Assembly (NCBI GenBank): GCA_963701855.1
Contig: CAVPBK010000004.1
Coordinates: 96,001 to 160,000 of the forward strand
From: Nitrospirota bacterium
Lineage (GTDB): Bacteria > Nitrospirota > Nitrospiria > Nitrospirales > Nitrospiraceae
Direction of reading: 5' to 3'
Length of the DNA: 64,000 bases
In this document: positions 1-64,000 of the stretch, piece after piece
Layout of the letters: each line of letters opens with the position of its first letter
Numbering within the stretch: position 1 is the first letter of the stretch
The notes under the pieces: model-generated
What the model saw: only the letters and a program-made list of their open reading frames with translations
Told to the model about the DNA's origin: nothing
The model's database searches: none
Program-made: the position numbers and the translations under genes

Positions 1-142
1 CAGGCCAGGTGGGTAGATCAGTTACAGGAGCACGGAAAGAAAGGTTAAGGCTTAGGTCAAGGCTGAGATTGAAAAAGGCTGATCTTCACTCAACCTCGAC
101 CTCAGCCTACCTCAAAAGCTGCGGCCTTCTTGAGCAGTCTGA

Positions 143-1066
143 TTAGATCACTTCCTTTGTTGTCTCCTCGATCTCCTCACCACGCCAGGCCGGCAAAATC
201 TCGGCTGCATCATCGTACTCGACTGCTAAATCTGTCTCATCCCCAGTCGGCTCAATCGTATCTTCCCACAATATATTCTGGCCCTGATCATCCTTCATTC
301 GGATGCGAAACTCGATCTGCTGAGATGGAGCCGCCAACCCCTCTGTCTGACCAACAATAGCCCTGTTAACACGCTCTGCCCGCGCAAACCTACCGGCCCC
401 GGCTGAGAACTGATCGGTCCACATCAGCTGGCCGGTTTCTGAATCGACGGCTCGAAGGAAAAACTGGGGTTGACCGTCGATAGCGCTTTGGCTGTGGACC
501 TGGGTCACTATCGCCTGTGGCGCAATAAGGCGGGCCGCAACTCGGTGAGTGGAATCAAATTCTTGATTGCCGGCACTGAGATTTAGGAGACCTTCCCAGA
601 GAAACCGGCCTGTGGCTGCATCATAGACACGGAGCGTGAACGCTGAAAGTCCATCAGTCCCCGGGCCGACTCCCCCCGCAAAAATCCGCTCAAGCGGTTG
701 ACTGCCCGCTGACGCTGCATCCTCTCTCACGTCCAAATCATACGTTTCCTCGGAGAGAATCTCACCGTTCTCGGCATCGTAGGTTTTTACGGTAATCGTC
801 GATCTCTCAGCATTCTCATACCCAACACCAGCTGCCACGACTGTCCTGGGTTTTATCGGCGCGAGAGACGACAGATCGGCAGTCCAGGCTGTCAGCGGAA
901 GGCCCGGACCGATCATGGCACATGCGATCAACCCAACGTAGAACGCCTTCCTCGCCCGTCCTTCAACCCACCGCTCCTGATACACCGGCACGAACTCACG
1001 CCCATTCGGCCTAAACCACCCTCGCACTTCGTCTATCGCCTCAACCAGCCATTGGATGATCGTCAT
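143..1066 (-). CDS. Hypothetical secreted protein with repeated 'lrvYDA.TG.llW' motifs (PQQ/beta-propeller-like repeats)
   Basis: ORF 143..1207; start moved to ATG 1066 behind RBS AAGGGGG. Hydrophobic segment followed by repeats TYDAENGEILSE / VYDAATGRFLWE / AVDSETGQLMWT / MKDDQGQNILWE. Confidence 0.6.
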   Translation of the reverse strand: MTIIQWLVEAIDEVRGWFRPNGREFVPVYQERWVEGRARKAFYVGLIACAMIGPGLPLTAWTADLSSLAPIKPRTVVAAGVGYENAERSTITVKTYDAENGEILSEETYDLDVREDAASAGSQPLERIFAGGVGPGTDGLSAFTLRVYDAATGRFLWEGLLNLSAGNQEFDSTHRVAARLIAPQAIVTQVHSQSAIDGQPQFFLRAVDSETGQLMWTDQFSAGAGRFARAERVNRAIVGQTEGLAAPSQQIEFRIRMKDDQGQNILWEDTIEPTGDETDLAVEYDDAAEILPAWRGEEIEETTKEVI

Positions 1067-1249
1067 GTGCAGATCCCCCTTGCTTAGGCTGGAGTCTCGC
1101 ATTGACGCTCTGTATCGTAAATTCCCCACTGTGGGGAGAAAACCCATCGAAAGAGGGGGTGAGAATGGGAAAGGTTCAAAGGCTGAAGTTCGAGGTTTTT
1201 GGAACATCGAACCAGGAACCTCAAACTTCGAACCGCACCTGTCGCGCAG

Positions 1250-1702
1250 CTACTTGGGTGGCAGCTTACAATTTGGTGTGCCGGGGTTCTCGAAAGGCCT
1301 TGCAAGCGGAACTGTGCCGAATATGGAATATCGATACCGGGCCACAAACCAATACAGCAGATAGCCGAAGGGTTTAACTAGTGGAAAGCTCAAGAGAACT
1401 GTGAGGACTCGTCCACCCTTAAGGCCAGGGAGGAGGGCCAGAAAGGCATCGAGCCCACGGGCGATCTCCCCGTTAGGGTGGACCAGGAAAGCGGCGTTGG
1501 GGCGACCTGGCTGATAGCTCTCCCCCAAGGCCTGCTTGGCCTCCTCGCTCTGATACGGAACCATCCGTACCGGGATAGCATCCGCATGAGTCTCCAGTCG
1601 CTCAAGACCCTGCTTGGCGGTGACACAGAGGCGGCATTGACCGTCGTAGACCAGAAGACAGGCCTGAGACACTCTGTCGGATGGATCTGCCATCTTTTTC
1701 AT
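1250..1702 (-). CDS. DCC1-like (DUF393/YuxK) thiol-disulfide oxidoreductase family protein
   Basis: N-terminal VYDGQCRLC (DxxCxxC) motif and C-terminal 'Y.FVARYRYSIFG' typical of the family. Confidence 0.85.
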   Translation of the reverse strand: MKKMADPSDRVSQACLLVYDGQCRLCVTAKQGLERLETHADAIPVRMVPYQSEEAKQALGESYQPGRPNAAFLVHPNGEIARGLDAFLALLPGLKGGRVLTVLLSFPLVKPFGYLLYWFVARYRYSIFGTVPLARPFENPGTPNCKLPPK

Positions 1703-1919
1703 TTCTCACGCTCGTCTACTCACCTGCACGCTTGGGACAAACTTGGTCTGTCTGGTCTATCTAGTTCATCTGGTTAGTTCATTCAATTCAACACACGAGA
1801 CTGACCAAATAGGCCAGATAGACCGAACAGGCCAAATGAACAAGACAGATTGGCAGGGCTTTTTCAGCATCCTGCTCGTCCTATTGCTGTGTGAGGCAGA
1901 CGCAGGTATCATCCCGTCC

Positions 1920-2336
1920 ATGCGACACACTTGGACGATTATCGGTCTACTCGCGGGACTCTGCCTCATCGGAGCCAATACCACCCAAATGATACCGGCT
2001 GCGACGGAGGCCATCCGAGTCGGATGGATGCTGTATCTCCTCGCATTTCCTATCGCCCTCGCGGGCCTCGTGTGGATGGGATGGAGCTGGACCGCCATGG
2101 CCTGCGTCATTTATGGAACGGTGGGATTGGCCTTAGACCTTGCCACGATAACGAGCATCCTGGGTGGACAAGGCGAACCCGGCGCCTTGCTCCTCTTCAG
2201 TGTGATGAGCGGAACCGTGAACTTTTTACTGATCCTGTTCGGCGGGCGGGCGTTTTTTCATTCGTTCCAGGGGACCGCGCTTCCAGTATCCCGCCCTCCC
2301 AGTCCTCCGTCCCCTTCTTCATCCGCAAGACCTTGA
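1920..2336 (+). CDS. Hypothetical membrane protein (~4 TM helices)
   Basis: ATG 1920 within ORF 1743..2336; four hydrophobic stretches; 3' end overlaps the convergent methyltransferase tail. Confidence 0.55.
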   Translation: MRHTWTIIGLLAGLCLIGANTTQMIPAATEAIRVGWMLYLLAFPIALAGLVWMGWSWTAMACVIYGTVGLALDLATITSILGGQGEPGALLLFSVMSGTVNFLLILFGGRAFFHSFQGTALPVSRPPSPPSPSSSARP

Positions 2337-3273
2337 TCCGTTCGAATCCGGCATCCGTCAACCACGCCCTCGTCTCGGCTACCGAATAGGTATTGCCCCG
2401 CTCAGTGAACAACAACATTGAGACAGCAAAGAGACTCGCCTCTTCGGGAAACAGGCCGTCCCGCCCGTAGAGAAAGGCATCTTGAATCAGCAGGCGGCCT
2501 CCGGAATTCAATGAAGCCAACGCGCGCCGAAACAGCGCCTGATTGTCTTTCGGCGAATATATATGGAGCACGTTTGAATACCAGATGACATCGTAAGCGC
2601 CGGGAATGGCTTCTGTCAGCAAATCCAACGGTAGGTATGAGAGTCGCGGGCCAGCCTTGTGAGTTGAAGCAATCTCCTTTGCCACGTCGAGGGCTGCGGG
2701 ACGGTCGCACACCGTGGCACGGAGCGTGGCGTTCTTTGCAAGAAAGGCCATGGCATAGGTGCCGGGACCGCCGCCAAGATCGAGCAGGGTCCGCGTGCCA
2801 CGCAGGTCGATCTGAGCGGCAATCTTCGGAGCCGTCTCCAGAGTCCGGTGATGCATCGCCCATGTGAACCGGCGACGATAGTCCGGCTCCTCCGGTTCAT
2901 CGTGATCGAGCGGCAACCCATTCTTCACCGATTCCAGCAAGCGGCCCCAATCGGCCCAGTGACTCGTGATCAGCTGGAGATAGTCCCCCCGATAGGCCGG
3001 ATGATGGGCATTCAACGCCGTAGCGCCCAATCGGCTATTCCGATAGGTCTCTCCCTGCTTCTTCAGCAGGCCGGCCATCGCGAGATTCCGGCAGAAAATG
3101 GCCAGTCCCCGCTCACTCACTTTCATCTCACGAGCCAGATCAGGAATCGTCCAAGAGCCCGTTCCGACGGCCGTGAAGAGGTCCAGTTCGATGGCAGCGA
3201 TCAGGACCCGCGGCAACCGGTACGCCGTTATTGCATCGCGAAATTCGTCGAACGTGGCGATCTGTCTGTTCAC
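2197..3273 (-). CDS. SAM-dependent O-methyltransferase (dimerisation domain + Methyltransf_2)
   Basis: LLDLGGGPG SAM motif and YSNVLH; GTG start overlaps the upstream TGA (GTGA). Confidence 0.9.
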   Translation of the reverse strand: MNRQIATFDEFRDAITAYRLPRVLIAAIELDLFTAVGTGSWTIPDLAREMKVSERGLAIFCRNLAMAGLLKKQGETYRNSRLGATALNAHHPAYRGDYLQLITSHWADWGRLLESVKNGLPLDHDEPEEPDYRRRFTWAMHHRTLETAPKIAAQIDLRGTRTLLDLGGGPGTYAMAFLAKNATLRATVCDRPAALDVAKEIASTHKAGPRLSYLPLDLLTEAIPGAYDVIWYSNVLHIYSPKDNQALFRRALASLNSGGRLLIQDAFLYGRDGLFPEEASLFAVSMLLFTERGNTYSVAETRAWLTDAGFERIKVLRMKKGTEDWEGGILEARSPGTNEKTPARRTGSVKSSRFRSSH

Positions 3274-3707
3274 CCGGCCACGCCAATCGTCTTCACACAC
3301 CAGCGCATCAGGTCCTGCAAGGCTGTGGGGTTTGTCAGGTCTACGTTCCGTTCGAAACGAGCGGCCACATAGTCATCGGTTATCTCTGTCTGTTCTGAAA
3401 AACCTGACTTCAACAGAACCGCACGGTATTTTGCGACTGCCGGTTGGATGTAATACTTGGCTTGCTTCGCGATCTCATCGGGACCAAGATCCTCAGGCGT
3501 CCCATCGGATAGCAACGCCATCACATCATCCAGTGCCATGCCATACTGGCAGAGCAGCAATCCATCCGGCGTCAACTCCAGCAGCCAGCCATCGGATCCA
3601 AGATCCATCGCCAGCGCACCGCCTGCTTCGAATTCCTGCAATTGGGGAAAAGCGGGAACCAGCGAGGCCTTGAGAGCAATCCACGCCTGCGAGGCTTCTT
3701 CACTCAT
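3270..3707 (-). CDS. Conserved hypothetical protein
   Basis: 145-aa ORF translationally coupled to both neighbours (ATGA/GTGA overlaps). Confidence 0.75.
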   Translation of the reverse strand: MSEEASQAWIALKASLVPAFPQLQEFEAGGALAMDLGSDGWLLELTPDGLLLCQYGMALDDVMALLSDGTPEDLGPDEIAKQAKYYIQPAVAKYRAVLLKSGFSEQTEITDDYVAARFERNVDLTNPTALQDLMRWCVKTIGVAG

Positions 3708-4528
3708 GTGTGTGCCTTTCTCGGAGGCGGCGCCCCATTCTGCCCAGCAAGACTGGCGTGCAAGACCGCCAACCGTTGAATATTTTCTTCAAGTTTAGGT
3801 AACTGGTATTTTCGATCCATATGCACCACCAGTTCAAGAAGATCCGCCGCCTCCCGTAGCTTGCCGGTCTCCTCATAACACTGGACCAACACATAACGAG
3901 CGCCGCCTGTCCGCAGCTCATCGCGTGCGCGCTCGGCAATGGATTGGCTGGTTTGGCAACAGGCAATCGCGTCGTCGTAGCGCTGCTGGAGCAAAAAGGT
4001 TCGACCGATCATGCGCCAGGCATCCGCCACGCCGCCTTCATTCCCCAACCGCCGCATTAGAACCAGCGACTGTTCATAGTATCCGATCGCCTGCTCGAAC
4101 TCTTTGGTTTCGCGCGCGACCAAACCAAGGTCCGAAAACAACACCGCTTTGCCTGCGTCATCCTGCGTCTTGCACATGAGGTCCAACGCTTCGAGATAGT
4201 AGGCCTTGGCGCGATCCCATTCGCCCGCATCGGCCCTGAGATTTCCCAAATTGCCCAACGTCGTCCCGATCCCCTTTTCATCCCCTAGAATCTTCTGGAG
4301 TTCCAACACCTCTTGATAGTAGGTCTGGGCCGATTCCCGACGCCCACTGACTGCACAAATGTTTCCAAGGTTTCCCAGCGTGGTGGCCAACGCCCGTTGA
4401 TCCCCGGTCAGCCGATCGCATTCCAACGCCTTCGCATAGCAGGTATAGGCATCGGTGTAGAGCCCGCGCGAAAAATGCTCGTTTCCCTGGCGATTGAGTT
4501 CTTCGGAAAGACCGTTGCGTAGCGTCAT
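3704..4528 (-). CDS. Tetratricopeptide repeat protein
   Basis: Repeated 'TLGNLGN....G....A..YY.EAL' TPR motifs. Confidence 0.9.
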   Translation of the reverse strand: MTLRNGLSEELNRQGNEHFSRGLYTDAYTCYAKALECDRLTGDQRALATTLGNLGNICAVSGRRESAQTYYQEVLELQKILGDEKGIGTTLGNLGNLRADAGEWDRAKAYYLEALDLMCKTQDDAGKAVLFSDLGLVARETKEFEQAIGYYEQSLVLMRRLGNEGGVADAWRMIGRTFLLQQRYDDAIACCQTSQSIAERARDELRTGGARYVLVQCYEETGKLREAADLLELVVHMDRKYQLPKLEENIQRLAVLHASLAGQNGAPPPRKAHT

Positions 4529-5127
4529 GATGCGGGCTGGAGCAATCGTTCGACCGCTTGCTTGGCGCCGGTGAGAATCGAGGCGCCGTCACCGACCAAC
4601 AGACTATCGAAATTGTACTTGAAGAGACGCCGCAATCCCTCTTGGGCCTTCCCCATATCGGCATACTTTTCAGCAGGCAGGAGACTGACGGAACCGGACG
4701 GCTTCCCGATCAACGCATCGCCGACAATCAGTACACCCTTCCCCTGCTGAACAAACAAAGCCGACTCACCGGGAGACTTCTGGTCTTTCAACTGAATCAC
4801 CCAGATCCCGCCCGTGAGCAATTCCCCGTCTTTGAACGTTTTGGTTGGCTTGAGATCCATCTGCGCTGCATCCGCCTCCGGCACCTGCAGTTGACAGCGC
4901 AGCTCGCCTTGGTACCTCGCCGCTTCGCGCGCATGATCGCGATTCGTCACGATGATGTAATCGACAGGTCCGTTGCGGAGAATCAGCGAACTCGCGTCGC
5001 CAGTCATTGGCGGAGGGTCTATCAGAATCTTATGCTCCCCGACCGTCAGAAAAAGCCCGTTGAAATCAAGCTGCTTCTCCTCAGAGAACCAGGACCATTG
5101 CCAAATGCCGGGAAGCAGGTTCTTCAT
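4525..5127 (-). CDS. Metallo-beta-lactamase-fold hydrolase-like protein
   Basis: ILIDPP, degenerate metal motif TNRDH, SPGES, VGDAL, LLVGDG. Confidence 0.75.
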   Translation of the reverse strand: MKNLLPGIWQWSWFSEEKQLDFNGLFLTVGEHKILIDPPPMTGDASSLILRNGPVDYIIVTNRDHAREAARYQGELRCQLQVPEADAAQMDLKPTKTFKDGELLTGGIWVIQLKDQKSPGESALFVQQGKGVLIVGDALIGKPSGSVSLLPAEKYADMGKAQEGLRRLFKYNFDSLLVGDGASILTGAKQAVERLLQPAS

Positions 5128-5196
5128 TGGATATGCAGGTTGAGACTCAGGCTAAGGCCGAGACTTCTCTGAGCCTCAGCCTTGACCTTAGCCTTC

Positions 5197-5445
5197 CTAA
5201 AGCGCCGCGACAGCATCCTTCACAACTTTCGTCACCTTCGCCAGAATGCTGGCTTCGTTGGGCAGATCGATGATGTCGTCTTCCGAGACTGTAATGAATT
5301 TCCGATTCGGCCCCTTCGTGAGGGAAATCAGAAACATGCTATTAGAAGGCGTCACAGGGATCACCACCTGCACAGCTCCATCAGTCCCCTTTACCACTTC
5401 TAAAAACTTCTGCTTTCCCTCTTCCATCTCGTCCATGCTCTCCAC
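5197..5445 (-). CDS. Small hypothetical protein
   Basis: 82-aa ORF with RBS, protein-like composition, co-oriented with the downstream cluster. Confidence 0.65.
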   Translation of the reverse strand: MESMDEMEEGKQKFLEVVKGTDGAVQVVIPVTPSNSMFLISLTKGPNRKFITVSEDDIIDLPNEASILAKVTKVVKDAVAAL

Positions 5446-5575
5446 CTTCCTCTTCCACCAGGCAGGCGATCCTTTTCGCGGCAGTGGTCGGGTTGTCTCC
5501 TATTGCGCGCATCGACCGATCATCTTCTGAGGTGAGGGGTCTGCGAGTAGGGAGACGTCCCGACCGCTGCCGCTC

Positions 5576-6106
5576 TTACATTTTACTTCCGCCGGCCAAC
5601 AACTTTTCGACTTCCGCCACAATCACCGCTTCACCCGCCAGATCCATATCGCCGACTCGCTGCCACCGGATCACACCCTGTTGATCGATCACATACACGT
5701 TAGGGATAAACTTCCCCCCGCCATACAATTTGTCCGTCACCTTGTTCGGATCCAGCAGGTAGGGATACGTGACTTTCACCGGAAAAGCAGACAAGAACTC
5801 GCCGACACTCTTTTTGGAGTCGCCGGAAGAATTGACGCCGAGCACTGCCACGTCCTTCCCTTTCGTCATCTCAGAAACTTTTTGGAGCGCCGTTCCCTGC
5901 ATCATACAGGGTTCGCAGATATGAAACAGTCCAAGCACCACGATTTTACCTTTATAGGTATCCAGCCCCAAGGTCTCACCGGTAATGGCCGTCAACGCAA
6001 ACGAGGGCGCCTTCTCACCCACCTTGAACAGTCCCGCGGCAAGCACCAGATGGGTCGCAAGAAGAGGGACCAGCAGTATCCCAAGGGCGACGATCATTCG
6101 TTTCAT
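5576..6106 (-). CDS. Periplasmic redoxin (AhpC/TSA / TlpA-like thioredoxin fold)
   Basis: Signal peptide, 'VGEKAPSFAL', CEPC motif, 'IPNVYVIDQQGVIR'; RBS GGAGG before ATG 6106. Confidence 0.85.
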   Translation of the reverse strand: MKRMIVALGILLVPLLATHLVLAAGLFKVGEKAPSFALTAITGETLGLDTYKGKIVVLGLFHICEPCMMQGTALQKVSEMTKGKDVAVLGVNSSGDSKKSVGEFLSAFPVKVTYPYLLDPNKVTDKLYGGGKFIPNVYVIDQQGVIRWQRVGDMDLAGEAVIVAEVEKLLAGGSKM

Positions 6107-6247
6107 CACGGCCTCCATTGCTTTAGAAGTCCTGAGTCCTGAGCGAGAAAACAATCAAACCAGCTCAGCTCTTCCTGACGCGCCATCCTACCATGCAGGT
6201 TTTTTCATGGGCAATGGCGGCAGGCGAGCGATCACTTACTACTTTAC

Positions 6248-6518
6248 TAAGGGGTGGCTGGGATGATCCCAACTGCGCGCGATATTCCGCCCACCCTCAG
6301 TAGATTTCTTACCCACCCAACCCCCGGCTGCTTGCCAGCCGCTCACCTGAGACGCGCTTCATCCCAAGCGAGGGCCTTCCAATTCTCTATACCTCTCTCT
6401 AGGGGAGTAGCCAGGCTGCCCTCGACTGCGCGCATCGGACGAGCACAGTTTCATCGTGCGCGTTCTGCGAGCAAGGAGGGCGCCTGGCCGCTCCCCGCAC
6501 CTCTTTTTCAGCAGCCTG
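6248..6518. repeat. Dispersed composite repeat (family B core; family A-type end TTTTTCAGCAGCCTG)
   Basis: Core 'ctgcgcgcatc.gacgagcac......cgtgcgcgttctgcgagcaag..gg...ctggccgctccc' is shared with 13944-14227 and, inverted, with 32588-32835. Confidence 0.85.
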
Positions 6519-6520
6519 CG

Positions 6521-7996
6521 TTAGAGGGATGGGTCGAAGAGGCCCAACTGCAACTCCTCAGCGCGGGTCAGAGGAATGGGGTAGCGTTCGGTAAAGCAGG
6601 CGTTGCAGTACTGGCCCGGATTTCCGGGGGAAGCGTTCAGCATGCCATCGAGACTCAAATAGGCGAGACTATCGGCGGTGATGTACTTCCGAATCTCTTC
6701 TGTCGTGTGACTGGAGGCAATGAGTTCCTTCCTGGTGGGCGTGTCGATGCCGTAGAAGCATGGCGAAACGATCGGTGGCGAACTGATGCGCATATGCACT
6801 TCTTTGGCCCCGGCATTGCGAAGCATCTTCACAATTTTACGGCTCGTCGTGCCTCGCACCAGCGAATCATCGACCACAATGACCCGCTTTCCCTCCAATA
6901 CCTCCGGCACGGCATTGAGCTTGACCTTTACACCGAAGTGACGAATCGACTGTTCCGGCTCAATGAACGTGCGTCCGACATAGTGATTTCGAATCAGCCC
7001 AAGTTCAAATGGAATCCCCGCCCCCTCGGCATAACCGAGCGAAGCAGGCACCCCGGAGTCCGGCACAGGAATGACAACATCAGCCGGCACCGACGATTCC
7101 TTTGCCAGTTGCCTGCCCAAAGCCTTGCGCGTGACATAGACCGCGTTCGCGCCAAAGATCTTGCTGTCCGGCCTGGCAAAGTACACATATTCAAAGACGC
7201 ACATGGCGGGACTGACCGGCGCAAATGGCTTATAACTCGTTACACCCTTGTCATTCAGCAGGACCAACTCGCCAGGCTCAACCTCGCGTACAACTTCAGC
7301 TCCAAGCAGATCGAACGCACAGGTTTCCGACGCCACGAGGTAGGTATCGCCCAGTCGACCGAGACAGAGGGGCCGGAACCCATGAGGATCGCGGACCGCG
7401 ATAACTCCCTCGTCCGTCTGCAAGACGAGCGAAAACGCCCCTCGCACCTGACTCAACGCATCGATGATGCGGGCCAGCAGCGTATCGGCCCGCGAATGCG
7501 CAATCAAATGGATGATGACTTCGCTGTCCGAGGTGGATTGAAAAATGGCGCCGTACGCTTCGAGTTCGTGACGCAGCACTTGAGCATTGATGAGATTGCC
7601 GTTATGGGCAAGTGCCAGGTTCCCAAACGCAAAGTTGACCGAGAACGGCTGGACGTTCTTGAGATCGTTTCCCCCAGCGGTGGAGTAGCGATTGTGGCCG
7701 ATCGCCATCGAACCGATTAATTGATCGAGCGCCTGGGGATTATAAATATCCGCAACATGCCCCTTCCCTTTATGGATATAAAACTGCTCGCCATCGCCTG
7801 AAACAATGCCGGAGGCTTCCTGTCCACGATGCTGCAGGGCATACAACCCAAGATAGGTGAGGTTTGCTGCTTCCTTGTGGCCATAAATGCCGAAGACGGC
7901 GCATTCGTCGTGGAACTTATCGGGGCTCTCACGTGAAACGTGAAACGTGAGAGGTGAAACGACGGGAAGTTCTCTCTTGGTTCGATGCTTATCCAT
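6521..7996 (-). CDS. purF: Amidophosphoribosyltransferase
   Basis: FHDECAVFG (Ntn Cys after propeptide), QHRGQE, HNRYST, PRPP motif [11 protein letters not shown], Fe-S Cys residues. Confidence 0.98.
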
Positions 7997-8021
7997 GCTT
8001 TAACGTTTCACGGTTTACGTT

Positions 8022-10258
8022 TTACGTCTGGTTCAGCGCGCGTTCGATCGAAAAGGCCCACCGGTCGTGGAGTTGCTCGACCGGGAGGTCGATGCGGCAA
8101 CCCTTGCTCCATTGCCCCTTCTCCACATCGATGACGAACCGATCGCCTCCCACCGTCCCGATCTTCATCGCTGGAATACCTGAATCCCATGCGCGATTCA
8201 AGAGATGATCGGCCATCTCAGGCTTCACCGAAAGGACCACCCGTGATTGACTCTCACCGAATAAGAGGGCATCCAGCCGCGAGGCATCGAGGGCTAACTG
8301 TACCACAGCCCCTCTCCTGCTGTCCGGGGCAGAGATACAACATTCAGCTAATGCGACGGACAACCCGCCATCTGAGCAATCGTGAGCAGATTGCACAACT
8401 CCCTCACGGATCACATTCAAGATGAAGTCATGGAGGGCCTTCTCCGTTTCAAGACTAAGTAACGGCGGCGATCCCTGCTCCCGGTGATGGAGCACTTTCA
8501 GATATTCACTGCCGCCCAGATCCTCCCGCGTCTTGCCCAGGAGGAGAATCGCGTCGCCGTCCTGCTTGAACCACTGTGTCATCGTCTTATCGGCCGACTC
8601 GATCAGACCCACCATTCCTAACATCGGCGTGGGATAAATCGAGAGACCGTTAGTCTCGTTGTAGAAGCTCACATTGCCGCTGACGATGGGCACCTTGAAA
8701 TACTCGCAGGCATCCTTCATCCCTTCGATCGCCAACACAAACTGCCACATAACTTCGGGCCGCTCGGGGTTGCCGAAATTCAAACAGTCCGTAAGACCAA
8801 TCGGCTCTGCGCCGGAGCAGACCAGATTCCGCGCCGCCTCGGCCACCGCAAGTCGAGCCCCCTCATAGGGATGCAGCAGGCAATAGCGGCTATTACAGTC
8901 CACCGTCATCGCGAGGGCTTTATTCGTCCCCTTGATCCGAACCACCGCCGCATCGGAACCAGGCCGGACCATCGTGTTGGTTCGCACCATGTGGTCATAC
9001 TGCTCATAGACCCAGCGTTTGCTCGCTATCGTCGGCGACTCCAGCAAGGACAACAGCGCAGCAGTCGCATCCTTTACATCAGGCAACGCATCGTAATTCA
9101 AATTGGTCAACATATCCTGGTAGCCTGGCGGCGAATAGGGCCGCTCGTAACGTGGACCGTCGTCGGCCAGCGACTTCGCCGGAATCTCTGCCACCACCTT
9201 GCCTTGGTCCTTCACACGCAAAATCCCGTCGCCCGTAACCCGCCCCACCACCGCCACGTCGAGATCCCACTTCTTACAGATCCTGATACATTCCTCTTCC
9301 TTGCCCGCCTGCGCCACCATCAGCATGCGTTCCTGAGATTCCGACAGCATCAATTCATACGGCGTCATGCCTGGCTCACGCCGCGGTACATCGGTCAGGT
9401 CCAGGTCGATTCCGTTACCGGCACGCGACGCCATTTCACAGGACGAACTAGTCAACCCTGCCGCCCCCATGTCCTGAATACCCACGAGCAATTCGCCAGC
9501 CATCAGTTCAAGACAGGCTTCCAGCAACAGCTTCTCGGTAAAGGGATCACCCACCTGCACGGTAGGCCGCTTCTGCTCCGACTGGTCGTCAAAAGAATCG
9601 GACGCCATCGTCGCGCCATGAATTCCGTCACGGCCCGTCTTCGAACCGAAATAGATCACCGGATTGCCGACCCCGGCCGCTGTGCCAAGAAAGATCTTGT
9701 CCTTGTGCGCAATGCCAAGACAAAACACGTTCACGAGAGGATTCTGCGAATAGATATCGTTGAAAACAATTTCGCCTCCGACCGTCGGCACACCCATACA
9801 ATTGCCATAGCCCGCGATGCCGGCCACGACACCCTTCATGAGATGGCGATTCTTAGCCGTGTCGAGCCCGCCGAACCGCAGCGCGTCGAGCAAGGCAATC
9901 GGCCGCGCGCCCATCGTAAAGATATCGCGCAGAATCCCCCCACCCCCGTCGCCGCACCCTGATAGGGCTCGATGAACGAAGGATGGTTGTGCGACTCCAT
10001 CTTGAACACCGCGCAGAGCCCATCGCCGATATCCACAGCCCCAGCATTTTCTCCCGGCCCCTGCACCACCCGAGGCCCCGTCGTCGGCAGCTTCTTCAAA
10101 TGCACGCGCGAACTCTTATAGGAGCAATGCTCCGACCACATCACGGAGAACATGCCCAGCTCAGTGATATTCGGCTCTCGCCCGAGAATCTCGACGATCT
10201 TCTTATACTCGTCGTCCGTCAAATTATGCTGCGCGATGAGGTCTTTGGTAATAATCAT
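8022..10258 (-). CDS. purL: Phosphoribosylformylglycinamidine synthase subunit PurL (apparent 1-nt frameshift at ~9936-9941, probably a sequencing error)
   Basis: ORF 9836..10273 has WSEHCSYKS and ESHNHPS; ORF 8022..9914 has the remainder. Adding one G to the G6 run restores [18 protein letters not shown]. Confidence 0.95.
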
Positions 10259-10572
10259 CCAGTCACATCCCACTTACCTGGCTCATAGTGCATCATCAAA
10301 TCCCGGCTAGCATGAATCACAGCTTCGATGTAACAGGTGCCTTGGCGAATTTCGTAGATAATCCGATATGCTCCATGAATCAGTTCTCGGAAGTTCGATA
10401 ACTCGTATTCGGGGACCACTCTCCCAAGCCAAGGGTACTCCTTGAGAACCAGTGGCGCCCGAACCAATCGTTTCGAGAAACGCTCCGCATACCGCGGAGA
10501 ATCCATGGCAATGTATCTGACGATAATTTCTAAATCCTTTAGCGCCGGTCCTGTCCAGACGACTTTAGCCAC
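10255..10572 (-). CDS. Type II TA toxin, RelE/ParE family
   Basis: '[22 protein letters not shown]...P..GRVVPE....RELI...YRIIYE......VIH..RD'. Confidence 0.9.
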
Positions 10573-10751
10573 TGATCCACCCTCTTTTCCGCCTCCTCCT
10601 GAGAAATAATGTCACCGGCGTCTACTGCAGCCACTCCGCGTTCAATCTTCTCCCTGACATAGATGTGGTACTGGATGTCCTCCCACGTGCAATCCTCAGG
10701 AAGAGATTCCAGCATCTTTTTCATTTCCTCTTTGACCGTGGCCTTGCTCAT
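10539..10751 (-). CDS. Putative antitoxin of the RelE/ParE toxin
   Basis: 70-aa acidic ORF 'LPEDCTWEDIQYHIYVREKIERG...G..ISQEE' overlapping the toxin start. Confidence 0.8.
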   Translation of the reverse strand: MSKATVKEEMKKMLESLPEDCTWEDIQYHIYVREKIERGVAAVDAGDIISQEEAEKRVDQWLKSSGQDRR

Positions 10752-10948
10752 AAGACCTCCCCTCTCGCATATCCAAGCGCTGCCAAAATCTGCTCCCGCG
10801 TGACTATATAGGCATCCTGCACCGACTCAATACTCTCCCCCGCAGCCAACGTCGCCACCACAGTCGCCACATCGATACGTGTCCCAGTGAGACAAGGCTT
10901 TCCGAATCTGACACCGGGGTCCATCGAGATACCAGGAAAGATTTCCAT
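10748..10948 (-). CDS. DUF433 domain protein (putative antitoxin; appears C-terminally short and has no PIN partner)
   Basis: 'ISMDPGVRFGKPCLTGTRIDV...LAAGES.......Y..TREQI.AAL.YA'. Confidence 0.85.
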   Translation of the reverse strand: MEIFPGISMDPGVRFGKPCLTGTRIDVATVVATLAAGESIESVQDAYIVTREQILAALGYARGEVL

Positions 10949-10975
10949 AGCCAAGGCCTCCTCTCCCACTGCGCA

Positions 10976-11248
10976 CTACGCCGTCAGCAACATTACTTCA
11001 GTGGCAACAATGCGCGGCGACTTCCATGTGCCGTCAGTTCCCCCTTGATACCCCGCCTCTTTCAGAATATCGTCCAATGTGCCGAGCATTTTAGCTTCCT
11101 CCACGAACAAGCGTACGGCAGTCTTTAAGCCCCCTCTCGCCTCATCCACGTTGTGCCCACAACTGGAGACATCCAACTCGGGGCAATGAGCCACAAAGCT
11201 CTTACCTTCCTGAAAAATAATCGCATCAAACTCAATTGGAATCATCAT
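10976..11248 (-). CDS. HicB-like antitoxin (no adjacent HicA)
   Basis: 'IFQEGKSFVAHCPELDVSSCG..VDEA...LK.AV.LF.E'; RBS GGAGG before ATG 11248. Confidence 0.8.
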   Translation of the reverse strand: MMIPIEFDAIIFQEGKSFVAHCPELDVSSCGHNVDEARGGLKTAVRLFVEEAKMLGTLDDILKEAGYQGGTDGTWKSPRIVATEVMLLTA

Positions 11249-11258
11249 AGCCTCCGCA

Positions 11259-11360
11259 TCAAATTGGATCACATTCTGAAATCTCGACGATCTTCTGGCA
11301 CTTGCCGTTCGTCTGATTATGCTGCGCGATGAGATCTTTGGTGATTGCTACTGCTTGCAT
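11259..11360 (-). pseudogene. Degenerate duplicate of the purL 5' end
   Basis: Translates [33 protein letters not shown], versus Pur[27 protein letters not shown]; has its own RBS (GGAG). Confidence 0.85.
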
Positions 11361-11448
11361 AAATCAGCTACTCCGGCTCGCGTGCGGCTCCCGATGCCCC
11401 CAACAAGTTCGTCCAACATGGTCTTGCGGGTGGCGACCTCAAAAATTC

Positions 11449-12279
11449 TCACGAATTGCTCACTGCGGGAGATGAAGAGCGTAGATTCCACACTTCCAGG
11501 ACGAACGCAGTCAATGTATGAGCCGCATGAATTGCCAGGCGGGCGTGAGCCGATGTCGTTGCAACTGCCCCTCGTCCTCTCCCATGCGCCGAACCAGCAT
11601 GAGTACGAAAAGCTCCAACTGCATCTACAATCCCCGAGAGACTTCCAAGCAACCTTGCCATATCCTGATCCGCAACGGAGCTGGGATCTAACCCGAGATG
11701 ACCTTGAACTGCTTTCCATAAAGGCTTTACTGACTGATCACTTGGCATCTGCAGCCCATTATCCTGAATATACACCTTGCACAATGACTCGATTACTGCA
11801 GATGCAGCGGTTACGGCTGCTGGCGGATCGCTCTCCACTGAACTTAGAGTCCGATTGAATTCCGCTTCAAGCCCTCCAAAATCCCTGCTCCTTATTATAG
11901 TCTGCAAAGTACGCGTCGGAGTTGCTGTATTGCCACCAAGGATTCGACCTCCTTGTTGATAGGTCAATCCAAAACGGGCAAGGGCCTGCTTCACACGTTC
12001 CTGTCGCTGCTGCAGCTCTTGGGCTAGATAATGGAAAGATGAATCCTTCTCCAGAAACTCTTCGAGTACACCTCCCAGAACTGCAAGCGAACTAACAGTC
12101 TCATCGCTATTTGTTCGGCGGAGCCATTCGGAACACTTGTCTATCTTGTTTCCCTGCGGTGGATCACCGAGAGCACCACTCCGTTGGAATACAACTCCAA
12201 GTTGAGAATGCGTGTGAAACCAAGCCAGTGCATCACTCACTTCCGCTATAAGCGGATTTGGAATCTGATCCTCTGGCAT
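11449..12279 (-). CDS. Abortive infection family protein (AbiJ-like N-terminus, Abi_C/HEPN-like C-terminus)
   Basis: C-terminal 'DPPAAVTAASAVIESLCK...LSGIVDAVGAFRTHAGSAHGRG...HARLA' with an Rx(4-6)H-like motif. Confidence 0.8.
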   Translation of the reverse strand: MPEDQIPNPLIAEVSDALAWFHTHSQLGVVFQRSGALGDPPQGNKIDKCSEWLRRTNSDETVSSLAVLGGVLEEFLEKDSSFHYLAQELQQRQERVKQALARFGLTYQQGGRILGGNTATPTRTLQTIIRSRDFGGLEAEFNRTLSSVESDPPAAVTAASAVIESLCKVYIQDNGLQMPSDQSVKPLWKAVQGHLGLDPSSVADQDMARLLGSLSGIVDAVGAFRTHAGSAHGRGRGAVATTSAHARLAIHAAHTLTAFVLEVWNLRSSSPAVSNS

Positions 12280-12310
12280 TACACTCCTTGCTTCCTACGC
12301 AAGGTGAGGG

Positions 12311-12490
12311 CATGGCCAGAGCGACCTTGCCGAGAGCGGTCGGGACCCATCGAGAGTCAGCCAGGAAGGAAAGCTGGAACTGACTGACGCTTCACGGTCT
12401 GCAAAGACCGTGGCGGAAGGAATTCCAGAAGGTTTCCACCTGGCTGACTCCAAAAGGGTGACCGCGAAGGCACAGGAGTGGTTGACCATG
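12311..12490. other. Long rod-like fold-back (candidate ncRNA or MITE)
   Basis: Nested pairs gcggtc/gaccgc, accc/gggt, gagtcagccagg/cctggctgactc, ggaaa/tttcc, ctggaa/ttccag, and cacggtct-GCAA-agaccgtg. Confidence 0.55.
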
Positions 12491-12493
12491 TCC

Positions 12494-13219
12494 TCACCCA
12501 GCCCCCACCATCTTCAGTTGTTTCTTGTTCCCCTTCAGCGACTCCAGCATCGACAGGAAAATCAGCTTCCCTTCGTCATTGCCCAATACTGCTTCTGCGC
12601 AACGCTCCGGATGCGGCATCATGCCCAGCACATTGCCTTCGGCGTTGATGATCCCGGCAATGTTGTCGAGTGAGCCATTCGGATTCGCTTCCGGTGTCAC
12701 CCTGCCCTCGGGCGTGCAATAACGGAGCACGATTTGAGCGTTGGCCTGCATTGCCGCGAGCGTAACCGGATCGGTATAGTAATTGCCATCCGCATGGGCG
12801 ATCGGAATCTTGAGCACCTGACCGGACTCATAGGTGCTGGTAAATACCGTGGCCGCATTTTCAACCTTCACCGACACATCCTTGCAGATGAAATTCAGCG
12901 ACCTGTTCCGGAGCATGGCCCCTGGCAGCAACCCTGCTTCGAGCAGAATCTGAAACCCGTTGCAGATGCCGAGCACCAAGCCACCCTTCTTCGCAAACTC
13001 CTTCACCACCCCCATCACAGGCGAGAACCGCGCGATAGCGCCAGTCCGTAAATAGTCGCCGTAAGAAAACCCGCCCGGCAACACAATCGCATCCAGCCCC
13101 GCGAGCAACGTCTCCTTGTGCCAGATCATCTCCACATACTGGCCCAGCACATCCTTGAAGATATGCTGACAGTCGTGATCGCAATTACTGCCGGGAAAAA
13201 CCACCACTCCGATCTTCAT
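12494..13219 (-). CDS. purQ: FGAM synthase glutaminase subunit PurQ
   Basis: [31 protein letters not shown]. Confidence 0.98.
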
Positions 13220-13252
13220 AATCCGCAGCCTTTTCGTCTCACGTTTAACGTT

Positions 13253-13495
13253 TTACGCCGTGAGTTCATATCGGTATTCCTCAACGATCGTGTTCGCCAA
13301 CAACTTCTCGCACATGGCCTTGACCTGAGCCTCGGCCTTCACCTTGTCCTTTTCATCCACATCCACTTCCATGTACTTTCCAACTCGCACATTGCCCGCA
13401 TTCTTGAACCCCAGCGAATCGAGCGCATGCTCAATCGCCTTCCCCTGTGGATCGAGAATCCCTTGTTTGAGCGTGACATGAATCTTGGCTTTCAC
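13253..13495 (-). CDS. purS: FGAM synthase subunit PurS
   Basis: LDPQG and LLANTIVEEY motifs. Confidence 0.97.
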   Translation of the reverse strand: MKAKIHVTLKQGILDPQGKAIEHALDSLGFKNAGNVRVGKYMEVDVDEKDKVKAEAQVKAMCEKLLANTIVEEYRYELTA

Positions 13496-13510
13496 TGCTC
13501 CCCTCCTTAC

Positions 13511-13633
13511 CAGGATGCTGAAAAAACCCGCCAGCGTCGTTCTCGCATCGTTCAGATCCTCAACGTACCCCAGAGGGTACGCCTCCGGTCTTCACTCGCT
13601 GCGGCCTTGCTGACAGGCTTTTTGAGCATCCTG
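13511..13633. mobile_element. MITE-like repeat, family A (123 bp)
   Basis: Terminal inverted repeats CAGGATGCTGAAAAA ... TTTTTGAGCATCCTG; inverted homologue at 18198-18366. Confidence 0.75.
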
Positions 13634-13675
13634 TGGAAACACCCCCTAGTTCGCTCATTCCTCACCGTTCTCTCT

Positions 13676-13900
13676 TCACTCCTGACCCCCCTGGTCAGGC
13701 GTATTGGACTGTCTATCTATATATCTCCTGATCCATAAAATCCCCGCGATAGTCCCGAGCCCGGCCAAGGCAAGCGCCACCATCGGCCAACGCCAGCGTG
13801 AACCTTCCAAGCGATAAGCCAATACAGCCACCAGCGCCGTGGACACGAAAATCGACGCCACCAACCCATAATTCATGAACCACTGCCTAAACCACCTCAC
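13676..13900 (-). CDS. Small 2-TM hypothetical protein
   Basis: 74 aa, two hydrophobic helices, RBS GAGGAG, lies inside the pur gene run. Confidence 0.65.
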   Translation of the reverse strand: MRWFRQWFMNYGLVASIFVSTALVAVLAYRLEGSRWRWPMVALALAGLGTIAGILWIRRYIDRQSNTPDQGGQE

Positions 13901-13943
13901 GACTCTCTCCTCTTCTAATTCCCTCCCTTAAAGGATCGGGAAA

Positions 13944-14227
13944 CTTCCATGAGGGGATGGTGGAGTTGTCCTCGACTGCGCGACCTTCTCACCCACCCGC
14001 CCTGGAGGCGCCGAGACGCGTCCTTGCCCAAGCGAGAGCCTTCCTCTTCTACCACTCGTTCTACACTCTCACGCAAGGGAGTGGCCAGATCATCCTTTAC
14101 TGCGCGCATCGAACGAGCACTGTCTCACCGTGCGCGTTCTGCGAGCAAGAAGGATGGTCTGGCCGCTCCCTACTCACCCTTCCCAAGCCGCGCGTTCTGT
14201 GAGCAAAGAAGCCTGCCGCTCCATCCC
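13944..14227. repeat. Dispersed repeat, family B
   Basis: gggagtggccag...ctggccgctccc inverted ends and a core shared with 6248-6518 and 32588-32835. Confidence 0.85.
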
Positions 14228-14932
14228 CTACCCGCAAACTCGTCTCAGGACTTCTTGATACGCCTCTTCAATCTTCCCCAAATCCTTCCTAAACCGATCC
14301 TTATCCATCGACTCCTTCGTCGTCTGATCCCAAAAGCGGCAGGTGTCAGGCGAGATCTCATCGGCCAGGATCAGCTGGCCGTTGTGCATCCCGAACTCCA
14401 ATTTGAAATCGACGAGAATCATCTGTCGTTCACGGAAGAACGGCTGCAAGAGGCTATTCACTTTCAATGCGAGCCTCTTGATCTCCGTCATGTGCTCCGG
14501 TGTCGCCAGCTTCATCAATCGAATATGCTCATCGGCGATGAGCGGGTCGCCCAGCGCATCGTTCTTGTAGTACCACTCTACGATGGCCGGCTCGATAGGA
14601 TCACCCTCTTTCAGCCCCAGTCGCTTCGCCAAGCTCCCCGCCACAACGTTACGGACCACAACTTCCACCGGCACGATCGTCACCTTCTTTGTCAACAGCT
14701 CCCGGTCACTGAGGCGTTCGACAAAATGCGTCGGCACACCAGCCTGTTCCAGCAACCGAAAAAGCCGCTCGGACACTTTGTTATTGATGACGCCCTTCTC
14801 GACGATGGTTCCACGTTTCTGCGCGTTGAAGGCCGTCGCATCGTCCTTGAAGTACTGGACGACCTGATCGAGCCTGTCGGTCGCAAAGACTTTCTTGGCC
14901 TTGCCTTCGTAGAGTAGTGTGCCCACCGTCAT
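14228..14932 (-). CDS. purC: SAICAR synthetase
   Basis: [38 protein letters not shown]. Confidence 0.98.
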
Positions 14933-14950
14933 TGTGACTCCTTCGTTTCG

Positions 14951-15748
14951 CTACTGCGCCAAAACCTCGATGATTTCGTCCAACGACTTTACGGTGCCGA
15001 TCAGCGTCGGATGCCCGAACCGTCGGTTATACGGAAACTCTTTCACCTTCTCCAACGCTAAAATCAAGCTATGGAAATCCTCCAGCTTGGATGTCTCAAA
15101 ATAGGTGATGAAATCCAGATCGTCGAGACCGCTGGAGTGATAGAGCTTCCGTTTGACCGTCTTAATATAGGGGATCGAGGCTTCCGTATGTTCCCGCATC
15201 ATGGCCGCGCGCTTGTCCTGATCCAGCCCCCACCAGTCTGCGCTCTTACGGATCGGGATCACAATCGCATAGGGCTTCGGTCCCGGCTCGCTGGAAATCT
15301 TCAATTCGGCCTTGAGGTTGTCCGGCATGCCCGGGACATAGTTTGCTTTCTTGGTCAGGCCATGCATGATGGCGGCCGTCGTAAGATGTTTGCCAAAGAG
15401 ACTGCCTTGAAGATCCAGGAGAAATTGTTGGGTCTCGCGCAACTCGGTCGCATGTATACGAAAGAGCACATCCGCGTGATCAGATAGTCCGCGAAGAAGA
15501 TAGAGATCGATCGCCACCTTCTCTCGATGCTGCTCGACCACTCCCTTCAGGAGGGTCAATTGCGCAATACGCACCGCCTGATCCTGCTTCCCCCAGTCCG
15601 CATCGAGACTGAAGGCGGCAAAGGTGCCATAGACGCCCGGCTCGCTCAGAAGCTTGTCGCGATCGGCAGCCTTAACGGCCGGCGCTATTGCCAAAACGAC
15701 ACACACCAACACCGCAACACGCGCGAGAGTAGAAATAGCTGACCTCAT
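14951..15748 (-). CDS. cld: Periplasmic chlorite dismutase (long, clade-1 type)
   Basis: Signal peptide; IPIRKSADWW, proximal EHT, distal Arg in VKRKLYHS, DFITYFET, VKEF; strongly resembles the N. defluvii Cld sequence as recalled. Confidence 0.9.
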   Translation of the reverse strand: MRSAISTLARVAVLVCVVLAIAPAVKAADRDKLLSEPGVYGTFAAFSLDADWGKQDQAVRIAQLTLLKGVVEQHREKVAIDLYLLRGLSDHADVLFRIHATELRETQQFLLDLQGSLFGKHLTTAAIMHGLTKKANYVPGMPDNLKAELKISSEPGPKPYAIVIPIRKSADWWGLDQDKRAAMMREHTEASIPYIKTVKRKLYHSSGLDDLDFITYFETSKLEDFHSLILALEKVKEFPYNRRFGHPTLIGTVKSLDEIIEVLAQ

Positions 15749-17073
15749 CGTTTCCTTCCTTTCCTTGATTTACGAGTCTCCGATCCGAAGACCCGCCGAA
15801 AAATCTTGTCGAGATGACGCAAATAATACTTCGGATCAAAACAGGACTGAATCTCCGCCGCCGTGAGATGTTTCGCCACAAAGGGATCTTTGTGGACTAA
15901 TCCTTGTAGTGCCCCCGCCCCCTTCCATGAGGCCATCGCATTGCGCTGAACAGCCTCATACGATTCCTTCCGCTGTGCGCCCTTCTCGATGAGCCGAAGG
16001 AGCAGCCGTTGCGAATAGACCAGCCCTCCGGTGAGATCGAGATTGCGTTTCATATTGGCGGGATAGACCACCAGATGCTTGATGAGGTCGGCAATCCGCG
16101 CCAGCATATAATCGACCAGAATAGTGCTGTCCGGCATGATCACGCGCTCGACGGACGAATGGCTGATGTCGCGCTCATGCCACAACGCGACGTTCTCCAT
16201 CGCCGCGAGACTATTGCCCCGCACGATGCGCGCCAACCCGCAGAGGTTCTCCGAGGCGATCGGGTTCCGTTTGTGCGGCATCGCCGAGGACCCTTTCTGC
16301 CCTTCCGAAAAATACTCCTCCGCTTCGAGCACTTCGGTCCGTTGCAGATGACGAATCTCCGTCGCAAACTTTTCTATGCTGGCTGCCACCAGCGCCAATG
16401 CCGAGACATAGGCCGCGTGGCGATCGCGCTGCACGATTTGATTGGAGACAGGGTCCGGCGTAAGCCCCAGCTTGGCACAGACGTACTCTTCCACTTCAGG
16501 CCCTTGATGCGCGAAGGTGCCCATCGCGCCGGAGAGTTTCCCAACCGCGATCTCTTGCCGAACATGTGTCAGCCGCTCTCGGTGCCGGCAGGCTTCTTCG
16601 TACCAAATAGCCAGCTTAAAACCGAACGAGATCGGTTCGCCATGAATGCCGTGTGAGCGGCCGACCATTATCGTGTGCTTGTACCTCAGCGCCTGCCGCT
16701 TCAAGACAACGATCAACCCTTCAAGATCCTCGAGGATAAGGTCGAGCGCCTCAGTCATTTGCACGGCCAACGCGGTGTCCACAATATCCGACGAGGTCAA
16801 CCCCATATGGAGGAACCGATGCTCCGGCCCGACCGATTCCACGAGAGATTCGAGGAAGGCAATCACATCATGTTTCGTCACCTTCTCGATTCTGGCAATC
16901 CGCTTCACATCGATCGTGGCTTTCTTCCCAATACGAGCCGCCGTGCCGCGTGGAACCTGCCCAGCCCGCTCGAACGCCGCGCAGGCGGCCAACTCGACTG
17001 CAAGCCAGATCTGGTACTTGCGTTCCAACTCCCAGACGGCTTTCATCCTGGGACGGGTATAGCGATCAATCAC
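15745..17073 (-). CDS. purB: Adenylosuccinate lyase
   Basis: MIDRY, HDVIAF, GRSHG, GSSAMPHKRNP signature. Confidence 0.98.
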   Translation of the reverse strand: MIDRYTRPRMKAVWELERKYQIWLAVELAACAAFERAGQVPRGTAARIGKKATIDVKRIARIEKVTKHDVIAFLESLVESVGPEHRFLHMGLTSSDIVDTALAVQMTEALDLILEDLEGLIVVLKRQALRYKHTIMVGRSHGIHGEPISFGFKLAIWYEEACRHRERLTHVRQEIAVGKLSGAMGTFAHQGPEVEEYVCAKLGLTPDPVSNQIVQRDRHAAYVSALALVAASIEKFATEIRHLQRTEVLEAEEYFSEGQKGSSAMPHKRNPIASENLCGLARIVRGNSLAAMENVALWHERDISHSSVERVIMPDSTILVDYMLARIADLIKHLVVYPANMKRNLDLTGGLVYSQRLLLRLIEKGAQRKESYEAVQRNAMASWKGAGALQGLVHKDPFVAKHLTAAEIQSCFDPKYYLRHLDKIFRRVFGSETRKSRKGRKR

Positions 17074-17154
17074 GGCAGCCTCGTGAGAGGTGAAACGTGA
17101 ACCGTGAAACGCATGAGAAGAAACAGTTTGCTCTGAATTTCAACATCTCACCTT

Positions 17155-17604
17155 TCACGTTTTACCTTTTACGTCTGCAGCTTCGGCCCGTTTGGTGGCC
17201 AGCGTCAATTCCTTGCCCAGGACTTGATCCAAAATGCCATTCACGAACTTCGACGCGTCGTCGTCGCCGAAACTTTTTGCCAATTCGATGGCTTCATTCA
17301 CTGTCACCTTGGCCGGCACGTCATCCATCCACAGCAGTTCATACACGCCGGCACGCAGGATATTGCGGTCCACGATCGGCATGCGGCTGACTTTCCAATT
17401 GGTGGCGTATTTCCCAATGAGGGTATCCAACTCTTTCTTCTTTTCCAACACCCCGGCCACGAGCCGTTCAGCAAAGGCCTTCACCTCATCCGTGGCCTCA
17501 TTCTCCTTCCAGAACATATCCAACCACAGGCCCGGCTTGCCGTGGATATCGTACTGAAACAGAATCTGGAGCGCGCGCTCCCTGGCATGATGGCGTGATC
17601 CCAT
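17155..17604 (-). CDS. nusB: Transcription antitermination factor NusB
   Basis: [34 protein letters not shown]. Confidence 0.97.
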
Positions 17605-17611
17605 AACTAGG

Positions 17612-18157
17612 TTAAGCCTTGCGCTTTCGCGATGCCCGCTTCTTGGCTCTTCGGACTCGCGGAACTTTAGCGCTCGGCGGAGCCTCCTCACCTGCCCGTA
17701 AAAGACGCATGACCGTCGCCATTTCGATCGCGGACCTGGCCGCCTCCCCGCCGCGGTTGAACTTAGTCGGATCGGATCGCTCGATCGCCTGCGCGATCGT
17801 ATGTGTCGTCAGCACGCCGAAAATAATCGGCACATCGGCATCCAGCGCCGCCTGCCCGATGCCACGGCTTACCTCTGCGCTAATGTAATCGAAATGCGGT
17901 GTGTCGCCACGAATAACCGCCCCGAGACAAATCACCGCATCGAACCGCTTCGTCCGTGCCATCGTCCGAGCCGCCAAGGGAATCTCGAATGCCCCAGGCA
18001 CCCGCACCGCTTCGATATCGTCGGCCTTGGCCCCGTGTTTGGACAACCCCTCAACGCAAGAACTCAGCAACTTGCTCGTGACGAACTTGTTGAACCGGGC
18101 GACAACAATCCCGAACCGCAACCCCGTCGCATCCTGAGACCCTTTTCGCAGTTTCAT
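17612..18157 (-). CDS. ribH: 6,7-dimethyl-8-ribityllumazine synthase
   Basis: [31 protein letters not shown]. Confidence 0.98.
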
Positions 18158-18197
18158 GTACTAACAGTCACCTTCCACTCAGCTATTATGTTCTCAT

Positions 18198-18366
18198 CAG
18201 GCTGCTCAAAATGGTCATCCGGCGAGGCCGCAGTGGAGAAACGACCGGAGGCGTACCCGTTCTCACCCCCCCTCCCCGAGCTGCTAAGACAGCTCTCTCC
18301 CCGTGTGGGGTACGTTGAGGATCGTTTCGAGCCGAGAACGAAGCTGGGGGCCATTTTCAGCAACCG
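18198..18366. mobile_element. MITE-like repeat, family A (inverted copy with internal insertion)
   Basis: CAGGCTGCTCAAAA ... TTTTCAGCAACCG ends; ccggaggcgtaccc...gggtacgttgaggatc...gagaacga is the reverse complement of the 13511-13633 core. Confidence 0.75.
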
Positions 18367-19584
18367 TTATACCTTTTTCAGAATGTGCCCCATTTTATTC
18401 TTTTTCGTGCGCAAGTACTTCACGTTCGCCGCACGCGGCTGGATCTCGATCGGTACACGTTCGACGACTTGCAGCCCATACCCCTCGATGCCGACAATCT
18501 TGCGGGGATTGTTTGTAATGAGCTTGATCTGGTGCAGTCCGAGATTGACGAGAATCTGCGCCCCCACGCCGTAATCGCGCAGGTCTGCCTTGAATCCCAG
18601 TTTCAAATTTGCTTCGACCGTATCGCTTCCCTCATCTTGCAACCCATAGGCTCTGATCTTATTGAGCAATCCAATGCCGCGCCCTTCTTGATTGAGATAG
18701 AGCAGGACTCCGCGACCTTCCTTCTGAATCACTTCCATCGCCTTATGGAGCTGGTCTCGACAATCGCACCGCAACGAACCCAGAGCGTCGGCCGTCAAAC
18801 ACCCTGAGTGCACCCGCACCAGGGTAGGATCGCCTCCCTCCACACGCCCCTTCACCAACGCAATGTGCGTGACCCCGTCCAATTCGTTTTCGAAGGCCAC
18901 CGCTTCAAAATCGCCGAACATCGTCGGCAGCCGCGCGCTGGCCATCCGCCGCACAAAGGGCTCGCGCTGCATACGGTATTCGATGAGCGCCTTGATCGTG
19001 ACCATCGTCAACTTGTGCGCTTTTGCAAACTGCGTCAGCTCGGGAACACGCGCCATGGTGCCGTCCTCGTTCATGATTTCGCAGATCACCCCGGCTGGAG
19101 TGAGCCCGGCCAACCGTGCCAGATCTACAGACCCTTCTGTTTGCCCCGCCCGCTTCAACACACCGCCCTGCTGCGCTTTCAAGGGGAAAATATGGCCGGG
19201 CCTCGCCAGGTCGGCAGGCTTGGACTTGGGATTGATCGCCACATGAATCGTCGTGGCCCGATCCGCCGCAGAGATACCGGTCGTAATATCTTTCCGAGCA
19301 TCGATAGAGACAGTGAAGGCCGTGCCGAAGGTGGCGGTGTTCTCCACCGCCTGTTGCGGAAGGTGGAGTTCTTCGACACGCTGGGGCGTCAATGTGAGAC
19401 AGATCAGCCCACGGGCATGTCGGGCCATGAAATTGACGGCCTGGGGCGTCACGTGTTGCGCTGCCATGACAAGATCGCCTTCATTCTCGCGATCCTCATC
19501 ATCGACGAGGATGACAAACTTCCCCTTCTTGATGTCCCGAATGGCGTCTTCGATGTTCTGAAATGGCGTGGCCGTGATTCCCAT
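18367..19584 (-). CDS. ribBA: Bifunctional DHBP synthase / GTP cyclohydrolase II
   Basis: [41 protein letters not shown]. Confidence 0.98.
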
Positions 19585-19688
19585 AATGTTGAATATTCAA
19601 TGATGAGTGTTCAATGGACGGTCAATTTATCATTTAACATTACATATGTAACATTGTTTTTTCGCCCGACTGTCAACGGTGAAATTGA

Positions 19689-20888
19689 TCAGGAGGAGGG
19701 CCCTGCCAGAGAGGCCGTCCGAGCCCGCAACGCAACGAGCACCGTTCCCCAGGCGCAGACCCCAAATCCTGCGAAGAGCCAGAGACCCAGGTCATAGCTC
19801 CCAGTGAACCCCTTCAAGGTTCCAGCGACAATGGGCAGGAGAAATCCCCCAAAACCACCGGCTGCCCCCACTACACCCGATGCGAGACCGATGTCTTTCG
19901 GGAACCATTCGGCAACTAACTGGAAGACCACACCGTTCCCAAATCCCATCGCACCGGTCGCGATCACCATCATGGCCACGGCCATGGGTAGCGAGGGACT
20001 CGTCACCGCCACGACTGAACCGACGACGATCGGCAACACATAATAAAGGATACGGAGACCACCCTGCCGATCCGCAAGGTAGCCACCCACCGGACGAATC
20101 AGACTGCCGAAAAGTCCGCATAACGCTGCGACGGTCCCAGCCATGACCGCGTCCAGCTGATACAGATCGTGCAACAGCAGCGGCAGCAGGCTGCAGAATC
20201 CGACAAAGCCACCGAACGTAACGGCATACAAAAAACAAAGCCAGTAGGCGGTTCTGCGGCGGATGAGGTCTGCCACATTGTGCCACCACTCTACGCGATG
20301 GAGCTCCACTCTCGGTTGTTCCCGCGGGACGAGAAGAGCGAACAGAACCAGCGTGACTCCTACGATACCAGCCATCACTGCACAGACGTGATGCCAATCC
20401 ATCACGGCAGCCCAGCGCGGCGCAAGAAACAGGATCAGCACGGTACCCACGTTCGCTGATGCAGCCAGACCCAACACGAACCCCTGCGCAGTCGGCGGAT
20501 AGGCTCGCCCGGCAATCGGCAGCGACACGGCGAAACTCGCGCCGGCGACGCCAAGAAGCAGCGCAAAGACCAACGCTTCGTGATATCCGGACACGCCCAG
20601 CCATCCCCACAGCAAGGCAGCTAATTCCGCAAGAAGGATCACCAGTGCGGTGGGCCGTGCGCCCACCCAGTCGGCGCTCCATCCCGCCAGCAGTCTGAGT
20701 CCTGCACCACCGAGCAGAGGCAGTGCCACCAGCCACGCCACTTGCTGATCGCTCAGTTGCAGGTCGCGGGCAAGCGAAATGCTCATGGCGCCGATCAGCA
20801 GCCAGACCATGAAGCTGACAGTCAAATGCAACCAGGCTCCAGCCAAGGATGGCCAATGCCCGCTTCGTAGTGCTGTCAGAATCGCCAT
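19689..20888 (-). CDS. MFS nitrate/nitrite porter (NarK/NasA family)
   Basis: About 12 TMs; GVAGASFAV, TFGGFVGF, RPVGGYLADR, GFGNGVVFQLV, SGVVGAAGGFGGF nitrate-signature-like motifs. Confidence 0.85.
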   Translation of the reverse strand: MAILTALRSGHWPSLAGAWLHLTVSFMVWLLIGAMSISLARDLQLSDQQVAWLVALPLLGGAGLRLLAGWSADWVGARPTALVILLAELAALLWGWLGVSGYHEALVFALLLGVAGASFAVSLPIAGRAYPPTAQGFVLGLAASANVGTVLILFLAPRWAAVMDWHHVCAVMAGIVGVTLVLFALLVPREQPRVELHRVEWWHNVADLIRRRTAYWLCFLYAVTFGGFVGFCSLLPLLLHDLYQLDAVMAGTVAALCGLFGSLIRPVGGYLADRQGGLRILYYVLPIVVGSVVAVTSPSLPMAVAMMVIATGAMGFGNGVVFQLVAEWFPKDIGLASGVVGAAGGFGGFLLPIVAGTLKGFTGSYDLGLWLFAGFGVCAWGTVLVALRARTASLAGPSS

Positions 20889-21086
20889 GTCTCTTTCCGG
20901 TCTATCCTGTCCGGCTTGTCTGTTCGATCCGTGCCCTTAGCCATACATTATTGACCATGAGCTCTTTGCTCGCACGGAAGACGACATCATAGGGGACGCC
21001 GTTTCGTCCGCGCAAGGGAACAAGAAAGCAGGCCGAGGACTTTTTGAGCACCCAGGCTAGGGGCGCTTATGATAATCTCAACCTCC

Positions 21087-22085
21087 ATGAGCCCGCGCAA
21101 GAAGGATCTCGACGTAGAACCGATCGAACCGGAGGTCTTGGACCCGTCCGAAGAACAGCTCGCCGAGATCAGTCCGCCTCCTGAAGTATCTCCCCTTGCA
21201 GCCCTGGAACATTCTCATGCCGCCGATACCACAGCCGTGGTGCCGGTCACGGCGCTCCAACAATATTTGGCCGAGGTCCGTCTCCATCCCTATCTCTCCA
21301 AAGAAGAAGAGCTGCGCCTGTTCCACGAATATCGAACGTACGGGAACCGCGACGCCGCCGTGAAGCTCATTATGGCCAACCTGCGCGTGTCCATCTCGAT
21401 TGCCGCTGAATATCTCCACACCGGCGCCGACCATATGGACCTCATTCAAGAAGGCAACGTCGGGCTGATGCATGCCATCAAGAAGTTCGACCCTTCGAAG
21501 AACGTGCGCTTTTACGCCTATGCCGCCTGGTGGTCGCGGGCCTATATCCTTCGCTACTTACTGAACAACTATCGCCTGGTCAAGATCGGGACGACCCAAG
21601 ACCAACGGAAGCTGTTCTACAACCTCAAAAGAGAGAAGGCCAAGCTTGAACGGGAGGGGTTTGCTCCAGACACGAAGTTGCTTGCCGACCGCTTGAACGT
21701 ACGGGAGCGTGACGTCATCGAGATGGGGCAGCGGCTGGGTAATTGGGAGCTTTCGCTGGACCAGCCGCTCGGCGAAGACCAGGAAGGAAGCCTGCTCGAT
21801 GTGCTTCCCTCTCAGCAGGTTCCGGCAGACGAGCAGCTTGCTCAAACCCAACTGCAGACACTCTTTCGTGCCAAGCTTGCCGAATTTGTCAAAACGCTCG
21901 ACGAACGGGACGAAGACATCTTACGGAATCGAATTCTCTCAGAAACCCCATTGACCCTAGAAGACCTCGGCTCCAAATACTCCATTACCAAAGAACGAAC
22001 CAGGCAACTAGAAGCCCGTATCATCAAGCGCTTGCGCGACTACGTCAAGAAAGATATCAAAGATTTCGACCACTTGCGGATCTGA
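21087..22085 (+). CDS. rpoH: RNA polymerase sigma-32 factor
   Basis: DLIQEGNVGLM, RpoH box QRKLFYNLKREK, region 4 ERTRQLE; adjacent to groESL. Confidence 0.92.
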   Translation: MSPRKKDLDVEPIEPEVLDPSEEQLAEISPPPEVSPLAALEHSHAADTTAVVPVTALQQYLAEVRLHPYLSKEEELRLFHEYRTYGNRDAAVKLIMANLRVSISIAAEYLHTGADHMDLIQEGNVGLMHAIKKFDPSKNVRFYAYAAWWSRAYILRYLLNNYRLVKIGTTQDQRKLFYNLKREKAKLEREGFAPDTKLLADRLNVRERDVIEMGQRLGNWELSLDQPLGEDQEGSLLDVLPSQQVPADEQLAQTQLQTLFRAKLAEFVKTLDERDEDILRNRILSETPLTLEDLGSKYSITKERTRQLEARIIKRLRDYVKKDIKDFDHLRI

Positions 22086-22346
22086 CTTCGCTGCTGCCCG
22101 TGAAAATAAATCCTGAAATGCCCCATTCTCAATTAGTTATGATTCCCCAGTCCCTGTTATGAATGTGCGTGGAAGAATTTCGTTGCTGCCCCCCCTTGAC
22201 TTGGACAAACACGAGGCTATCTCGAATCCCGTGCCCAGGGATCAGGACTTCTGCTCGTTCTGGAGTACCACCGTTACCCCATCGAGTCCGAACCTGTTCT
22301 ACATCGTTGATATTCACTGGTTTAACTTCATGAGGAGGGTGTTGCT

Positions 22347-22655
22347 ATGAGCACTGCAGCCAAGGAGAAGACAGAGAAAAAGAACTTAGCCAAGGGGTTC
22401 CAGCCTCTGGGTGACCGGGTATTCGTCACCTACACCGAGGAATTGGACCGGACCTCCGGCGGGATTTACGTGCCGGACAGCGCGAAAGAGAAGCCACAAC
22501 GAGGGATCGTCCAAGCCATCGGCAAGAAGGTTGAGCATGTGAAAGTCGGCGACCAGGTTCTGTTCGACAAATATTCCGGCAGCAAGCTCCGGATCGAAGA
22601 CGAAGAATGCTTGATCCTCAAGGAAGAAGACATCCTCGGGGTCTTCACAAGCTAA
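22347..22655 (+). CDS. groES: Co-chaperonin GroES
   Basis: PLGDRV, TSGGIYVPDSAKEKP, VKVGDQVLF, EEDILG. Confidence 0.98.
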   Translation: MSTAAKEKTEKKNLAKGFQPLGDRVFVTYTEELDRTSGGIYVPDSAKEKPQRGIVQAIGKKVEHVKVGDQVLFDKYSGSKLRIEDEECLILKEEDILGVFTS

Positions 22656-22699
22656 TCACCTCACCTACACACATTACGAAGACGATAATATTACTATAA

Positions 22700-24837
<2,138 letters not shown>

Positions 24838-25627
24838 GATATTGATAAATTTCAGCCAGCCATTGGAAAGGTCCGGAGAAACGTCAAGGATCTAGGGCTC
24901 CCTCCGCCTGATTCGAAGGAATTCATCTTTCTTGCCCGCCGTGTCGGATACATGACCGATGGCTGGCAATGGGGCACAGCATTTGCCGACTGATATCGAG
25001 TCGCATATGAAAACGGCGAAGCAGTTCCTCGAGAGGAATCGTCGATGAGCCTAGGATGAAGAATGCCCCTCGCGTAATCGAATACGGCGAGTGCTCCTCT
25101 CTCGTGAATCAGGCCGCGATAGTGGCTGCGGCCTGCACCTAAAAGAAAGGCGGCCTGGCGCCGGAAGGCCTCAGCCGTTGACACAAGCGAATACTGACTC
25201 TCCCTACTCGACCACGCACCATCAGGTTTCTTTGTCTTCGTTAAACCTCACGTGAATGGATTTGCTCGCTCTCGTCTTGGCCATATCCTTTACGATTCGA
25301 TCCCGCGTTGCTCATGCCCCAGGTGATCACCAGCACAAGCCCCACAGTGATTAGCGAAACTTAGATTGTTGCGAAAATTAAGGTATGGCCCATGTTTGTG
25401 CCCTTCCTTTCTTCTCCCTCATATTGTAGTCTTGCCAGGTCTCATCAGCACCAGCTCCTCGAACCCTGCGATATTCATTAGATACCTACACCAATCCATG
25501 CGTCCTCGGTGCGCTGGTAGAGTCATATCGGAACCTCTGTTTCATTCAGAAGCCCATCATTATTTATCCAGAGGCCATATAGCTACTCAGTTGGCAACCC
25601 GCTCTCCAGCGCGCAGCCGAACCTCAT

Positions 25628-25719
25628 TCAATAATCACTTTTCTGCAACCATCCCCATGCCATAGCCAAAACTCCTACCGAACAGACGTACACGAGCCAT
25701 TGATCAACCAGGCAGCCAT
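25628..25719 (-). CDS. Small membrane peptide (~30 aa, 1-nt frameshift), paralog of 33137-33238
   Basis: RBS GGAGG; reads MAAWLINGS(x)YVCSVGVLAMAWGWLQKSDY* after restoring one base. Confidence 0.5.
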
Positions 25720-25804
25720 CAGGTTGTTCCTCCTTCCAGGAAACATTTGCAATCCTTCCTCACCTGAAGTGATGAGTTGAATTGTGCGTGCGACCCTACT
25801 TTGC

Positions 25805-25819
25805 GCATAGGCCGTGCCA
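25805..25819 (-). promoter_or_regulatory. Sigma54 -24/-12 promoter
   Basis: TGGCACGGCCTATGC (GG-N10-GC); conserved in the paralogous module at 33291-33305. Confidence 0.65.
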
Positions 25820-26118
25820 GTCTAACTCTTTTCAATCGCTCGGTCACAATTCATTGGAATGTTGTGCCTCCTTGTCGAGCTGGAGATGGTGCTGATTCAA
25901 ATACACCCAATAGACTGACTATTGTCTCGAATCTCGAAGCCTGCTATCTTTGCATCGATTCTGCTCTTGTTGGTATCTCACCCTTCCCTGGCGGAGAACA
26001 ACCCTGCGGATATTGCTTGCATTCTCTTTGCGCCTCCCTTACTTGAAACGCGATCAGACAGGGACATCTACATCGTCTCTCCCGGGCGCTTGTCACGAAA
26101 TATGCCTCTCTGTTACCA

Positions 26119-27957
26119 GTGAAGGCTTCGATCAGACGATTTCAGGTCGCAGGGCTGCATTTTCCAGAGATAGAGAAAGAGGAAGTAGGACAGTTGACAC
26201 ATAAGGCACAACTGCTGCTTGATAGACCCTGGTGGTCGGGAACCGTGCTTCCCCTGGCGTTGCTCTTGTCTTTTGCAATCGCAGTAGGGGTGGGACTCTA
26301 TACATTGACTTCTTTGAGAGCTGTGCTGGTCCAGGAGAGGGGGACAGATCTCGGCAGGACCGCGGCCAGGGTCGCAAACACACTGGATCGGGTGTTGTTT
26401 GAGCGGTTCATCGATATCCAGGTATTTGCAAATGACAGAATTCTCTTCGAGGGAAAGCAGGAGGAGAAGACCCAGAGGTTACTGCAGTATAAGAAGCTGT
26501 ACTGGTACTACTCCTGGGTTGGGGTGACCGATGCAGCCGGTCGAATCGTTGTGGCAACTCAGTCGTTTGCCGGGCCGGAGACAGGTGGAATGATAGAGAC
26601 AGAGCGTGCGGCAGATGGTCGCGTGGGTTTCAAGCAACCGGATTGGTTTACGATGGTGAGACAAACAGGGCGGGTCTATCTGGAGGGAGCCCGGGTTTCA
26701 CCGGAGTCAGAGGGCATGATGGCTGTGGGCTTCTCGGCTCCCATCTATGGGCCACAAGGAGACTTTCGCGGAGTGGTGACGACCCGTGTTCCGATTGAAA
26801 ATCTCCGGGCCATTCTTGAGGAGGAAGGGAAACTCCCAAATGGAGAAGACACTCACGACTGGTTGCTGCTGGACCGTCAAGGAGCGGTGATCATCGAAAA
26901 GAGCCAAATGAGCGGTATGGACAGCAGGCTGCCGAAGGTGGAGCTGCTTTCCGCAAGAAGAGCCGCTGAAGATCGTGGGAGGCCGGGCTTTGTAGAGGAA
27001 CTGCATCAGCGACGGCAGATTCCTGTGGTGACCGGCTTTGCCAGGACACAAGGCTACAGCAACTTTCCGGGATTCGACTGGACCGTGTTGGTTCGATTGG
27101 ACCGTGAGCATGTCCAGGCTCCGATCAACCGGCTCATGTGGACCGTCGTCGGCGTGGGGCTCCTGCTCGTCACGCCGTTGGCTGGCTTCGGCGTGTGGGC
27201 GTCATGGAGACTGGTTCGCGATAACCGCGATCTGGCTCTGTCGCGGAAAGCCTTGGAAGTGTCCATCGCTGAGCTGGCTCGCTCCAATGCCGACTTGCAG
27301 CAGTTTGCGTATGTAGCCTCGCACGACCTGAAGGAGCCGCTGCGGATGGTCGCCAGTTATACACAGCTCTTGGCGAGGCGTTACAAAGGCAAACTCGATT
27401 CCGATGCCGACGAGTTCATCAGATATGCCGTAGATGGAGCCAACCGCATGCAATGGCTGATCAATGACCTCCTGGCGTACTCACGTGTGACCGTGCAGGA
27501 CAAAGTGTCTGAAGAGGTGGATTGCAATAGCGTGCTGGAAGAGGTGCTGAGCGATTTACGGGTTGCAGTCGAGGAGAGCCGGGCGGTCGTAACCCGCGCC
27601 CCCCTCCCCACAGTGATGGCGGACAGAATACAACTGGGACAGCTCTTTCAGAACCTGATCGGCAATGCCATCAAGTTCCACGGGAAGGAGCCTCCACAGG
27701 TTCATGTGTCGGCTGAACGCCGGCCCACTGAATGGTTGTTTTCGGTCCGCGACAACGGCGTCGGGCTGGACCCCGAGTATGCCGAGCGAATCTTTGTCAT
27801 TTTTCAACGATTGCACAATCGAGAAGAATATCCCGGCACCGGCATCGGTCTGGCGATATGCAAAAAGATTGTTGAACGCCATGGCGGACGAATCTGGGTA
27901 GTATCCCAGACGGACCAAGGAGCAACTTTTCATTTCACTCTGCCGATAATCGGCTAG
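26119..27957 (+). CDS. Membrane sensor histidine kinase (periplasmic Cache-like domain, HisKA, HATPase)
   Basis: Two TMs; H-box FAYVASHDLKEPLR, N-box QNLIGNAIKF, DNGVG, IFQRLH, GTGIGLAIC. Confidence 0.93.
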   Translation: MKASIRRFQVAGLHFPEIEKEEVGQLTHKAQLLLDRPWWSGTVLPLALLLSFAIAVGVGLYTLTSLRAVLVQERGTDLGRTAARVANTLDRVLFERFIDIQVFANDRILFEGKQEEKTQRLLQYKKLYWYYSWVGVTDAAGRIVVATQSFAGPETGGMIETERAADGRVGFKQPDWFTMVRQTGRVYLEGARVSPESEGMMAVGFSAPIYGPQGDFRGVVTTRVPIENLRAILEEEGKLPNGEDTHDWLLLDRQGAVIIEKSQMSGMDSRLPKVELLSARRAAEDRGRPGFVEELHQRRQIPVVTGFARTQGYSNFPGFDWTVLVRLDREHVQAPINRLMWTVVGVGLLLVTPLAGFGVWASWRLVRDNRDLALSRKALEVSIAELARSNADLQQFAYVASHDLKEPLRMVASYTQLLARRYKGKLDSDADEFIRYAVDGANRMQWLINDLLAYSRVTVQDKVSEEVDCNSVLEEVLSDLRVAVEESRAVVTRAPLPTVMADRIQLGQLFQNLIGNAIKFHGKEPPQVHVSAERRPTEWLFSVRDNGVGLDPEYAERIFVIFQRLHNREEYPGTGIGLAICKKIVERHGGRIWVVSQTDQGATFHFTLPIIG

Positions 27958-28035
27958 AGCCGACATGATCGTGATGCTTGAATCGATCCGTAGGGATCAT
28001 CCTTCACGGACGATTTTCACGCAAGGAGACATCAT

Positions 28036-28482
28036 ATGCACACTTCCAAGAATGTCAAACCAGTGCAGATACTCTTAGTGGAAGACAATCCCGGCGATGT
28101 CGGTCTGACGCTTGAGGCCCTCAAAGAGGCCACTCTGCCCAACAAGCTTACGGTCGTCAAAACCGGTATAGAAGCCTTGTTGTTGTTGCGCCGGCAAGGG
28201 CAGTACGCAGGCGCTCCACGACCTGATCTCATCCTGCTCGACCTCAACCTTCCCAAGAAAGACGGACGAAAGGTGCTGGCTGAGATCAAGACCGACGAGA
28301 ATCTGAAACGCATCCCCGTAGTCATTCTCACGACGTCGGAGGATGAAAGAGACGTCTTGGAGAGCTACAACCTCCACGCGAACTGCTACATTGTCAAGCC
28401 GCTGGATTTGGACCGGTTCATCACGGTGATAAAAACGATTGAGGACTTCTGGCTCAGGATCGTGGTGCTGCCGAAGAAGTGA
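28036..28482 (+). CDS. Single-domain response regulator (Rcp1-like)
   Basis: [29 protein letters not shown]. Confidence 0.93.
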
Positions 28483-28494
28483 AAGAGCATTTGA

Positions 28495-30238
28495 CTATTT
28501 CGCCGGCTTTCGCCCGATCAGCTGGAAGGTTTTTTTGAGCAGGGCAGAGGTTTTCGGCGTTTCGAAGAGCGAACGAAAAATGTCGTGAACGAGGGTGGTA
28601 TGGCCGGCAAGATCGGCTTGAAATTGCTTCACAGCGATCGGACGATCGGCTCTGTCATAGCCCATGCGGATGGCGCAACGTTCTAATTCCATCTGCTGAT
28701 CCGGGAGCGCATGCGTCTGTAGATCGTGCACCATCTGGAGTTTGTGCTCCACGTCTCGGAGAAACTGATAGGCACGGGTCAGATCGGTCCGTTGTACTCT
28801 TGACAGAATACCGGCCCTCTGAAGCCGCACCAACGAATCGAGAGTGCCCCGGCCCAGAATTCCAGGCAGCCGCTGGCCGGCCAGCACTTGGATCGTTTGG
28901 ACGAGAAACTCGATTTCCCTGATCCCGCCGACACCGAGCTTGACGTTGCGTTGTTCATGTCCGCGCTCTGCCATCTTCGCGTCAATCCGCTCCTTGACCA
29001 ATCGGACCTCCTCCACGATCGCGAGCCCCTGTTCGACATCCGGGCGTTTCGATGAGGGCGCCAGCACAAAGGGCCGCACCATCTTGATGAACGATTTCCC
29101 GACCTCCTGCGACCCGGCGATGGGCCAGGCCTTCAGCAAGGCCAACCGTTCCCACACTTGTCCTCTCGTCCGATAGTACTTGGCATAGTCCTCAAGCGAG
29201 CGAGTGAGCTGCCCCACCGATCCCTCCGCCCGCAAACGGAGGTCCACGCGATAGACGTATCCTTCATGGGTCTGCGCGGTCAGCGCCCTCGTCAGCTCCC
29301 GCGCGAGAATTTCAAAGTATTCTTCATTGGATAACCCGCGCTGCTCAGAGCTCTGTGCCTTCCTGCGTCCGGATGCGGCCGGCCTGGTTTCTCCCTCATG
29401 GGACTCACAGACATAGAACACATCTACGTCGGAGCTGTAATTGAGCTCGTGTCCACCCAGCTTCCCCATCGCAATGACGGTGAAGCCCGTCTCCACCCAT
29501 CGCCTCTGCCGATTCTTGTGCATGGGAATGCCGTGCCGGGTCCGTAGATCGCTATCCACAATGCGATAGGCGGCATGGATAGAGACCGCGGCCAGGTCCG
29601 AGAGAGAGGCGGTTGTTTCCACCACATCGGCTAATCGGAGGAGGTCGCGCACGCCGATGCGTAACATCTCTCGACGATGGAATCGTCTGAGCGCATCCAA
29701 CTTGAGTTCCGTGGCGACGACATTCTCCAAGCTTTGCCGGATCGTGCGTTCCATCCCCGCCCTGGTCGGAGCAGTGGACAGCACATTCTGTTGGGCCAGC
29801 CAGTACAGCAGCAGGGGATCGCGGACGAGGGTAAAGGCAAGCGCGTCGCTGTTCCCAAAAATCGTGCACACCAGATCCAGCATGCGGGGAGCGCTGCGCA
29901 GGTATTCCAACACGGCCGACCGGCTGACTCCGCTTGCAAGCCAGCGTTCCCAATGATTCAACGCCTGATCGGGGTCGGCGGTCCGCCCAATGGCCTCAAG
30001 CAATGCAGGCAGGATGTCTGCCAACTGATGCCGCTGGTGTGAGTCGCCAGCCATCGACTGCAGATTCGCATCGGCATCCTGAATGCGGTGGAGTCCGTAC
30101 GGTTGAAGAATCGCTTCAAGTCGGGCCGGTTCCAGCTCAGGCGCTAAGAGGATCGGAGTCGGATCAGGACGAGCAGCCCACTCAAGCTTCGGAACGGCAC
30201 AATAGCTGCGGCACGGGCTTCTTGGGGCGAGTGGTCAT
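28495..30238 (-). CDS. glnE: GlnE-type nucleotidyltransferase, single (adenylyl-removase-like) domain; probable frameshift near the N-terminus
   Basis: AMGKLGGHELNYSSDVD, RVDLRLR.EG, WERLALLKA, NVKLGVGGIREIEF, LRDVEHKLQ. The frame stays open upstream of 30054, and the nearest ATG (30238) is out of frame. Confidence 0.85.
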
Positions 30239-30305
30239 AGGGCGGGCATTATACGCACACCTTGACGCTCGCACAACGAACCCCGCTTCGGCTATACTCC
30301 GAGCC

Positions 30306-32587
30306 ATGATGGATGGGCTTGGATCACGCGAGTCGATCATCAAGACCCTGGTGTCCCTCTGTCCTGATGTCGATGATGAGGTACTCCAGGACTTCGTGTC
30401 TCGGATGGACCCCGAGTACTTCGAGACGGTTCCAACCAGACACCATCGCACACCATATTCAGCTTGCCAGCCGGCTCACGCCGGACCATCCCTGCGAATT
30501 TTCGGTGATCGACAAACAAGCAGGGCCGATCGGAAATCAGCATCGTCGCCTACGATTACTTCTCGGAATTCGCCGCCATCTGCGGTGTGCTCTCGGCCTT
30601 CGGACTCAATATCGAAGAAGGACGGATCTATACCTTTATGGGGGCCACGCCCGCTCCCTCACCGCGCCGAAAGGCTCCCTCGACGGTCGGCAGACCTAAA
30701 GGCCGGCCCGGCCTCAGCCGCAAGAAAATCGTCGATGTCTTCCTGGTGCATCCCATAGACCGCACAGGCTTTCCCTCGCCGCAGCACAATGCCCTCAGAC
30801 AGACCGTCAGCGAGATCGTGCAACTGCTGGATGCCGGTCAGTTTGAAGAGGCGCGTCAATATGTCAACCGCCGGCTCGTCGAACGATTGGACAAGCAGCG
30901 GAGCGCCTTCACCGGCTTGCTCGATACGGTGCAGATTACCTTCGACAATCGCCAATCGCCGACAGATACGATCATGGACATCCAATCGGATGATACTCCG
31001 GCCTTCCTCTATGCGCTTGCGAATGGCTTGGCCATGCGCAACATCTACATTACCAAGGCCCAGATCGAATGCGACGGCGCCAAGCTGCACGATCGTTTCT
31101 TTGTCAGGAATCGCGATGGACAGAAACTGCTCGACTCCGCCGATCAGCAGCTACTGCGGCTGACCGCCGTGCTCATCAAACAATTCACGCATGCCTTGAC
31201 CTGGGCGTCCGACCCGGCTAAGGCACTGGCATCGTTCGACCAATTCCTGGATCTCATCGTGAAAGACCAGGGCAAGAGACGGCAAGAGCCAGGCGCTCGA
31301 CTTCATCAGCGATAAAAAAATATTTCCGTTGCTCGCGCAACTGCTCGGCGCCAGCGATTTCTTGTGGGAGGATTTTCTCCGACGCCAGCACGATAACCTC
31401 CTTCCGTTGCTCACAGAATACCGGGATGCACCCCTGATCAAACCGCAGGCAACCCTCCGAAAAGAGCTCGACCGTCTGGTCATGCGAGCCAAAACAGACG
31501 AAGCGCGAAAGGACGCGCTTGAACCGGTTTAAAGACCGTGAGATGTTCCGGATCGACATCAAACATATCGTCGAGCCCTCGAGCAATTTCCCTGACTTTT
31601 CGCTGGCGCTCACGGAACTGGCGGAAGTCATCATGGAACGGAGCATCGTAGATTGCAGCGCCAAGCTGGAGAAATCTTACGGGCGCCCACAGCTCGCCAA
31701 CAAGAAGCCCTGCCCCTTTGCCGTCCTGGGCCTGGGAAAATTCGGAGCGCGAGAGCTTGGCTATGCATCGGACATCGAGGTCCTGTTCGTCTACGGCGGA
31801 TCGGGCAGCACAAGCGGTATAGATGGAATTGAGAACAGCGAATACTTCGAGCGGCTGGCCCAGGAACTCCTGGGGTGGATCGAAGCCAAGCAAGAAGGCA
31901 TCTATCGCATTGATGTCCGGCTTCGACCGCACGGAGGCAAGGGCGCGCTGGCCAATGCGTTCGAGGAGGTCTGTCGCTACTACAGTCCAACCGGATTCGC
32001 TTGCCGCGCCGTTCGAGCGGCAAGCCCTGATCAAGTTACGGCATATCGCCGGCGATTCCGCGCTGGGGCATCAACTGGAAACACACCGAGACTCCTTCGT
32101 CTACGGAGTAGCTCCCTGGGACATTCCCGCAGCACTGGAACTCCGGAGACAACAGCTCAGACAAATGGTCGCGCCTGGAAAGGTCAACGTGAAATATAGC
32201 GCGGGAGGACTCATCGACATCGAATATGCCGCGCAATACCTGCAAGTGATGCATGGCCACAACCACCCGAGCCTCCGCACACCGAATACCCTGCAGGCAC
32301 TCGCCGCACTGGTCAATGAGGGACTGATCACACGCACCGATGGAGCAGGCCTCCGGAAAGCCTACATCTTCATCCGAATGTTGGTCAACGGATTGCGCAT
32401 GGTCAGGGGAAACACCAAGGATCTTGTGCTCCCTCCTTCCGATTCGGAAGAGTTTGTCAGTCTTGCCCGCCGCATCGGCTACACGAGAGACGATTGGCGA
32501 GCCGGCGCTCGCGATTTGCAGTCAGATATCGAGCAGCATATGACACTCACCAAGCCGTTCTTTGAGCGGACGTTCGGAGCGTTATGA
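30306..32587 (+). CDS. ACT-domain-fused GlnE adenylyltransferase-like protein (about 5 apparent frameshifts)
   Basis: Consecutive frames give ACT-like segments (AICGVLSAFGLNIEEGRI; DTPAFLYALANGLAMRNIYI...DRFFV), then GKFGARELGYASDIE, IDVRLRPHG, FERQAL, VKYSAGGLIDIEYAAQYL. Shifts near 30427, 30525, 31277, 31520 and 32000. Confidence 0.8.
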
Positions 32588-32835
32588 GGGAAGACGGCCA
32601 GGTGACCTCCTTACTCGCAGAACGCGCACGATAAGAATGTGCTCGCTTGGGGCAAGAGCGCGTCTCGGCGCGCTCGGGGTTGGGCGGGTGAGAATGCTGC
32701 GCGCAGTGAAGGGCAGCCTTGGGCCGCTCCCCTAAAGAGAGGGTGGTTAGGAGAGGAAGAAGACCTCGTTCGACGATCGCAGTGGAATCAATCTGGGTGA
32801 CATTCCCGGAAGAGTAAAACAAGCAAGCTTGGAGG
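32588..32835. repeat. Dispersed repeat, family B (inverted)
   Basis: Reverse complement contains gggagcggcc...ctgcgcgc...cgtgcgcgttctgcgagtaaggagg...ctggccgtcttccc. Confidence 0.8.
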
Positions 32836-33136
32836 GAGCATGTATAACTTCGTTAGGCCGAAGCACCTCAGCCGTTGATACAGAGATGCGCTGATTCTCT
32901 TCTCGACCATGCAGCATGAGATTGCTCCATCCTCGTCAAGCCTCACGAATGAATTTACTCCCCGTCTTGACCAAATTCTTCACGAGATGACCCCACGTGA
33001 CTCATGTTCCGCATGATCACCATGCGCTTCGAATCTTGCGATTTTTACTAATGACTACACCGGTTCAGACGTGCTCGGCGCGCTTGTATCATATCAGAAG
33101 GTCGCAAGCCCCTCTTAGCGCGCCGCTGCACCTCAT

Positions 33137-33238
33137 TCAAGAGTCACTTCTCTGCAACCATCCCCACGCCATGGCCAAGAGTCCAAGCGAAGCGAAGTAC
33201 AGCGAGCCATTGATCAACACAGCATTTATCATAGTCAT
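33137..33238 (-). CDS. Small single-TM peptide (33 aa)
   Basis: RBS AGGAGA; MTMINAVLINGSLYFASLGLLAMAWGWLQRSDS*; downstream of a sigma54-type site; paralog at 25628-25719. Confidence 0.6.
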   Translation of the reverse strand: MTMINAVLINGSLYFASLGLLAMAWGWLQRSDS

Positions 33239-33290
33239 AGTGTTTCTCCTTTCCTGAAACATTAATCATGCATTCAGCATGTCAGAAATA

Positions 33291-33305
33291 GCACAGGCCG
33301 TGCCG
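33291..33305 (-). promoter_or_regulatory. Sigma54 -24/-12 promoter
   Basis: CGGCACGGCCTGTGC (GG-N10-GC), immediately downstream of a sigma54 activator gene. Confidence 0.6.
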
Positions 33306-33494
33306 CTCTTACCCTTTTCAACCGTTTTGTCTCAAGCTATTGGAATGCTGGGTCTATTGGGGGATATCTTGAGGAGTAAATGAGGAGGACGGAGGCTTAT
33401 CCCATGATGGATCACGGCTAGTCGCGGGTCTATCTCATGATTGATCGAGGGTTGCCCCTTCTTCTGAATTCTGTGGGAAGGATATTCTGAATCT

Positions 33495-35058
33495 TCAGCT
33501 AGACTGCGGTCGAGTCATCCCAAACTGCTTCATCCGGCTGCGCAGGGTGCCGGGATTTAGCCCCAAACGTATCAGCCGCTCCATTGGGACCTTCGATGCG
33601 CCAATTCGTCAGTGTGAGAGTCTGCAGAATATGCTGGCGTTCGAGTTCTTTGAGGTCGGCTGATAGCGGCGCTGTGAAGGATGAGTCCTGCGAACCTAAG
33701 ACATGTTCGTCGATTCGCAATACCGGCTCACGAGAGAGAATCATCGCTCGTTCAATCACATTTTCCAGCTCACGGACGTTGCCAGGCCAGGTGTAGCGAA
33801 TCAACCGTTCTAGAGATTCCTGGTCGATATCCTTGCACGAACGTCCGAGTTTCACGCAATATTGTTTCAGGAAATGTCGAGCCAATATGGGGATATCCTC
33901 CGGGCGATTCCTAAGTGGAGGCACGGCGATTGGAAAGATATTCAGACGATAAAATAGATCGGCGCGGAACGTACCGTCTTTGACGGCGGCAGGCAAGTTG
34001 CGATTGGTGGCGGCTATCACACGAACATCTACACGAATGGGCTGTTTCCCACCCAGACGATCAATCAGGCCATCTTGCAAGACTCGTAACAACTTGGCCT
34101 GTGTCTCCAAAGGCATTTCACCAATTTCATCCAAGAAGAGGGTTCCACCATGGGCCAGCTCAAATCGGCCTTCGCGTGCGCGGTCAGCCCCGGTGAACGC
34201 GCCTCGTTCATGGCCAAACAATTCACTTTCGACCAACCCGGCCGGAAAGGCGGCACAATTGACACAAACCATGGGTTTCGAGTGCCGCGGGCTCCAATCA
34301 TGGATCGCCTGAGCAATCAGTTCCTTGCCAGTTCCTGTTTCACCCGTAATGAACACGGTCGATGGGGTGGGCGCCACGTCGCGTGCAAGACCTATCACAT
34401 GCCGAAAGGCAAGGCTCTTCCCCACCAACGAGCCTATGTCCTTCGTGAGCTTCAGTTCTTCGGTGAGGTAGACGTTTTCCTTGGCAAGCTGGTCTCGCAA
34501 TCGATCGATCTGTTCGTATGCTTGGACATGATCGATCGCATAAGCGATCTGCATCGCCACTTGCGTCAAAAACTCAAGATCCCCTGGATCAGGAGCGCCC
34601 GACTCGATACTGCCGATATTCAGAATGCCTATACATCTGTCTCTCACGAGAAGAGGCAGATTGATCATTCGTCCGAGGCCTTCTTGGACATACCATTCGT
34701 CTTCGAGGAAGACTTGATCCCGCTTCAAGTCAGGACGGATGTGTACAGTTTTATGATCGTAAACCCAACCCATGCCGCTTCCAACATGTGGAACAATGGC
34801 ATTGCGTTGTAGCACCACCTGCGCCATCGTCGTTGCCATGACATAAAACATGAACCCGTCGGCCTCACGATCGTACTGTGTGACAGACGCCCGTGCCCAT
34901 GGAATGACCTTAGTAATCTCGGCGGTAATCGCCTCCCAGAGGCTGTGCATATCACGTTGCGAATTGAGCACAACAGCGACAGCCAAGAGGGCTCGATAGT
35001 TTATTTCAATCCGGTCCATAGGCTTGTCAATATTCTCTGATCGAACAAATTCAATCAC
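33495..35058 (-). CDS. GAF-domain sigma54-dependent enhancer-binding protein (FhlA/HyfR-like); 1-nt frameshift in the HTH at ~33570
   Basis: GETGTGKE, GAFTGA, FLDEIGE, WPGNVRELEN. The shifted frame restores HTH 'RLGLNPGTLRSRMKQFG'. Confidence 0.92.
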
Positions 35059-35213
35059 AGCGCCTGTCCTGATGTCTATGCCGTCATTTGCGAAAGCTCA
35101 ATCACCCATTACCGTCCCTAATTTGCTTGTTCGATACCATATTCGAACAAGCAAATCAGGAGAGAGAAATGATCTTGCAATCCAACACCAAGAGTTTCAC
35201 GGAACGGAGGTCG

Positions 35214-35654
35214 TTACTCAATCCAGATCAGATTGAGAGCAAGCGATTCTGCGGCATCCCGCTGTCTGACATCGGCGGTGACGAAGGGAATGGTTAGGCC
35301 TGAGGCAGCTTGGAATGTGAGTGCCGATGCGACATGCAAGGCATCAAGGGTTCTGAGCCCTATTCTCTGGACTAGCTCTTCGGCTTGGCTCAGCACGATC
35401 GGCCCCACTTCGACCAGCTCCCAGTAATCCCTGTCTTTGTGAAGTCTCGACCGGATGGCTAGAAAATCCCGCTGGGTTATCTCGCCGGTTGTCCGTCTGC
35501 GGCTGAGTGCGGATAGGGCTTCGACCGGAGCCAGGGCAGAAGTAAGAAACTGGTACCGTTGGAGTAGTTTTCTCGACGCAGATGACCCAGCCTCTTTCAC
35601 GTATCGTTTCACTAATACGCTGGTGTCGAAATAGGCCCAGCGGGCCGCCGTCAA
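35214..35654 (-). CDS. vapC: VapC PIN-domain toxin
   Basis: YFDTSVLVKRYV.E.GS, LRTLDALHVASA, FVTAD.RQ. Confidence 0.9.
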   Translation of the reverse strand: MTAARWAYFDTSVLVKRYVKEAGSSASRKLLQRYQFLTSALAPVEALSALSRRRTTGEITQRDFLAIRSRLHKDRDYWELVEVGPIVLSQAEELVQRIGLRTLDALHVASALTFQAASGLTIPFVTADVRQRDAAESLALNLIWIE

Positions 35655-35929
35655 CGGTCGCCCCTTTCCTCACAAACCGTCTGAGAGACCGGCATGCCAC
35701 GCACCGATCGAGGCCCCCACGAAGGGAGGGCGCCGCGCCTGGCTGCGGGACGCAAGAACCCAGCGGTTTCGAGTCTCTGAATGATGGATTCCGTCTCGTC
35801 GCCGCCACGAATGGGTTTCACCACAGCCAGCGGTCTTCCCCGCTCTGTCAACAATACTTCCTTCCCTCCTCGGACCGCCTTCATGAGCCGAGAGAACTGC
35901 TGGTTGGCTTCACGTAAACCGATCTGCAT
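35651..35929 (-). CDS. Phd/YefM-family antitoxin
   Basis: IGLREANQQFSRLM..V..G.EVLLTERGRPLAVV.P; overlaps the toxin start. Confidence 0.9.
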   Translation of the reverse strand: MQIGLREANQQFSRLMKAVRGGKEVLLTERGRPLAVVKPIRGGDETESIIQRLETAGFLRPAARRGALPSWGPRSVRGMPVSQTVCEERGDR

Positions 35930-35947
35930 AGACCCACCTCCTAGAAT

Positions 35948-35991
35948 GTAGTGACATCACTACTATAAATCCACCGCGGAGGCTCTGTCAA
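35948..35991 (-). promoter_or_regulatory. TA promoter (TTGACA-N18-TATAGT) with operator palindrome GTAGTGAcaTCACTAC
   Basis: The palindrome at 35948-35963 overlaps the -10/TSS region upstream of the antitoxin. Confidence 0.65.
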
Positions 35992-36055
35992 ATTCTCATT
36001 CGTCAGGAAGAGCCCCGAGTGCTAACCTGGAGGGATTTCACAAGCGAGAAATACA

Positions 36056-36093
36056 ACGGCGTCCGTCTCCTAATTATGGAAGACAGACGCCGT
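36056..36093 (-). terminator. Probable terminator downstream of glnA
   Basis: Imperfect stem acggcgtc.gtct.cc / gg.agac.gacgccgt with a T-rich tail on the minus strand. Confidence 0.5.
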
Positions 36094-36199
36094 ATTCTCA
36101 TTTACCTATGTCGAGAACCTTACTGAGTCGGGGGAGGCGCAGAACAGACGAGAAACGCGCTTTTCCGAGCCAGTCTCGTCCTTCTCGATTGAGCGAAAT

Positions 36200-37610
36200 C
36201 TACACATCGTAATAGAGGACATACTCGTACGGATGCGGCCGCAACCGCATAGGATCGACTTCCTTTTTGCGTTTGTAGCTGATCCAGGCTTCAATCAGGT
36301 CCTTACTGAAGACCCCGCCCTTGAGCAGAAACTGGTGGTCCTGTTCGAGGTTGCTCAATGCTTCGTCGAGGCTACCCGGCATCGTGCGAATCGCCGCCGC
36401 TTCCTCCGGCTCGAGATCGTACAGATCCTTTTCAGCCGGCTCACCTGGATTGATCTTGTTCTCGATCCCGTCCAACCCTGCCATGAGCATGGCGGAAAAT
36501 GCGAGGTACGGGTTCGCGGTCGGGTCGGGAAAGCGCACCTCGATCCGTTTGGCTTTCGGGCTTGGTGAGTACATGGGAATCCGGACGCCTGCCGACCGAT
36601 TCCTGCTGGAATAGGCCAGCAGGACCGGCGCCTCGATACCCGGGTGTGAGCCGCTTGTAGGAATTTGTCGTCGGATTCGTAAACGCCGCCAGCGCCGGAG
36701 CATGTTTCAGGATGCCTCCGATATAGTAGAGACAGAGTTGCGAGATGCCGGCATATTCCTTCCCCGCAAATAGGGGCTTCCCATCTTTCCAGATGCTTTG
36801 ATGCGTATGCATGCCGGTCCCGTTGTCCCCAAAGATCGGCTTGGGCATGAAGGTCGCAGTTTTGCCATGGCGGCGGGCCACGTTCTTGACGATGTACTTG
36901 TACATCATCAATTGATCTGCTGTTTTGACCAGCGACCCAAATCGGATATCGATTTCCGCCTGGCCTGCCGTCGCCGTCTCGTGGTGATGTTTCTCAACGG
37001 AAATCCCGACCTTTTGCATCTCCAGGACCATCTCGCTGCGGATATCCTGTTGCGTATCGGTTGGCGGGACCGGAAAGTAGCCTTCCTTGTGACGGATTTT
37101 CCCGCCCAAGTTGTGGCCTTCCTGCCCGATGTTCCAAGCGCCTTCTTCGGAATCGATGAAGTAGTAGCCGCTGTGGCCCGTCTGATCGTACCGGACATGA
37201 TCGAAGATGAAGAACTCCGCCTCCGGACCCCAGTAGGAAGTATCGCCGATCTTCGTGCTCTGGAGATATTTTTCCGCCTTCTGCGCCACAAACCGCGAAT
37301 CACGATCATAGGGCTCTCGCGTAATCGGATCGACAATGTTACCGACGAGGCTCAGTGTCGGAACCGCACAGAACGGATCGAGACAGACCGCGGACGAATC
37401 GGGGATCATCAGCAGATCGCTGTCGTTGATGGCTTTCCAGCCCCGGATTGATGAACCGTCCAACCCGGACCCATCCTTGAACAGCCCTTCAGTCAGCTCT
37501 TCCACGGGAATCGAGAAGTGCTGCCAGGTGCCGATCAGGTCCACAAACTTCAAGTCCACCATCTGGACTTTATGCTTCTTCGCAAACTCCAATACCTCGC
37601 GGGGATTCAT
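36200..37610 (-). CDS. glnA: Type I glutamine synthetase (apparent 1-nt frameshift at ~36635)
   Basis: [50 protein letters not shown], adenylylation site DLYDL. Confidence 0.97.
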
Positions 37611-37634
37611 TCCGATCCTCCTTATAAACCCAAT

Positions 37635-42201
<4,567 letters not shown>

Positions 42202-42434
42202 ATTTGCATCCTTTCATCCCTTGGTTCAGGACGAGGTTGACTATACGTTCGTTGAATTGTTCTAAGCGGCCCCCCTGGTTGACTCACGCTCCCTCTTCGT
42301 CGGGTTAGGGCTGTGGCGCGCGCTGGCTCAGCCCCTCATAGTTTTGTTGTGCCAAAAATTATCGCTTTCAATCCCGTCATGGTCTACCGACTGCGCATCG
42401 GCGCGGCACAGTTGCTGGCTCATTTCGTGACGGA

Positions 42435-42462
42435 TCCCTTCGTGGACTAGTCCACGAAGGGA
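42435..42462. other. Perfect 28-bp palindrome between the porin gene and amtB
   Basis: TCCCTTCGTGGACT|AGTCCACGAAGGGA. Confidence 0.8.
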
Positions 42463-42502
42463 CCGGCATATCACAATTCAACTGACTTCCGTCTCACTAC
42501 AC

Positions 42503-43888
42503 TTAGAACATATACGCGACTGAGAATCCCAGGGTGTTTTGAAAGTTCGCTGCTTGAGTGCCCTTCAGGTAGACATTATGATCTGCATGGTCATATCGAT
42601 ACTCGACCCTTGTCTGCAAGGCTGGAGCCGGCTTCCACTGGAGTGTAAAGGTCGTCTCCCAAGCGGTCAGGCCGTTCCCATTCACAAAAGGGTTGTTAGT
42701 GATAGTGGGTAAGGTATTTTGCGTGACAGTGTTGCCGGAAACAAAATTCTGACCCACACCATTACCGGCGCAGGTATTGGTGTTGCCAACTGTGTTAAAA
42801 CCTCCACCGCAGGCACGGGATCCACCGGCATCCTCCCAGATTTCTCCACGAGCCCTGAAACTGAAGGCATTGGGCTTCGTCTGATCATTAAAGTCATGGA
42901 TCAAATAGGCGACAAATCCGTTCCAGCGGCCATTACCGGAAGGATTACTCGGTGTGCCACCAGGACCGACGAGTGGGCTCGCATGACTTTCATTCCCGTA
43001 ATAGGGCTCCAAGATGAGGGTGGTGGTGTCGACAGGCTTGATCGTGATGATCGCGCCAGTCACCACCCGCTTGGCGGTAGGATCGCACCCTGCGGTGCCG
43101 CTCTGACAGATTCCGACCCCTGCAACTGTTCCATTATTATTTCCATTACCCTGTTCCGGTCCATAAGACCCGAAGAAACTGATGCCGAACTTTTCATGCG
43201 GCGTCAAGGCCACGAGGTATTCGAACGATTTGCCCCTGTTGTTGTCTTCGACGTTGTCCCACCCGTTGATCAATCCGATGGACGCCGTCGCCCACTTCGC
43301 AAACGGGTAGGTAAACCGGATACCGGTGGTCGTGAAGGCTTGGCTCAGACCGAACATCATGGTGCGTGAAAAGTTGGGATTCTCCCATGCGTTGATCACT
43401 TCATACCCGATCAAGGTGTTGATCTTTCCTGCTTGAATCTTCAAGCCGTTGCCGATCGGGGCGATGTACTCTGCATACATCTCCTGCGTATCCAGTTCGG
43501 TATTGTCATTACCTGGTTGGAAATTTGTGCGAGCACGCGAGAACCTGGCATCGGTTCCAAAATTGATCCGCGCCCGAAAGCCCACCCGATCCATGCCGCT
43601 GCCTGAGGCATTGGCCGGCCGTTCAAATACAAGCTGCGTCAAATTCGCCATGAATGAATTGGCCGCTGTGTCGAAAATACGCAGTTGATTAATGTTATTG
43701 TACGGATTATTGAAATTCTGTGTATAGGATGTCAGCACGGTCCCGGAGATCTGAAAACCCATCTTATCCCAGAGGGCTTTGGCATCATCCGTAGTGGCCA
43801 CTTGGGCAAATACCGAGTGGCTGCCAAGCAGTGAGACAAGCGCGCACATGCTTATCCCTATTCCGATACGTTTACTTGCTGACTTCAT
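42503..43888 (-). CDS. Putative outer-membrane beta-barrel porin (BBP2/DUF1597-like)
   Basis: Signal peptide; 'GKINTLIGYEVI....N.NFSR', 'NGWD', 'RVEYRYD'; C-terminal Phe; RBS GAGGAGG. Confidence 0.8.
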   Translation of the reverse strand: MKSASKRIGIGISMCALVSLLGSHSVFAQVATTDDAKALWDKMGFQISGTVLTSYTQNFNNPYNNINQLRIFDTAANSFMANLTQLVFERPANASGSGMDRVGFRARINFGTDARFSRARTNFQPGNDNTELDTQEMYAEYIAPIGNGLKIQAGKINTLIGYEVINAWENPNFSRTMMFGLSQAFTTTGIRFTYPFAKWATASIGLINGWDNVEDNNRGKSFEYLVALTPHEKFGISFFGSYGPEQGNGNNNGTVAGVGICQSGTAGCDPTAKRVVTGAIITIKPVDTTTLILEPYYGNESHASPLVGPGGTPSNPSGNGRWNGFVAYLIHDFNDQTKPNAFSFRARGEIWEDAGGSRACGGGFNTVGNTNTCAGNGVGQNFVSGNTVTQNTLPTITNNPFVNGNGLTAWETTFTLQWKPAPALQTRVEYRYDHADHNVYLKGTQAANFQNTLGFSVAYMF

Positions 43889-43942
43889 GCGATCCTCCTC
43901 ATCCAATTTGGTGATTCGGTTACTTCCTTACTTCTCCTACCT

Positions 43943-43976
43943 CAACGTCATTGTCGCCACGCACGCCATTGTGCGT
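43943..43976 (-). promoter_or_regulatory. ANTAR-type dual hairpin, site 2
   Basis: Transcript ACGCAC-AAUGGC-GUGCGU then CGAC-AAUGAC-GUUG; hexaloops with A1/G4. Confidence 0.75.
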
Positions 43977-44161
43977 AACCGCCGGCCCCTACCAGTCCAC
44001 TCGGCTCTTACTTGCGCATCGATTCCCACCATCCTATGGACGCATACCACTACTCAGCAGCCATTCTTCCACAAAGGGTGTTTCTCGCCAATGAATGGTT
44101 GCTTTTCGGCTTTTCCCACCATTTGGTTCATCAACCATCGTGGTTCGTCAGGCCGAATGTG

Positions 44162-44256
44162 AATAAAATAAAACGTCCTCTAGCCCCACTGGGGCTGGAG
44201 GACGCCATTGTCCATTCCGAACTATATCTAGGCCGGTGGGAAACGCCGTTGTTCCC
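44162..44256 (-). promoter_or_regulatory. ANTAR-type dual hairpin overlapping an intrinsic terminator (attenuator), site 1
   Basis: GGGAAC-AACGGC-GUUUCCC, then GGAC-AAUGGC-GUCC whose 3' arm overlaps terminator stem CGUCCUC..GAGGACG followed by UUUUAUUUUAUU. Confidence 0.85.
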
Positions 44257-44303
44257 CTATGATCTACACAGGCCACACTTTGTGAGCCCTTAAACTCCGC
44301 GCC

Positions 44304-44332
44304 CTTATACCTGTCTCAGGAAAATCTGTCAA
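44304..44332 (-). promoter_or_regulatory. Sigma70 promoter of the porin-amtB-glnK-glnD-glnA operon
   Basis: TTGACA-N17-TATAAG directly upstream of the attenuator. Confidence 0.75.
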
Positions 44333-44479
44333 TGCTTATCTCGGACTACAGGCCGAAGGCTGAAGGTTGCAAACGTGGGAGCAACATTCCGGAGGCTGAA
44401 AGCTTCGGCCTTGCGACTTCCTTTGGCCTTCAGCCTATCTCGCCTTTCCCGCTCGATCTGTGCTAGATTTCCTCTACCT

Positions 44480-45514
44480 ATGGCTCTTTCACCTCAGCCT
44501 TCGCTCTTCCCAGCGGCTGCCCCGCGTTTCACGTTTCACGCTTTACGGTTCACGATTCCTCTGAACAGCATCCTGCTGGCCCTGCTCTGTGTAGTCGGCA
44601 CCGCCTGCGGCACGACCGCCCCGACCGGCAAAATCCTCTTTGAGGATCCTCGCGGATCCGTGTCCCTCCAGAAGATTTCCGACCCGTCGATTCAGGCCAA
44701 CCATCCGATCAGTCTGGAGCCGGCCCTACTGGCCCAGCTATTGACAGGCATACAGCTTCATGATGAAGGTCTTGGAGAACACCATGTCCGGGGCATTCAG
44801 ACTTTAATTGAAGGAAAAGCAGCTCTTACCTATCCCCTCTTTTCGGAAGACCAGGTCCAGTTCCTCGCTCCATTGATAGCAGAGGCATTACGTACGGCAA
44901 CCATTAATCAGTCTGTCGAGTTTCGTGTTGTGACAACGATAGAAGGTTCGAATAGATTTCAATCGCCGACCACGGAAACGACCACCGGTTCTCTCTATGC
45001 TTATGGGCGGCAGTTGTACGTCATCCTGACTCAATATAACTACAACCCGATGTTGGCGAACCTGGCCTTTGCCGAGCAAAGCCACCGATCACAGGACCCA
45101 CTCGATTATTCAGGCCTCAAGCATCGTACGCTGCGGTTCACTCCGAAAGCCGCGCTCCGGGCTGATAGTCCTGATCCGCCGACGATGGGAAAACCGACCG
45201 ACAGGTTTCTTGCCGTCGATTATCAACTGCTGCAACAGGCCTGGCGAAATCTCGAAGCCAAAAGGCAAGCTGCGCCTCAGGCGGAAGGCGAGGCGCTAGA
45301 AGCCGCTCGCGCAGCCGAAGCCCAGGCCCGGGCGGCCGAAGCTCAGGCTCGCACAGCCGAAGCCCAGGCCCGTAATACAGCCGAGGCCCAGGCTCGCGCA
45401 ACCGAATCCCAGGCTCGTAATACAGAGGCCCTGACCCAGGAGGTGGAGATCCTCAAGAGGCAATTGGAATCCATTCAAAAACAACTCGGCAACCAGAATC
45501 AGCAGAAAAAATGA
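44480..45514 (+). CDS. Putative lipoprotein with a C-terminal AEAQAR coiled-coil repeat
   Basis: Lipobox-like VGTAC; close paralog of 45625..46473; about 6 AEAQAR units. Confidence 0.75.
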   Translation: MALSPQPSLFPAAAPRFTFHALRFTIPLNSILLALLCVVGTACGTTAPTGKILFEDPRGSVSLQKISDPSIQANHPISLEPALLAQLLTGIQLHDEGLGEHHVRGIQTLIEGKAALTYPLFSEDQVQFLAPLIAEALRTATINQSVEFRVVTTIEGSNRFQSPTTETTTGSLYAYGRQLYVILTQYNYNPMLANLAFAEQSHRSQDPLDYSGLKHRTLRFTPKAALRADSPDPPTMGKPTDRFLAVDYQLLQQAWRNLEAKRQAAPQAEGEALEAARAAEAQARAAEAQARTAEAQARNTAEAQARATESQARNTEALTQEVEILKRQLESIQKQLGNQNQQKK

Positions 45515-45624
45515 AAGCTGCGGGCCCAGGCTGAAGGAGTTTAGGCTGAAGGTTTTGAAACGTCAGACTCCGGCCTTCAGTCTATCGACCTTCAGCCTGA
45601 ACCCTGTTAAATTCACTCCCACCG

Positions 45625-46473
45625 ATGACTCCTTCACCAAAGTATCAGGCAGGGAAACTGTCCTACAGTCGTGTGCTTCTGCCGGCCCTGCTCTGTGTAG
45701 CCGGCACCGCCTGCAGCATGACCGCCCCGACCGGAACAATCCTCTTTGAGGACGCTCGTGGATCCGTGTCGCTGCAGACGATTGCTGACCCATTGATTCA
45801 GGCCAGTCATCCGATCAATCTGGAACCAGCCCTTCTCGCCCAGCTATTGACAGGCTTAGAGATTCATGAAAAAGGGATTGGGCCCCATCGTCTTATTGTC
45901 GAGGGCTTTGCAGGACAGCCATCTACCTACCCTCTCTTCTCGAAAGATCAGATCCAGTTCCTCGCTCCACTGCTTGCGGAGGGCTTGCGTACGGCAACCG
46001 CCAATCAGTCTATCGAGTATCGTGTGGTGACGACGCAGGAAGGTTCGAATAGATTTCAATCACCGACCACGGAAACAACCGCCGGGTCTCTCTATGCCCA
46101 TGGCCGACAGCTGTACGTGATCCTCTCTCAATATCGCTACAACCCGATGCGGACGAACCTGAACATGGGCGATATCACTTACCGATCACAGGAACCACTC
46201 GATTATTCAGGCCTCAGGTACCGTACGCTGTGGTTCACTCCGAAAGCCGCGCTCCGAACCGATAGCCCGAATCCGCCGACCAAGGAAAAGTCGACCGACA
46301 GGTTTGTTGCCATCGAGTATCAGCTACTGGACCACGCGTCGCTAGAAGCAGCTCGTGCGGCCGAAGCCCGGGCTCGCTCCACAGAGGCCTTGGCTCAGGA
46401 GGTGGAAGCCCTCAAGCAGGAACTGGAATCCATGAAAAAACAACTCGGCAGCCAGAATCAGCAGCAAAAATGA
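45625..46473 (+). CDS. Putative lipoprotein (tandem paralog)
   Basis: AGTAC lipobox; shares HPI.LEPALLAQLLTG, QFLAPL.AE.LRTA, GSNRFQSPTTETT.GSLYA with the upstream gene. Confidence 0.8.
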   Translation: MTPSPKYQAGKLSYSRVLLPALLCVAGTACSMTAPTGTILFEDARGSVSLQTIADPLIQASHPINLEPALLAQLLTGLEIHEKGIGPHRLIVEGFAGQPSTYPLFSKDQIQFLAPLLAEGLRTATANQSIEYRVVTTQEGSNRFQSPTTETTAGSLYAHGRQLYVILSQYRYNPMRTNLNMGDITYRSQEPLDYSGLRYRTLWFTPKAALRTDSPNPPTKEKSTDRFVAIEYQLLDHASLEAARAAEARARSTEALAQEVEALKQELESMKKQLGSQNQQQK

Positions 46474-46541
46474 AGGCTGAGATCCGGGGCTGAATGGGGT
46501 AAGGCCGAAGGTCGGAGTCTGGCTTTTCGAAACCTTCAGGC

Positions 46542-48317
46542 CTACGAATTCCGGTAGCCGTTCGTGATCGGCATTCGTCGATCCTTCCCCAAGGCCCTGT
46601 GAGTGATCTTGATGCCGATCGGCGCCTGCCGGCGCTTGTACTCGCTGCCATCCACCATCGTCATGACCCGCGCCACCGTGGCGCGGTCGTACCCCGCTTC
46701 GACGATCTCTTCGAGAGACCGGTCTTCTTCCACATAGGCCTGGAGAATGGGATCGAGAATCTCGTAGGGCGGCAACGAGTCTTGATCCTTTTGATTGGGC
46801 CTCAACTCGGCAGTCGGCGGCCGATCGAGCGTCCGTTTGGGAATCACGAGGGTTGCGCCACGGAGGTTACGGAGCCGCGCCAGGTCATACACCATCGTCT
46901 TGGGCACGTCTTTGATTACGGCAAATCCGCCGGCCATATCACCATATAATGTGGCGTATCCCACGCTCATCTCGCTCTTGTTGCCGGTGGTGAGCACTAG
47001 ATGGCCGAATTTATTGGAGAAGGCCATGAGAAGATTGCCCCGGATGCGGGCCTGGAGGTTCTCTTCCGTCGTATCAGGCGCATGCCCCTCAAATGTCTCT
47101 GCAAGCGCCTGCCGATAGCGGTCGAACAGCGCCGTGATGGGAATCGTTCGGACGGAGATCCCGAGTCGTGTCCCCAATTCGGCAACATCGTCGTGACTGT
47201 CTTGCGACGTATAGGGCGACGGCATGAACAGACCCCACACGTTTTCGGCGCCGAGCGCATCGACGGCGAGCACAGCAGTCAGCGCCGAGTCCACTCCGCC
47301 GCTTAGGCCGATCACCACACGTGTAAATCCGTTTTTCCTCACGTAGTCGCGCACCCCCAGCGTGAGAGCCCGATAGACTTCCTCCAGCTGCTCCAAGACC
47401 GATGCCACATCGGGGACTGCGCGCACCCGCGTTTTTTGAACCGATGGAAGCGGCGCAGCGCAGACCTCCACCGCAGAGGCAACGCGCCGCGGCAAGAGCT
47501 TTTTCCGGCCGGTTCGTCTCGCCCGCGCAACCGCCTCCATATTGAGGTCGGCGACGATCAGATCTTCTTCAAAGGCTTTCCCCCGCGCAATCACCTCACC
47601 CTGGTGATTGAGAATCACACTGCTCCCATCGAAGACCAGTTCATCCTGACCGCCGACCGCGTTGGTATAGGTGAGCACCACCCCGTTTTCTCTCGCGCGG
47701 GTCGCCAACATCTGTTCGCGTACCAGGCTCTTGCCCAGATGAAACGGCGAGGCATTGATATTCACGATCACTTCGGCGCCTGCTGCCGCCTGCAAACCGG
47801 TCGGACCATCCGGCAACCAAACATCTTCGCAAATGTTGACGCCGACCACTGTGCCACGCAGACGAATAAGCGGCAGCCGCCGGCCTGGATGAAAATAGCG
47901 GCTCTCGTCGAACACACCGTAGTTCGGCAGGTACCACTTGCAATAGGTCGTGATGAGTTTTTGATCTGCGATGACCGCCGCCGCGTTGTAGAGTTCGTGT
48001 GCGCCGGCCTGCACCACCGATGAGCGAGCCGGTTTCGGATCTATTCCGTCGCTCTGGCTGACGTAGCCCACCACCGCGGCAAAGCCCCGACAGTGGCGGA
48101 CGACTTCCTGGAGCGCGCGGCGGTTGTCCGCGACAAAACGTGGCTTTAACAAGAGATCTTCAGGCGGATAGCCGGTGATCGCCAGCTCCGGGAATGCGAC
48201 CAAGTCGGCCTTCGCCTTCTTCGCCTCTCGCAGCCAAGCCGAGATCCGACGGACGTTCCCATCCAGATCCCCGACCGTCGGATTCATCTGCGCCATGGCG
48301 ATACGAAAAGTACGCAT
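46542..48317 (-). CDS. nadE: Glutamine-dependent NAD+ synthetase
   Basis: Nitrilase domain (FPELAITGYPPEDL, LPNYGVFDE.RYF, ICEDVW) plus SGGVDS, ENLQARIRG, TGNKSE, EYKRRQ. Confidence 0.97.
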   Translation of the reverse strand: MRTFRIAMAQMNPTVGDLDGNVRRISAWLREAKKAKADLVAFPELAITGYPPEDLLLKPRFVADNRRALQEVVRHCRGFAAVVGYVSQSDGIDPKPARSSVVQAGAHELYNAAAVIADQKLITTYCKWYLPNYGVFDESRYFHPGRRLPLIRLRGTVVGVNICEDVWLPDGPTGLQAAAGAEVIVNINASPFHLGKSLVREQMLATRARENGVVLTYTNAVGGQDELVFDGSSVILNHQGEVIARGKAFEEDLIVADLNMEAVARARRTGRKKLLPRRVASAVEVCAAPLPSVQKTRVRAVPDVASVLEQLEEVYRALTLGVRDYVRKNGFTRVVIGLSGGVDSALTAVLAVDALGAENVWGLFMPSPYTSQDSHDDVAELGTRLGISVRTIPITALFDRYRQALAETFEGHAPDTTEENLQARIRGNLLMAFSNKFGHLVLTTGNKSEMSVGYATLYGDMAGGFAVIKDVPKTMVYDLARLRNLRGATLVIPKRTLDRPPTAELRPNQKDQDSLPPYEILDPILQAYVEEDRSLEEIVEAGYDRATVARVMTMVDGSEYKRRQAPIGIKITHRALGKDRRMPITNGYRNS

Positions 48318-48424
48318 AGGACTTCACACCATCATGCAGGCGATCGAAGTTCCGCTGTGCACACAATAGGTTTTCTGCAGACTGTCAGATCCACAGCTTC
48401 AGAGGACTTCCTCATAGACCAAAC

Positions 48425-49690
48425 CTACCCACGCTGTTTTTCAGCCCGTTGGTCGAGCTCTCCGGCTAAGAGCACGGCTTCGGCTATCTCGCGCATTGAC
48501 TTCCTGAAATCCATACTTTGCCGCTGAATGAGTTTGAAGGCCTCTTCTTCAGTCAGCTTCTTCGAGCGCATCAGGTAGCCCTTGGCCCGTTCCATGAGCT
48601 TCCGAAGCGCCAGCGCTTCCTGCATCTCATGGGATTTCTCAATCAGAGTCGTATGCTCGATGGCAATGGCGGCCTGATTGGCGATGGCCTGGAGCAATTT
48701 GACCTCTTCGCTGGTGAACACGTGCGGAGCGGACGTATAGCTATTGATCACGCCCAACGCCTTATCCCGCACCATCATCGGTACCGAAAGCAATGAGCAC
48801 AGTCCTTCCTTCTTGGCCATATCCGGATACATATAGTCTCGCTCTAGGGAGACGTCGAGCACGATAATCGGCCGGCGGTCTTTCACGGCACGGCCACAGA
48901 TACTCTGCCCAACCTTGAGGTTCGGCTTGCGGCGATACTGTTCGCTGAGGCTTTGCGTCGCCGCAATCCGCAGTTCCCCGCTGGCCTCCTCCAAGAGCAT
49001 AATCGAGCAGATCTTGGAGTTCATCATTTGCGCGGTCATCGTCACCAGGAGTTCAAGCACGTCTTTGATCAACCGATTGGACGCCACTGTTTCTGAGACC
49101 TGCGACAACATTTCCACTTGCAAGGCTTTGCGTTGCATTTGATCGTAGAGCCGCGCATTCTCGATCGCTCCTCCGACTTGATTGGCGATCGTCGAGAGTA
49201 ATGCGATCTCATTGGGTTGATAGCGCTTTAGGCGCTTATGCTGGACGTTGATTACGCCGACCACTTCCTTTTTCGCCATGATCGGTACGGAGACAAAGGC
49301 TTGGTAGCGGTCTTCTGGAAGGTTGTGAAAGAACTTGAAACGTGGATCATCGCTCGCATTACTCGGAATCACGACGCGCATCCGTTCCTGAGCGACCCAC
49401 CCGGTGATGCCTTCTCCCAAACCGATTGTGATGCGGCCAATCAATTTCGGGTGAGGGTTTTTCGAAGCTCGTAGAATGAGTTCGTCCTGGCTATCCGACA
49501 AAAGATACAGGAGGCAGGCATCCGCTTTGGTGACTTCGACGACAACCTCGACGATATGCTTGAGAATGGCTTCGAGATCCAGTTGGTTGCTGATCGACGC
49601 AGAAATCCGATGGAGCACATCGACTTCGCGTGTTTTTTCGCGCAAGGCCTGTTGGAGATACGCAACAGATGGCGTGCGTTTGGTGGTCAT
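48425..49690 (-). CDS. GAF-GAF-ANTAR RNA-binding antiterminator
   Basis: Two GAF repeats (GEGITGWVA...VPI....VVGVINV; ICGRAV...VPM...LGVIN) and C-terminal ANTAR 'RKLMERAKGYLM....TEEEAFKLIQRQSM..RKSMREIAEAV'. Confidence 0.92.
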   Translation of the reverse strand: MTTKRTPSVAYLQQALREKTREVDVLHRISASISNQLDLEAILKHIVEVVVEVTKADACLLYLLSDSQDELILRASKNPHPKLIGRITIGLGEGITGWVAQERMRVVIPSNASDDPRFKFFHNLPEDRYQAFVSVPIMAKKEVVGVINVQHKRLKRYQPNEIALLSTIANQVGGAIENARLYDQMQRKALQVEMLSQVSETVASNRLIKDVLELLVTMTAQMMNSKICSIMLLEEASGELRIAATQSLSEQYRRKPNLKVGQSICGRAVKDRRPIIVLDVSLERDYMYPDMAKKEGLCSLLSVPMMVRDKALGVINSYTSAPHVFTSEEVKLLQAIANQAAIAIEHTTLIEKSHEMQEALALRKLMERAKGYLMRSKKLTEEEAFKLIQRQSMDFRKSMREIAEAVLLAGELDQRAEKQRG

Positions 49691-49717
49691 TGAGATTTAC
49701 CTTTGTGTAGGATCCCT

Positions 49718-50866
49718 TCAACGGACAGGATGCTTGCCTGACCGGCGGCCACTCAACGTTCGGTTCCCACGGACGTGTTTGCGCTTAAACCACGCAGCAC
49801 AAACCTGCTGCTCGATCGGCTGAATAACCACTTCCCCAATCCGCACTGGCCATACCCCGATCACCTGCCCCCCGATTACCTTCTTGTCATGTTGCATGGC
49901 GCCCCAGAGAGAGCTAAAGGATGCCTGTGAAACCTGTTCGGATAACCCGGCACGCTGCACCAAAATTTCGATCCGTTCGACAACATCTCTTCCACACAAG
50001 CCCATATGGCAAGCCAAATCCGCCTCCTGCACCAATCCAACCCCAACCGCTTCGCCATGAATCAACCCACGATAGCCTGAGAGTGACTCCAATGCATGTC
50101 CGATTGTGTGGCCGTAATTGAGAATGCGTCGGCGGTTCGACTCCCGCTCGTCCGAGGCAACCACATGCGCTTTGATTTCACAAGATCGTTTGATCGCGTG
50201 GATAACCGGCACTTCATCGAGTTTCAACAGCGCAGGAATCTCCCGCTCCAGAAAGGCGAAGAATTCTTCATCGGCGATTATGCCGTATTTAATCACTTCG
50301 GCAAGACCCGCAATCCACTCGCGACGTGGCAGGGTGCGTAGCGTGAGGGGATCGATCAATACCGCACGCGGCTGGTAAAACGCCCCGATAAGATTCTTTC
50401 CCAGCCGATGGTCTACGCCGGTCTTGCCCCCGACACTGGAATCTACTTGAGCCACAAGTGTGGTCGGCACTTGCACGAACGGAATTCCCCGTTGATAGAT
50501 TGCAGCCGCAAATCCGGTGACATCACCGATGACTCCGCCACCGAGAGCCAGCAACAGGGACTGACGTTCAAACTTGTGTCTGGCTAGCACATCGAGGATC
50601 CTGGCGATTGTGCCGAGCGTCTTTGTTCGCTCTCCCGGCGGCAGGATAATCGGAGTCGGATCATAGCCCGCCTTGCAAAGTGAGCGGAGAGTCCCGTGAA
50701 GATAACGGCTTGCCACATGCGTATCTGTGACCACCCCGATCTTCGGAGAAGCGGTAAGGGAACTAAGCCTATCACCCACTGTCGCTAGTACCCCAGGATA
50801 AAGGACGATGTCGTAGCTTCGCTCCCCCAAGTTCACCGGAACAATTTGTTCTGCCACACCAGCCAT
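49718..50866 (-). CDS. aroB: 3-dehydroquinate synthase
   Basis: ALGGGVIGD, PTTLVAQVDSSVGGKTG, LNYGHTIGHA, HGEAV. Confidence 0.97.
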   Translation of the reverse strand: MAGVAEQIVPVNLGERSYDIVLYPGVLATVGDRLSSLTASPKIGVVTDTHVASRYLHGTLRSLCKAGYDPTPIILPPGERTKTLGTIARILDVLARHKFERQSLLLALGGGVIGDVTGFAAAIYQRGIPFVQVPTTLVAQVDSSVGGKTGVDHRLGKNLIGAFYQPRAVLIDPLTLRTLPRREWIAGLAEVIKYGIIADEEFFAFLEREIPALLKLDEVPVIHAIKRSCEIKAHVVASDERESNRRRILNYGHTIGHALESLSGYRGLIHGEAVGVGLVQEADLACHMGLCGRDVVERIEILVQRAGLSEQVSQASFSSLWGAMQHDKKVIGGQVIGVWPVRIGEVVIQPIEQQVCAAWFKRKHVRGNRTLSGRRSGKHPVR

Positions 50867-51466
50867 GCTCAACGACGGTCTCTACTGACGAAACATACCA
50901 GCTGCCAATCCGATTCTGTTTGATTGCGAAGATCTAGATTCACGAACAACTTCGCTCACGGTGATAATGAGTTGCGATGGCTGACATCGCGCAGGATGGT
51001 ACCACAACGGCTCGGGAACTAGAAGGTTTTCAGGTAGGCCTCCGAGCCAAAAGATCGTATTTACAGCCTCGGAAGCACCTGGTTTAGATTTACTGAGGCT
51101 CCGCGCAAGCTGAGGGGAGTAGTATTACAACCTGATCATGTCAGAGATACGCAGCGGACTGGAGGGTATGCATTGGAGGGTCGCGACGACGCATCAACCG
51201 CGAAAACTCACCATACTTGAGTTCCCCGTCAATGAAGAGTTCAAACGTTCACTTCTAACAGGCTGCGACCAACTATATGGACACGCCAACCTTCACTGGT
51301 TCACATGAATGGCATAACATGAGAGCACCGCGCAGGATAGCCGAGCAAGAATGGATGGATATGCGACACGAGGCTGAATCCAATCTATCCATGTCACACC
51401 ATTCGCACCTGCCTCGAGATTCACGCGCCATGCGCTATGACCCTGGCGGACTTTGTCAGCATCCTG

Positions 51467-53413
51467 CTAGCTGGTCTTGACAATATTGGGCGTCAAGAAG
51501 ATGAGCAGCTCTTGTTTCGCTACAGCCTCGGTCTTCGACTTGAAAAGCCATCCCAAAACCGGCACGCGAGAGAGGTAGGGGATACCAGCTACGCTGTTGC
51601 TCTGCGTATCGATAAAGACCCCGCCGATCACCATGGTCTCGCCATCGCGAACATTGACCTGAGTAGTGGCTTCTTTGCGGTCGATGCTTGGACCAGCCGG
51701 ATTGCTTCGTGCACCGACTGAATTTTTCGTTGCGCGAACCTTCATCATAATCAGCTTACCGGTTTCCTTGGGGTCTCGCGAGGTAATCTGAGGAGTCACG
51801 TTCAGTTCCAAGTTCGCATCCACAAAGGTCGTCTGAGTTCCCTGGAGAGAGGTCGTCTGGAATGGGATCGACTCTCCCTGTGAAATCTTGGCCTCTCGCT
51901 TGTCCAAAGTTGTGACCTTCGGCGAGGCTATGACTTTAGTCAGACCAAGTAACTCACCTGCCGACAACCGTACATCCAACAGCGCTCCATCTGTTTTTCC
52001 AATCGTGAACCCGACACCAGGAGTCGACGTCAAGCCACCGACTGTGGCGGGAAGATTGACCAGAAAATCAGATGCTTGATGTCCAAATGGTCCGACAACG
52101 CCTGACCTGAAGTTCGCCACCCCAGTGCCTGCAAGCTGGTTCAGATTCTGAATACCCCACTGAACCCCTAGCGAACGTGTATAGGTTGTGTCAGCCTGCA
52201 CAATCCTCGCTTCGATTTGGACTTGAGGCACTTCGAGATCGAGCCCATCAATGAGTTGTTTTATCACCCCCATCTGGTTTTCCGTATCCCGGGCGATCAA
52301 GGCATTGGACCCCACGCTCATTTGCATCAACCCTCTCGGGCTCAAGTACTGCCGAAGCGATGTCATGAGTTCTTGCGCTTGCAGGTTTCTAATATAGAAC
52401 ACCCGCTCGACCAGTGGTTCTGCTCTCACCTTGGCATCTAACGCCTGCGCCGCTTCAGTCTGTTGTTTAGCAATGTTCGCCAACGAATCGATCCAAAGGA
52501 TATTACTCTGCCGAATCTTGCCTAACCCATTCATCTGCAAAATCATATCGAGCGCCTGATCCCAGGGCACACTCACGAGTTTCATCGTGACCTTGTTCTT
52601 GACCCCTTCACCGATAACCATGTTAAACCCACTCACTTCGGCAATGAGGCGCAGCACATTACTGATGTCAGCCTGCTGGAAATCGAGCGAGATACGCCGG
52701 CCAACATAACGCGTTTCCCCAACAATCAAATCTTCCGTTGGCAGGCTTTTCGTACCGCTATCCGCCTCGGAGGTCATCTGGACAGATTGCACATGAAATT
52801 TCGTTGAAGACCGATGAACCGCAGCCATTGCCCGCTGGGCCGCCCGGGAAGTGGCATCCGCCTGAACCGGAAGCATCACAGAGTTTTCTGACGTAATGTT
52901 TTTGACCGCCTCGCCACGATACGAGTCCGTATTGGCAACCATATCCGTACCGGCGCCTTCTCGAAGCGTCACAATAAGATTCGTGCCTTGTGGTTCAACC
53001 GAGTAGGTAGCTGAACCGGCAAGATCCAATACCAGCCGTACTCTATCAGCATGATAGCCCAGACGCACTCGCTTCAACATCTGATGATTTACCAATATGA
53101 CTGGCTTGCGTACGACTGAAGCCACGCCTGGAATGTCGATCATGAGGCGCCGCTCATCAAGACGCCTCACCTCGTGGGTGAGCCTCCCGTCCCCCGAGAT
53201 GACGACACGGATGTCGTCCGTGCCGCGCTGAACATCTATGCCGGTCAGGGTCTGCGCCAGACCTCTCTCGACGCTCGATGACGTGCCTGAATCGACAGCA
53301 GATACGTCAGTCGATGCCCCTATAGCCGGTATGGCCATCGAAACACTAAGCGCTCCCACCGCTGAGAGTACGCGAACAAATACTGCAGTTGTCTTAGTCA
53401 GCTTAGGTGTCAT
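51467..53413 (-). CDS. pilQ: Type IV pilus secretin PilQ
   Basis: AMIN-like domain, ISLDFQ.AD, VPWDQALD, QVQIEARIV, IPYLSRVPVLGWLF, ELLIFLTP. Confidence 0.95.
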   Translation of the reverse strand: MTPKLTKTTAVFVRVLSAVGALSVSMAIPAIGASTDVSAVDSGTSSSVERGLAQTLTGIDVQRGTDDIRVVISGDGRLTHEVRRLDERRLMIDIPGVASVVRKPVILVNHQMLKRVRLGYHADRVRLVLDLAGSATYSVEPQGTNLIVTLREGAGTDMVANTDSYRGEAVKNITSENSVMLPVQADATSRAAQRAMAAVHRSSTKFHVQSVQMTSEADSGTKSLPTEDLIVGETRYVGRRISLDFQQADISNVLRLIAEVSGFNMVIGEGVKNKVTMKLVSVPWDQALDMILQMNGLGKIRQSNILWIDSLANIAKQQTEAAQALDAKVRAEPLVERVFYIRNLQAQELMTSLRQYLSPRGLMQMSVGSNALIARDTENQMGVIKQLIDGLDLEVPQVQIEARIVQADTTYTRSLGVQWGIQNLNQLAGTGVANFRSGVVGPFGHQASDFLVNLPATVGGLTSTPGVGFTIGKTDGALLDVRLSAGELLGLTKVIASPKVTTLDKREAKISQGESIPFQTTSLQGTQTTFVDANLELNVTPQITSRDPKETGKLIMMKVRATKNSVGARSNPAGPSIDRKEATTQVNVRDGETMVIGGVFIDTQSNSVAGIPYLSRVPVLGWLFKSKTEAVAKQELLIFLTPNIVKTS

Positions 53414-54003
53414 TCTGCGCCTTCTTTCGGGTGAAGGAGCTTGACGTACTCTCGCTCCTGTTTACTCCCATACACATCTGTAAACCGTTCTTGCACCACA
53501 ATCCCTTTCTCCGTCACGGCACTCACCACACCATTATTGGGGCCGATACGCGTTCCCCGACGCACCGTATACCCATTTCCATCTGGGGTCTGAACCATGG
53601 CCGTATAGCCGTAGCCCCCCCATATCACAGCAATCAGGTTCATCTCAGTGAGCCCAACGCGCTGGAGCGGGGGTAACGTGGGATCAATCGGCCCGAGCCC
53701 CAACTGTTGTAACACTGGCACGAACGGATCGCGCCGCCCAGAAGGGTCATAGGTATGTGTGCTCACTGGCTCCACCATTAAATTGGGTACGACTGGCTGA
53801 ACATTCCCATCGCCAGCTGCCGGAGCCAGCGCTGGAGACGGTACGTGTCTCGGCACATCACTGAGAGAAGGTACTTTTAAGGAATCCTGCCGCATTGGGC
53901 TAATTTGCTGGATATGAGAACTTATACCTGTCTCAGCAAAGCCCAGGCCAGCTGTGACAAACAGACCGACACATCCAATCAGAATCATGCTTGTTATCTT
54001 CAT
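53410..54003 (-). CDS. pilP: Type IV pilus assembly protein PilP
   Basis: YDPSGRRDPF, AMVQTPDG.GY.V..G..IG.N.G; position in the operon. Confidence 0.9.
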   Translation of the reverse strand: MKITSMILIGCVGLFVTAGLGFAETGISSHIQQISPMRQDSLKVPSLSDVPRHVPSPALAPAAGDGNVQPVVPNLMVEPVSTHTYDPSGRRDPFVPVLQQLGLGPIDPTLPPLQRVGLTEMNLIAVIWGGYGYTAMVQTPDGNGYTVRRGTRIGPNNGVVSAVTEKGIVVQERFTDVYGSKQEREYVKLLHPKEGAE

Positions 54004-54072
54004 GGTCAACCGCCAGTTCTCACAGATGGCAATTCCCGCTCATGGCCTCGCACACATCTAAGACTCTGTTCC

Positions 54073-54699
54073 CTATTTCTTCTGAGGAATCGCCGGAGCT
54101 ACCGCAACCAGCTTAGGTTCCTCTGGTGCCGCATAGGCGATAAGTTCGAACACGGTCTGCGTAACAACCCGTCCCTTCTCAAACTTTGGAGCCCCCATCT
54201 TGAGGCCGGACACGGTCACAATCCGAGGCATCGCGTTGACTCGATCGAAAAATAAGGCTGCGGTATGGTAGCCACCGGAGACCTCTACGTTCACCGGCAT
54301 CCGCACAAAAAGTTTCGATGGATCTTCGCTCTTGGGACTCGGTTTCCACAGCTTAATGTCGAGCCCAAGGCGAATCCCCAAGTCTGACACCTGTTTAAGC
54401 AACATGATCGCCTCCTCTTCAGGCGGCAGCCGTTCTTTCTTTTTTGCAAGCTCAATCTCTAGTTGCTTACTCGCAGCAATGAGTTCATCAAGGTGCTTGA
54501 CTTTAATGGTCAACGTTTGAATCTGGCTGTCGAGGGCGCCAATCTCTCCCTGGAGCCCTGCAATCTCCGCAGACTTTGGTTCAGCTACATAGTAATAGAA
54601 GCCCACGATAATCCCGGCAAGAACCATTACAAGAAGCCCCACCTTCTGAACTAATGGGATTGATCGCAATAGGTCAAGATTAATAGCAGGCAGCTTCAT
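54073..54699 (-). CDS. pilO: Type IV pilus assembly protein PilO
   Basis: TM plus coiled coil, LP.EEE..LL, GGYH....FFD....PRIV. Confidence 0.92.
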   Translation of the reverse strand: MKLPAINLDLLRSIPLVQKVGLLVMVLAGIIVGFYYYVAEPKSAEIAGLQGEIGALDSQIQTLTIKVKHLDELIAASKQLEIELAKKKERLPPEEEAIMLLKQVSDLGIRLGLDIKLWKPSPKSEDPSKLFVRMPVNVEVSGGYHTAALFFDRVNAMPRIVTVSGLKMGAPKFEKGRVVTQTVFELIAYAAPEEPKLVAVAPAIPQKK

Positions 54700-54704
54700 G
54701 ATGC

Positions 54705-55256
54705 TTACCCTTTAAGACGGAAACCAAGTTTAAACTGATAGATATTGAGTTGGCTCTCCACCGCAGCTTTACTTTCTTGTAGATTGATGTTCGAGAAATA
54801 GTCGGTACGGCGTAGGTTGTTCACGAATTCCACTACGTCATCGTTAGTCGCCGCACGACCCTCAAGATCGATCTCTTTCCCGGTAACCGCTACTCTCACT
54901 AGCCACACCTTCAGCGGCTCCAGGCTCTGACTGACATGGTCGAGCACCTTGACAGGGCCGCCACGTGACTTCTCCAATTCGTCGATGATACGATTTTTGT
55001 CTTCCAGTACTTTCTTTCTGATTTCAAAATCAGAAACCTGCTTCACTTGTTCCTTCAGCTGCGCGACCTGCTTCTCCCTGTCGAGTTTTTCAACCTGCCG
55101 CGCGTTTATCTCGTCATCGAGTGAAGCCGAGTACCACCAGCATCCCGCCAGGGTAATGAACAAGATTCCCACACCCAACAGGAACTGTGCTCTGATATCA
55201 TACTGAGGCTTCGACTTATGCCCTTTAGGCCCCGGCAATAAATTAATGCGAATCAT
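54705..55256 (-). CDS. pilN: Type IV pilus assembly protein PilN
   Basis: MIRINLLP N-terminus, TM, coiled coil. Confidence 0.93.
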   Translation of the reverse strand: MIRINLLPGPKGHKSKPQYDIRAQFLLGVGILFITLAGCWWYSASLDDEINARQVEKLDREKQVAQLKEQVKQVSDFEIRKKVLEDKNRIIDELEKSRGGPVKVLDHVSQSLEPLKVWLVRVAVTGKEIDLEGRAATNDDVVEFVNNLRRTDYFSNINLQESKAAVESQLNIYQFKLGFRLKG

Positions 55257-56362
55257 CGATCCCCTACCGATCTAAGGGCTAATCCAACCCCCACAGCAGC
55301 CAGCGGAGCCAGTTCGGCTAACGCATTCTGATCGAAATTGGATCCTGACGTATCAATCTCACTGAATGGATTCGCCATCTCGACGGCAGCCTGCATTCGG
55401 TCTCTCAATTGCGTCTCCAGCCCCTTGATCTGAGCGCCCCCCCCGCACAAGAGAACCTGCTGAACGTCTGCATCCGACATGGTTGACTTGAAATAATCGA
55501 TGGTCCGCGCAATTTCCGACGCAACCTCGGCATTGACACTGTCGATGACCGTGGTCACCGCGGCCTGATTGCTCCCTGCGGAACGTGCCCCTTTTTTCGT
55601 TTCCTCCGCCTCTTCGTAAGACATGCCCACTTCTCGTTGAATGGCTTCCGTATAGCGATTCCCCCCGATAGGAATATCACGAGTGAACAGCGAGATGCCG
55701 TCCCGAATAATATTGATATTCATGACACTGGCGCCAATATTGACGAGTGCCGTCGTGTCCCCCTGCGAGACAGGGTAGTTGATCGCATGCATGTTTTCGA
55801 TCGCAAAGGCATCCACATCCATGACGATAGGAAGCAACCCCGCTCCCTTGACGAGTTCGGTCAGCTCATTAATCTTGTCTTTTTTGGCCGCAACCAGAAT
55901 GATCGACATCTCTCCCTGGGCATCGCCCGCGGCCTCAGAAGAGGGCAACACACTGAAGTCGATGTTCACCTCATTAATATCGAACGGGATATACTGCTCC
56001 GCAGCAAGCCTCACCTGCCCCTCCAACTCCTCATCAGGCATCGGCGGCAAGCTGATCTTTTTAATGATAACCGCATGGCCAGAAATCGACACGGCGACTT
56101 GCTTCACCTTGATATTCGTTTCCTCAAATAATTCCTTAATCGCCGACACCACCCGCCCCTCATCCATCACCGTACCATCGACGATAACTTCCGCCTCAAG
56201 TGGCTTAAAACCAAATTTCTGGAGAATGTACCGCCCTCGGCTTTCCTTCAACTGGACGAGCTTGATGCCACTTGACCCGATATCCAACCCGACGAGCTGC
56301 CGCTTCGGGGTGAACATTGAGAAGAGATCGGTTTCAGCGAGACTCTTGAATGAACTCAACAT
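55253..56362 (-). CDS. pilM: Type IV pilus assembly protein PilM
   Basis: VGLDIGSS.IK, EQYIPF, VNIGA, LCGGGA, AVGVGLALR. Confidence 0.95.
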   Translation of the reverse strand: MLSSFKSLAETDLFSMFTPKRQLVGLDIGSSGIKLVQLKESRGRYILQKFGFKPLEAEVIVDGTVMDEGRVVSAIKELFEETNIKVKQVAVSISGHAVIIKKISLPPMPDEELEGQVRLAAEQYIPFDINEVNIDFSVLPSSEAAGDAQGEMSIILVAAKKDKINELTELVKGAGLLPIVMDVDAFAIENMHAINYPVSQGDTTALVNIGASVMNINIIRDGISLFTRDIPIGGNRYTEAIQREVGMSYEEAEETKKGARSAGSNQAAVTTVIDSVNAEVASEIARTIDYFKSTMSDADVQQVLLCGGGAQIKGLETQLRDRMQAAVEMANPFSEIDTSGSNFDQNALAELAPLAAVGVGLALRSVGDR

Positions 56363-56621
56363 ACGTGCCTCTGACTGTACACGACTATCCGCGCAAGACA
56401 AATCTTTATGTAAATTTTGCACTGACTGTCGATCATGACCACACCCCCGCGATCTTCAACGTTCTCAAAAAAGAATATGCATCGAGATTATTGCGGCCAT
56501 TTACTTGCATCCTATCCTCCACTCCACATTTCTCGTATAAGGAGCCGTATGGAGATGAATCATGCCTGACACACGTCTGAACTATGCGTCTGTATTGGGG
56601 ATTGGGTTCATGCACATGCTA

Positions 56622-56649
56622 AGTATAGTTCAGATGCTCTACCTGTCAA
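56622..56649 (-). promoter_or_regulatory. Candidate sigma70 promoter for pilMNOPQ
   Basis: TTGACA-N16-TATACT. Confidence 0.5.
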
Positions 56650-56730
56650 GCAAATCACTTTTCACGCACACGCTTAATCACGGAAAGACGTGCGGTGATG
56701 GCAGGAGGAAGAGCGTACTGATTGCGTGGG

Positions 56731-57597
56731 TTATTGCCTATGAAGATCGCGATGAGCGACGGTCACTTGATATCCAAGCACTGAAAAACTTTCTTGGAGC
56801 CGGCCGGCAATCGCCACAGACCGATGACGTCCGCCGGTGCAGCCAATTCCAACATTCAAATAACTGCGGCGTTCTCGTTCGAAGAGAGGAATGAGGAATT
56901 TGAAGAGGCCTTCAAGCTGCCCAATAAACGCGACAGCGTCCGGATCGGCCAGCACATAGGTTCGCACCCGCGGGTCTTCTCCGGTCAATGGTTTGAGGTC
57001 GGGAACGAAGAATGGGTTCCGCAAGAACCGGACATCAAACAGGAGGTCGATGTCGTACGGTACACCGAACTTATAGCCGAATGTCGCTAGCGAGATAGTC
57101 AATCGGCGAAGCGCGCCCTCCTGCCTGAACTGCCTGACCAACAACTCTCGCAACTCATGCACCGTCATATCGGAGGTATCAATAATACGATCGGCGTGGC
57201 GCTGCAGATCGGCGAGACGCTCCTTTTCAAACCGCACCCCCTCCAGCACCGGAAGATGCGGCAGGAGTGGGTGCGGTCTCCGAGACTCCGAAAATCGGCG
57301 TACTAGTACCTCTTCACGAGCTTCAAAAAATATCAACTCAACCGCATGACCAAATGCTTTAACCCGCTCAAGAATCCCCACGACATCGGAAAAGAACACC
57401 CGTTCTCTGACATCAATACCGAGCGCGACATTCTTAATCTCCCCCCCCTGCTGATGGCACAACTCGACAAATTCCGGCAGAAGGGCTGGCGGAAGATTGT
57501 CGATGCAGAAATACCCAACATCTTCAAAGCACTTGAGTGCATGCGATTTCCCTGAACCAGAAAGACCGCTGATCACGACTAATTTGAGTGCAGCCAT
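56731..57597 (-). CDS. rapZ: RNase adapter RapZ (YhbJ/YvcJ)
   Basis: SGLSGSGKS, IDNLP, RRPHPL, FGYKFG, DVRFL.NP, GCTGGRHRSV. Confidence 0.96.
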   Translation of the reverse strand: MAALKLVVISGLSGSGKSHALKCFEDVGYFCIDNLPPALLPEFVELCHQQGGEIKNVALGIDVRERVFFSDVVGILERVKAFGHAVELIFFEAREEVLVRRFSESRRPHPLLPHLPVLEGVRFEKERLADLQRHADRIIDTSDMTVHELRELLVRQFRQEGALRRLTISLATFGYKFGVPYDIDLLFDVRFLRNPFFVPDLKPLTGEDPRVRTYVLADPDAVAFIGQLEGLFKFLIPLFERERRSYLNVGIGCTGGRHRSVAIAGRLQESFSVLGYQVTVAHRDLHRQ

Positions 57598-57610
57598 GCC
57601 CGCCTGTTCC

Positions 57611-58126
57611 TTATGGATCGATCAGGACCACTCGATCATGATCGAGGCGCTGTAGTATCTGCAACTTTCCAGAAGACAGGGCAGTGAATACCACCAATGA
57701 GCCAGGGAGAGGGTCTAGTTGGCGCTTCGCATCTTCCAAAGTCAGAACTGCCCGAACTGGACGAACGACTTCAATCTCTTCCTCCTCCTTACGAATAGCC
57801 TGGCGCAGAACCTTGCGAACTGATCTCTTGGCCGGTTCTTTATAGTCAGCCTGGCGTTCCTTGTGTTTTCGTATCTGGGCACCCAAGCGATCCACAAGCT
57901 GGTCGATCGTCGCGTACATTTCCCGCGTCGAAGCTTTTGCCTGAATTCGTCGCCCTTGCATTGCACAGACGACCTCCGCACTATGTTGAAGCTTGCTCAC
58001 ACCCAGAATCACTTCCAGATGGGTCAGCTTCACTTCATATCGCACGAGCCGCTCAAACCGACTTTCAATATGGTGTCTGAGCGCGGACGTGATAACGAGG
58101 TGTCGTCCTGTAATTTTCATAAACAT
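57611..58126 (-). CDS. hpf: Ribosome hibernation promoting factor (long HPF/RaiA)
   Basis: ITGRHL.IT.AL, MYATID...L..QIRKHKE; located after rpoN. Confidence 0.9.
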   Translation of the reverse strand: MFMKITGRHLVITSALRHHIESRFERLVRYEVKLTHLEVILGVSKLQHSAEVVCAMQGRRIQAKASTREMYATIDQLVDRLGAQIRKHKERQADYKEPAKRSVRKVLRQAIRKEEEEIEVVRPVRAVLTLEDAKRQLDPLPGSLVVFTALSSGKLQILQRLDHDRVVLIDP

Positions 58127-58253
58127 TCATCCTTTCTCGCTGAAAAGCCTCGGCCCTCTGCCATTCGACTATGCTTGTTAGTTCTGAGCATCAGTACCAC
58201 CAGGAGAGAAACCAGATAAGAGGCGCGTACACGCGCAGCTGGACAGGGAAGGT

Positions 58254-59765
58254 CTAAAAGAAACGCTTACGCTGAGTGGCGGATGGAATATGTTCTTCCG
58301 CCCGATACTTGGCCACCGTCCGTCGCGCGATCACAACCTGCTGCGTAAGCAGCCGCGCGGCAATCTCTTCATCTTTGAGAGGGTGGCTCGCATCTTCCTC
58401 CGCCACCATTTTCCGAATCATCTCTCTCACCGTCACGGACGACATCATGTCGGAGTGCTGGTCCGCTCGCTGCAAACCAGCATTGAAAAAGAACTTCAGC
58501 TCCAGCATTCCTTGTGGGCAATACATGTACTTATTTGCCGTCACACGGCTGATTGTCGACTCGTGCATCCCAATATCCTCAGCCACCTGCTTGAGCACCA
58601 ACGGTTTGAGATGCTGCACGCCCTTTTCAAAGAACTGCTCCTGAAACTTCACGATACTTGCCACCACCTTGACAATCGTTTTATTCCGCTGCTCAATGCT
58701 GCGAATGACCCATTGCGCAGCCCGCAGCTTTTCATCTAGATAGGCCTTTGTCTCCGCCGACCCGCTCTCCCCTCCCCCCATCAGTTGCTTATAGTACGGA
58801 CTGATTCTCATACGAGGCAGTCCGTCGTCGTTCAGTAGTACCACCCACTCCCCTTCATTCTTGACGACAAACACGTCAGGGACAATCACATAGTTCTGAG
58901 TGTTGGTAAACGGTCGTCCGGGCTTCGGTTCAAGTACTTCAATAACCTTTGTCGCCTGGAAAACCTCTTCTACTGTCACGTCTAAGGCTTTCGCGATCCT
59001 CGCATACTGTTTTTTCTCCAAGTCTTTGAGATGATGCTGAATGATGGCTTCAACGATCGATCCCTTCAATGCGCCTGGCCGAGCCCCTAATGACCCCATC
59101 GGACTCTTCCCCAAGTGTCCGACTTGTAAGAGCAGGCATTCCGCAAGATCTCGTGCCGCCACGCCAGTCGGATCAAAGCTTTGAATATCCTTCAGGACTG
59201 ACTCCGCTTCCACCTCAGGGAAATCGGTTCCCCCGACCATCTCTGCGAGAGACATGCGCAGGTACCCATCATCGTCAAGGTTACCGATGATCAACCGCCC
59301 AATTTCCTTTTCACGATCCGATAAACCAGAAAACGACAGCTGCCAGAGGAGATGGTCTTCCAGGGATGTGGCTTTCGCCATGGTTTGTTCATAGGATGGA
59401 AACTCGTCCTGCGAGGACGACCGAGACTCGGATCCGCCTATCCGACGATCACTCCCAAAATATTCTTCCCAACCAGCCGCTGAGGCCTCATCCGGTGTAT
59501 CTCGTTCTTCCGGAGTCGACTCCTCCGCATTCGATGCCTCACTGTCCGCCGATGCCGCAGCATCTTCCGCCTTTTCCTCTGCACTTCCGGCCTCGCTCTC
59601 TTCTGTCTCAGTGGGAAGATCTTCCAAGAGCGGATTCTCCATCAAATGCTGAGTGAGGCTCTGATGGAGCTCGAGTCTCGACAGCTGCAGCAGTTTAATC
59701 GCCTGCTGCAGCTGGGGAGTCATGATCAGCTTTTGACTCAGTCGAAGGTCGAGCCGGAGCTTCAT
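58254..59765 (-). CDS. rpoN: RNA polymerase sigma-54 factor
   Basis: MTPQLQQAIKLLQL, HESTISR, RpoN box ARRTVAKYR. Confidence 0.98.
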   Translation of the reverse strand: MKLRLDLRLSQKLIMTPQLQQAIKLLQLSRLELHQSLTQHLMENPLLEDLPTETEESEAGSAEEKAEDAAASADSEASNAEESTPEERDTPDEASAAGWEEYFGSDRRIGGSESRSSSQDEFPSYEQTMAKATSLEDHLLWQLSFSGLSDREKEIGRLIIGNLDDDGYLRMSLAEMVGGTDFPEVEAESVLKDIQSFDPTGVAARDLAECLLLQVGHLGKSPMGSLGARPGALKGSIVEAIIQHHLKDLEKKQYARIAKALDVTVEEVFQATKVIEVLEPKPGRPFTNTQNYVIVPDVFVVKNEGEWVVLLNDDGLPRMRISPYYKQLMGGGESGSAETKAYLDEKLRAAQWVIRSIEQRNKTIVKVVASIVKFQEQFFEKGVQHLKPLVLKQVAEDIGMHESTISRVTANKYMYCPQGMLELKFFFNAGLQRADQHSDMMSSVTVREMIRKMVAEEDASHPLKDEEIAARLLTQQVVIARRTVAKYRAEEHIPSATQRKRFF

Positions 59766-59784
59766 AGGCACACACCCTTACGCG

Positions 59785-60567
59785 TCATAGCTTGAATCGT
59801 TCTCCCAGGTAAACGGCGCGCGCCGTCTCACTCTTGACAATGGATTCTGGAGACCCTGCTTCAAGAATCAACCCTTCGTTGATAATGTAGGCCCGGTCCG
59901 TAATGGACAGTGTCTCCTGGACATTGTGATCGGTGATCAAAATGCCGATCTCTTTTTCTTTCAATCGAGAAATAATTTGTTGGATGTCGGCGACGGCAAT
60001 CGGGTCGATCCCTGCAAAAGGTTCGTCGAGCAACATGAATGACGGGCTCGTCGCGAGTGCCCTAGTAATTTCCAGCCGCCGACGTTCCCCACCTGACAAC
60101 GCATACGCCATGCTCGTTCGAATATGGCTGAGATCCAGTTCCTTGAGAAGGAGATCGACACGGTCGCGACGCTCTGACCGAGAATAGTTCAGCATTTCAA
60201 GAATTGCCAGAATATTGTCTTCAACCGACAAACGTCGAAACACTGATGATTCTTGGGGAAGATACCCTATTCCTTTCCGCGCACGTCTGTACATTGGCAG
60301 ATCCGTGATCACCTCTTCTCCGAGCAAGATCGCCCCTTCATCTGGCTGGCATAGACCGACGATCATGTCAAAAATGGTGGTTTTTCCAGCCCCATTAGGT
60401 CCCAGCAAACCCACGACCTCCCCAGCGCGGATTTCGATCGAGACGCCTTTCACAACCTTACGCGCACGAAAGCTTTTCACCAATCCCGTCGCGCGTAACC
60501 AGTCACCCTCTGCCCTGTTCACCGGGAAGCCAGTCAGCGACGCATTTCCCTGAATCGACTCGATCAC
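59785..60567 (-). CDS. lptB: LPS export ABC transporter ATPase
   Basis: [43 protein letters not shown]. Confidence 0.96.
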
Positions 60568-61145
60568 TTAGTTGCCCCCCCATCCGGTTCAATCCGTACA
60601 TGCGAGCCTCCCTCCACTACGCTCCGATCCTCTGCCAAGAACATGGTGATTTGCTTACCGCTAACCCTTGTTCCCTTATCCCAGGCCACTGGGTCACCAG
60701 TCAGAACGATCTTATCCCCATCTTGGTAGTAGATGGCTTTCTCACAGGTCGCATTCCCTGAATCCTTTTCGATCTTTACTCGTCCGGTCGCCTCAATCCT
60801 GTTGACCGATCGACTCGACACAGTCGGCACGGCATCAGGCCCTTTCGAAGACGCAGCCCCCTTGACGGCCTCATGTCCTTTCTGATTATCGCCTGTGGAG
60901 GGATCGTGCGCGCGAAATAGCACGACCATGCGATCGGAATAGACAACCAACGACCCGCGAGTCAGTACAACCGCCCCTTCAAAGACCGCTTGGCTGTCCT
61001 GATTTTTTACAGTCATCTTCTTGGACGTAATGGTCGTGCTGACCGCTTGATCAACGCCGCCTTTGGGAATAGCAGCGTCAGCCGATTCGCTCAATGAAGC
61101 CATCCCAAGCGGGAACACATTAAGAAGCAGGAGCCAAATCCACAT
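60564..61145 (-). CDS. lptA: LPS transport periplasmic protein LptA (OstA family)
   Basis: Signal peptide; AVFEGAV.LTRG, IEATG.V.I, IVLTG.P; position between lptC and lptB. Confidence 0.88.
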
Positions 61146-61692
61146 GTACGTCCTCAAGCACTTCAAATTCTTCACGATCCAAATGTCCCAACAACCCGCG
61201 CCCCGTCACCTCTAAGCCATGCCCAACGATACGGACGGGATCTTGCGTACGGATCTCTCCTGTCTGATCAGTCCAAGCCAGATGGTTTGTGTAAATCACA
61301 TACCCACTCTCAGTACGAATCACGAGTGGTTCTGATCGGTTCGCAAGTACGAAGTTCTTCGTTTCCGTGTTCAATGTCCCTTCATCTCCGGTGACCGTCA
61401 ATTCCTTGCCCTGCTGGCCGAACAGTGTCACTGCGACAACTTGGAGCATTGCCCGTCTGTCCCGTTCAAAGAGCCGAGCCTCTTGCGCCTGCACCTTCCA
61501 TTGAACCGTATCGCCCTTCGTTTGGGTGAACGTAAACTGGGAGATCGTCGCATCAGCTCTGTCCATGGAGCCTGGCACCACTGCCGTTGGGGTGGGAACC
61601 GTTGTCGAATTGGTCACGAGCAAATACACGAGGAAACAGGCCAACACCGCACTAAGCGCTAACAAACCTCCTTGTGCCCAGCGTTGCCACAC
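61120..61692 (-). CDS. lptC: LPS export protein LptC
   Basis: N-terminal TM, W.VQAQEA, T..L.W, T.DPV.I.G..L..TG.GL; GTG start chosen downstream of the promoter. Confidence 0.85.
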   Translation of the reverse strand: MWQRWAQGGLLALSAVLACFLVYLLVTNSTTVPTPTAVVPGSMDRADATISQFTFTQTKGDTVQWKVQAQEARLFERDRRAMLQVVAVTLFGQQGKELTVTGDEGTLNTETKNFVLANRSEPLVIRTESGYVIYTNHLAWTDQTGEIRTQDPVRIVGHGLEVTGRGLLGHLDREEFEVLEDVHVDLAPAS

Positions 61693-61731
61693 TTTGTCCC
61701 TGCTCTCATTTTTGAGCAATATGAAGAAAAC

Positions 61732-61767
61732 TGGCACGATAGTAGCATGCACTTATTACCAAGTAAA
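61732..61767. promoter_or_regulatory. Sigma70 promoter (minus strand) of lptCAB-rpoN overlapped by an opposite-strand sigma54 site
   Basis: Minus strand: TTTACT-N17-TACTAT with extended TG. Plus strand: TGGCACGATAGTAGC (GG-N10-GC) at 61732-61746. Confidence 0.65.
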
Positions 61768-61816
61768 CTTATGCCGGAACCACGGCATGGGCTACTCGGG
61801 AAGATGGAGTCAATAA

Positions 61817-61837
61817 CCCCGCCCTTTCGGGACGGGG
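61817..61837 (-). terminator. Probable terminator after rplQ
   Basis: ccccgtccc-GAAA-gggcgggg followed by ttatt on the minus strand. Confidence 0.55.
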
Positions 61838-61930
61838 CTTCCTGGAAAATATTTATGGACGGGACTGGGAGAATTTGTCGAAGCGTTAACGCAGCGGCAC
61901 ACACGCGAATAGATCTCGCGGACAAGAGAC

Positions 61931-62353
61931 CTATCCAGCAGTGGGGCTCGCAGAGGCTGATGCAGCAGGCGCTTGTTTCTTTGTAGACACAGTTTCAGGC
62001 CGTGTAACGAGTTCGATCGCAACAAGCTTCGCAGCATCGCCGATCCGCCGTCTCGTCTTCACCATCCTCGTATAACCACCGGGGCGATCTTTAAATCGAG
62101 GCGCCACATCACTGAATAGTTTCGAGACGACGTCCTTGCTTCGGATAAATGCAAGAGCTTGCCGCCGAGCCGGCAATGTCCCCTCTTTACCAAGCGTAAT
62201 CATCCGGTCTGTGAACCCTCGAACTTCTTTCGCCTTGGCCTCAGTCGTCTCGATACGCTCATGCTCGAGCAGCGAAGTTACGAGACTTCGGAACAGCGCC
62301 CATCGATGTTTGGTCTGTCGTCCGAGCTGTCTGCCTTTTTTTCTATGACGCAC
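61931..62353 (-). CDS. rplQ: 50S ribosomal protein L17
   Basis: [27 protein letters not shown]. Confidence 0.98.
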
Positions 62354-62370
62354 GGCTTCCCTCTTGTTTG

Positions 62371-63372
62371 TTACTCGCTCTTCGAACTACCGCTGATCTG
62401 CTGCACCGCATCCAGCTTCACCCCGAGTCCCAGGCCCATCTCCGTCAATATTTCCTTAATTTCGTTGAGCGATTTCTTGCCAAAATTCTTCGTCCTCAAC
62501 ATCTCTCCTTCGGTCTTCTGAACTAAGTCGGCGATAGTCTTGATATTTGCGTTCTTCAGGCAGTTTGCAGCACGGACAGACAACTCCAACTCGTTTACGC
62601 TACGGAACAGATGCTTATTGACCTCACGTTGCGCCTCATCGCTCCCAAGATCGGCACGCCCTTCGACCCGCTCATCGGGATTGATAAAGATATCGATATG
62701 ATCACGCAAAATGCTGGCCGCTGTGGACAAGGCATCGCGAGGCGAGATGGTCCCATCCGTCCAGATTTCCAAGGTCAATTTATCATAGTCGGTCATGCGA
62801 CCGACGCGGGCATTCTCCACATGAAAGTTCACGCGCTTGATAGGGGAAAATACCGAATCGATCGCGATTACACCAATCGGAAGCCCTTCTTCTTTATTTC
62901 GCTCGGCAGGCACATACCCACGCCCATGCTTTACCGTCATTTCCATATCGAACGAGGCATCCTTGTCCAACGTCGCAATGTGAAGATTCGGGGTCAAGAT
63001 GGTCACGTCTGCATCATGAATAATATCGGACCCCTTCGCTTCACCAGGCCCCTTCTTCTTGAGACGAAGCGTCTTCGGCTTATCAGTATGTACCGCGAGC
63101 CGTAGCCCTTTCACATTCAAAATAATGGAGGTCACATCTTCCGTGATGCCAGAAATCGTGGAGAACTCGTGCAGGACCCCTTCGATCTTCACGGTGGTCA
63201 CTGCCGCGCCCGTCAGCGACGACAACAGTACACGCCGTAATGCATTGCCGACCGTTGTCCCAAACCCACGTTCATACGCCTCCGTCGTAAATCTTCCGAA
63301 CGTTTGGTTATGCGTATCTTTGTCGACTTCCACCCGCATCGGGATCTGAAAGTCTTTCATCGCTTTAATCAT
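62371..63372 (-). CDS. rpoA: RNA polymerase alpha subunit
   Basis: [23 protein letters not shown], alpha-[23 protein letters not shown]. Confidence 0.99.
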
Positions 63373-63455
63373 GTCTCCCCCTTCATCTCATCGAGTAGCC
63401 AGCCACTGAACGGTACCAGTTCCCCGCAGAGACCGCCCCTCTCCCAATTCCGCAT

Positions 63456-64000
63456 CTACCTAGAATACAACTCCACCACCATCTGCTCATTCACCGGCAG
63501 CGAAATCTGATCTTTCGACGGCAGTGTCCGTACCATGCCTTTAAATGCCGGCTTGTCCAGCTCCAACCACTCTGGAATACCTCGTCCATCAACCGACTCT
63601 AAGGCCGCCTGGATTGAAATCAATGAGCGACTTCGCTCTCGAACGCTAATGATGTCACCCGCCTTGACCTGTGCACCAGGCACATTGATCTTCCGACCAT
63701 TCATGGTTAGATGCCCATGGCTTACCAGCTGCCTTGCTTCTTTTCGTGAAGCGCCGAATCCTAGTCGGTAGGCCACATTATCCAGTCGGCATTCCAGCAA
63801 CCGTAAGAGCACTTCGCCGGTAATGCCAGACTGCCGTTCCGCACGCTCAAACACACCACGGAACTGGCATTCCATTAGACCGTAAATTCTGCGCAGCTTC
63901 TGCTTTTCTCTGAGCTGGGTGCTGTATTCTGAGTTCCTCGGACGCTTTTGCCCATGCTGTCCAGGAGGATAGCTCCGTCGCTCGATGGCGCATTTCTCCG
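63456..64000 (-). CDS. rpsD: 30S ribosomal protein S4 (5' part outside the window)
   Basis: PPGQHG, QLREKQK, LECRLDNV.YRLGF, ARQLVSHGH, VVELYSR. Confidence 0.98.
   Translation of the reverse strand, partial: EKCAIERRSYPPGQHGQKRPRNSEYSTQLREKQKLRRIYGLMECQFRGVFERAERQSGITGEVLLRLLECRLDNVAYRLGFGASRKEARQLVSHGHLTMNGRKINVPGAQVKAGDIISVRERSRSLISIQAALESVDGRGIPEWLELDKPAFKGMVRTLPSKDQISLPVNEQMVVELYSR

Follow-up and report, generated by a model that had tools for sequence, protein, structure and literature searches.

In the textbook case, GlnE is a single protein with two opposed activities, and PII, PII-UMP and glutamine determine the balance between them. A stretch of 64,000 nucleotides from a Nitrospirota bacterium (contig CAVPBK010000004.1; hereafter the window) raises the question of how glutamine synthetase (GS) is controlled when the two activities appear to reside in separate proteins, as an earlier note made from the letters alone had claimed. 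Our analysis shows that the split is real: GlnE is represented by two back-to-back, divergently transcribed genes at 28495-30238 (minus strand) and 30306-32587 (plus strand), which are conserved as a pair in relatives, and a search of the genome revealed no further GlnE-type gene beyond these two and glnD. The start codons face away from each other across 67 bp (30239-30305), close to the 70 bp estimated before. While a bifunctional GlnE would carry an adenylyl-removing (AR) and then an adenylyltransferase (AT) module in one chain, we found one PF03710 + PF08335 module per gene. We consider it reasonably probable that the minus-strand gene encodes the AR half and the plus-strand gene the AT half equipped with an ACT sensor, with the insertions that interrupt both frames in this assembly being consensus errors.

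Several genes of nitrogen metabolism, all on the minus strand, accompany the pair. A gene for a GAF-domain sigma-54 activator (33499-35058) is followed by glnA, encoding a type I GS (36200-37610; two ORFs, split by an extra G at 36635), which lies 3.6 kb from the stop of the plus-strand gene, a distance previously put at 4 kb. As had also been proposed, glnA retains its adenylylation tyrosine (codon 36419-36421, minus strand): the loop residue aligns with Tyr398 of E. coli (KNLYDLPPEE), and a type I target with the modifiable residue is thus present. Beyond glnA follow glnD for a true PII uridylyltransferase (37635-40388; 654.6 bits for TIGR01693, above the cut-off of 519.4, and recognised by Pfam), a PII gene of the glnB/glnK type (40406-40723; PF00543, E 1.4e-31) and an ammonium transporter gene of the amtB type (40828-42213). 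Searches for RNA features returned no Rfam match over 28000-36500 and no tRNA gene over 32400-33600, and the fold of the downstream repeat gave no signal (z = +1.25). In the spacer between the two genes, -10-like hexamers are conserved in nine sequences: the plus-strand gene has TATACT at 30294-30299, its minus-strand counterpart TATAAT at 30248-30253 (minus strand), both 6-9 nt from the respective start codon. Since the spacer gave no site when scanned for consensus promoters and terminators, we treat them as putative promoters; the spacer sequence contains no obvious Shine-Dalgarno motif for either gene.

The minus-strand gene (28495-30238) encodes a stand-alone GlnE module of about 580 aa, counted from a conserved ATG at 30238, with the nucleotidyltransferase (NT) motif GKLGGHELNYSSDVDV (pattern GKLGG...SDVD). 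The CAT of this start is kept in 8 of 8 aligned relatives; the start at 30054 in the ORF list is an artefact because an extra T at 30207 shifts the first ~10 codons out of frame. In relatives, open frames of the gene measure 540-620 aa. In the 519-aa ORF, Pfam detects one GlnE domain on residues 62-323 (PF03710, E 9.3e-60, 202.6 bits, gathering cut-off 24) together with one GlnD_UR_UTase domain (PF08335, E 2.4e-28, 99.4 bits, gathering cut-off 21), and no second GlnE module. The NCBIfam cut-off for GlnE is not reached (PRK11072, 396.9 bits vs 487), the best stretch covering positions 89-444 of 946. In a careful, unrooted tree, the minus family forms one clade with 15 of 16 canonical N halves (support 100/99), a grouping that two quick trees gave with support of 99 and 99*. 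All 13 members of the family also score higher on the N-half than on the C-half profile (median 547 vs 456 bits). The view that this gene has AR-type motifs only is thus borne out, and tree and profiles support an assignment of its product to the N-half (AR) type.

The plus-strand gene (30306-32587; 757 aa in intact orthologs, five insertions here) is composed of a helical head, two ACT-like domains and one GlnE module, and its product is labelled 'hypothetical protein' by NCBI in the named records inspected. Even on the broken pieces, Pfam recognises GlnE (E 4.5e-32), GlnD_UR_UTase (E 3.4e-17) and the ACT-like PF24931 (29.9 bits, cut-off 27), and an intact ortholog scores 146.4 bits for GlnE and 58.4 bits for GlnD_UR_UTase (cut-offs 24 and 21). 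When the ortholog residues are mapped onto the window with a correction for the insertions, ACT-like domain 1 spans 30490-30832 (ortholog residues ~62-175, with a disordered insert at 110-139) and ACT-like domain 2 spans 30923-31195 (residues ~206-296). Domain 2 exceeds the PF24931 cut-off (31.3 bits vs 27 on residues 209-284), while the ACT model PF01842 stays below its own on the ortholog (15.4 bits vs 27). Confident structure models of the ortholog (pLDDT 86.2 and 81.6) place residues ~62-296 among tandem-ACT regulators: the tandem ACT of aspartate kinase (3l76) matches with Z 10.6 (155 residues over model 70-296), threonine dehydratase (9d2s) with 8.8 and CASTOR1/2 with ~6, and domain 1 matches the ACT-like domain of GL3 (9c7n) with Z 6.6 (79 residues over model 63-172, rmsd 1.9). 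Identity to the tandem-ACT regulators is, however, only 9-14%, and the ~30-residue disordered insert sets the first domain apart from them.

In sequence, the ACT pair resembles that of GlnD: the N-terminal 290 aa of the plus-strand protein align to the ACT-ACT region at the C-terminus of the GlnD model TIGR01693 (E 2.9e-23; positions 613-842 of 850), and the NT domains of the two are distantly homologous. The two ACT-like segments that the earlier note had placed before the module do fold as ACT-like domains. In contrast to GlnD, the protein lacks an HD domain (Pfam lists none), has its ACT pair before and not after the NT module, and carries an NT module of the GlnE type; it reaches 82 bits against the GlnD cut-off of 519.4 with the ACT region alone aligning, and a genuine glnD lies 5 kb from its gene.

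The GlnE module of the plus-strand protein (31332-32572; PF03710 on residues 342-589 and PF08335 on residues 620-753) matches the folds of 1v4a (TM 0.82) and 3k7d (TM 0.75, both normalised to the target). Its NT motif reads SDIE (31768-31779, D-I-E at 31771-31779), as had been noticed, rather than SDID, and this D-x-E is a family trait: the pattern is GKFG(A/G)...SD(I/L)E, and every plus-family row displayed has Glu where the polymerase-beta-type motif (G-x-G...D-x-D) has its second catalytic Asp. This exchange weighs against the AT reading, although D-x-E is tolerated in this superfamily and may be so here. Compared with bifunctional GlnE (E. coli glnE, 946 aa; 1v4a N-terminal domain, 3k7d C-terminal adenylylation domain), the split system has the same PF03710 + PF08335 module and fold, presumably the same target, a type I GS with adenylylation tyrosine, and the same company of glnA, glnD and PII. 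It differs in having one module per gene instead of two per chain, in a non-AR module that forms a separate clade and carries D-x-E, in ~300 aa (helical head and two ACT-like domains) before the plus-strand module, which E. coli GlnE lacks, and in that both proteins fall below every cut-off of the NCBIfam GlnE equivalogs, the plus ortholog by far (PRK14109, 197.9 vs 625 bits; PRK11072, 191.1 vs 487).

Is this module an AT half? The claim that the gene has only AT-type motifs held in part. The motif contrasts on which it rests (ELN/ELGY, WER.AL/ERQAL and GGIREIEF/GGxxDIE) hold against 31 two-module GlnEs, and the module scores higher on the C-half than on the N-half profile in all 13 plus-family members, as do ACT-adjacent modules in general (34/34; median +22 to +47 bits by group, plus members included). 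The Arg in GG[IL]R[DE], which GlnD and N-type modules keep, is lost in both ACT-linked modules and C halves. What did not stand is a placement among the C halves: in the unrooted tree, the ACT-linked module forms a third clade beside the N-type and canonical C modules and is not nested in the latter, with the plus family inside a clade of ACT-adjacent modules (100/100; 39 rows, careful tree). Moreover, some 'AT-type' residues are ancestral; the D of GGxxD also occurs in GlnD and in the N-type partner modules of fused proteins. A K-x-S-P-GG motif is common to ACT-linked modules and GlnD and absent from C halves. The split that sets the N-type modules apart (support 99 in a quick tree, 85/96 in the careful tree) leaves the module on its other side, which supports the view that the module is not N-type, and the two domains of the pair do not cluster with the same half. 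The E. coli halves, the sole experimentally characterised anchors, take their expected positions in the quick trees; in the careful tree they sit on long branches and change place, with weak support. When GlnD served as outgroup, the root fell on the stem of the ACT-linked modules (support 80); as this tree came with a long-branch warning, we did not rely on it. We likewise set aside the best NCBIfam stretches and PDB matches of the plus ortholog as an AR-versus-AT test, since they favour the N half by a trivial margin (109.7 vs 106 bits) and are contradicted by the half-specific profiles. Because the root of the tree fixes no sister of the C halves, the name adenylyltransferase for the plus-strand protein would follow from complementarity.

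The pair is not a peculiarity of this genome. It is intact and adjacent in all 12 loci compared (12 genomes from four families), and open frames of 654-954 aa carry the ACT region in 28/28, 11/12, 1/2 and 1/1 genomes of four families; a split, ACT-bearing GlnE is the rule in nitrite-oxidising Nitrospira and relatives. Among the papers listed by a literature search, none describes a split or ACT-bearing GlnE. Among the best 150 matching representative proteins, 145 carry the ACT region, and 111 of these 145 are fused two-module forms, including the orders ACT-NT-NT (63) and NT-ACT-NT (40). These fused proteins (~1150-1300 aa, from public genomes and metagenomes) contain the ACT-plus-module unit in full, with 31-40% identity along its entire length. 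In every one of those sampled for the trees (12 of the 63 and 12 of the 40), the ACT-adjacent module joins the plus family in one clade (100/100) and its partner is found with the N-type modules, though on N and C profiles the partners are ambiguous (9/24 higher on C). The two architectures differ in the AR-type partner, which in the fused proteins shares a chain with the ACT module and forms a subclade of its own, whereas the Nitrospira-type AR gene groups with ordinary N halves (100/99). Since the AR gene thus sides with ordinary GlnE and the ACT module with the fused proteins, the trees hint that the pair may be of mixed origin.

One possible, if tentative, extension of these observations is that the ACT-linked module represents an independent and ancient lineage of GS-modifying nucleotidyltransferases that reads glutamine directly via its GlnD-type ACT pair. 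In Nitrospira-type bacteria, it would then have replaced the C half of an ordinary GlnE, the N half of which was kept as a separate gene, and the 'off' switch of GS would be independent of PII. A less favourable view of the same clade, which we hold to be unlikely, is that the module does not adenylylate GS at all, but belongs to an older GlnD-like lineage with another target (e.g. PII) or serves as a regulatory sensor subunit, GS adenylylation being different or absent. The GlnD-rooted tree with its root on the ACT-linked stem would fit such a view, as would the K-x-S-P-GG motif and ACT pair in common with GlnD, the D-x-E in place of D-x-D and the large distance from the GlnE equivalog cut-offs. 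Yet D-x-E is an allowed form of the motif, fold and length of the module match those of GlnE halves, and a complete glnD is already present in the genome. The ACT-linked module is invariably accompanied by an N-type (AR) module, as a separate protein or in the same chain, and an AR enzyme would be pointless without an AT enzyme, for which the genome offers no other candidate module.

A second doubt concerns the integrity of the genes in this assembly. Besides the extra T at 30207, which is missing in 8 of 8 aligned relatives and frameshifts the minus-strand gene ~10 codons after its start, five insertions interrupt the plus-strand gene: a G at 30425, one C of a CC at 30526/30527, a G at 31278, a G at 31517 and the four nucleotides TTCG at 31996-31999. 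They shift the frame in the order F0>F1>F2>F0>F1>F2. All five were absent from the 6 of 6 aligned relatives and from every covering contig of four metagenome runs; these contigs derive from relatives and not from the source sample, for which the runs cannot speak (at best, 0.27 of the words sampled were present in a run). Without the insertions, the plus-strand gene reads as 757 aa with no stop and only 4 singleton residue changes, compared to 3 to 20 in eight relatives. Frame changes also occur in 8 of 48 ORF proxies of the window, including glnA and several other conserved genes. Given the absence of the breaks from the relatives and contigs examined, the stop-free frame, the lack of excess substitutions and the frameshifted glnA, the breaks are most probably consensus errors of an indel-prone assembly, and the plus-strand gene does not look like the true pseudogene that had been allowed for. 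Programmed frameshifting or an alternative genetic code was rejected, as the sites have no slippery motif in common and the frame is uninterrupted in relatives of 90-95% identity.

Could the insertions instead be real, so that the strain very recently inactivated both GlnE halves and GS escaped control by adenylylation? Their distribution lends this some weight: the plus-strand gene has 5 insertions in 2.3 kb, far above the window background of ~7 breaks in 58 kb, and all six breaks of the pair, clustered at 30207-31999, are insertions, joined by two more just outside (30242 and 32594), while deletions prevail among the isolated indels in the rest of the window. In addition, some freshwater Nitrospira genomes are reported to be devoid of glnE altogether (PMC9239080), and the system can accordingly be lost. 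We nevertheless consider inactivation improbable. Neither stops nor an excess of amino-acid changes accompany the insertions, single-base breaks in glnA and other conserved genes of the window indicate a matter of assembly quality, and insertions 1 (30425) and 3 (31278) both turn GA-ACGG into GAGACGG, an unusual context whose recurrence would be expected of a systematic error. Decay of bacterial genes, moreover, usually favours deletions.

A reversal of roles, with the ACT-linked protein removing AMP and the N-type protein adding it, could appeal to the ambiguous partner modules of fused proteins, but is very improbable as the minus family shares its clade with the canonical N halves (100/99). 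In E. coli GlnE, both the titles given by the depositors of 1v4a and 3k7d and the RefSeq product name of the gene assign deadenylylation to the N half.

We thus return to the reading in which the minus-strand protein acts as AR half and the plus-strand protein, with its helical head and GlnD-type ACT pair, as AT half. Both proteins would be expressed divergently from the 67-bp spacer, within a nitrogen-control cluster comprising the sigma-54 activator, glnA, glnD, PII and amtB. At high glutamine, this or another amino acid would bind the ACT pair and switch on AMP transfer to the conserved tyrosine of GlnA; under nitrogen limitation, the separate AR protein would remove AMP by phosphorolysis. 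As glnD and a PII gene are present, the AR protein is probably still controlled by PII-UMP, and as both adjoin the locus, direct sensing of an amino acid may complement the PII route without necessarily taking its place. Our data establish how the genes are built, which folds their domains have, to which clades the modules belong and that the pair is conserved; the assignment of the two reactions, the ligand and the PII inputs we infer.

For work with this genome, the breaks in the pair and in glnA call for caution and should not be taken as gene loss. If the opposed activities of GlnE indeed reside in separate proteins, each reaction and its signals could be studied alone, and an adenylylating protein with the sensor domains of GlnD would put ACT domains to the test as glutamine sensors. 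Should the replacement of the ordinary C half by an ACT-linked lineage be true, the 'off' and 'on' reactions of GS would belong to two separately expressed and separately regulated enzymes. An ACT-bearing, split GlnE matters in Nitrospira and relatives in particular, as these organisms are central to nitrification.

The two-gene GlnE with an ACT-linked module is a real, conserved variant of GlnE, while the copy of the pair in the window is damaged, most likely as an assembly artefact. The minus-strand gene appears as an open ORF of 519 aa (28495-30054, -), whose true start lies further out, at the ATG at 30238, and encodes a single Pfam GlnE domain (E 9.3e-60) and a single GlnD_UR_UTase domain (E 2.4e-28). 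The coding sequence of the plus-strand gene (30306-32587, +) contains five frame changes, each +1, and matches to ACT-like, GlnE and GlnD_UR_UTase domains lie on its separate pieces. Searching the genome (4.3 Mb, 15 contigs) with PF03710 revealed no further GlnE-type gene; the third match is the true glnD, 5 kb off (TIGR01693, 654.6 bits). By the NCBI names of near-identical proteins, the genome belongs among Nitrospira / Nitrospiraceae. The pair is embedded in a nitrogen-control cluster, with a Cache-domain histidine kinase and a response regulator upstream and, beyond the pair, a GAF/sigma-54 activator, glnA, glnD, a PII gene and an ammonium transporter in that order, all on the minus strand. 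As the earlier note had claimed, glnA keeps its adenylylation tyrosine, which aligns with Tyr398 of E. coli. A second GS-like gene is located on contig C9 (C9:431915-432829).

The two starts had been described as facing away from each other across about 70 bp, which agrees with the 67 bp measured from the ATG at 30238. This start codon is conserved in eight relatives, while an extra T at 30207, found in none of the eight, severs the first ~10 codons of the minus gene; the start seen at 30054 is hence artefactual, and the real spacer between the two starts spans 67 bp (30239-30305). It contains conserved -10-like hexamers, TATACT for the plus gene and TATAAT for the minus gene, each 6-9 nt from the start codon, and no obvious Shine-Dalgarno sequence for either gene; a consensus promoter scan of the spacer returned no promoter. 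The position of the hexamers would fit leaderless divergent transcripts. Directly 3' of the plus-gene stop codon lies a dispersed repeat of ~50 nt (32595-32645) with at least 41 genome copies in both orientations, without Rfam match or folding signal, whose multi-copy nature explains a depth spike in metagenome contigs.

Compared to six aligned relatives, the plus gene harbours four 1-nt insertions (30425, 30526/7, 31278 and 31517) and one 4-nt insertion (31996-31999), none of which is present in any of the six. The five insertions are also absent, wherever the site is covered, from metagenome contigs of four runs (90-99% alike), which stem from relatives rather than from the source sample (even the best-matching run contained only 0.27 of the words sampled). 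Once window-only columns are removed, the plus gene encodes 757 aa without internal stop and shows four singleton residue changes compared to 3 to 20 in eight relatives, and thus no sign of relaxed selection. Five breaks within 2.3 kb are far over the background rate of the window, and all breaks of the pair are insertions, whereas isolated indels elsewhere are mostly deletions; both points argue against assembly errors. However, the assembly is indel-prone: eight of 48 ORF proxies from a relative match at least two frames in the window, among them glnA (36200-37610), in which an extra G at 36635 (CCTC-ATACC to CCTCGATACC), lacking in the relative G015, breaks the gene into two overlapping ORFs. 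Since other genes of the window, glnA included, often show such breaks as well, we regard assembly errors as the most likely cause of the breaks in the pair. Further single-base frame breaks relative to G015 occur at ~1160, 9935, 12709, 45064 and 52082 in genes otherwise 95-98% identical; most of them are 1-nt deletions, and some sit in C-runs. The insertions at 30425 and 31278 yield the same heptamer (GA-ACGG to GAGACGG) and a third, at 32594, yields AGACGG, which may reflect a systematic base-calling context. In the minus gene, a 4-nt insertion and a 4-nt deletion relative to G015, 20 nt apart (28637-28657), compensate each other and keep the frame.

The ACT region gave strong matches (E ≤6.6e-41) in 30 of 40 relatives; no match is interrupted by a stop, and the open frames reach 809 aa. 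Of the 24 genomes of the genus, 21 have such a match, and the three genus genomes without one are 71-82% complete. In all 12 fetched loci (12 genomes, four families), the AR-type and ACT-module genes are intact, adjacent and divergent. Of 201 genomes drawn evenly from the phylum, 42 contain the ACT region. Among these are 28/28, 11/12, 1/2 and 1/1 genomes of four families, where its frame is always of stand-alone size (654-954 aa). The other 22 families (157 genomes) gave no match; most of these families have an ordinary two-module GlnE of ~1040 aa. The ACT-module gene of the relative G003 (G003:C4:92739-93495) is likewise broken, its coding sequence lying in two frames with open stretches of 255 and 608 aa. 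Another relative, G018, has two copies (G018:C1:7526-8281 and G018:C19:106829-107581, respectively 95% and 91% identical to the query), which may be a strain mixture, the genome having 7% contamination. The ACT-module unit is widespread, with 10,521 matches (E up to 0.001) among 1.84 billion representative proteins. The best 150 representatives comprise 63 ACT-NT-NT proteins (NT, nucleotidyltransferase module) plus 6 variants, 40 NT-ACT-NT proteins plus 2 variants and 30 stand-alone ACT-NT proteins plus 3 variants. Fragments, or two-module forms in which the ACT profile detected nothing, make up the other 6.

The two ACT-like segments proposed in the earlier note proved to be real. In an intact ortholog (L002:1285-3555, 757 aa), GlnE (residues 342-589), GlnD_UR_UTase (620-753) and ACT-like (209-284) domains were detected, and residues 1-290 can be aligned with the ACT part at the C-terminus of GlnD models (TIGR01693, 613-842; E 2.9e-23). 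The AlphaFold models are confident (whole protein, pLDDT 86.2 and pTM 0.80; residues 1-300, pLDDT 81.6 and pTM 0.81) and display a four-helix head followed by ACT1 (~62-175, containing a disordered insert) and ACT2 (~206-296). The N-terminal part of the protein matches the tandem-ACT regulator of aspartate kinase (Z 10.6, 155 residues aligned), the regulatory domain of threonine dehydratase (Z 8.8) and single ACT-like domains (rmsd 1.9-2.2), and its catalytic part matches the E. coli GlnE domains 1v4a and 3k7d (target-normalised TM 0.82 and 0.75).

For the assignment to GlnE halves, modules were cut from 30 two-module GlnEs (several named 'bifunctional ...' by NCBI) and from E. coli GlnE and placed in trees with both Nitrospira-type families. 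A first tree (88 rows) separated N halves and the minus family from C halves and the plus family (SH-aLRT 99). A careful tree of 100 rows, with 12 ACT-NT-NT, 12 NT-ACT-NT and 10 stand-alone proteins added, gave three groups (ultrafast bootstrap/SH-aLRT). The plus family joins every ACT-adjacent module (100/100), a second group consists of 15 of 16 canonical C halves (93/72), and an N-type side (85/96) unites the minus family with canonical N halves and with the partner modules of fused proteins. As the tree is unrooted, these groups fit an ACT-linked module that is 'C-type' as well as one that is not. With GlnD as outgroup, the root falls on the stem of the ACT-linked modules (support 80, with a long-branch warning). 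Half-specific profiles scored higher for the N half in 13/13 minus-family members and for the C half in 13/13 plus-family members and 34/34 ACT-adjacent modules. ELGY, ERQAL and GG-x-x-DIE..QYLQ are common to the plus family and C halves, and the Arg before the GG-x-x-D Asp is lost in both C halves and ACT-linked modules; this Asp is ancestral by comparison with GlnD, and K-x-S-P-GG is common to ACT-linked modules and GlnD. The proposed division into an adenylyl-removing and an adenylyltransferase gene is thus supported for the minus gene, which nests within canonical N halves (100/99), but only in part for the plus gene, which scores higher on the C-half profile and forms its own clade. The minus family lies apart from the partners of ACT-bearing fused proteins, and the Nitrospira-type AR gene is sister to P0121, a two-module GlnE (99/94). 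This grouping with ordinary N halves, away from the AR-type partners in fused GlnEs, hints at a mixed origin of the pair, with the N half kept and the C half replaced.

The plus protein is not a GlnD: no HD domain is present, and its 82 bits fall far short of the cut-off (519). Both proteins share their domains with bifunctional GlnE, but since both stay under the cut-offs and have one module each, neither is a bifunctional GlnE equivalog. Our search listings contained no literature on split or ACT-bearing GlnE; PMC9239080 treats glnE in Nitrospira merely as present or absent, and a 2026 preprint reports direct glutamine sensing by Herbaspirillum GlnE. The ACT-linked module is always accompanied by, or fused to, an AR-type module and is the only candidate partner in the source genome; we infer from this complementarity, the strongest argument, that it is the adenylyltransferase. 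The ACT pair would bind glutamine or another amino acid, upon which the ACT protein would AMPylate GlnA at its conserved tyrosine, while the separate AR protein would take the AMP off again. Since glnD and PII are retained, the system may still respond to PII signals, with the AR side as the most plausible point of action.

Follow-up and report, generated by a model that had tools for sequence, protein, structure and literature searches.

A putative ANTAR-controlled terminator switch in the leader of a Nitrospira porin-amtB-glnK-glnD-glnA gene cluster

Introduction

Nitrospira drive nitrification in soils, sediments and water treatment. ANTAR control of amtB-, glnK- and glnA-type genes has already been described elsewhere. 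In the GnfK/GnfR system of Geobacter sulfurreducens, the available text of Ueki and Lovley 2010 (PMC2995071) reports an ANTAR antiterminator (GnfR), terminator-like signals in the glnK and amtB leaders, and a loop motif of the AANGGC type, much as at the locus analyzed here. GnfR is a phosphorylated response regulator within a sigma54 (GnfL/GnfM) cascade. ANTAR targets predicted by Ramesh et al. 2012, in the available part of that paper (PMC3369931), include ammonium transporters, PII, glutamine synthetase (GS), urea transport and one NAD synthetase. The eut leaders of Enterococcus faecalis, regulated by EutV, have dual hexaloop hairpins with A1 and G4 in the loop, the second of which overlaps a terminator; the available passages of PMC3369931 and PMC8934654 give linkers of 5-12 nt between the hairpins and state that a linker of 14 nt cut induction and that 20 additional nt abolished antitermination. 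NasR of Klebsiella oxytoca is a one-component, ligand-gated ANTAR antiterminator of nitrogen-assimilation genes, whose NIT domain senses nitrate and nitrite and which controls one operon; in the available text of the 2020 paper, NasR and PAL are the only one-component ANTAR proteins given as characterized (PMC7496416, PMC12591593).

Here we describe an element of this kind in a 64,000-nt stretch of Nitrospirota DNA (the window). The type of switch is textbook and the locus is a well-supported variant of it, the new features being the lead ligands of a PtsP-like GAF domain, a wide hairpin spacing and a second, terminator-less hairpin pair before the porin gene. No characterized GAF-ANTAR protein is named in the available text of the 2012 (PMC3369931) and 2020 papers, and the literature searched held nothing newer on such a protein and no paper on antitermination of Nitrospira nitrogen assimilation. 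In the comparison with Ramesh et al. 2012 and Walshe et al. 2022, no Nitrospira appears among the ANTAR-target matches in the seven of eight supplements covered.

Leader RNA

An earlier note on this DNA had claimed a sigma70-type promoter, two hairpins (P1 and P2) and a terminator overlapping P2, and all of these were recovered on the minus strand:

44304..44332, minus strand, predicted sigma70-type promoter; transcript start predicted near 44297
44238..44257, minus strand, ANTAR hairpin P1; 7-bp stem, A1 and G4 in the hexaloop
44214..44237, minus strand, P1-P2 linker; 24 nt, loop-to-loop distance 41 nt
44200..44213, minus strand, ANTAR hairpin P2; 4-bp stem, A1 and G4 in the hexaloop, cannot coexist with the terminator
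44165..44204, minus strand, predicted intrinsic terminator; hairpin 44204-44174 and U-rich tract 44173-44165

The promoter consists of TTGACA (44332-44327), a 17-nt spacer and TATAAG (44309-44304), and its -35 hexamer is unchanged in all ten aligned leaders. It is absent from the list of the consensus scanner because the scanner requires the -10 hexamer to end in T; the terminator is likewise missing from the list of the terminator scanner. The loops read AACGGC in P1 and AATGGC in P2, and the A1 and G4 present in both are invariant in ten of ten orthologous leaders, as is P1 itself. The 5' arm of the terminator hairpin is the 3' arm of P2. In silico folding gives -23.6 kcal/mol for the terminator hairpin alone versus -4.0 for P2 alone, and -57.3 kcal/mol for the leader with the terminator versus -47.1 with P1 and P2 forced, while an RNA truncated at 44200 folds both P1 and P2. 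An Rfam scan of 36000-50000, which included the glutamine riboswitches, returned nothing above the gathering score (two matches, E 1.8 and 3.4).

The spacing of P1 and P2 is unusually wide for ANTAR targets. The 24-nt linker contrasts with that of the E. faecalis eut leaders and falls just inside the wider range, 2-25 nt, that PMC8164766 allows. In the Nitrospirales such wide spacing is usual: the loop-to-loop distance in 48 elements is 35-53 nt with a mode of 41.

Gene organization

The order of the genes downstream of the leader, as read in the earlier note, is supported by Pfam; two further genes lie on the other side of the leader.

42503..43888, minus strand, BBP2-family outer-membrane porin; start taken as the ATG that follows the SD at 43900-43886
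40825..42201, minus strand, amtB; the sole Amt/Rh family match in the genome
40385..40723, minus strand, glnK (PII), by Pfam
37635..40388, minus strand, glnD (PII uridylyltransferase), by Pfam
36200..37610, minus strand, glnA (GS); split over two frames by a one-base gap near 36635
46542..48317, minus strand, nadE, glutamine-dependent NAD synthetase; no element upstream here, present in many relatives
48425..49690, minus strand, GAF-GAF-ANTAR regulator gene; 421 aa, the only ANTAR protein of the genome

The frameshift in glnA, absent from the earlier note and judged against a 96% identical relative, is probably an assembly error. ANTAR control had been claimed for the whole operon; this stands in part, in that coverage of glnA by the leader is something we infer, with gaps of 301 and 101 nt intervening. 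On the proposal that the circuit operates rather than an NtrBC/sigma54 promoter the picture is mixed: a simple pattern found no -24/-12 promoter on the minus strand of 35900-50000, but the genome has 28 matches to sigma54 activators. The DNA comes from a Nitrospira with amoA and amtB, by inference a clade B comammox organism.

Conservation and distribution

A filter for P1, P2 and an overlapping terminator selects one element in the 4.3-Mb genome, the one described here, and none in each of five dinucleotide shuffles, whereas single look-alikes of P2 with a terminator number seven in the genome and two to seven in the shuffles. In the fetched Nitrospirales loci there are 83 distinct elements, a count that keeps about five rows (L038, L041, L076, L133, L143) in which P1 was called as P2. 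Among the regions examined, elements lie upstream of nadE in 36 of 53, of the porin gene in 21 of 26, of a urea-cluster kinase in 9 of 16, of a nitrate/cyanate-type ABC binding protein in 5 of 5 and of an FNT (nitrite) transporter in 6 of 6. Many leaders of the small-genome family f2 retain P2 and the terminator only. A loose two-loop pattern was discarded as too noisy, and the idea that amoA+ relatives replace amtB with a urea cluster proved wrong; the cluster is inserted upstream, and amtB follows with its own leader.

Loop positions A1 and G4 and the closing pairs are conserved across the 83 elements, while the stems vary. The elements were found with scripts and patterns in which some stem positions are preset, and not with a covariance model, so that only unconstrained pairs count as covariation. 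On this basis the P1 stem covaries over 48 elements, pairs 4-6, which are free of the filter, being formed in 45, 45 and 47 of them with several pair types. Over 39 elements (a pick of similar length from 86), compensatory changes are seen at 7 of the 13 terminator pairs, and the inner pairs, free of the search pattern, have 3-15 double-sided changes each. Both hairpins are kept in orthologous leaders with covarying stems, one of the points on which the earlier note had proposed to test its reading.

The co-occurrence of elements and regulator gene, likewise suggested there as a check, is found: the element patterns match in 26 of 29 genomes with the ANTAR gene and in 1 of 23 without it, these genomes being kin and not independent. 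The three genomes that have the gene and no pattern match belong to family f20 (two) and f2 (one). In one sister genus, 8 of 8 genomes with the gene have two to five elements and 1 of 20 without it has one; those 20 are all amoA+ and clade-A-like, and the loss is probably one event, hence 20 genomes are not 20 tests. Family f4, which lacks an ANTAR orthologue and has amtB, has elements in 0 of 3. Without the protein the elements are gone, while urtA (5 of 5 tested), nadE and amtB (in f4) persist. In all three closed ANTAR-less genomes that were mapped, aroB adjoins nadE, the regulator gene and the leader are missing, and glnK is retained.

Regulator protein

Pfam and NCBIfam give two GAF stretches, one ANTAR stretch and no receiver family, in agreement with the architecture first proposed. 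The absence of a receiver places the protein outside the REC-ANTAR class of EutV and GnfR: the sensor of EutV is a receiver, whereas here it is GAF-GAF, and the phosphorylation and sigma54 cascade of GnfR contrast with two GAF domains and a predicted sigma70-type promoter. NasR differs in its NIT domain and single operon, the present regulator having several predicted targets in the order. In a homologue search of 50% representatives, multi-GAF proteins dominate, and 7 of the 150 matches listed are near in length or identity.

The ANTAR domain scores 66.9 bits against a Pfam cut-off of 27.3. Residues corresponding to those of EutV that contact RNA appear largely preserved. With a numbering that assumes a two-residue tag in the PDB chain, five of eight named EutV contacts (R142, K143, K149, E160 and M172) are identical here (R363, K364, K370, E381 and M393) and invariant in 14 homologues; two are conservative (Y164 to F385, K147 to R368), and R177 is not kept (S398).

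The earlier note had called the GAF ligand unknown, which needs amending in so far as leads exist. The best named relatives of GAF1, by sequence and by structure, are the GAF domains of PtsP/EI-Ntr: the best NCBIfam profile is PtsP (E 1e-21, with NifA next at 9e-17), the PtsP GAFs in the PDB match at E 1.6e-23 and 2.2e-17, and 3ci6 superimposes with a TM of 0.86 and an rmsd of 2.1 Å at 31% identity. Identity to PtsP GAFs is just 26-33%, an uncharacterized GAF (3e0y) outscores PtsP, a mycobacterial kinase GAF scores equal, and no liganded structure is among the matches. The PtsP/EI-Ntr GAF binds glutamine and 2-oxoglutarate, according to the available text of PMC13104625 and PMC4848567, where a mutant phenotype is also reported for L83 of the Caulobacter protein, and such sensing fits the regulon; the output of PtsP is autophosphorylation, whereas here it would be RNA binding. 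Because of these matches glutamine and 2-oxoglutarate are the lead ligands, and we give about even credence to one or both being bound.

Mechanism and alternatives

Conservation, covariation, uniqueness, the kept RNA-binding residues and joint loss bear out the ANTAR attenuation reading. The element is unique, and the genome has only one ANTAR gene. A terminator switch under ANTAR control very probably operates this leader, the nearby GAF-GAF-ANTAR protein being most likely its operator. Transcription from the sigma70-type promoter would yield a leader some 130 nt long, in which the strong terminator would fold by default and end transcription near 44165. In nitrogen shortage the dimeric protein would bind the nascent RNA at the hexaloops of P1 and P2 and keep P2 folded, blocking the terminator so that porin-amtB-glnK-glnD(-glnA) could be transcribed. 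The signal would most likely be read directly by the PtsP-like GAFs, glutamine meaning off and/or 2-oxoglutarate meaning on, and the same protein would act as the general nitrogen-scavenging regulator of the Nitrospirales.

Some NifA GAF domains are gated by PII. The RNA switch might likewise be run by GAFs that respond to another protein rather than to a metabolite, with the PII encoded in this operon (GlnK or GlnK-UMP) as the likeliest partner; for GAF1 and GAF2 alike the NifA profile ranks second, and glnK and glnD lie within the regulated unit. We consider this unlikely, as PtsP outranks NifA whether profiles, the PDB or plasmids are searched, and glnK shows no co-loss, being kept in the ANTAR-less genomes mapped. 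A complex prediction of a GAF-GAF dimer with a GlnK trimer scored 0.00, which is no verdict either way. Slightly less doubtful is another ligand (an ammonium-linked metabolite, a cyclic nucleotide, redox or nitrite) or a second input through GAF2. The low identity to PtsP favors this, as does GAF2, which is further from PtsP (E 5e-17) yet conserved, and phosphodiesterase (cyclic-nucleotide) tandem GAFs head the Foldseek E-value order, at 12-19% identity. Against it, the predicted targets are nearly all nitrogen-scavenging genes, consistent with a nitrogen-status signal, and the NKFDE motif, the signature of cNMP binding, is not evident by eye in GAF1 or GAF2.

A terminator that dampens expression constitutively, or that answers to another factor, while this ANTAR protein leaves the hexaloops unbound, would suit a linker beyond the eut range and the single-hairpin leaders of f2. 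We think this reading highly improbable, given that A1, G4 and the closing pairs stay constant where the stems vary and that the elements vanish with the protein although their genes stay. Returning to direct sensing, we offer tentatively a wider proposal that we hold to be possible: the protein may be a stand-alone glutamine/2-oxoglutarate sensor and master nitrogen regulator of the Nitrospirales acting by antitermination alone, with no kinase or sigma54 and with long-linker targets. Clade A comammox would have lost the gene by deletion together with all its leaders, so that urea uptake escaped control by nitrogen starvation when ammonia turned into an energy source, while in clade B Amt and urea uptake would still be held in check. 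The analysis names a regulator, makes its regulon predictable and leaves a short list of ligands. It also predicts, from presence and absence, a split between comammox lineages: canonical and clade-B-like cells would make the uptake of ammonium and urea depend on nitrogen status, and in clade-A-like cells this system would not gate it.

Second hairpin pair

Before the porin gene there is a further hexaloop pair, absent from the text of the earlier note:

43943..43976, minus strand, hexaloop pair P3/P4; P3 43976-43959, P4 43956-43943, 18 nt loop-to-loop, no terminator

Translational activation by P3/P4 as a general mechanism is unsupported by the costs of opening the ribosome site. Among 27 leaders, forcing the pair reduces this cost by over 1 kcal/mol in 7 and raises it in one; at this locus it goes from 4.8 to 5.5 kcal/mol, which is no help. 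The P4 loop lies 64 nt from the porin ATG, and repression of the mycobacterial type is unlikely because P3/P4 do not overlap the SD. P3 recurs at 31 distinct sites in the fetched loci, 27 of which have a P4 stem of at least 4 bp.

The leader and its genes

Comparative sequence evidence gives good support to the system in the window as a real one that would work by a known switch mechanism; its PtsP-like sensor, order-wide regulon, long spacing and loss in clade-A-like comammox are new features, which make it a variant of that switch. Pfam assignments agree with the gene identities proposed in an earlier note (porin, AmtB, PII, GlnD, GS and a GAF-GAF-ANTAR protein without a receiver) and also identify NadE, and inspection of the sequence located every leader element claimed there, all on the minus strand:

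44332-44304, minus: predicted sigma70-type promoter, its -10 box lacking the final consensus T
44257-44238, minus: P1 hairpin (from sequence)
44213-44200, minus: P2 hairpin (from sequence), with bases common to P2 and the terminator
44204-44174, minus: predicted terminator hairpin (from sequence and folding), then a U-rich tract to 44165

Neither this promoter nor this terminator was among the calls of a generic scanner, and no Rfam family covers the leader element. The whole leader folds at -57.3 kcal/mol in the terminated form versus -47.1 with P1 and P2 forced; in silico, both hairpins fold in RNA cut off at P2. A filter requiring P1, P2 and an overlapping terminator matched once in the 4.3-Mb genome, at the window leader, and never in five shuffled genomes (0 of 5), whereas P2 plus terminator alone is at chance level (7 matches vs 2-7 in shuffled genomes). 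Two tandem-hairpin scans gave four sites apiece, two of these in the window leader. The host genome has one ANTAR gene.

The porin, amtB and glnK genes are set apart by gaps of 301 and 101 nt, both with hairpins, and we infer that read-through from the leader would reach glnA. The 301-nt porin-amtB gap (42202-42502) holds, by eye, a perfect inverted repeat, possibly a processing or stabilising site. As to the proposal that antitermination replaces NtrBC/sigma54 control, a simple pattern found no sigma54-type motif, but the genome contains 28 sigma54 activators, so that DNA-level control may be added. Downstream of glnA on the minus strand lie a GAF-sigma54 activator (33499-35058) and a Phd/PIN toxin-antitoxin pair (35214-35929); a similar activator also follows glnA in two relatives' loci (L072, L080). 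A one-base gap in glnA (36200-37610) near 36635, relative to a 96% identical relative, and the frame breaks of a GlnE-like region spread over several frames (29934-32587, plus strand) are probably assembly errors. Two divergent, paralogous lipoprotein-like ORFs without a Pfam family (44375-45514 and 45625-46473, plus strand) adjoin the promoter, and the pair accompanies the nitrogen cluster in many relatives.

Conservation and predicted regulon

A regulator orthologue, near full-length and 67-100% identical, occurs in 33 of 41 genomes taken from the order; it is fragmentary in two and was not found in six (one at 71% completeness, five from family f4). The hairpins are indeed conserved in orthologous leaders: an alignment of 10 porin-amt leaders shows no variation in the -35 hexamer, P1 or P2, between divergent flanks.

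The element was looked for upstream of genes in the window and in 129 fetched loci. It precedes the nitrate/cyanate-type binding protein (5/5), FNT transporter (6/6), porin (21/26), nadE (36/53) and urea-cluster kinase (9/16) genes, and was also seen before nirA (1/4), urtA (2/12) and amtB (2/19). None was found before cynS (0/6), glnK (0/5) or the urea porin (0/12), which are mostly internal genes, nor before nadE of the window. Among 83 distinct elements, 48 have P1, whose pairs 4-6, outside the demands of the filter, are formed, by several types of pair, in 45, 45 and 47 of the 48. In 39 P2-terminator sequences, our choice out of 86, 7 of 13 pairs exhibit compensatory change, mainly in the inner stem left free by the pattern. 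The gene order aroB, regulator, leader, nadE is probably ancestral, since it is found in many relatives; in a more distant family (L178) the element lies immediately upstream of glnA.

Some leaders carry two serial terminators with a hexaloop hairpin over each (L039, L041, L043, L044, L045, L058 just past glnA; L175, L177 and L179), before nitrate/cyanate-type ABC, FNT, cynS and nirA genes. Elements also precede regulator genes (L063:5355-6467, L069:391-1669, L064:495-2814, L033:10865-13731), namely a LuxR-type then a Crp-type protein, and a PAS sensor kinase with response regulator; their position suggests a second regulatory tier below ANTAR. Two amoA-positive genomes, G011 (L068:3339-4536) and G014 (L061:5166-6383), have a full element before a 285-aa alpha-carbonic anhydrase, in G011 about 1 kb past amoAB on the opposite strand; this would be an unexplained link of nitrogen status to CO2/pH handling.

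The host and joint loss of protein and RNA

Homologues are labelled Nitrospira/Nitrospirota. The host genome has amoA and a single Amt gene, and because comammox transporters are Rh in clade A and Amt in clade B in the accessible text of Koch et al. (PMC6311188), we infer a clade B comammox. The single leader is consistent with the absence of urease from this genome (97% complete) and of any close match there to urtA, cynS, nirA or the nitrate/cyanate binding protein.

The co-occurrence proposed earlier holds in most genomes compared; these are kin, and therefore the counts, here and in the regulon scan above, exaggerate independence. Across the phylum 115 of 301 genomes have ANTAR, and in the sister genus g7 8 of 29 do. 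Here the P2-terminator pattern occurs in 8/8 ANTAR-positive genomes (2-5 matches each) and in 1/20 without ANTAR. Elsewhere it is present in ANTAR-positive genomes of the same family (11/11), f2 (5/6) and f5 (2/2); it was absent from ANTAR-positive f20 (0/2) and from ANTAR-less f4 (0/3), although the latter retain amtB. The reversed pattern, as control, gave 3 matches vs 77.

In g7, amoA is present in all 20 listed ANTAR-less genomes (of 21) vs none of the 8 with ANTAR; for AmtB, 15 of these 20 had no match, two broken remnants and three weak matches only. With amoA kept and AmtB mostly gone, they appear clade-A-like. ANTAR-less genomes still have urtA (5/5 tested) and nadE; the regulator orthologue was not found in four closed ones, and aroB directly adjoins nadE in 3/3 mapped. 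The only ANTAR-less exception, G320, has its match past the urease genes; no gene could be recognised behind this element, which looks like a relic. There were perhaps two independent losses rather than 23. Decaying amtB remnants lie in two ANTAR-less, amoA-positive genomes, G260 (L172:5622-6733) and G320 (C50), and represent loss caught midway.

The regulator and its candidate ligand

No gaps are needed to align the ANTAR domain with EutV, Rv1626 and NasR. The regulator shares five of the EutV RNA contacts given in the accessible part of PMC8934654, and these do not vary among 14 homologues; two further contacts are replaced conservatively and one is not kept. The predicted structure is confident within each domain (pLDDT 85). 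PtsP is the top NCBIfam profile for GAF1, NifA next. Among solved structures GAF1 matches best an unnamed GAF (3e0y) and two PtsP GAFs, and its superposition with the PtsP GAF of Acinetobacter gives 2.1 A at 31% identity. Among annotated matches in a plasmid collection PtsP came first, tied with a mycobacterial kinase GAF. PtsP GAFs bind glutamine, which is inhibitory, and in E. coli also 2-oxoglutarate, which is stimulatory (PMC13104625 and PMC4848567, accessible parts); because GAF1 is PtsP-like, glutamine/2-oxoglutarate is our lead hypothesis for the ligand, with about an even chance of being right. The GAF-GAF-ANTAR architecture also occurs in clusters with Acidobacteriota and Elusimicrobiota as commonest phyla.

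Relation to known ANTAR leaders

Ramesh et al. (2012), in the portions accessible, predicted ANTAR elements before ammonium transporter, PII, GS, urea transport and NAD synthetase genes of other phyla; Nitrospira is absent from the accessible text and seven supplements. The accessible literature on Geobacter GnfR includes the leaders of glnK and amtB among its targets. No description of ANTAR or antitermination in Nitrospira or comammox, or of GAF-ANTAR, was found in the accessible literature, which covered few subscription papers, and a 2025 review leaves Nitrospira unmentioned.

From loop to loop, P1 and P2 lie 35-53 nt apart (mode 41). The window linker is 24 nt, whereas E. faecalis tolerates 5-12 nt and a curated actinobacterial set accepted 2-25 nt (PMC8164766), according to the accessible parts of these sources. 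Many f2 leaders keep P2 and terminator with P1 gone, possibly a one-hairpin mode; small-genome f2 lineages (L046-L051, L115-L128) mostly have, in the regulator-nadE interval, a single hairpin with loop AAAGGC over a terminator.

A second hairpin pair without terminator, P3/P4, lies 60-80 nt upstream of the porin start, its members 18 nt apart. It occurs at 31 distinct sites, with a 4-bp P4 stem in 27 and often G, not A, at position 1 of the P4 loop. A translation-activation model fits 7 of 27 leaders and fails for the window leader; our guess is a second ANTAR site affecting translation or stability. In loci where a kinase-regulator pair has come in after the first leader, P3/P4 remains with the porin gene.
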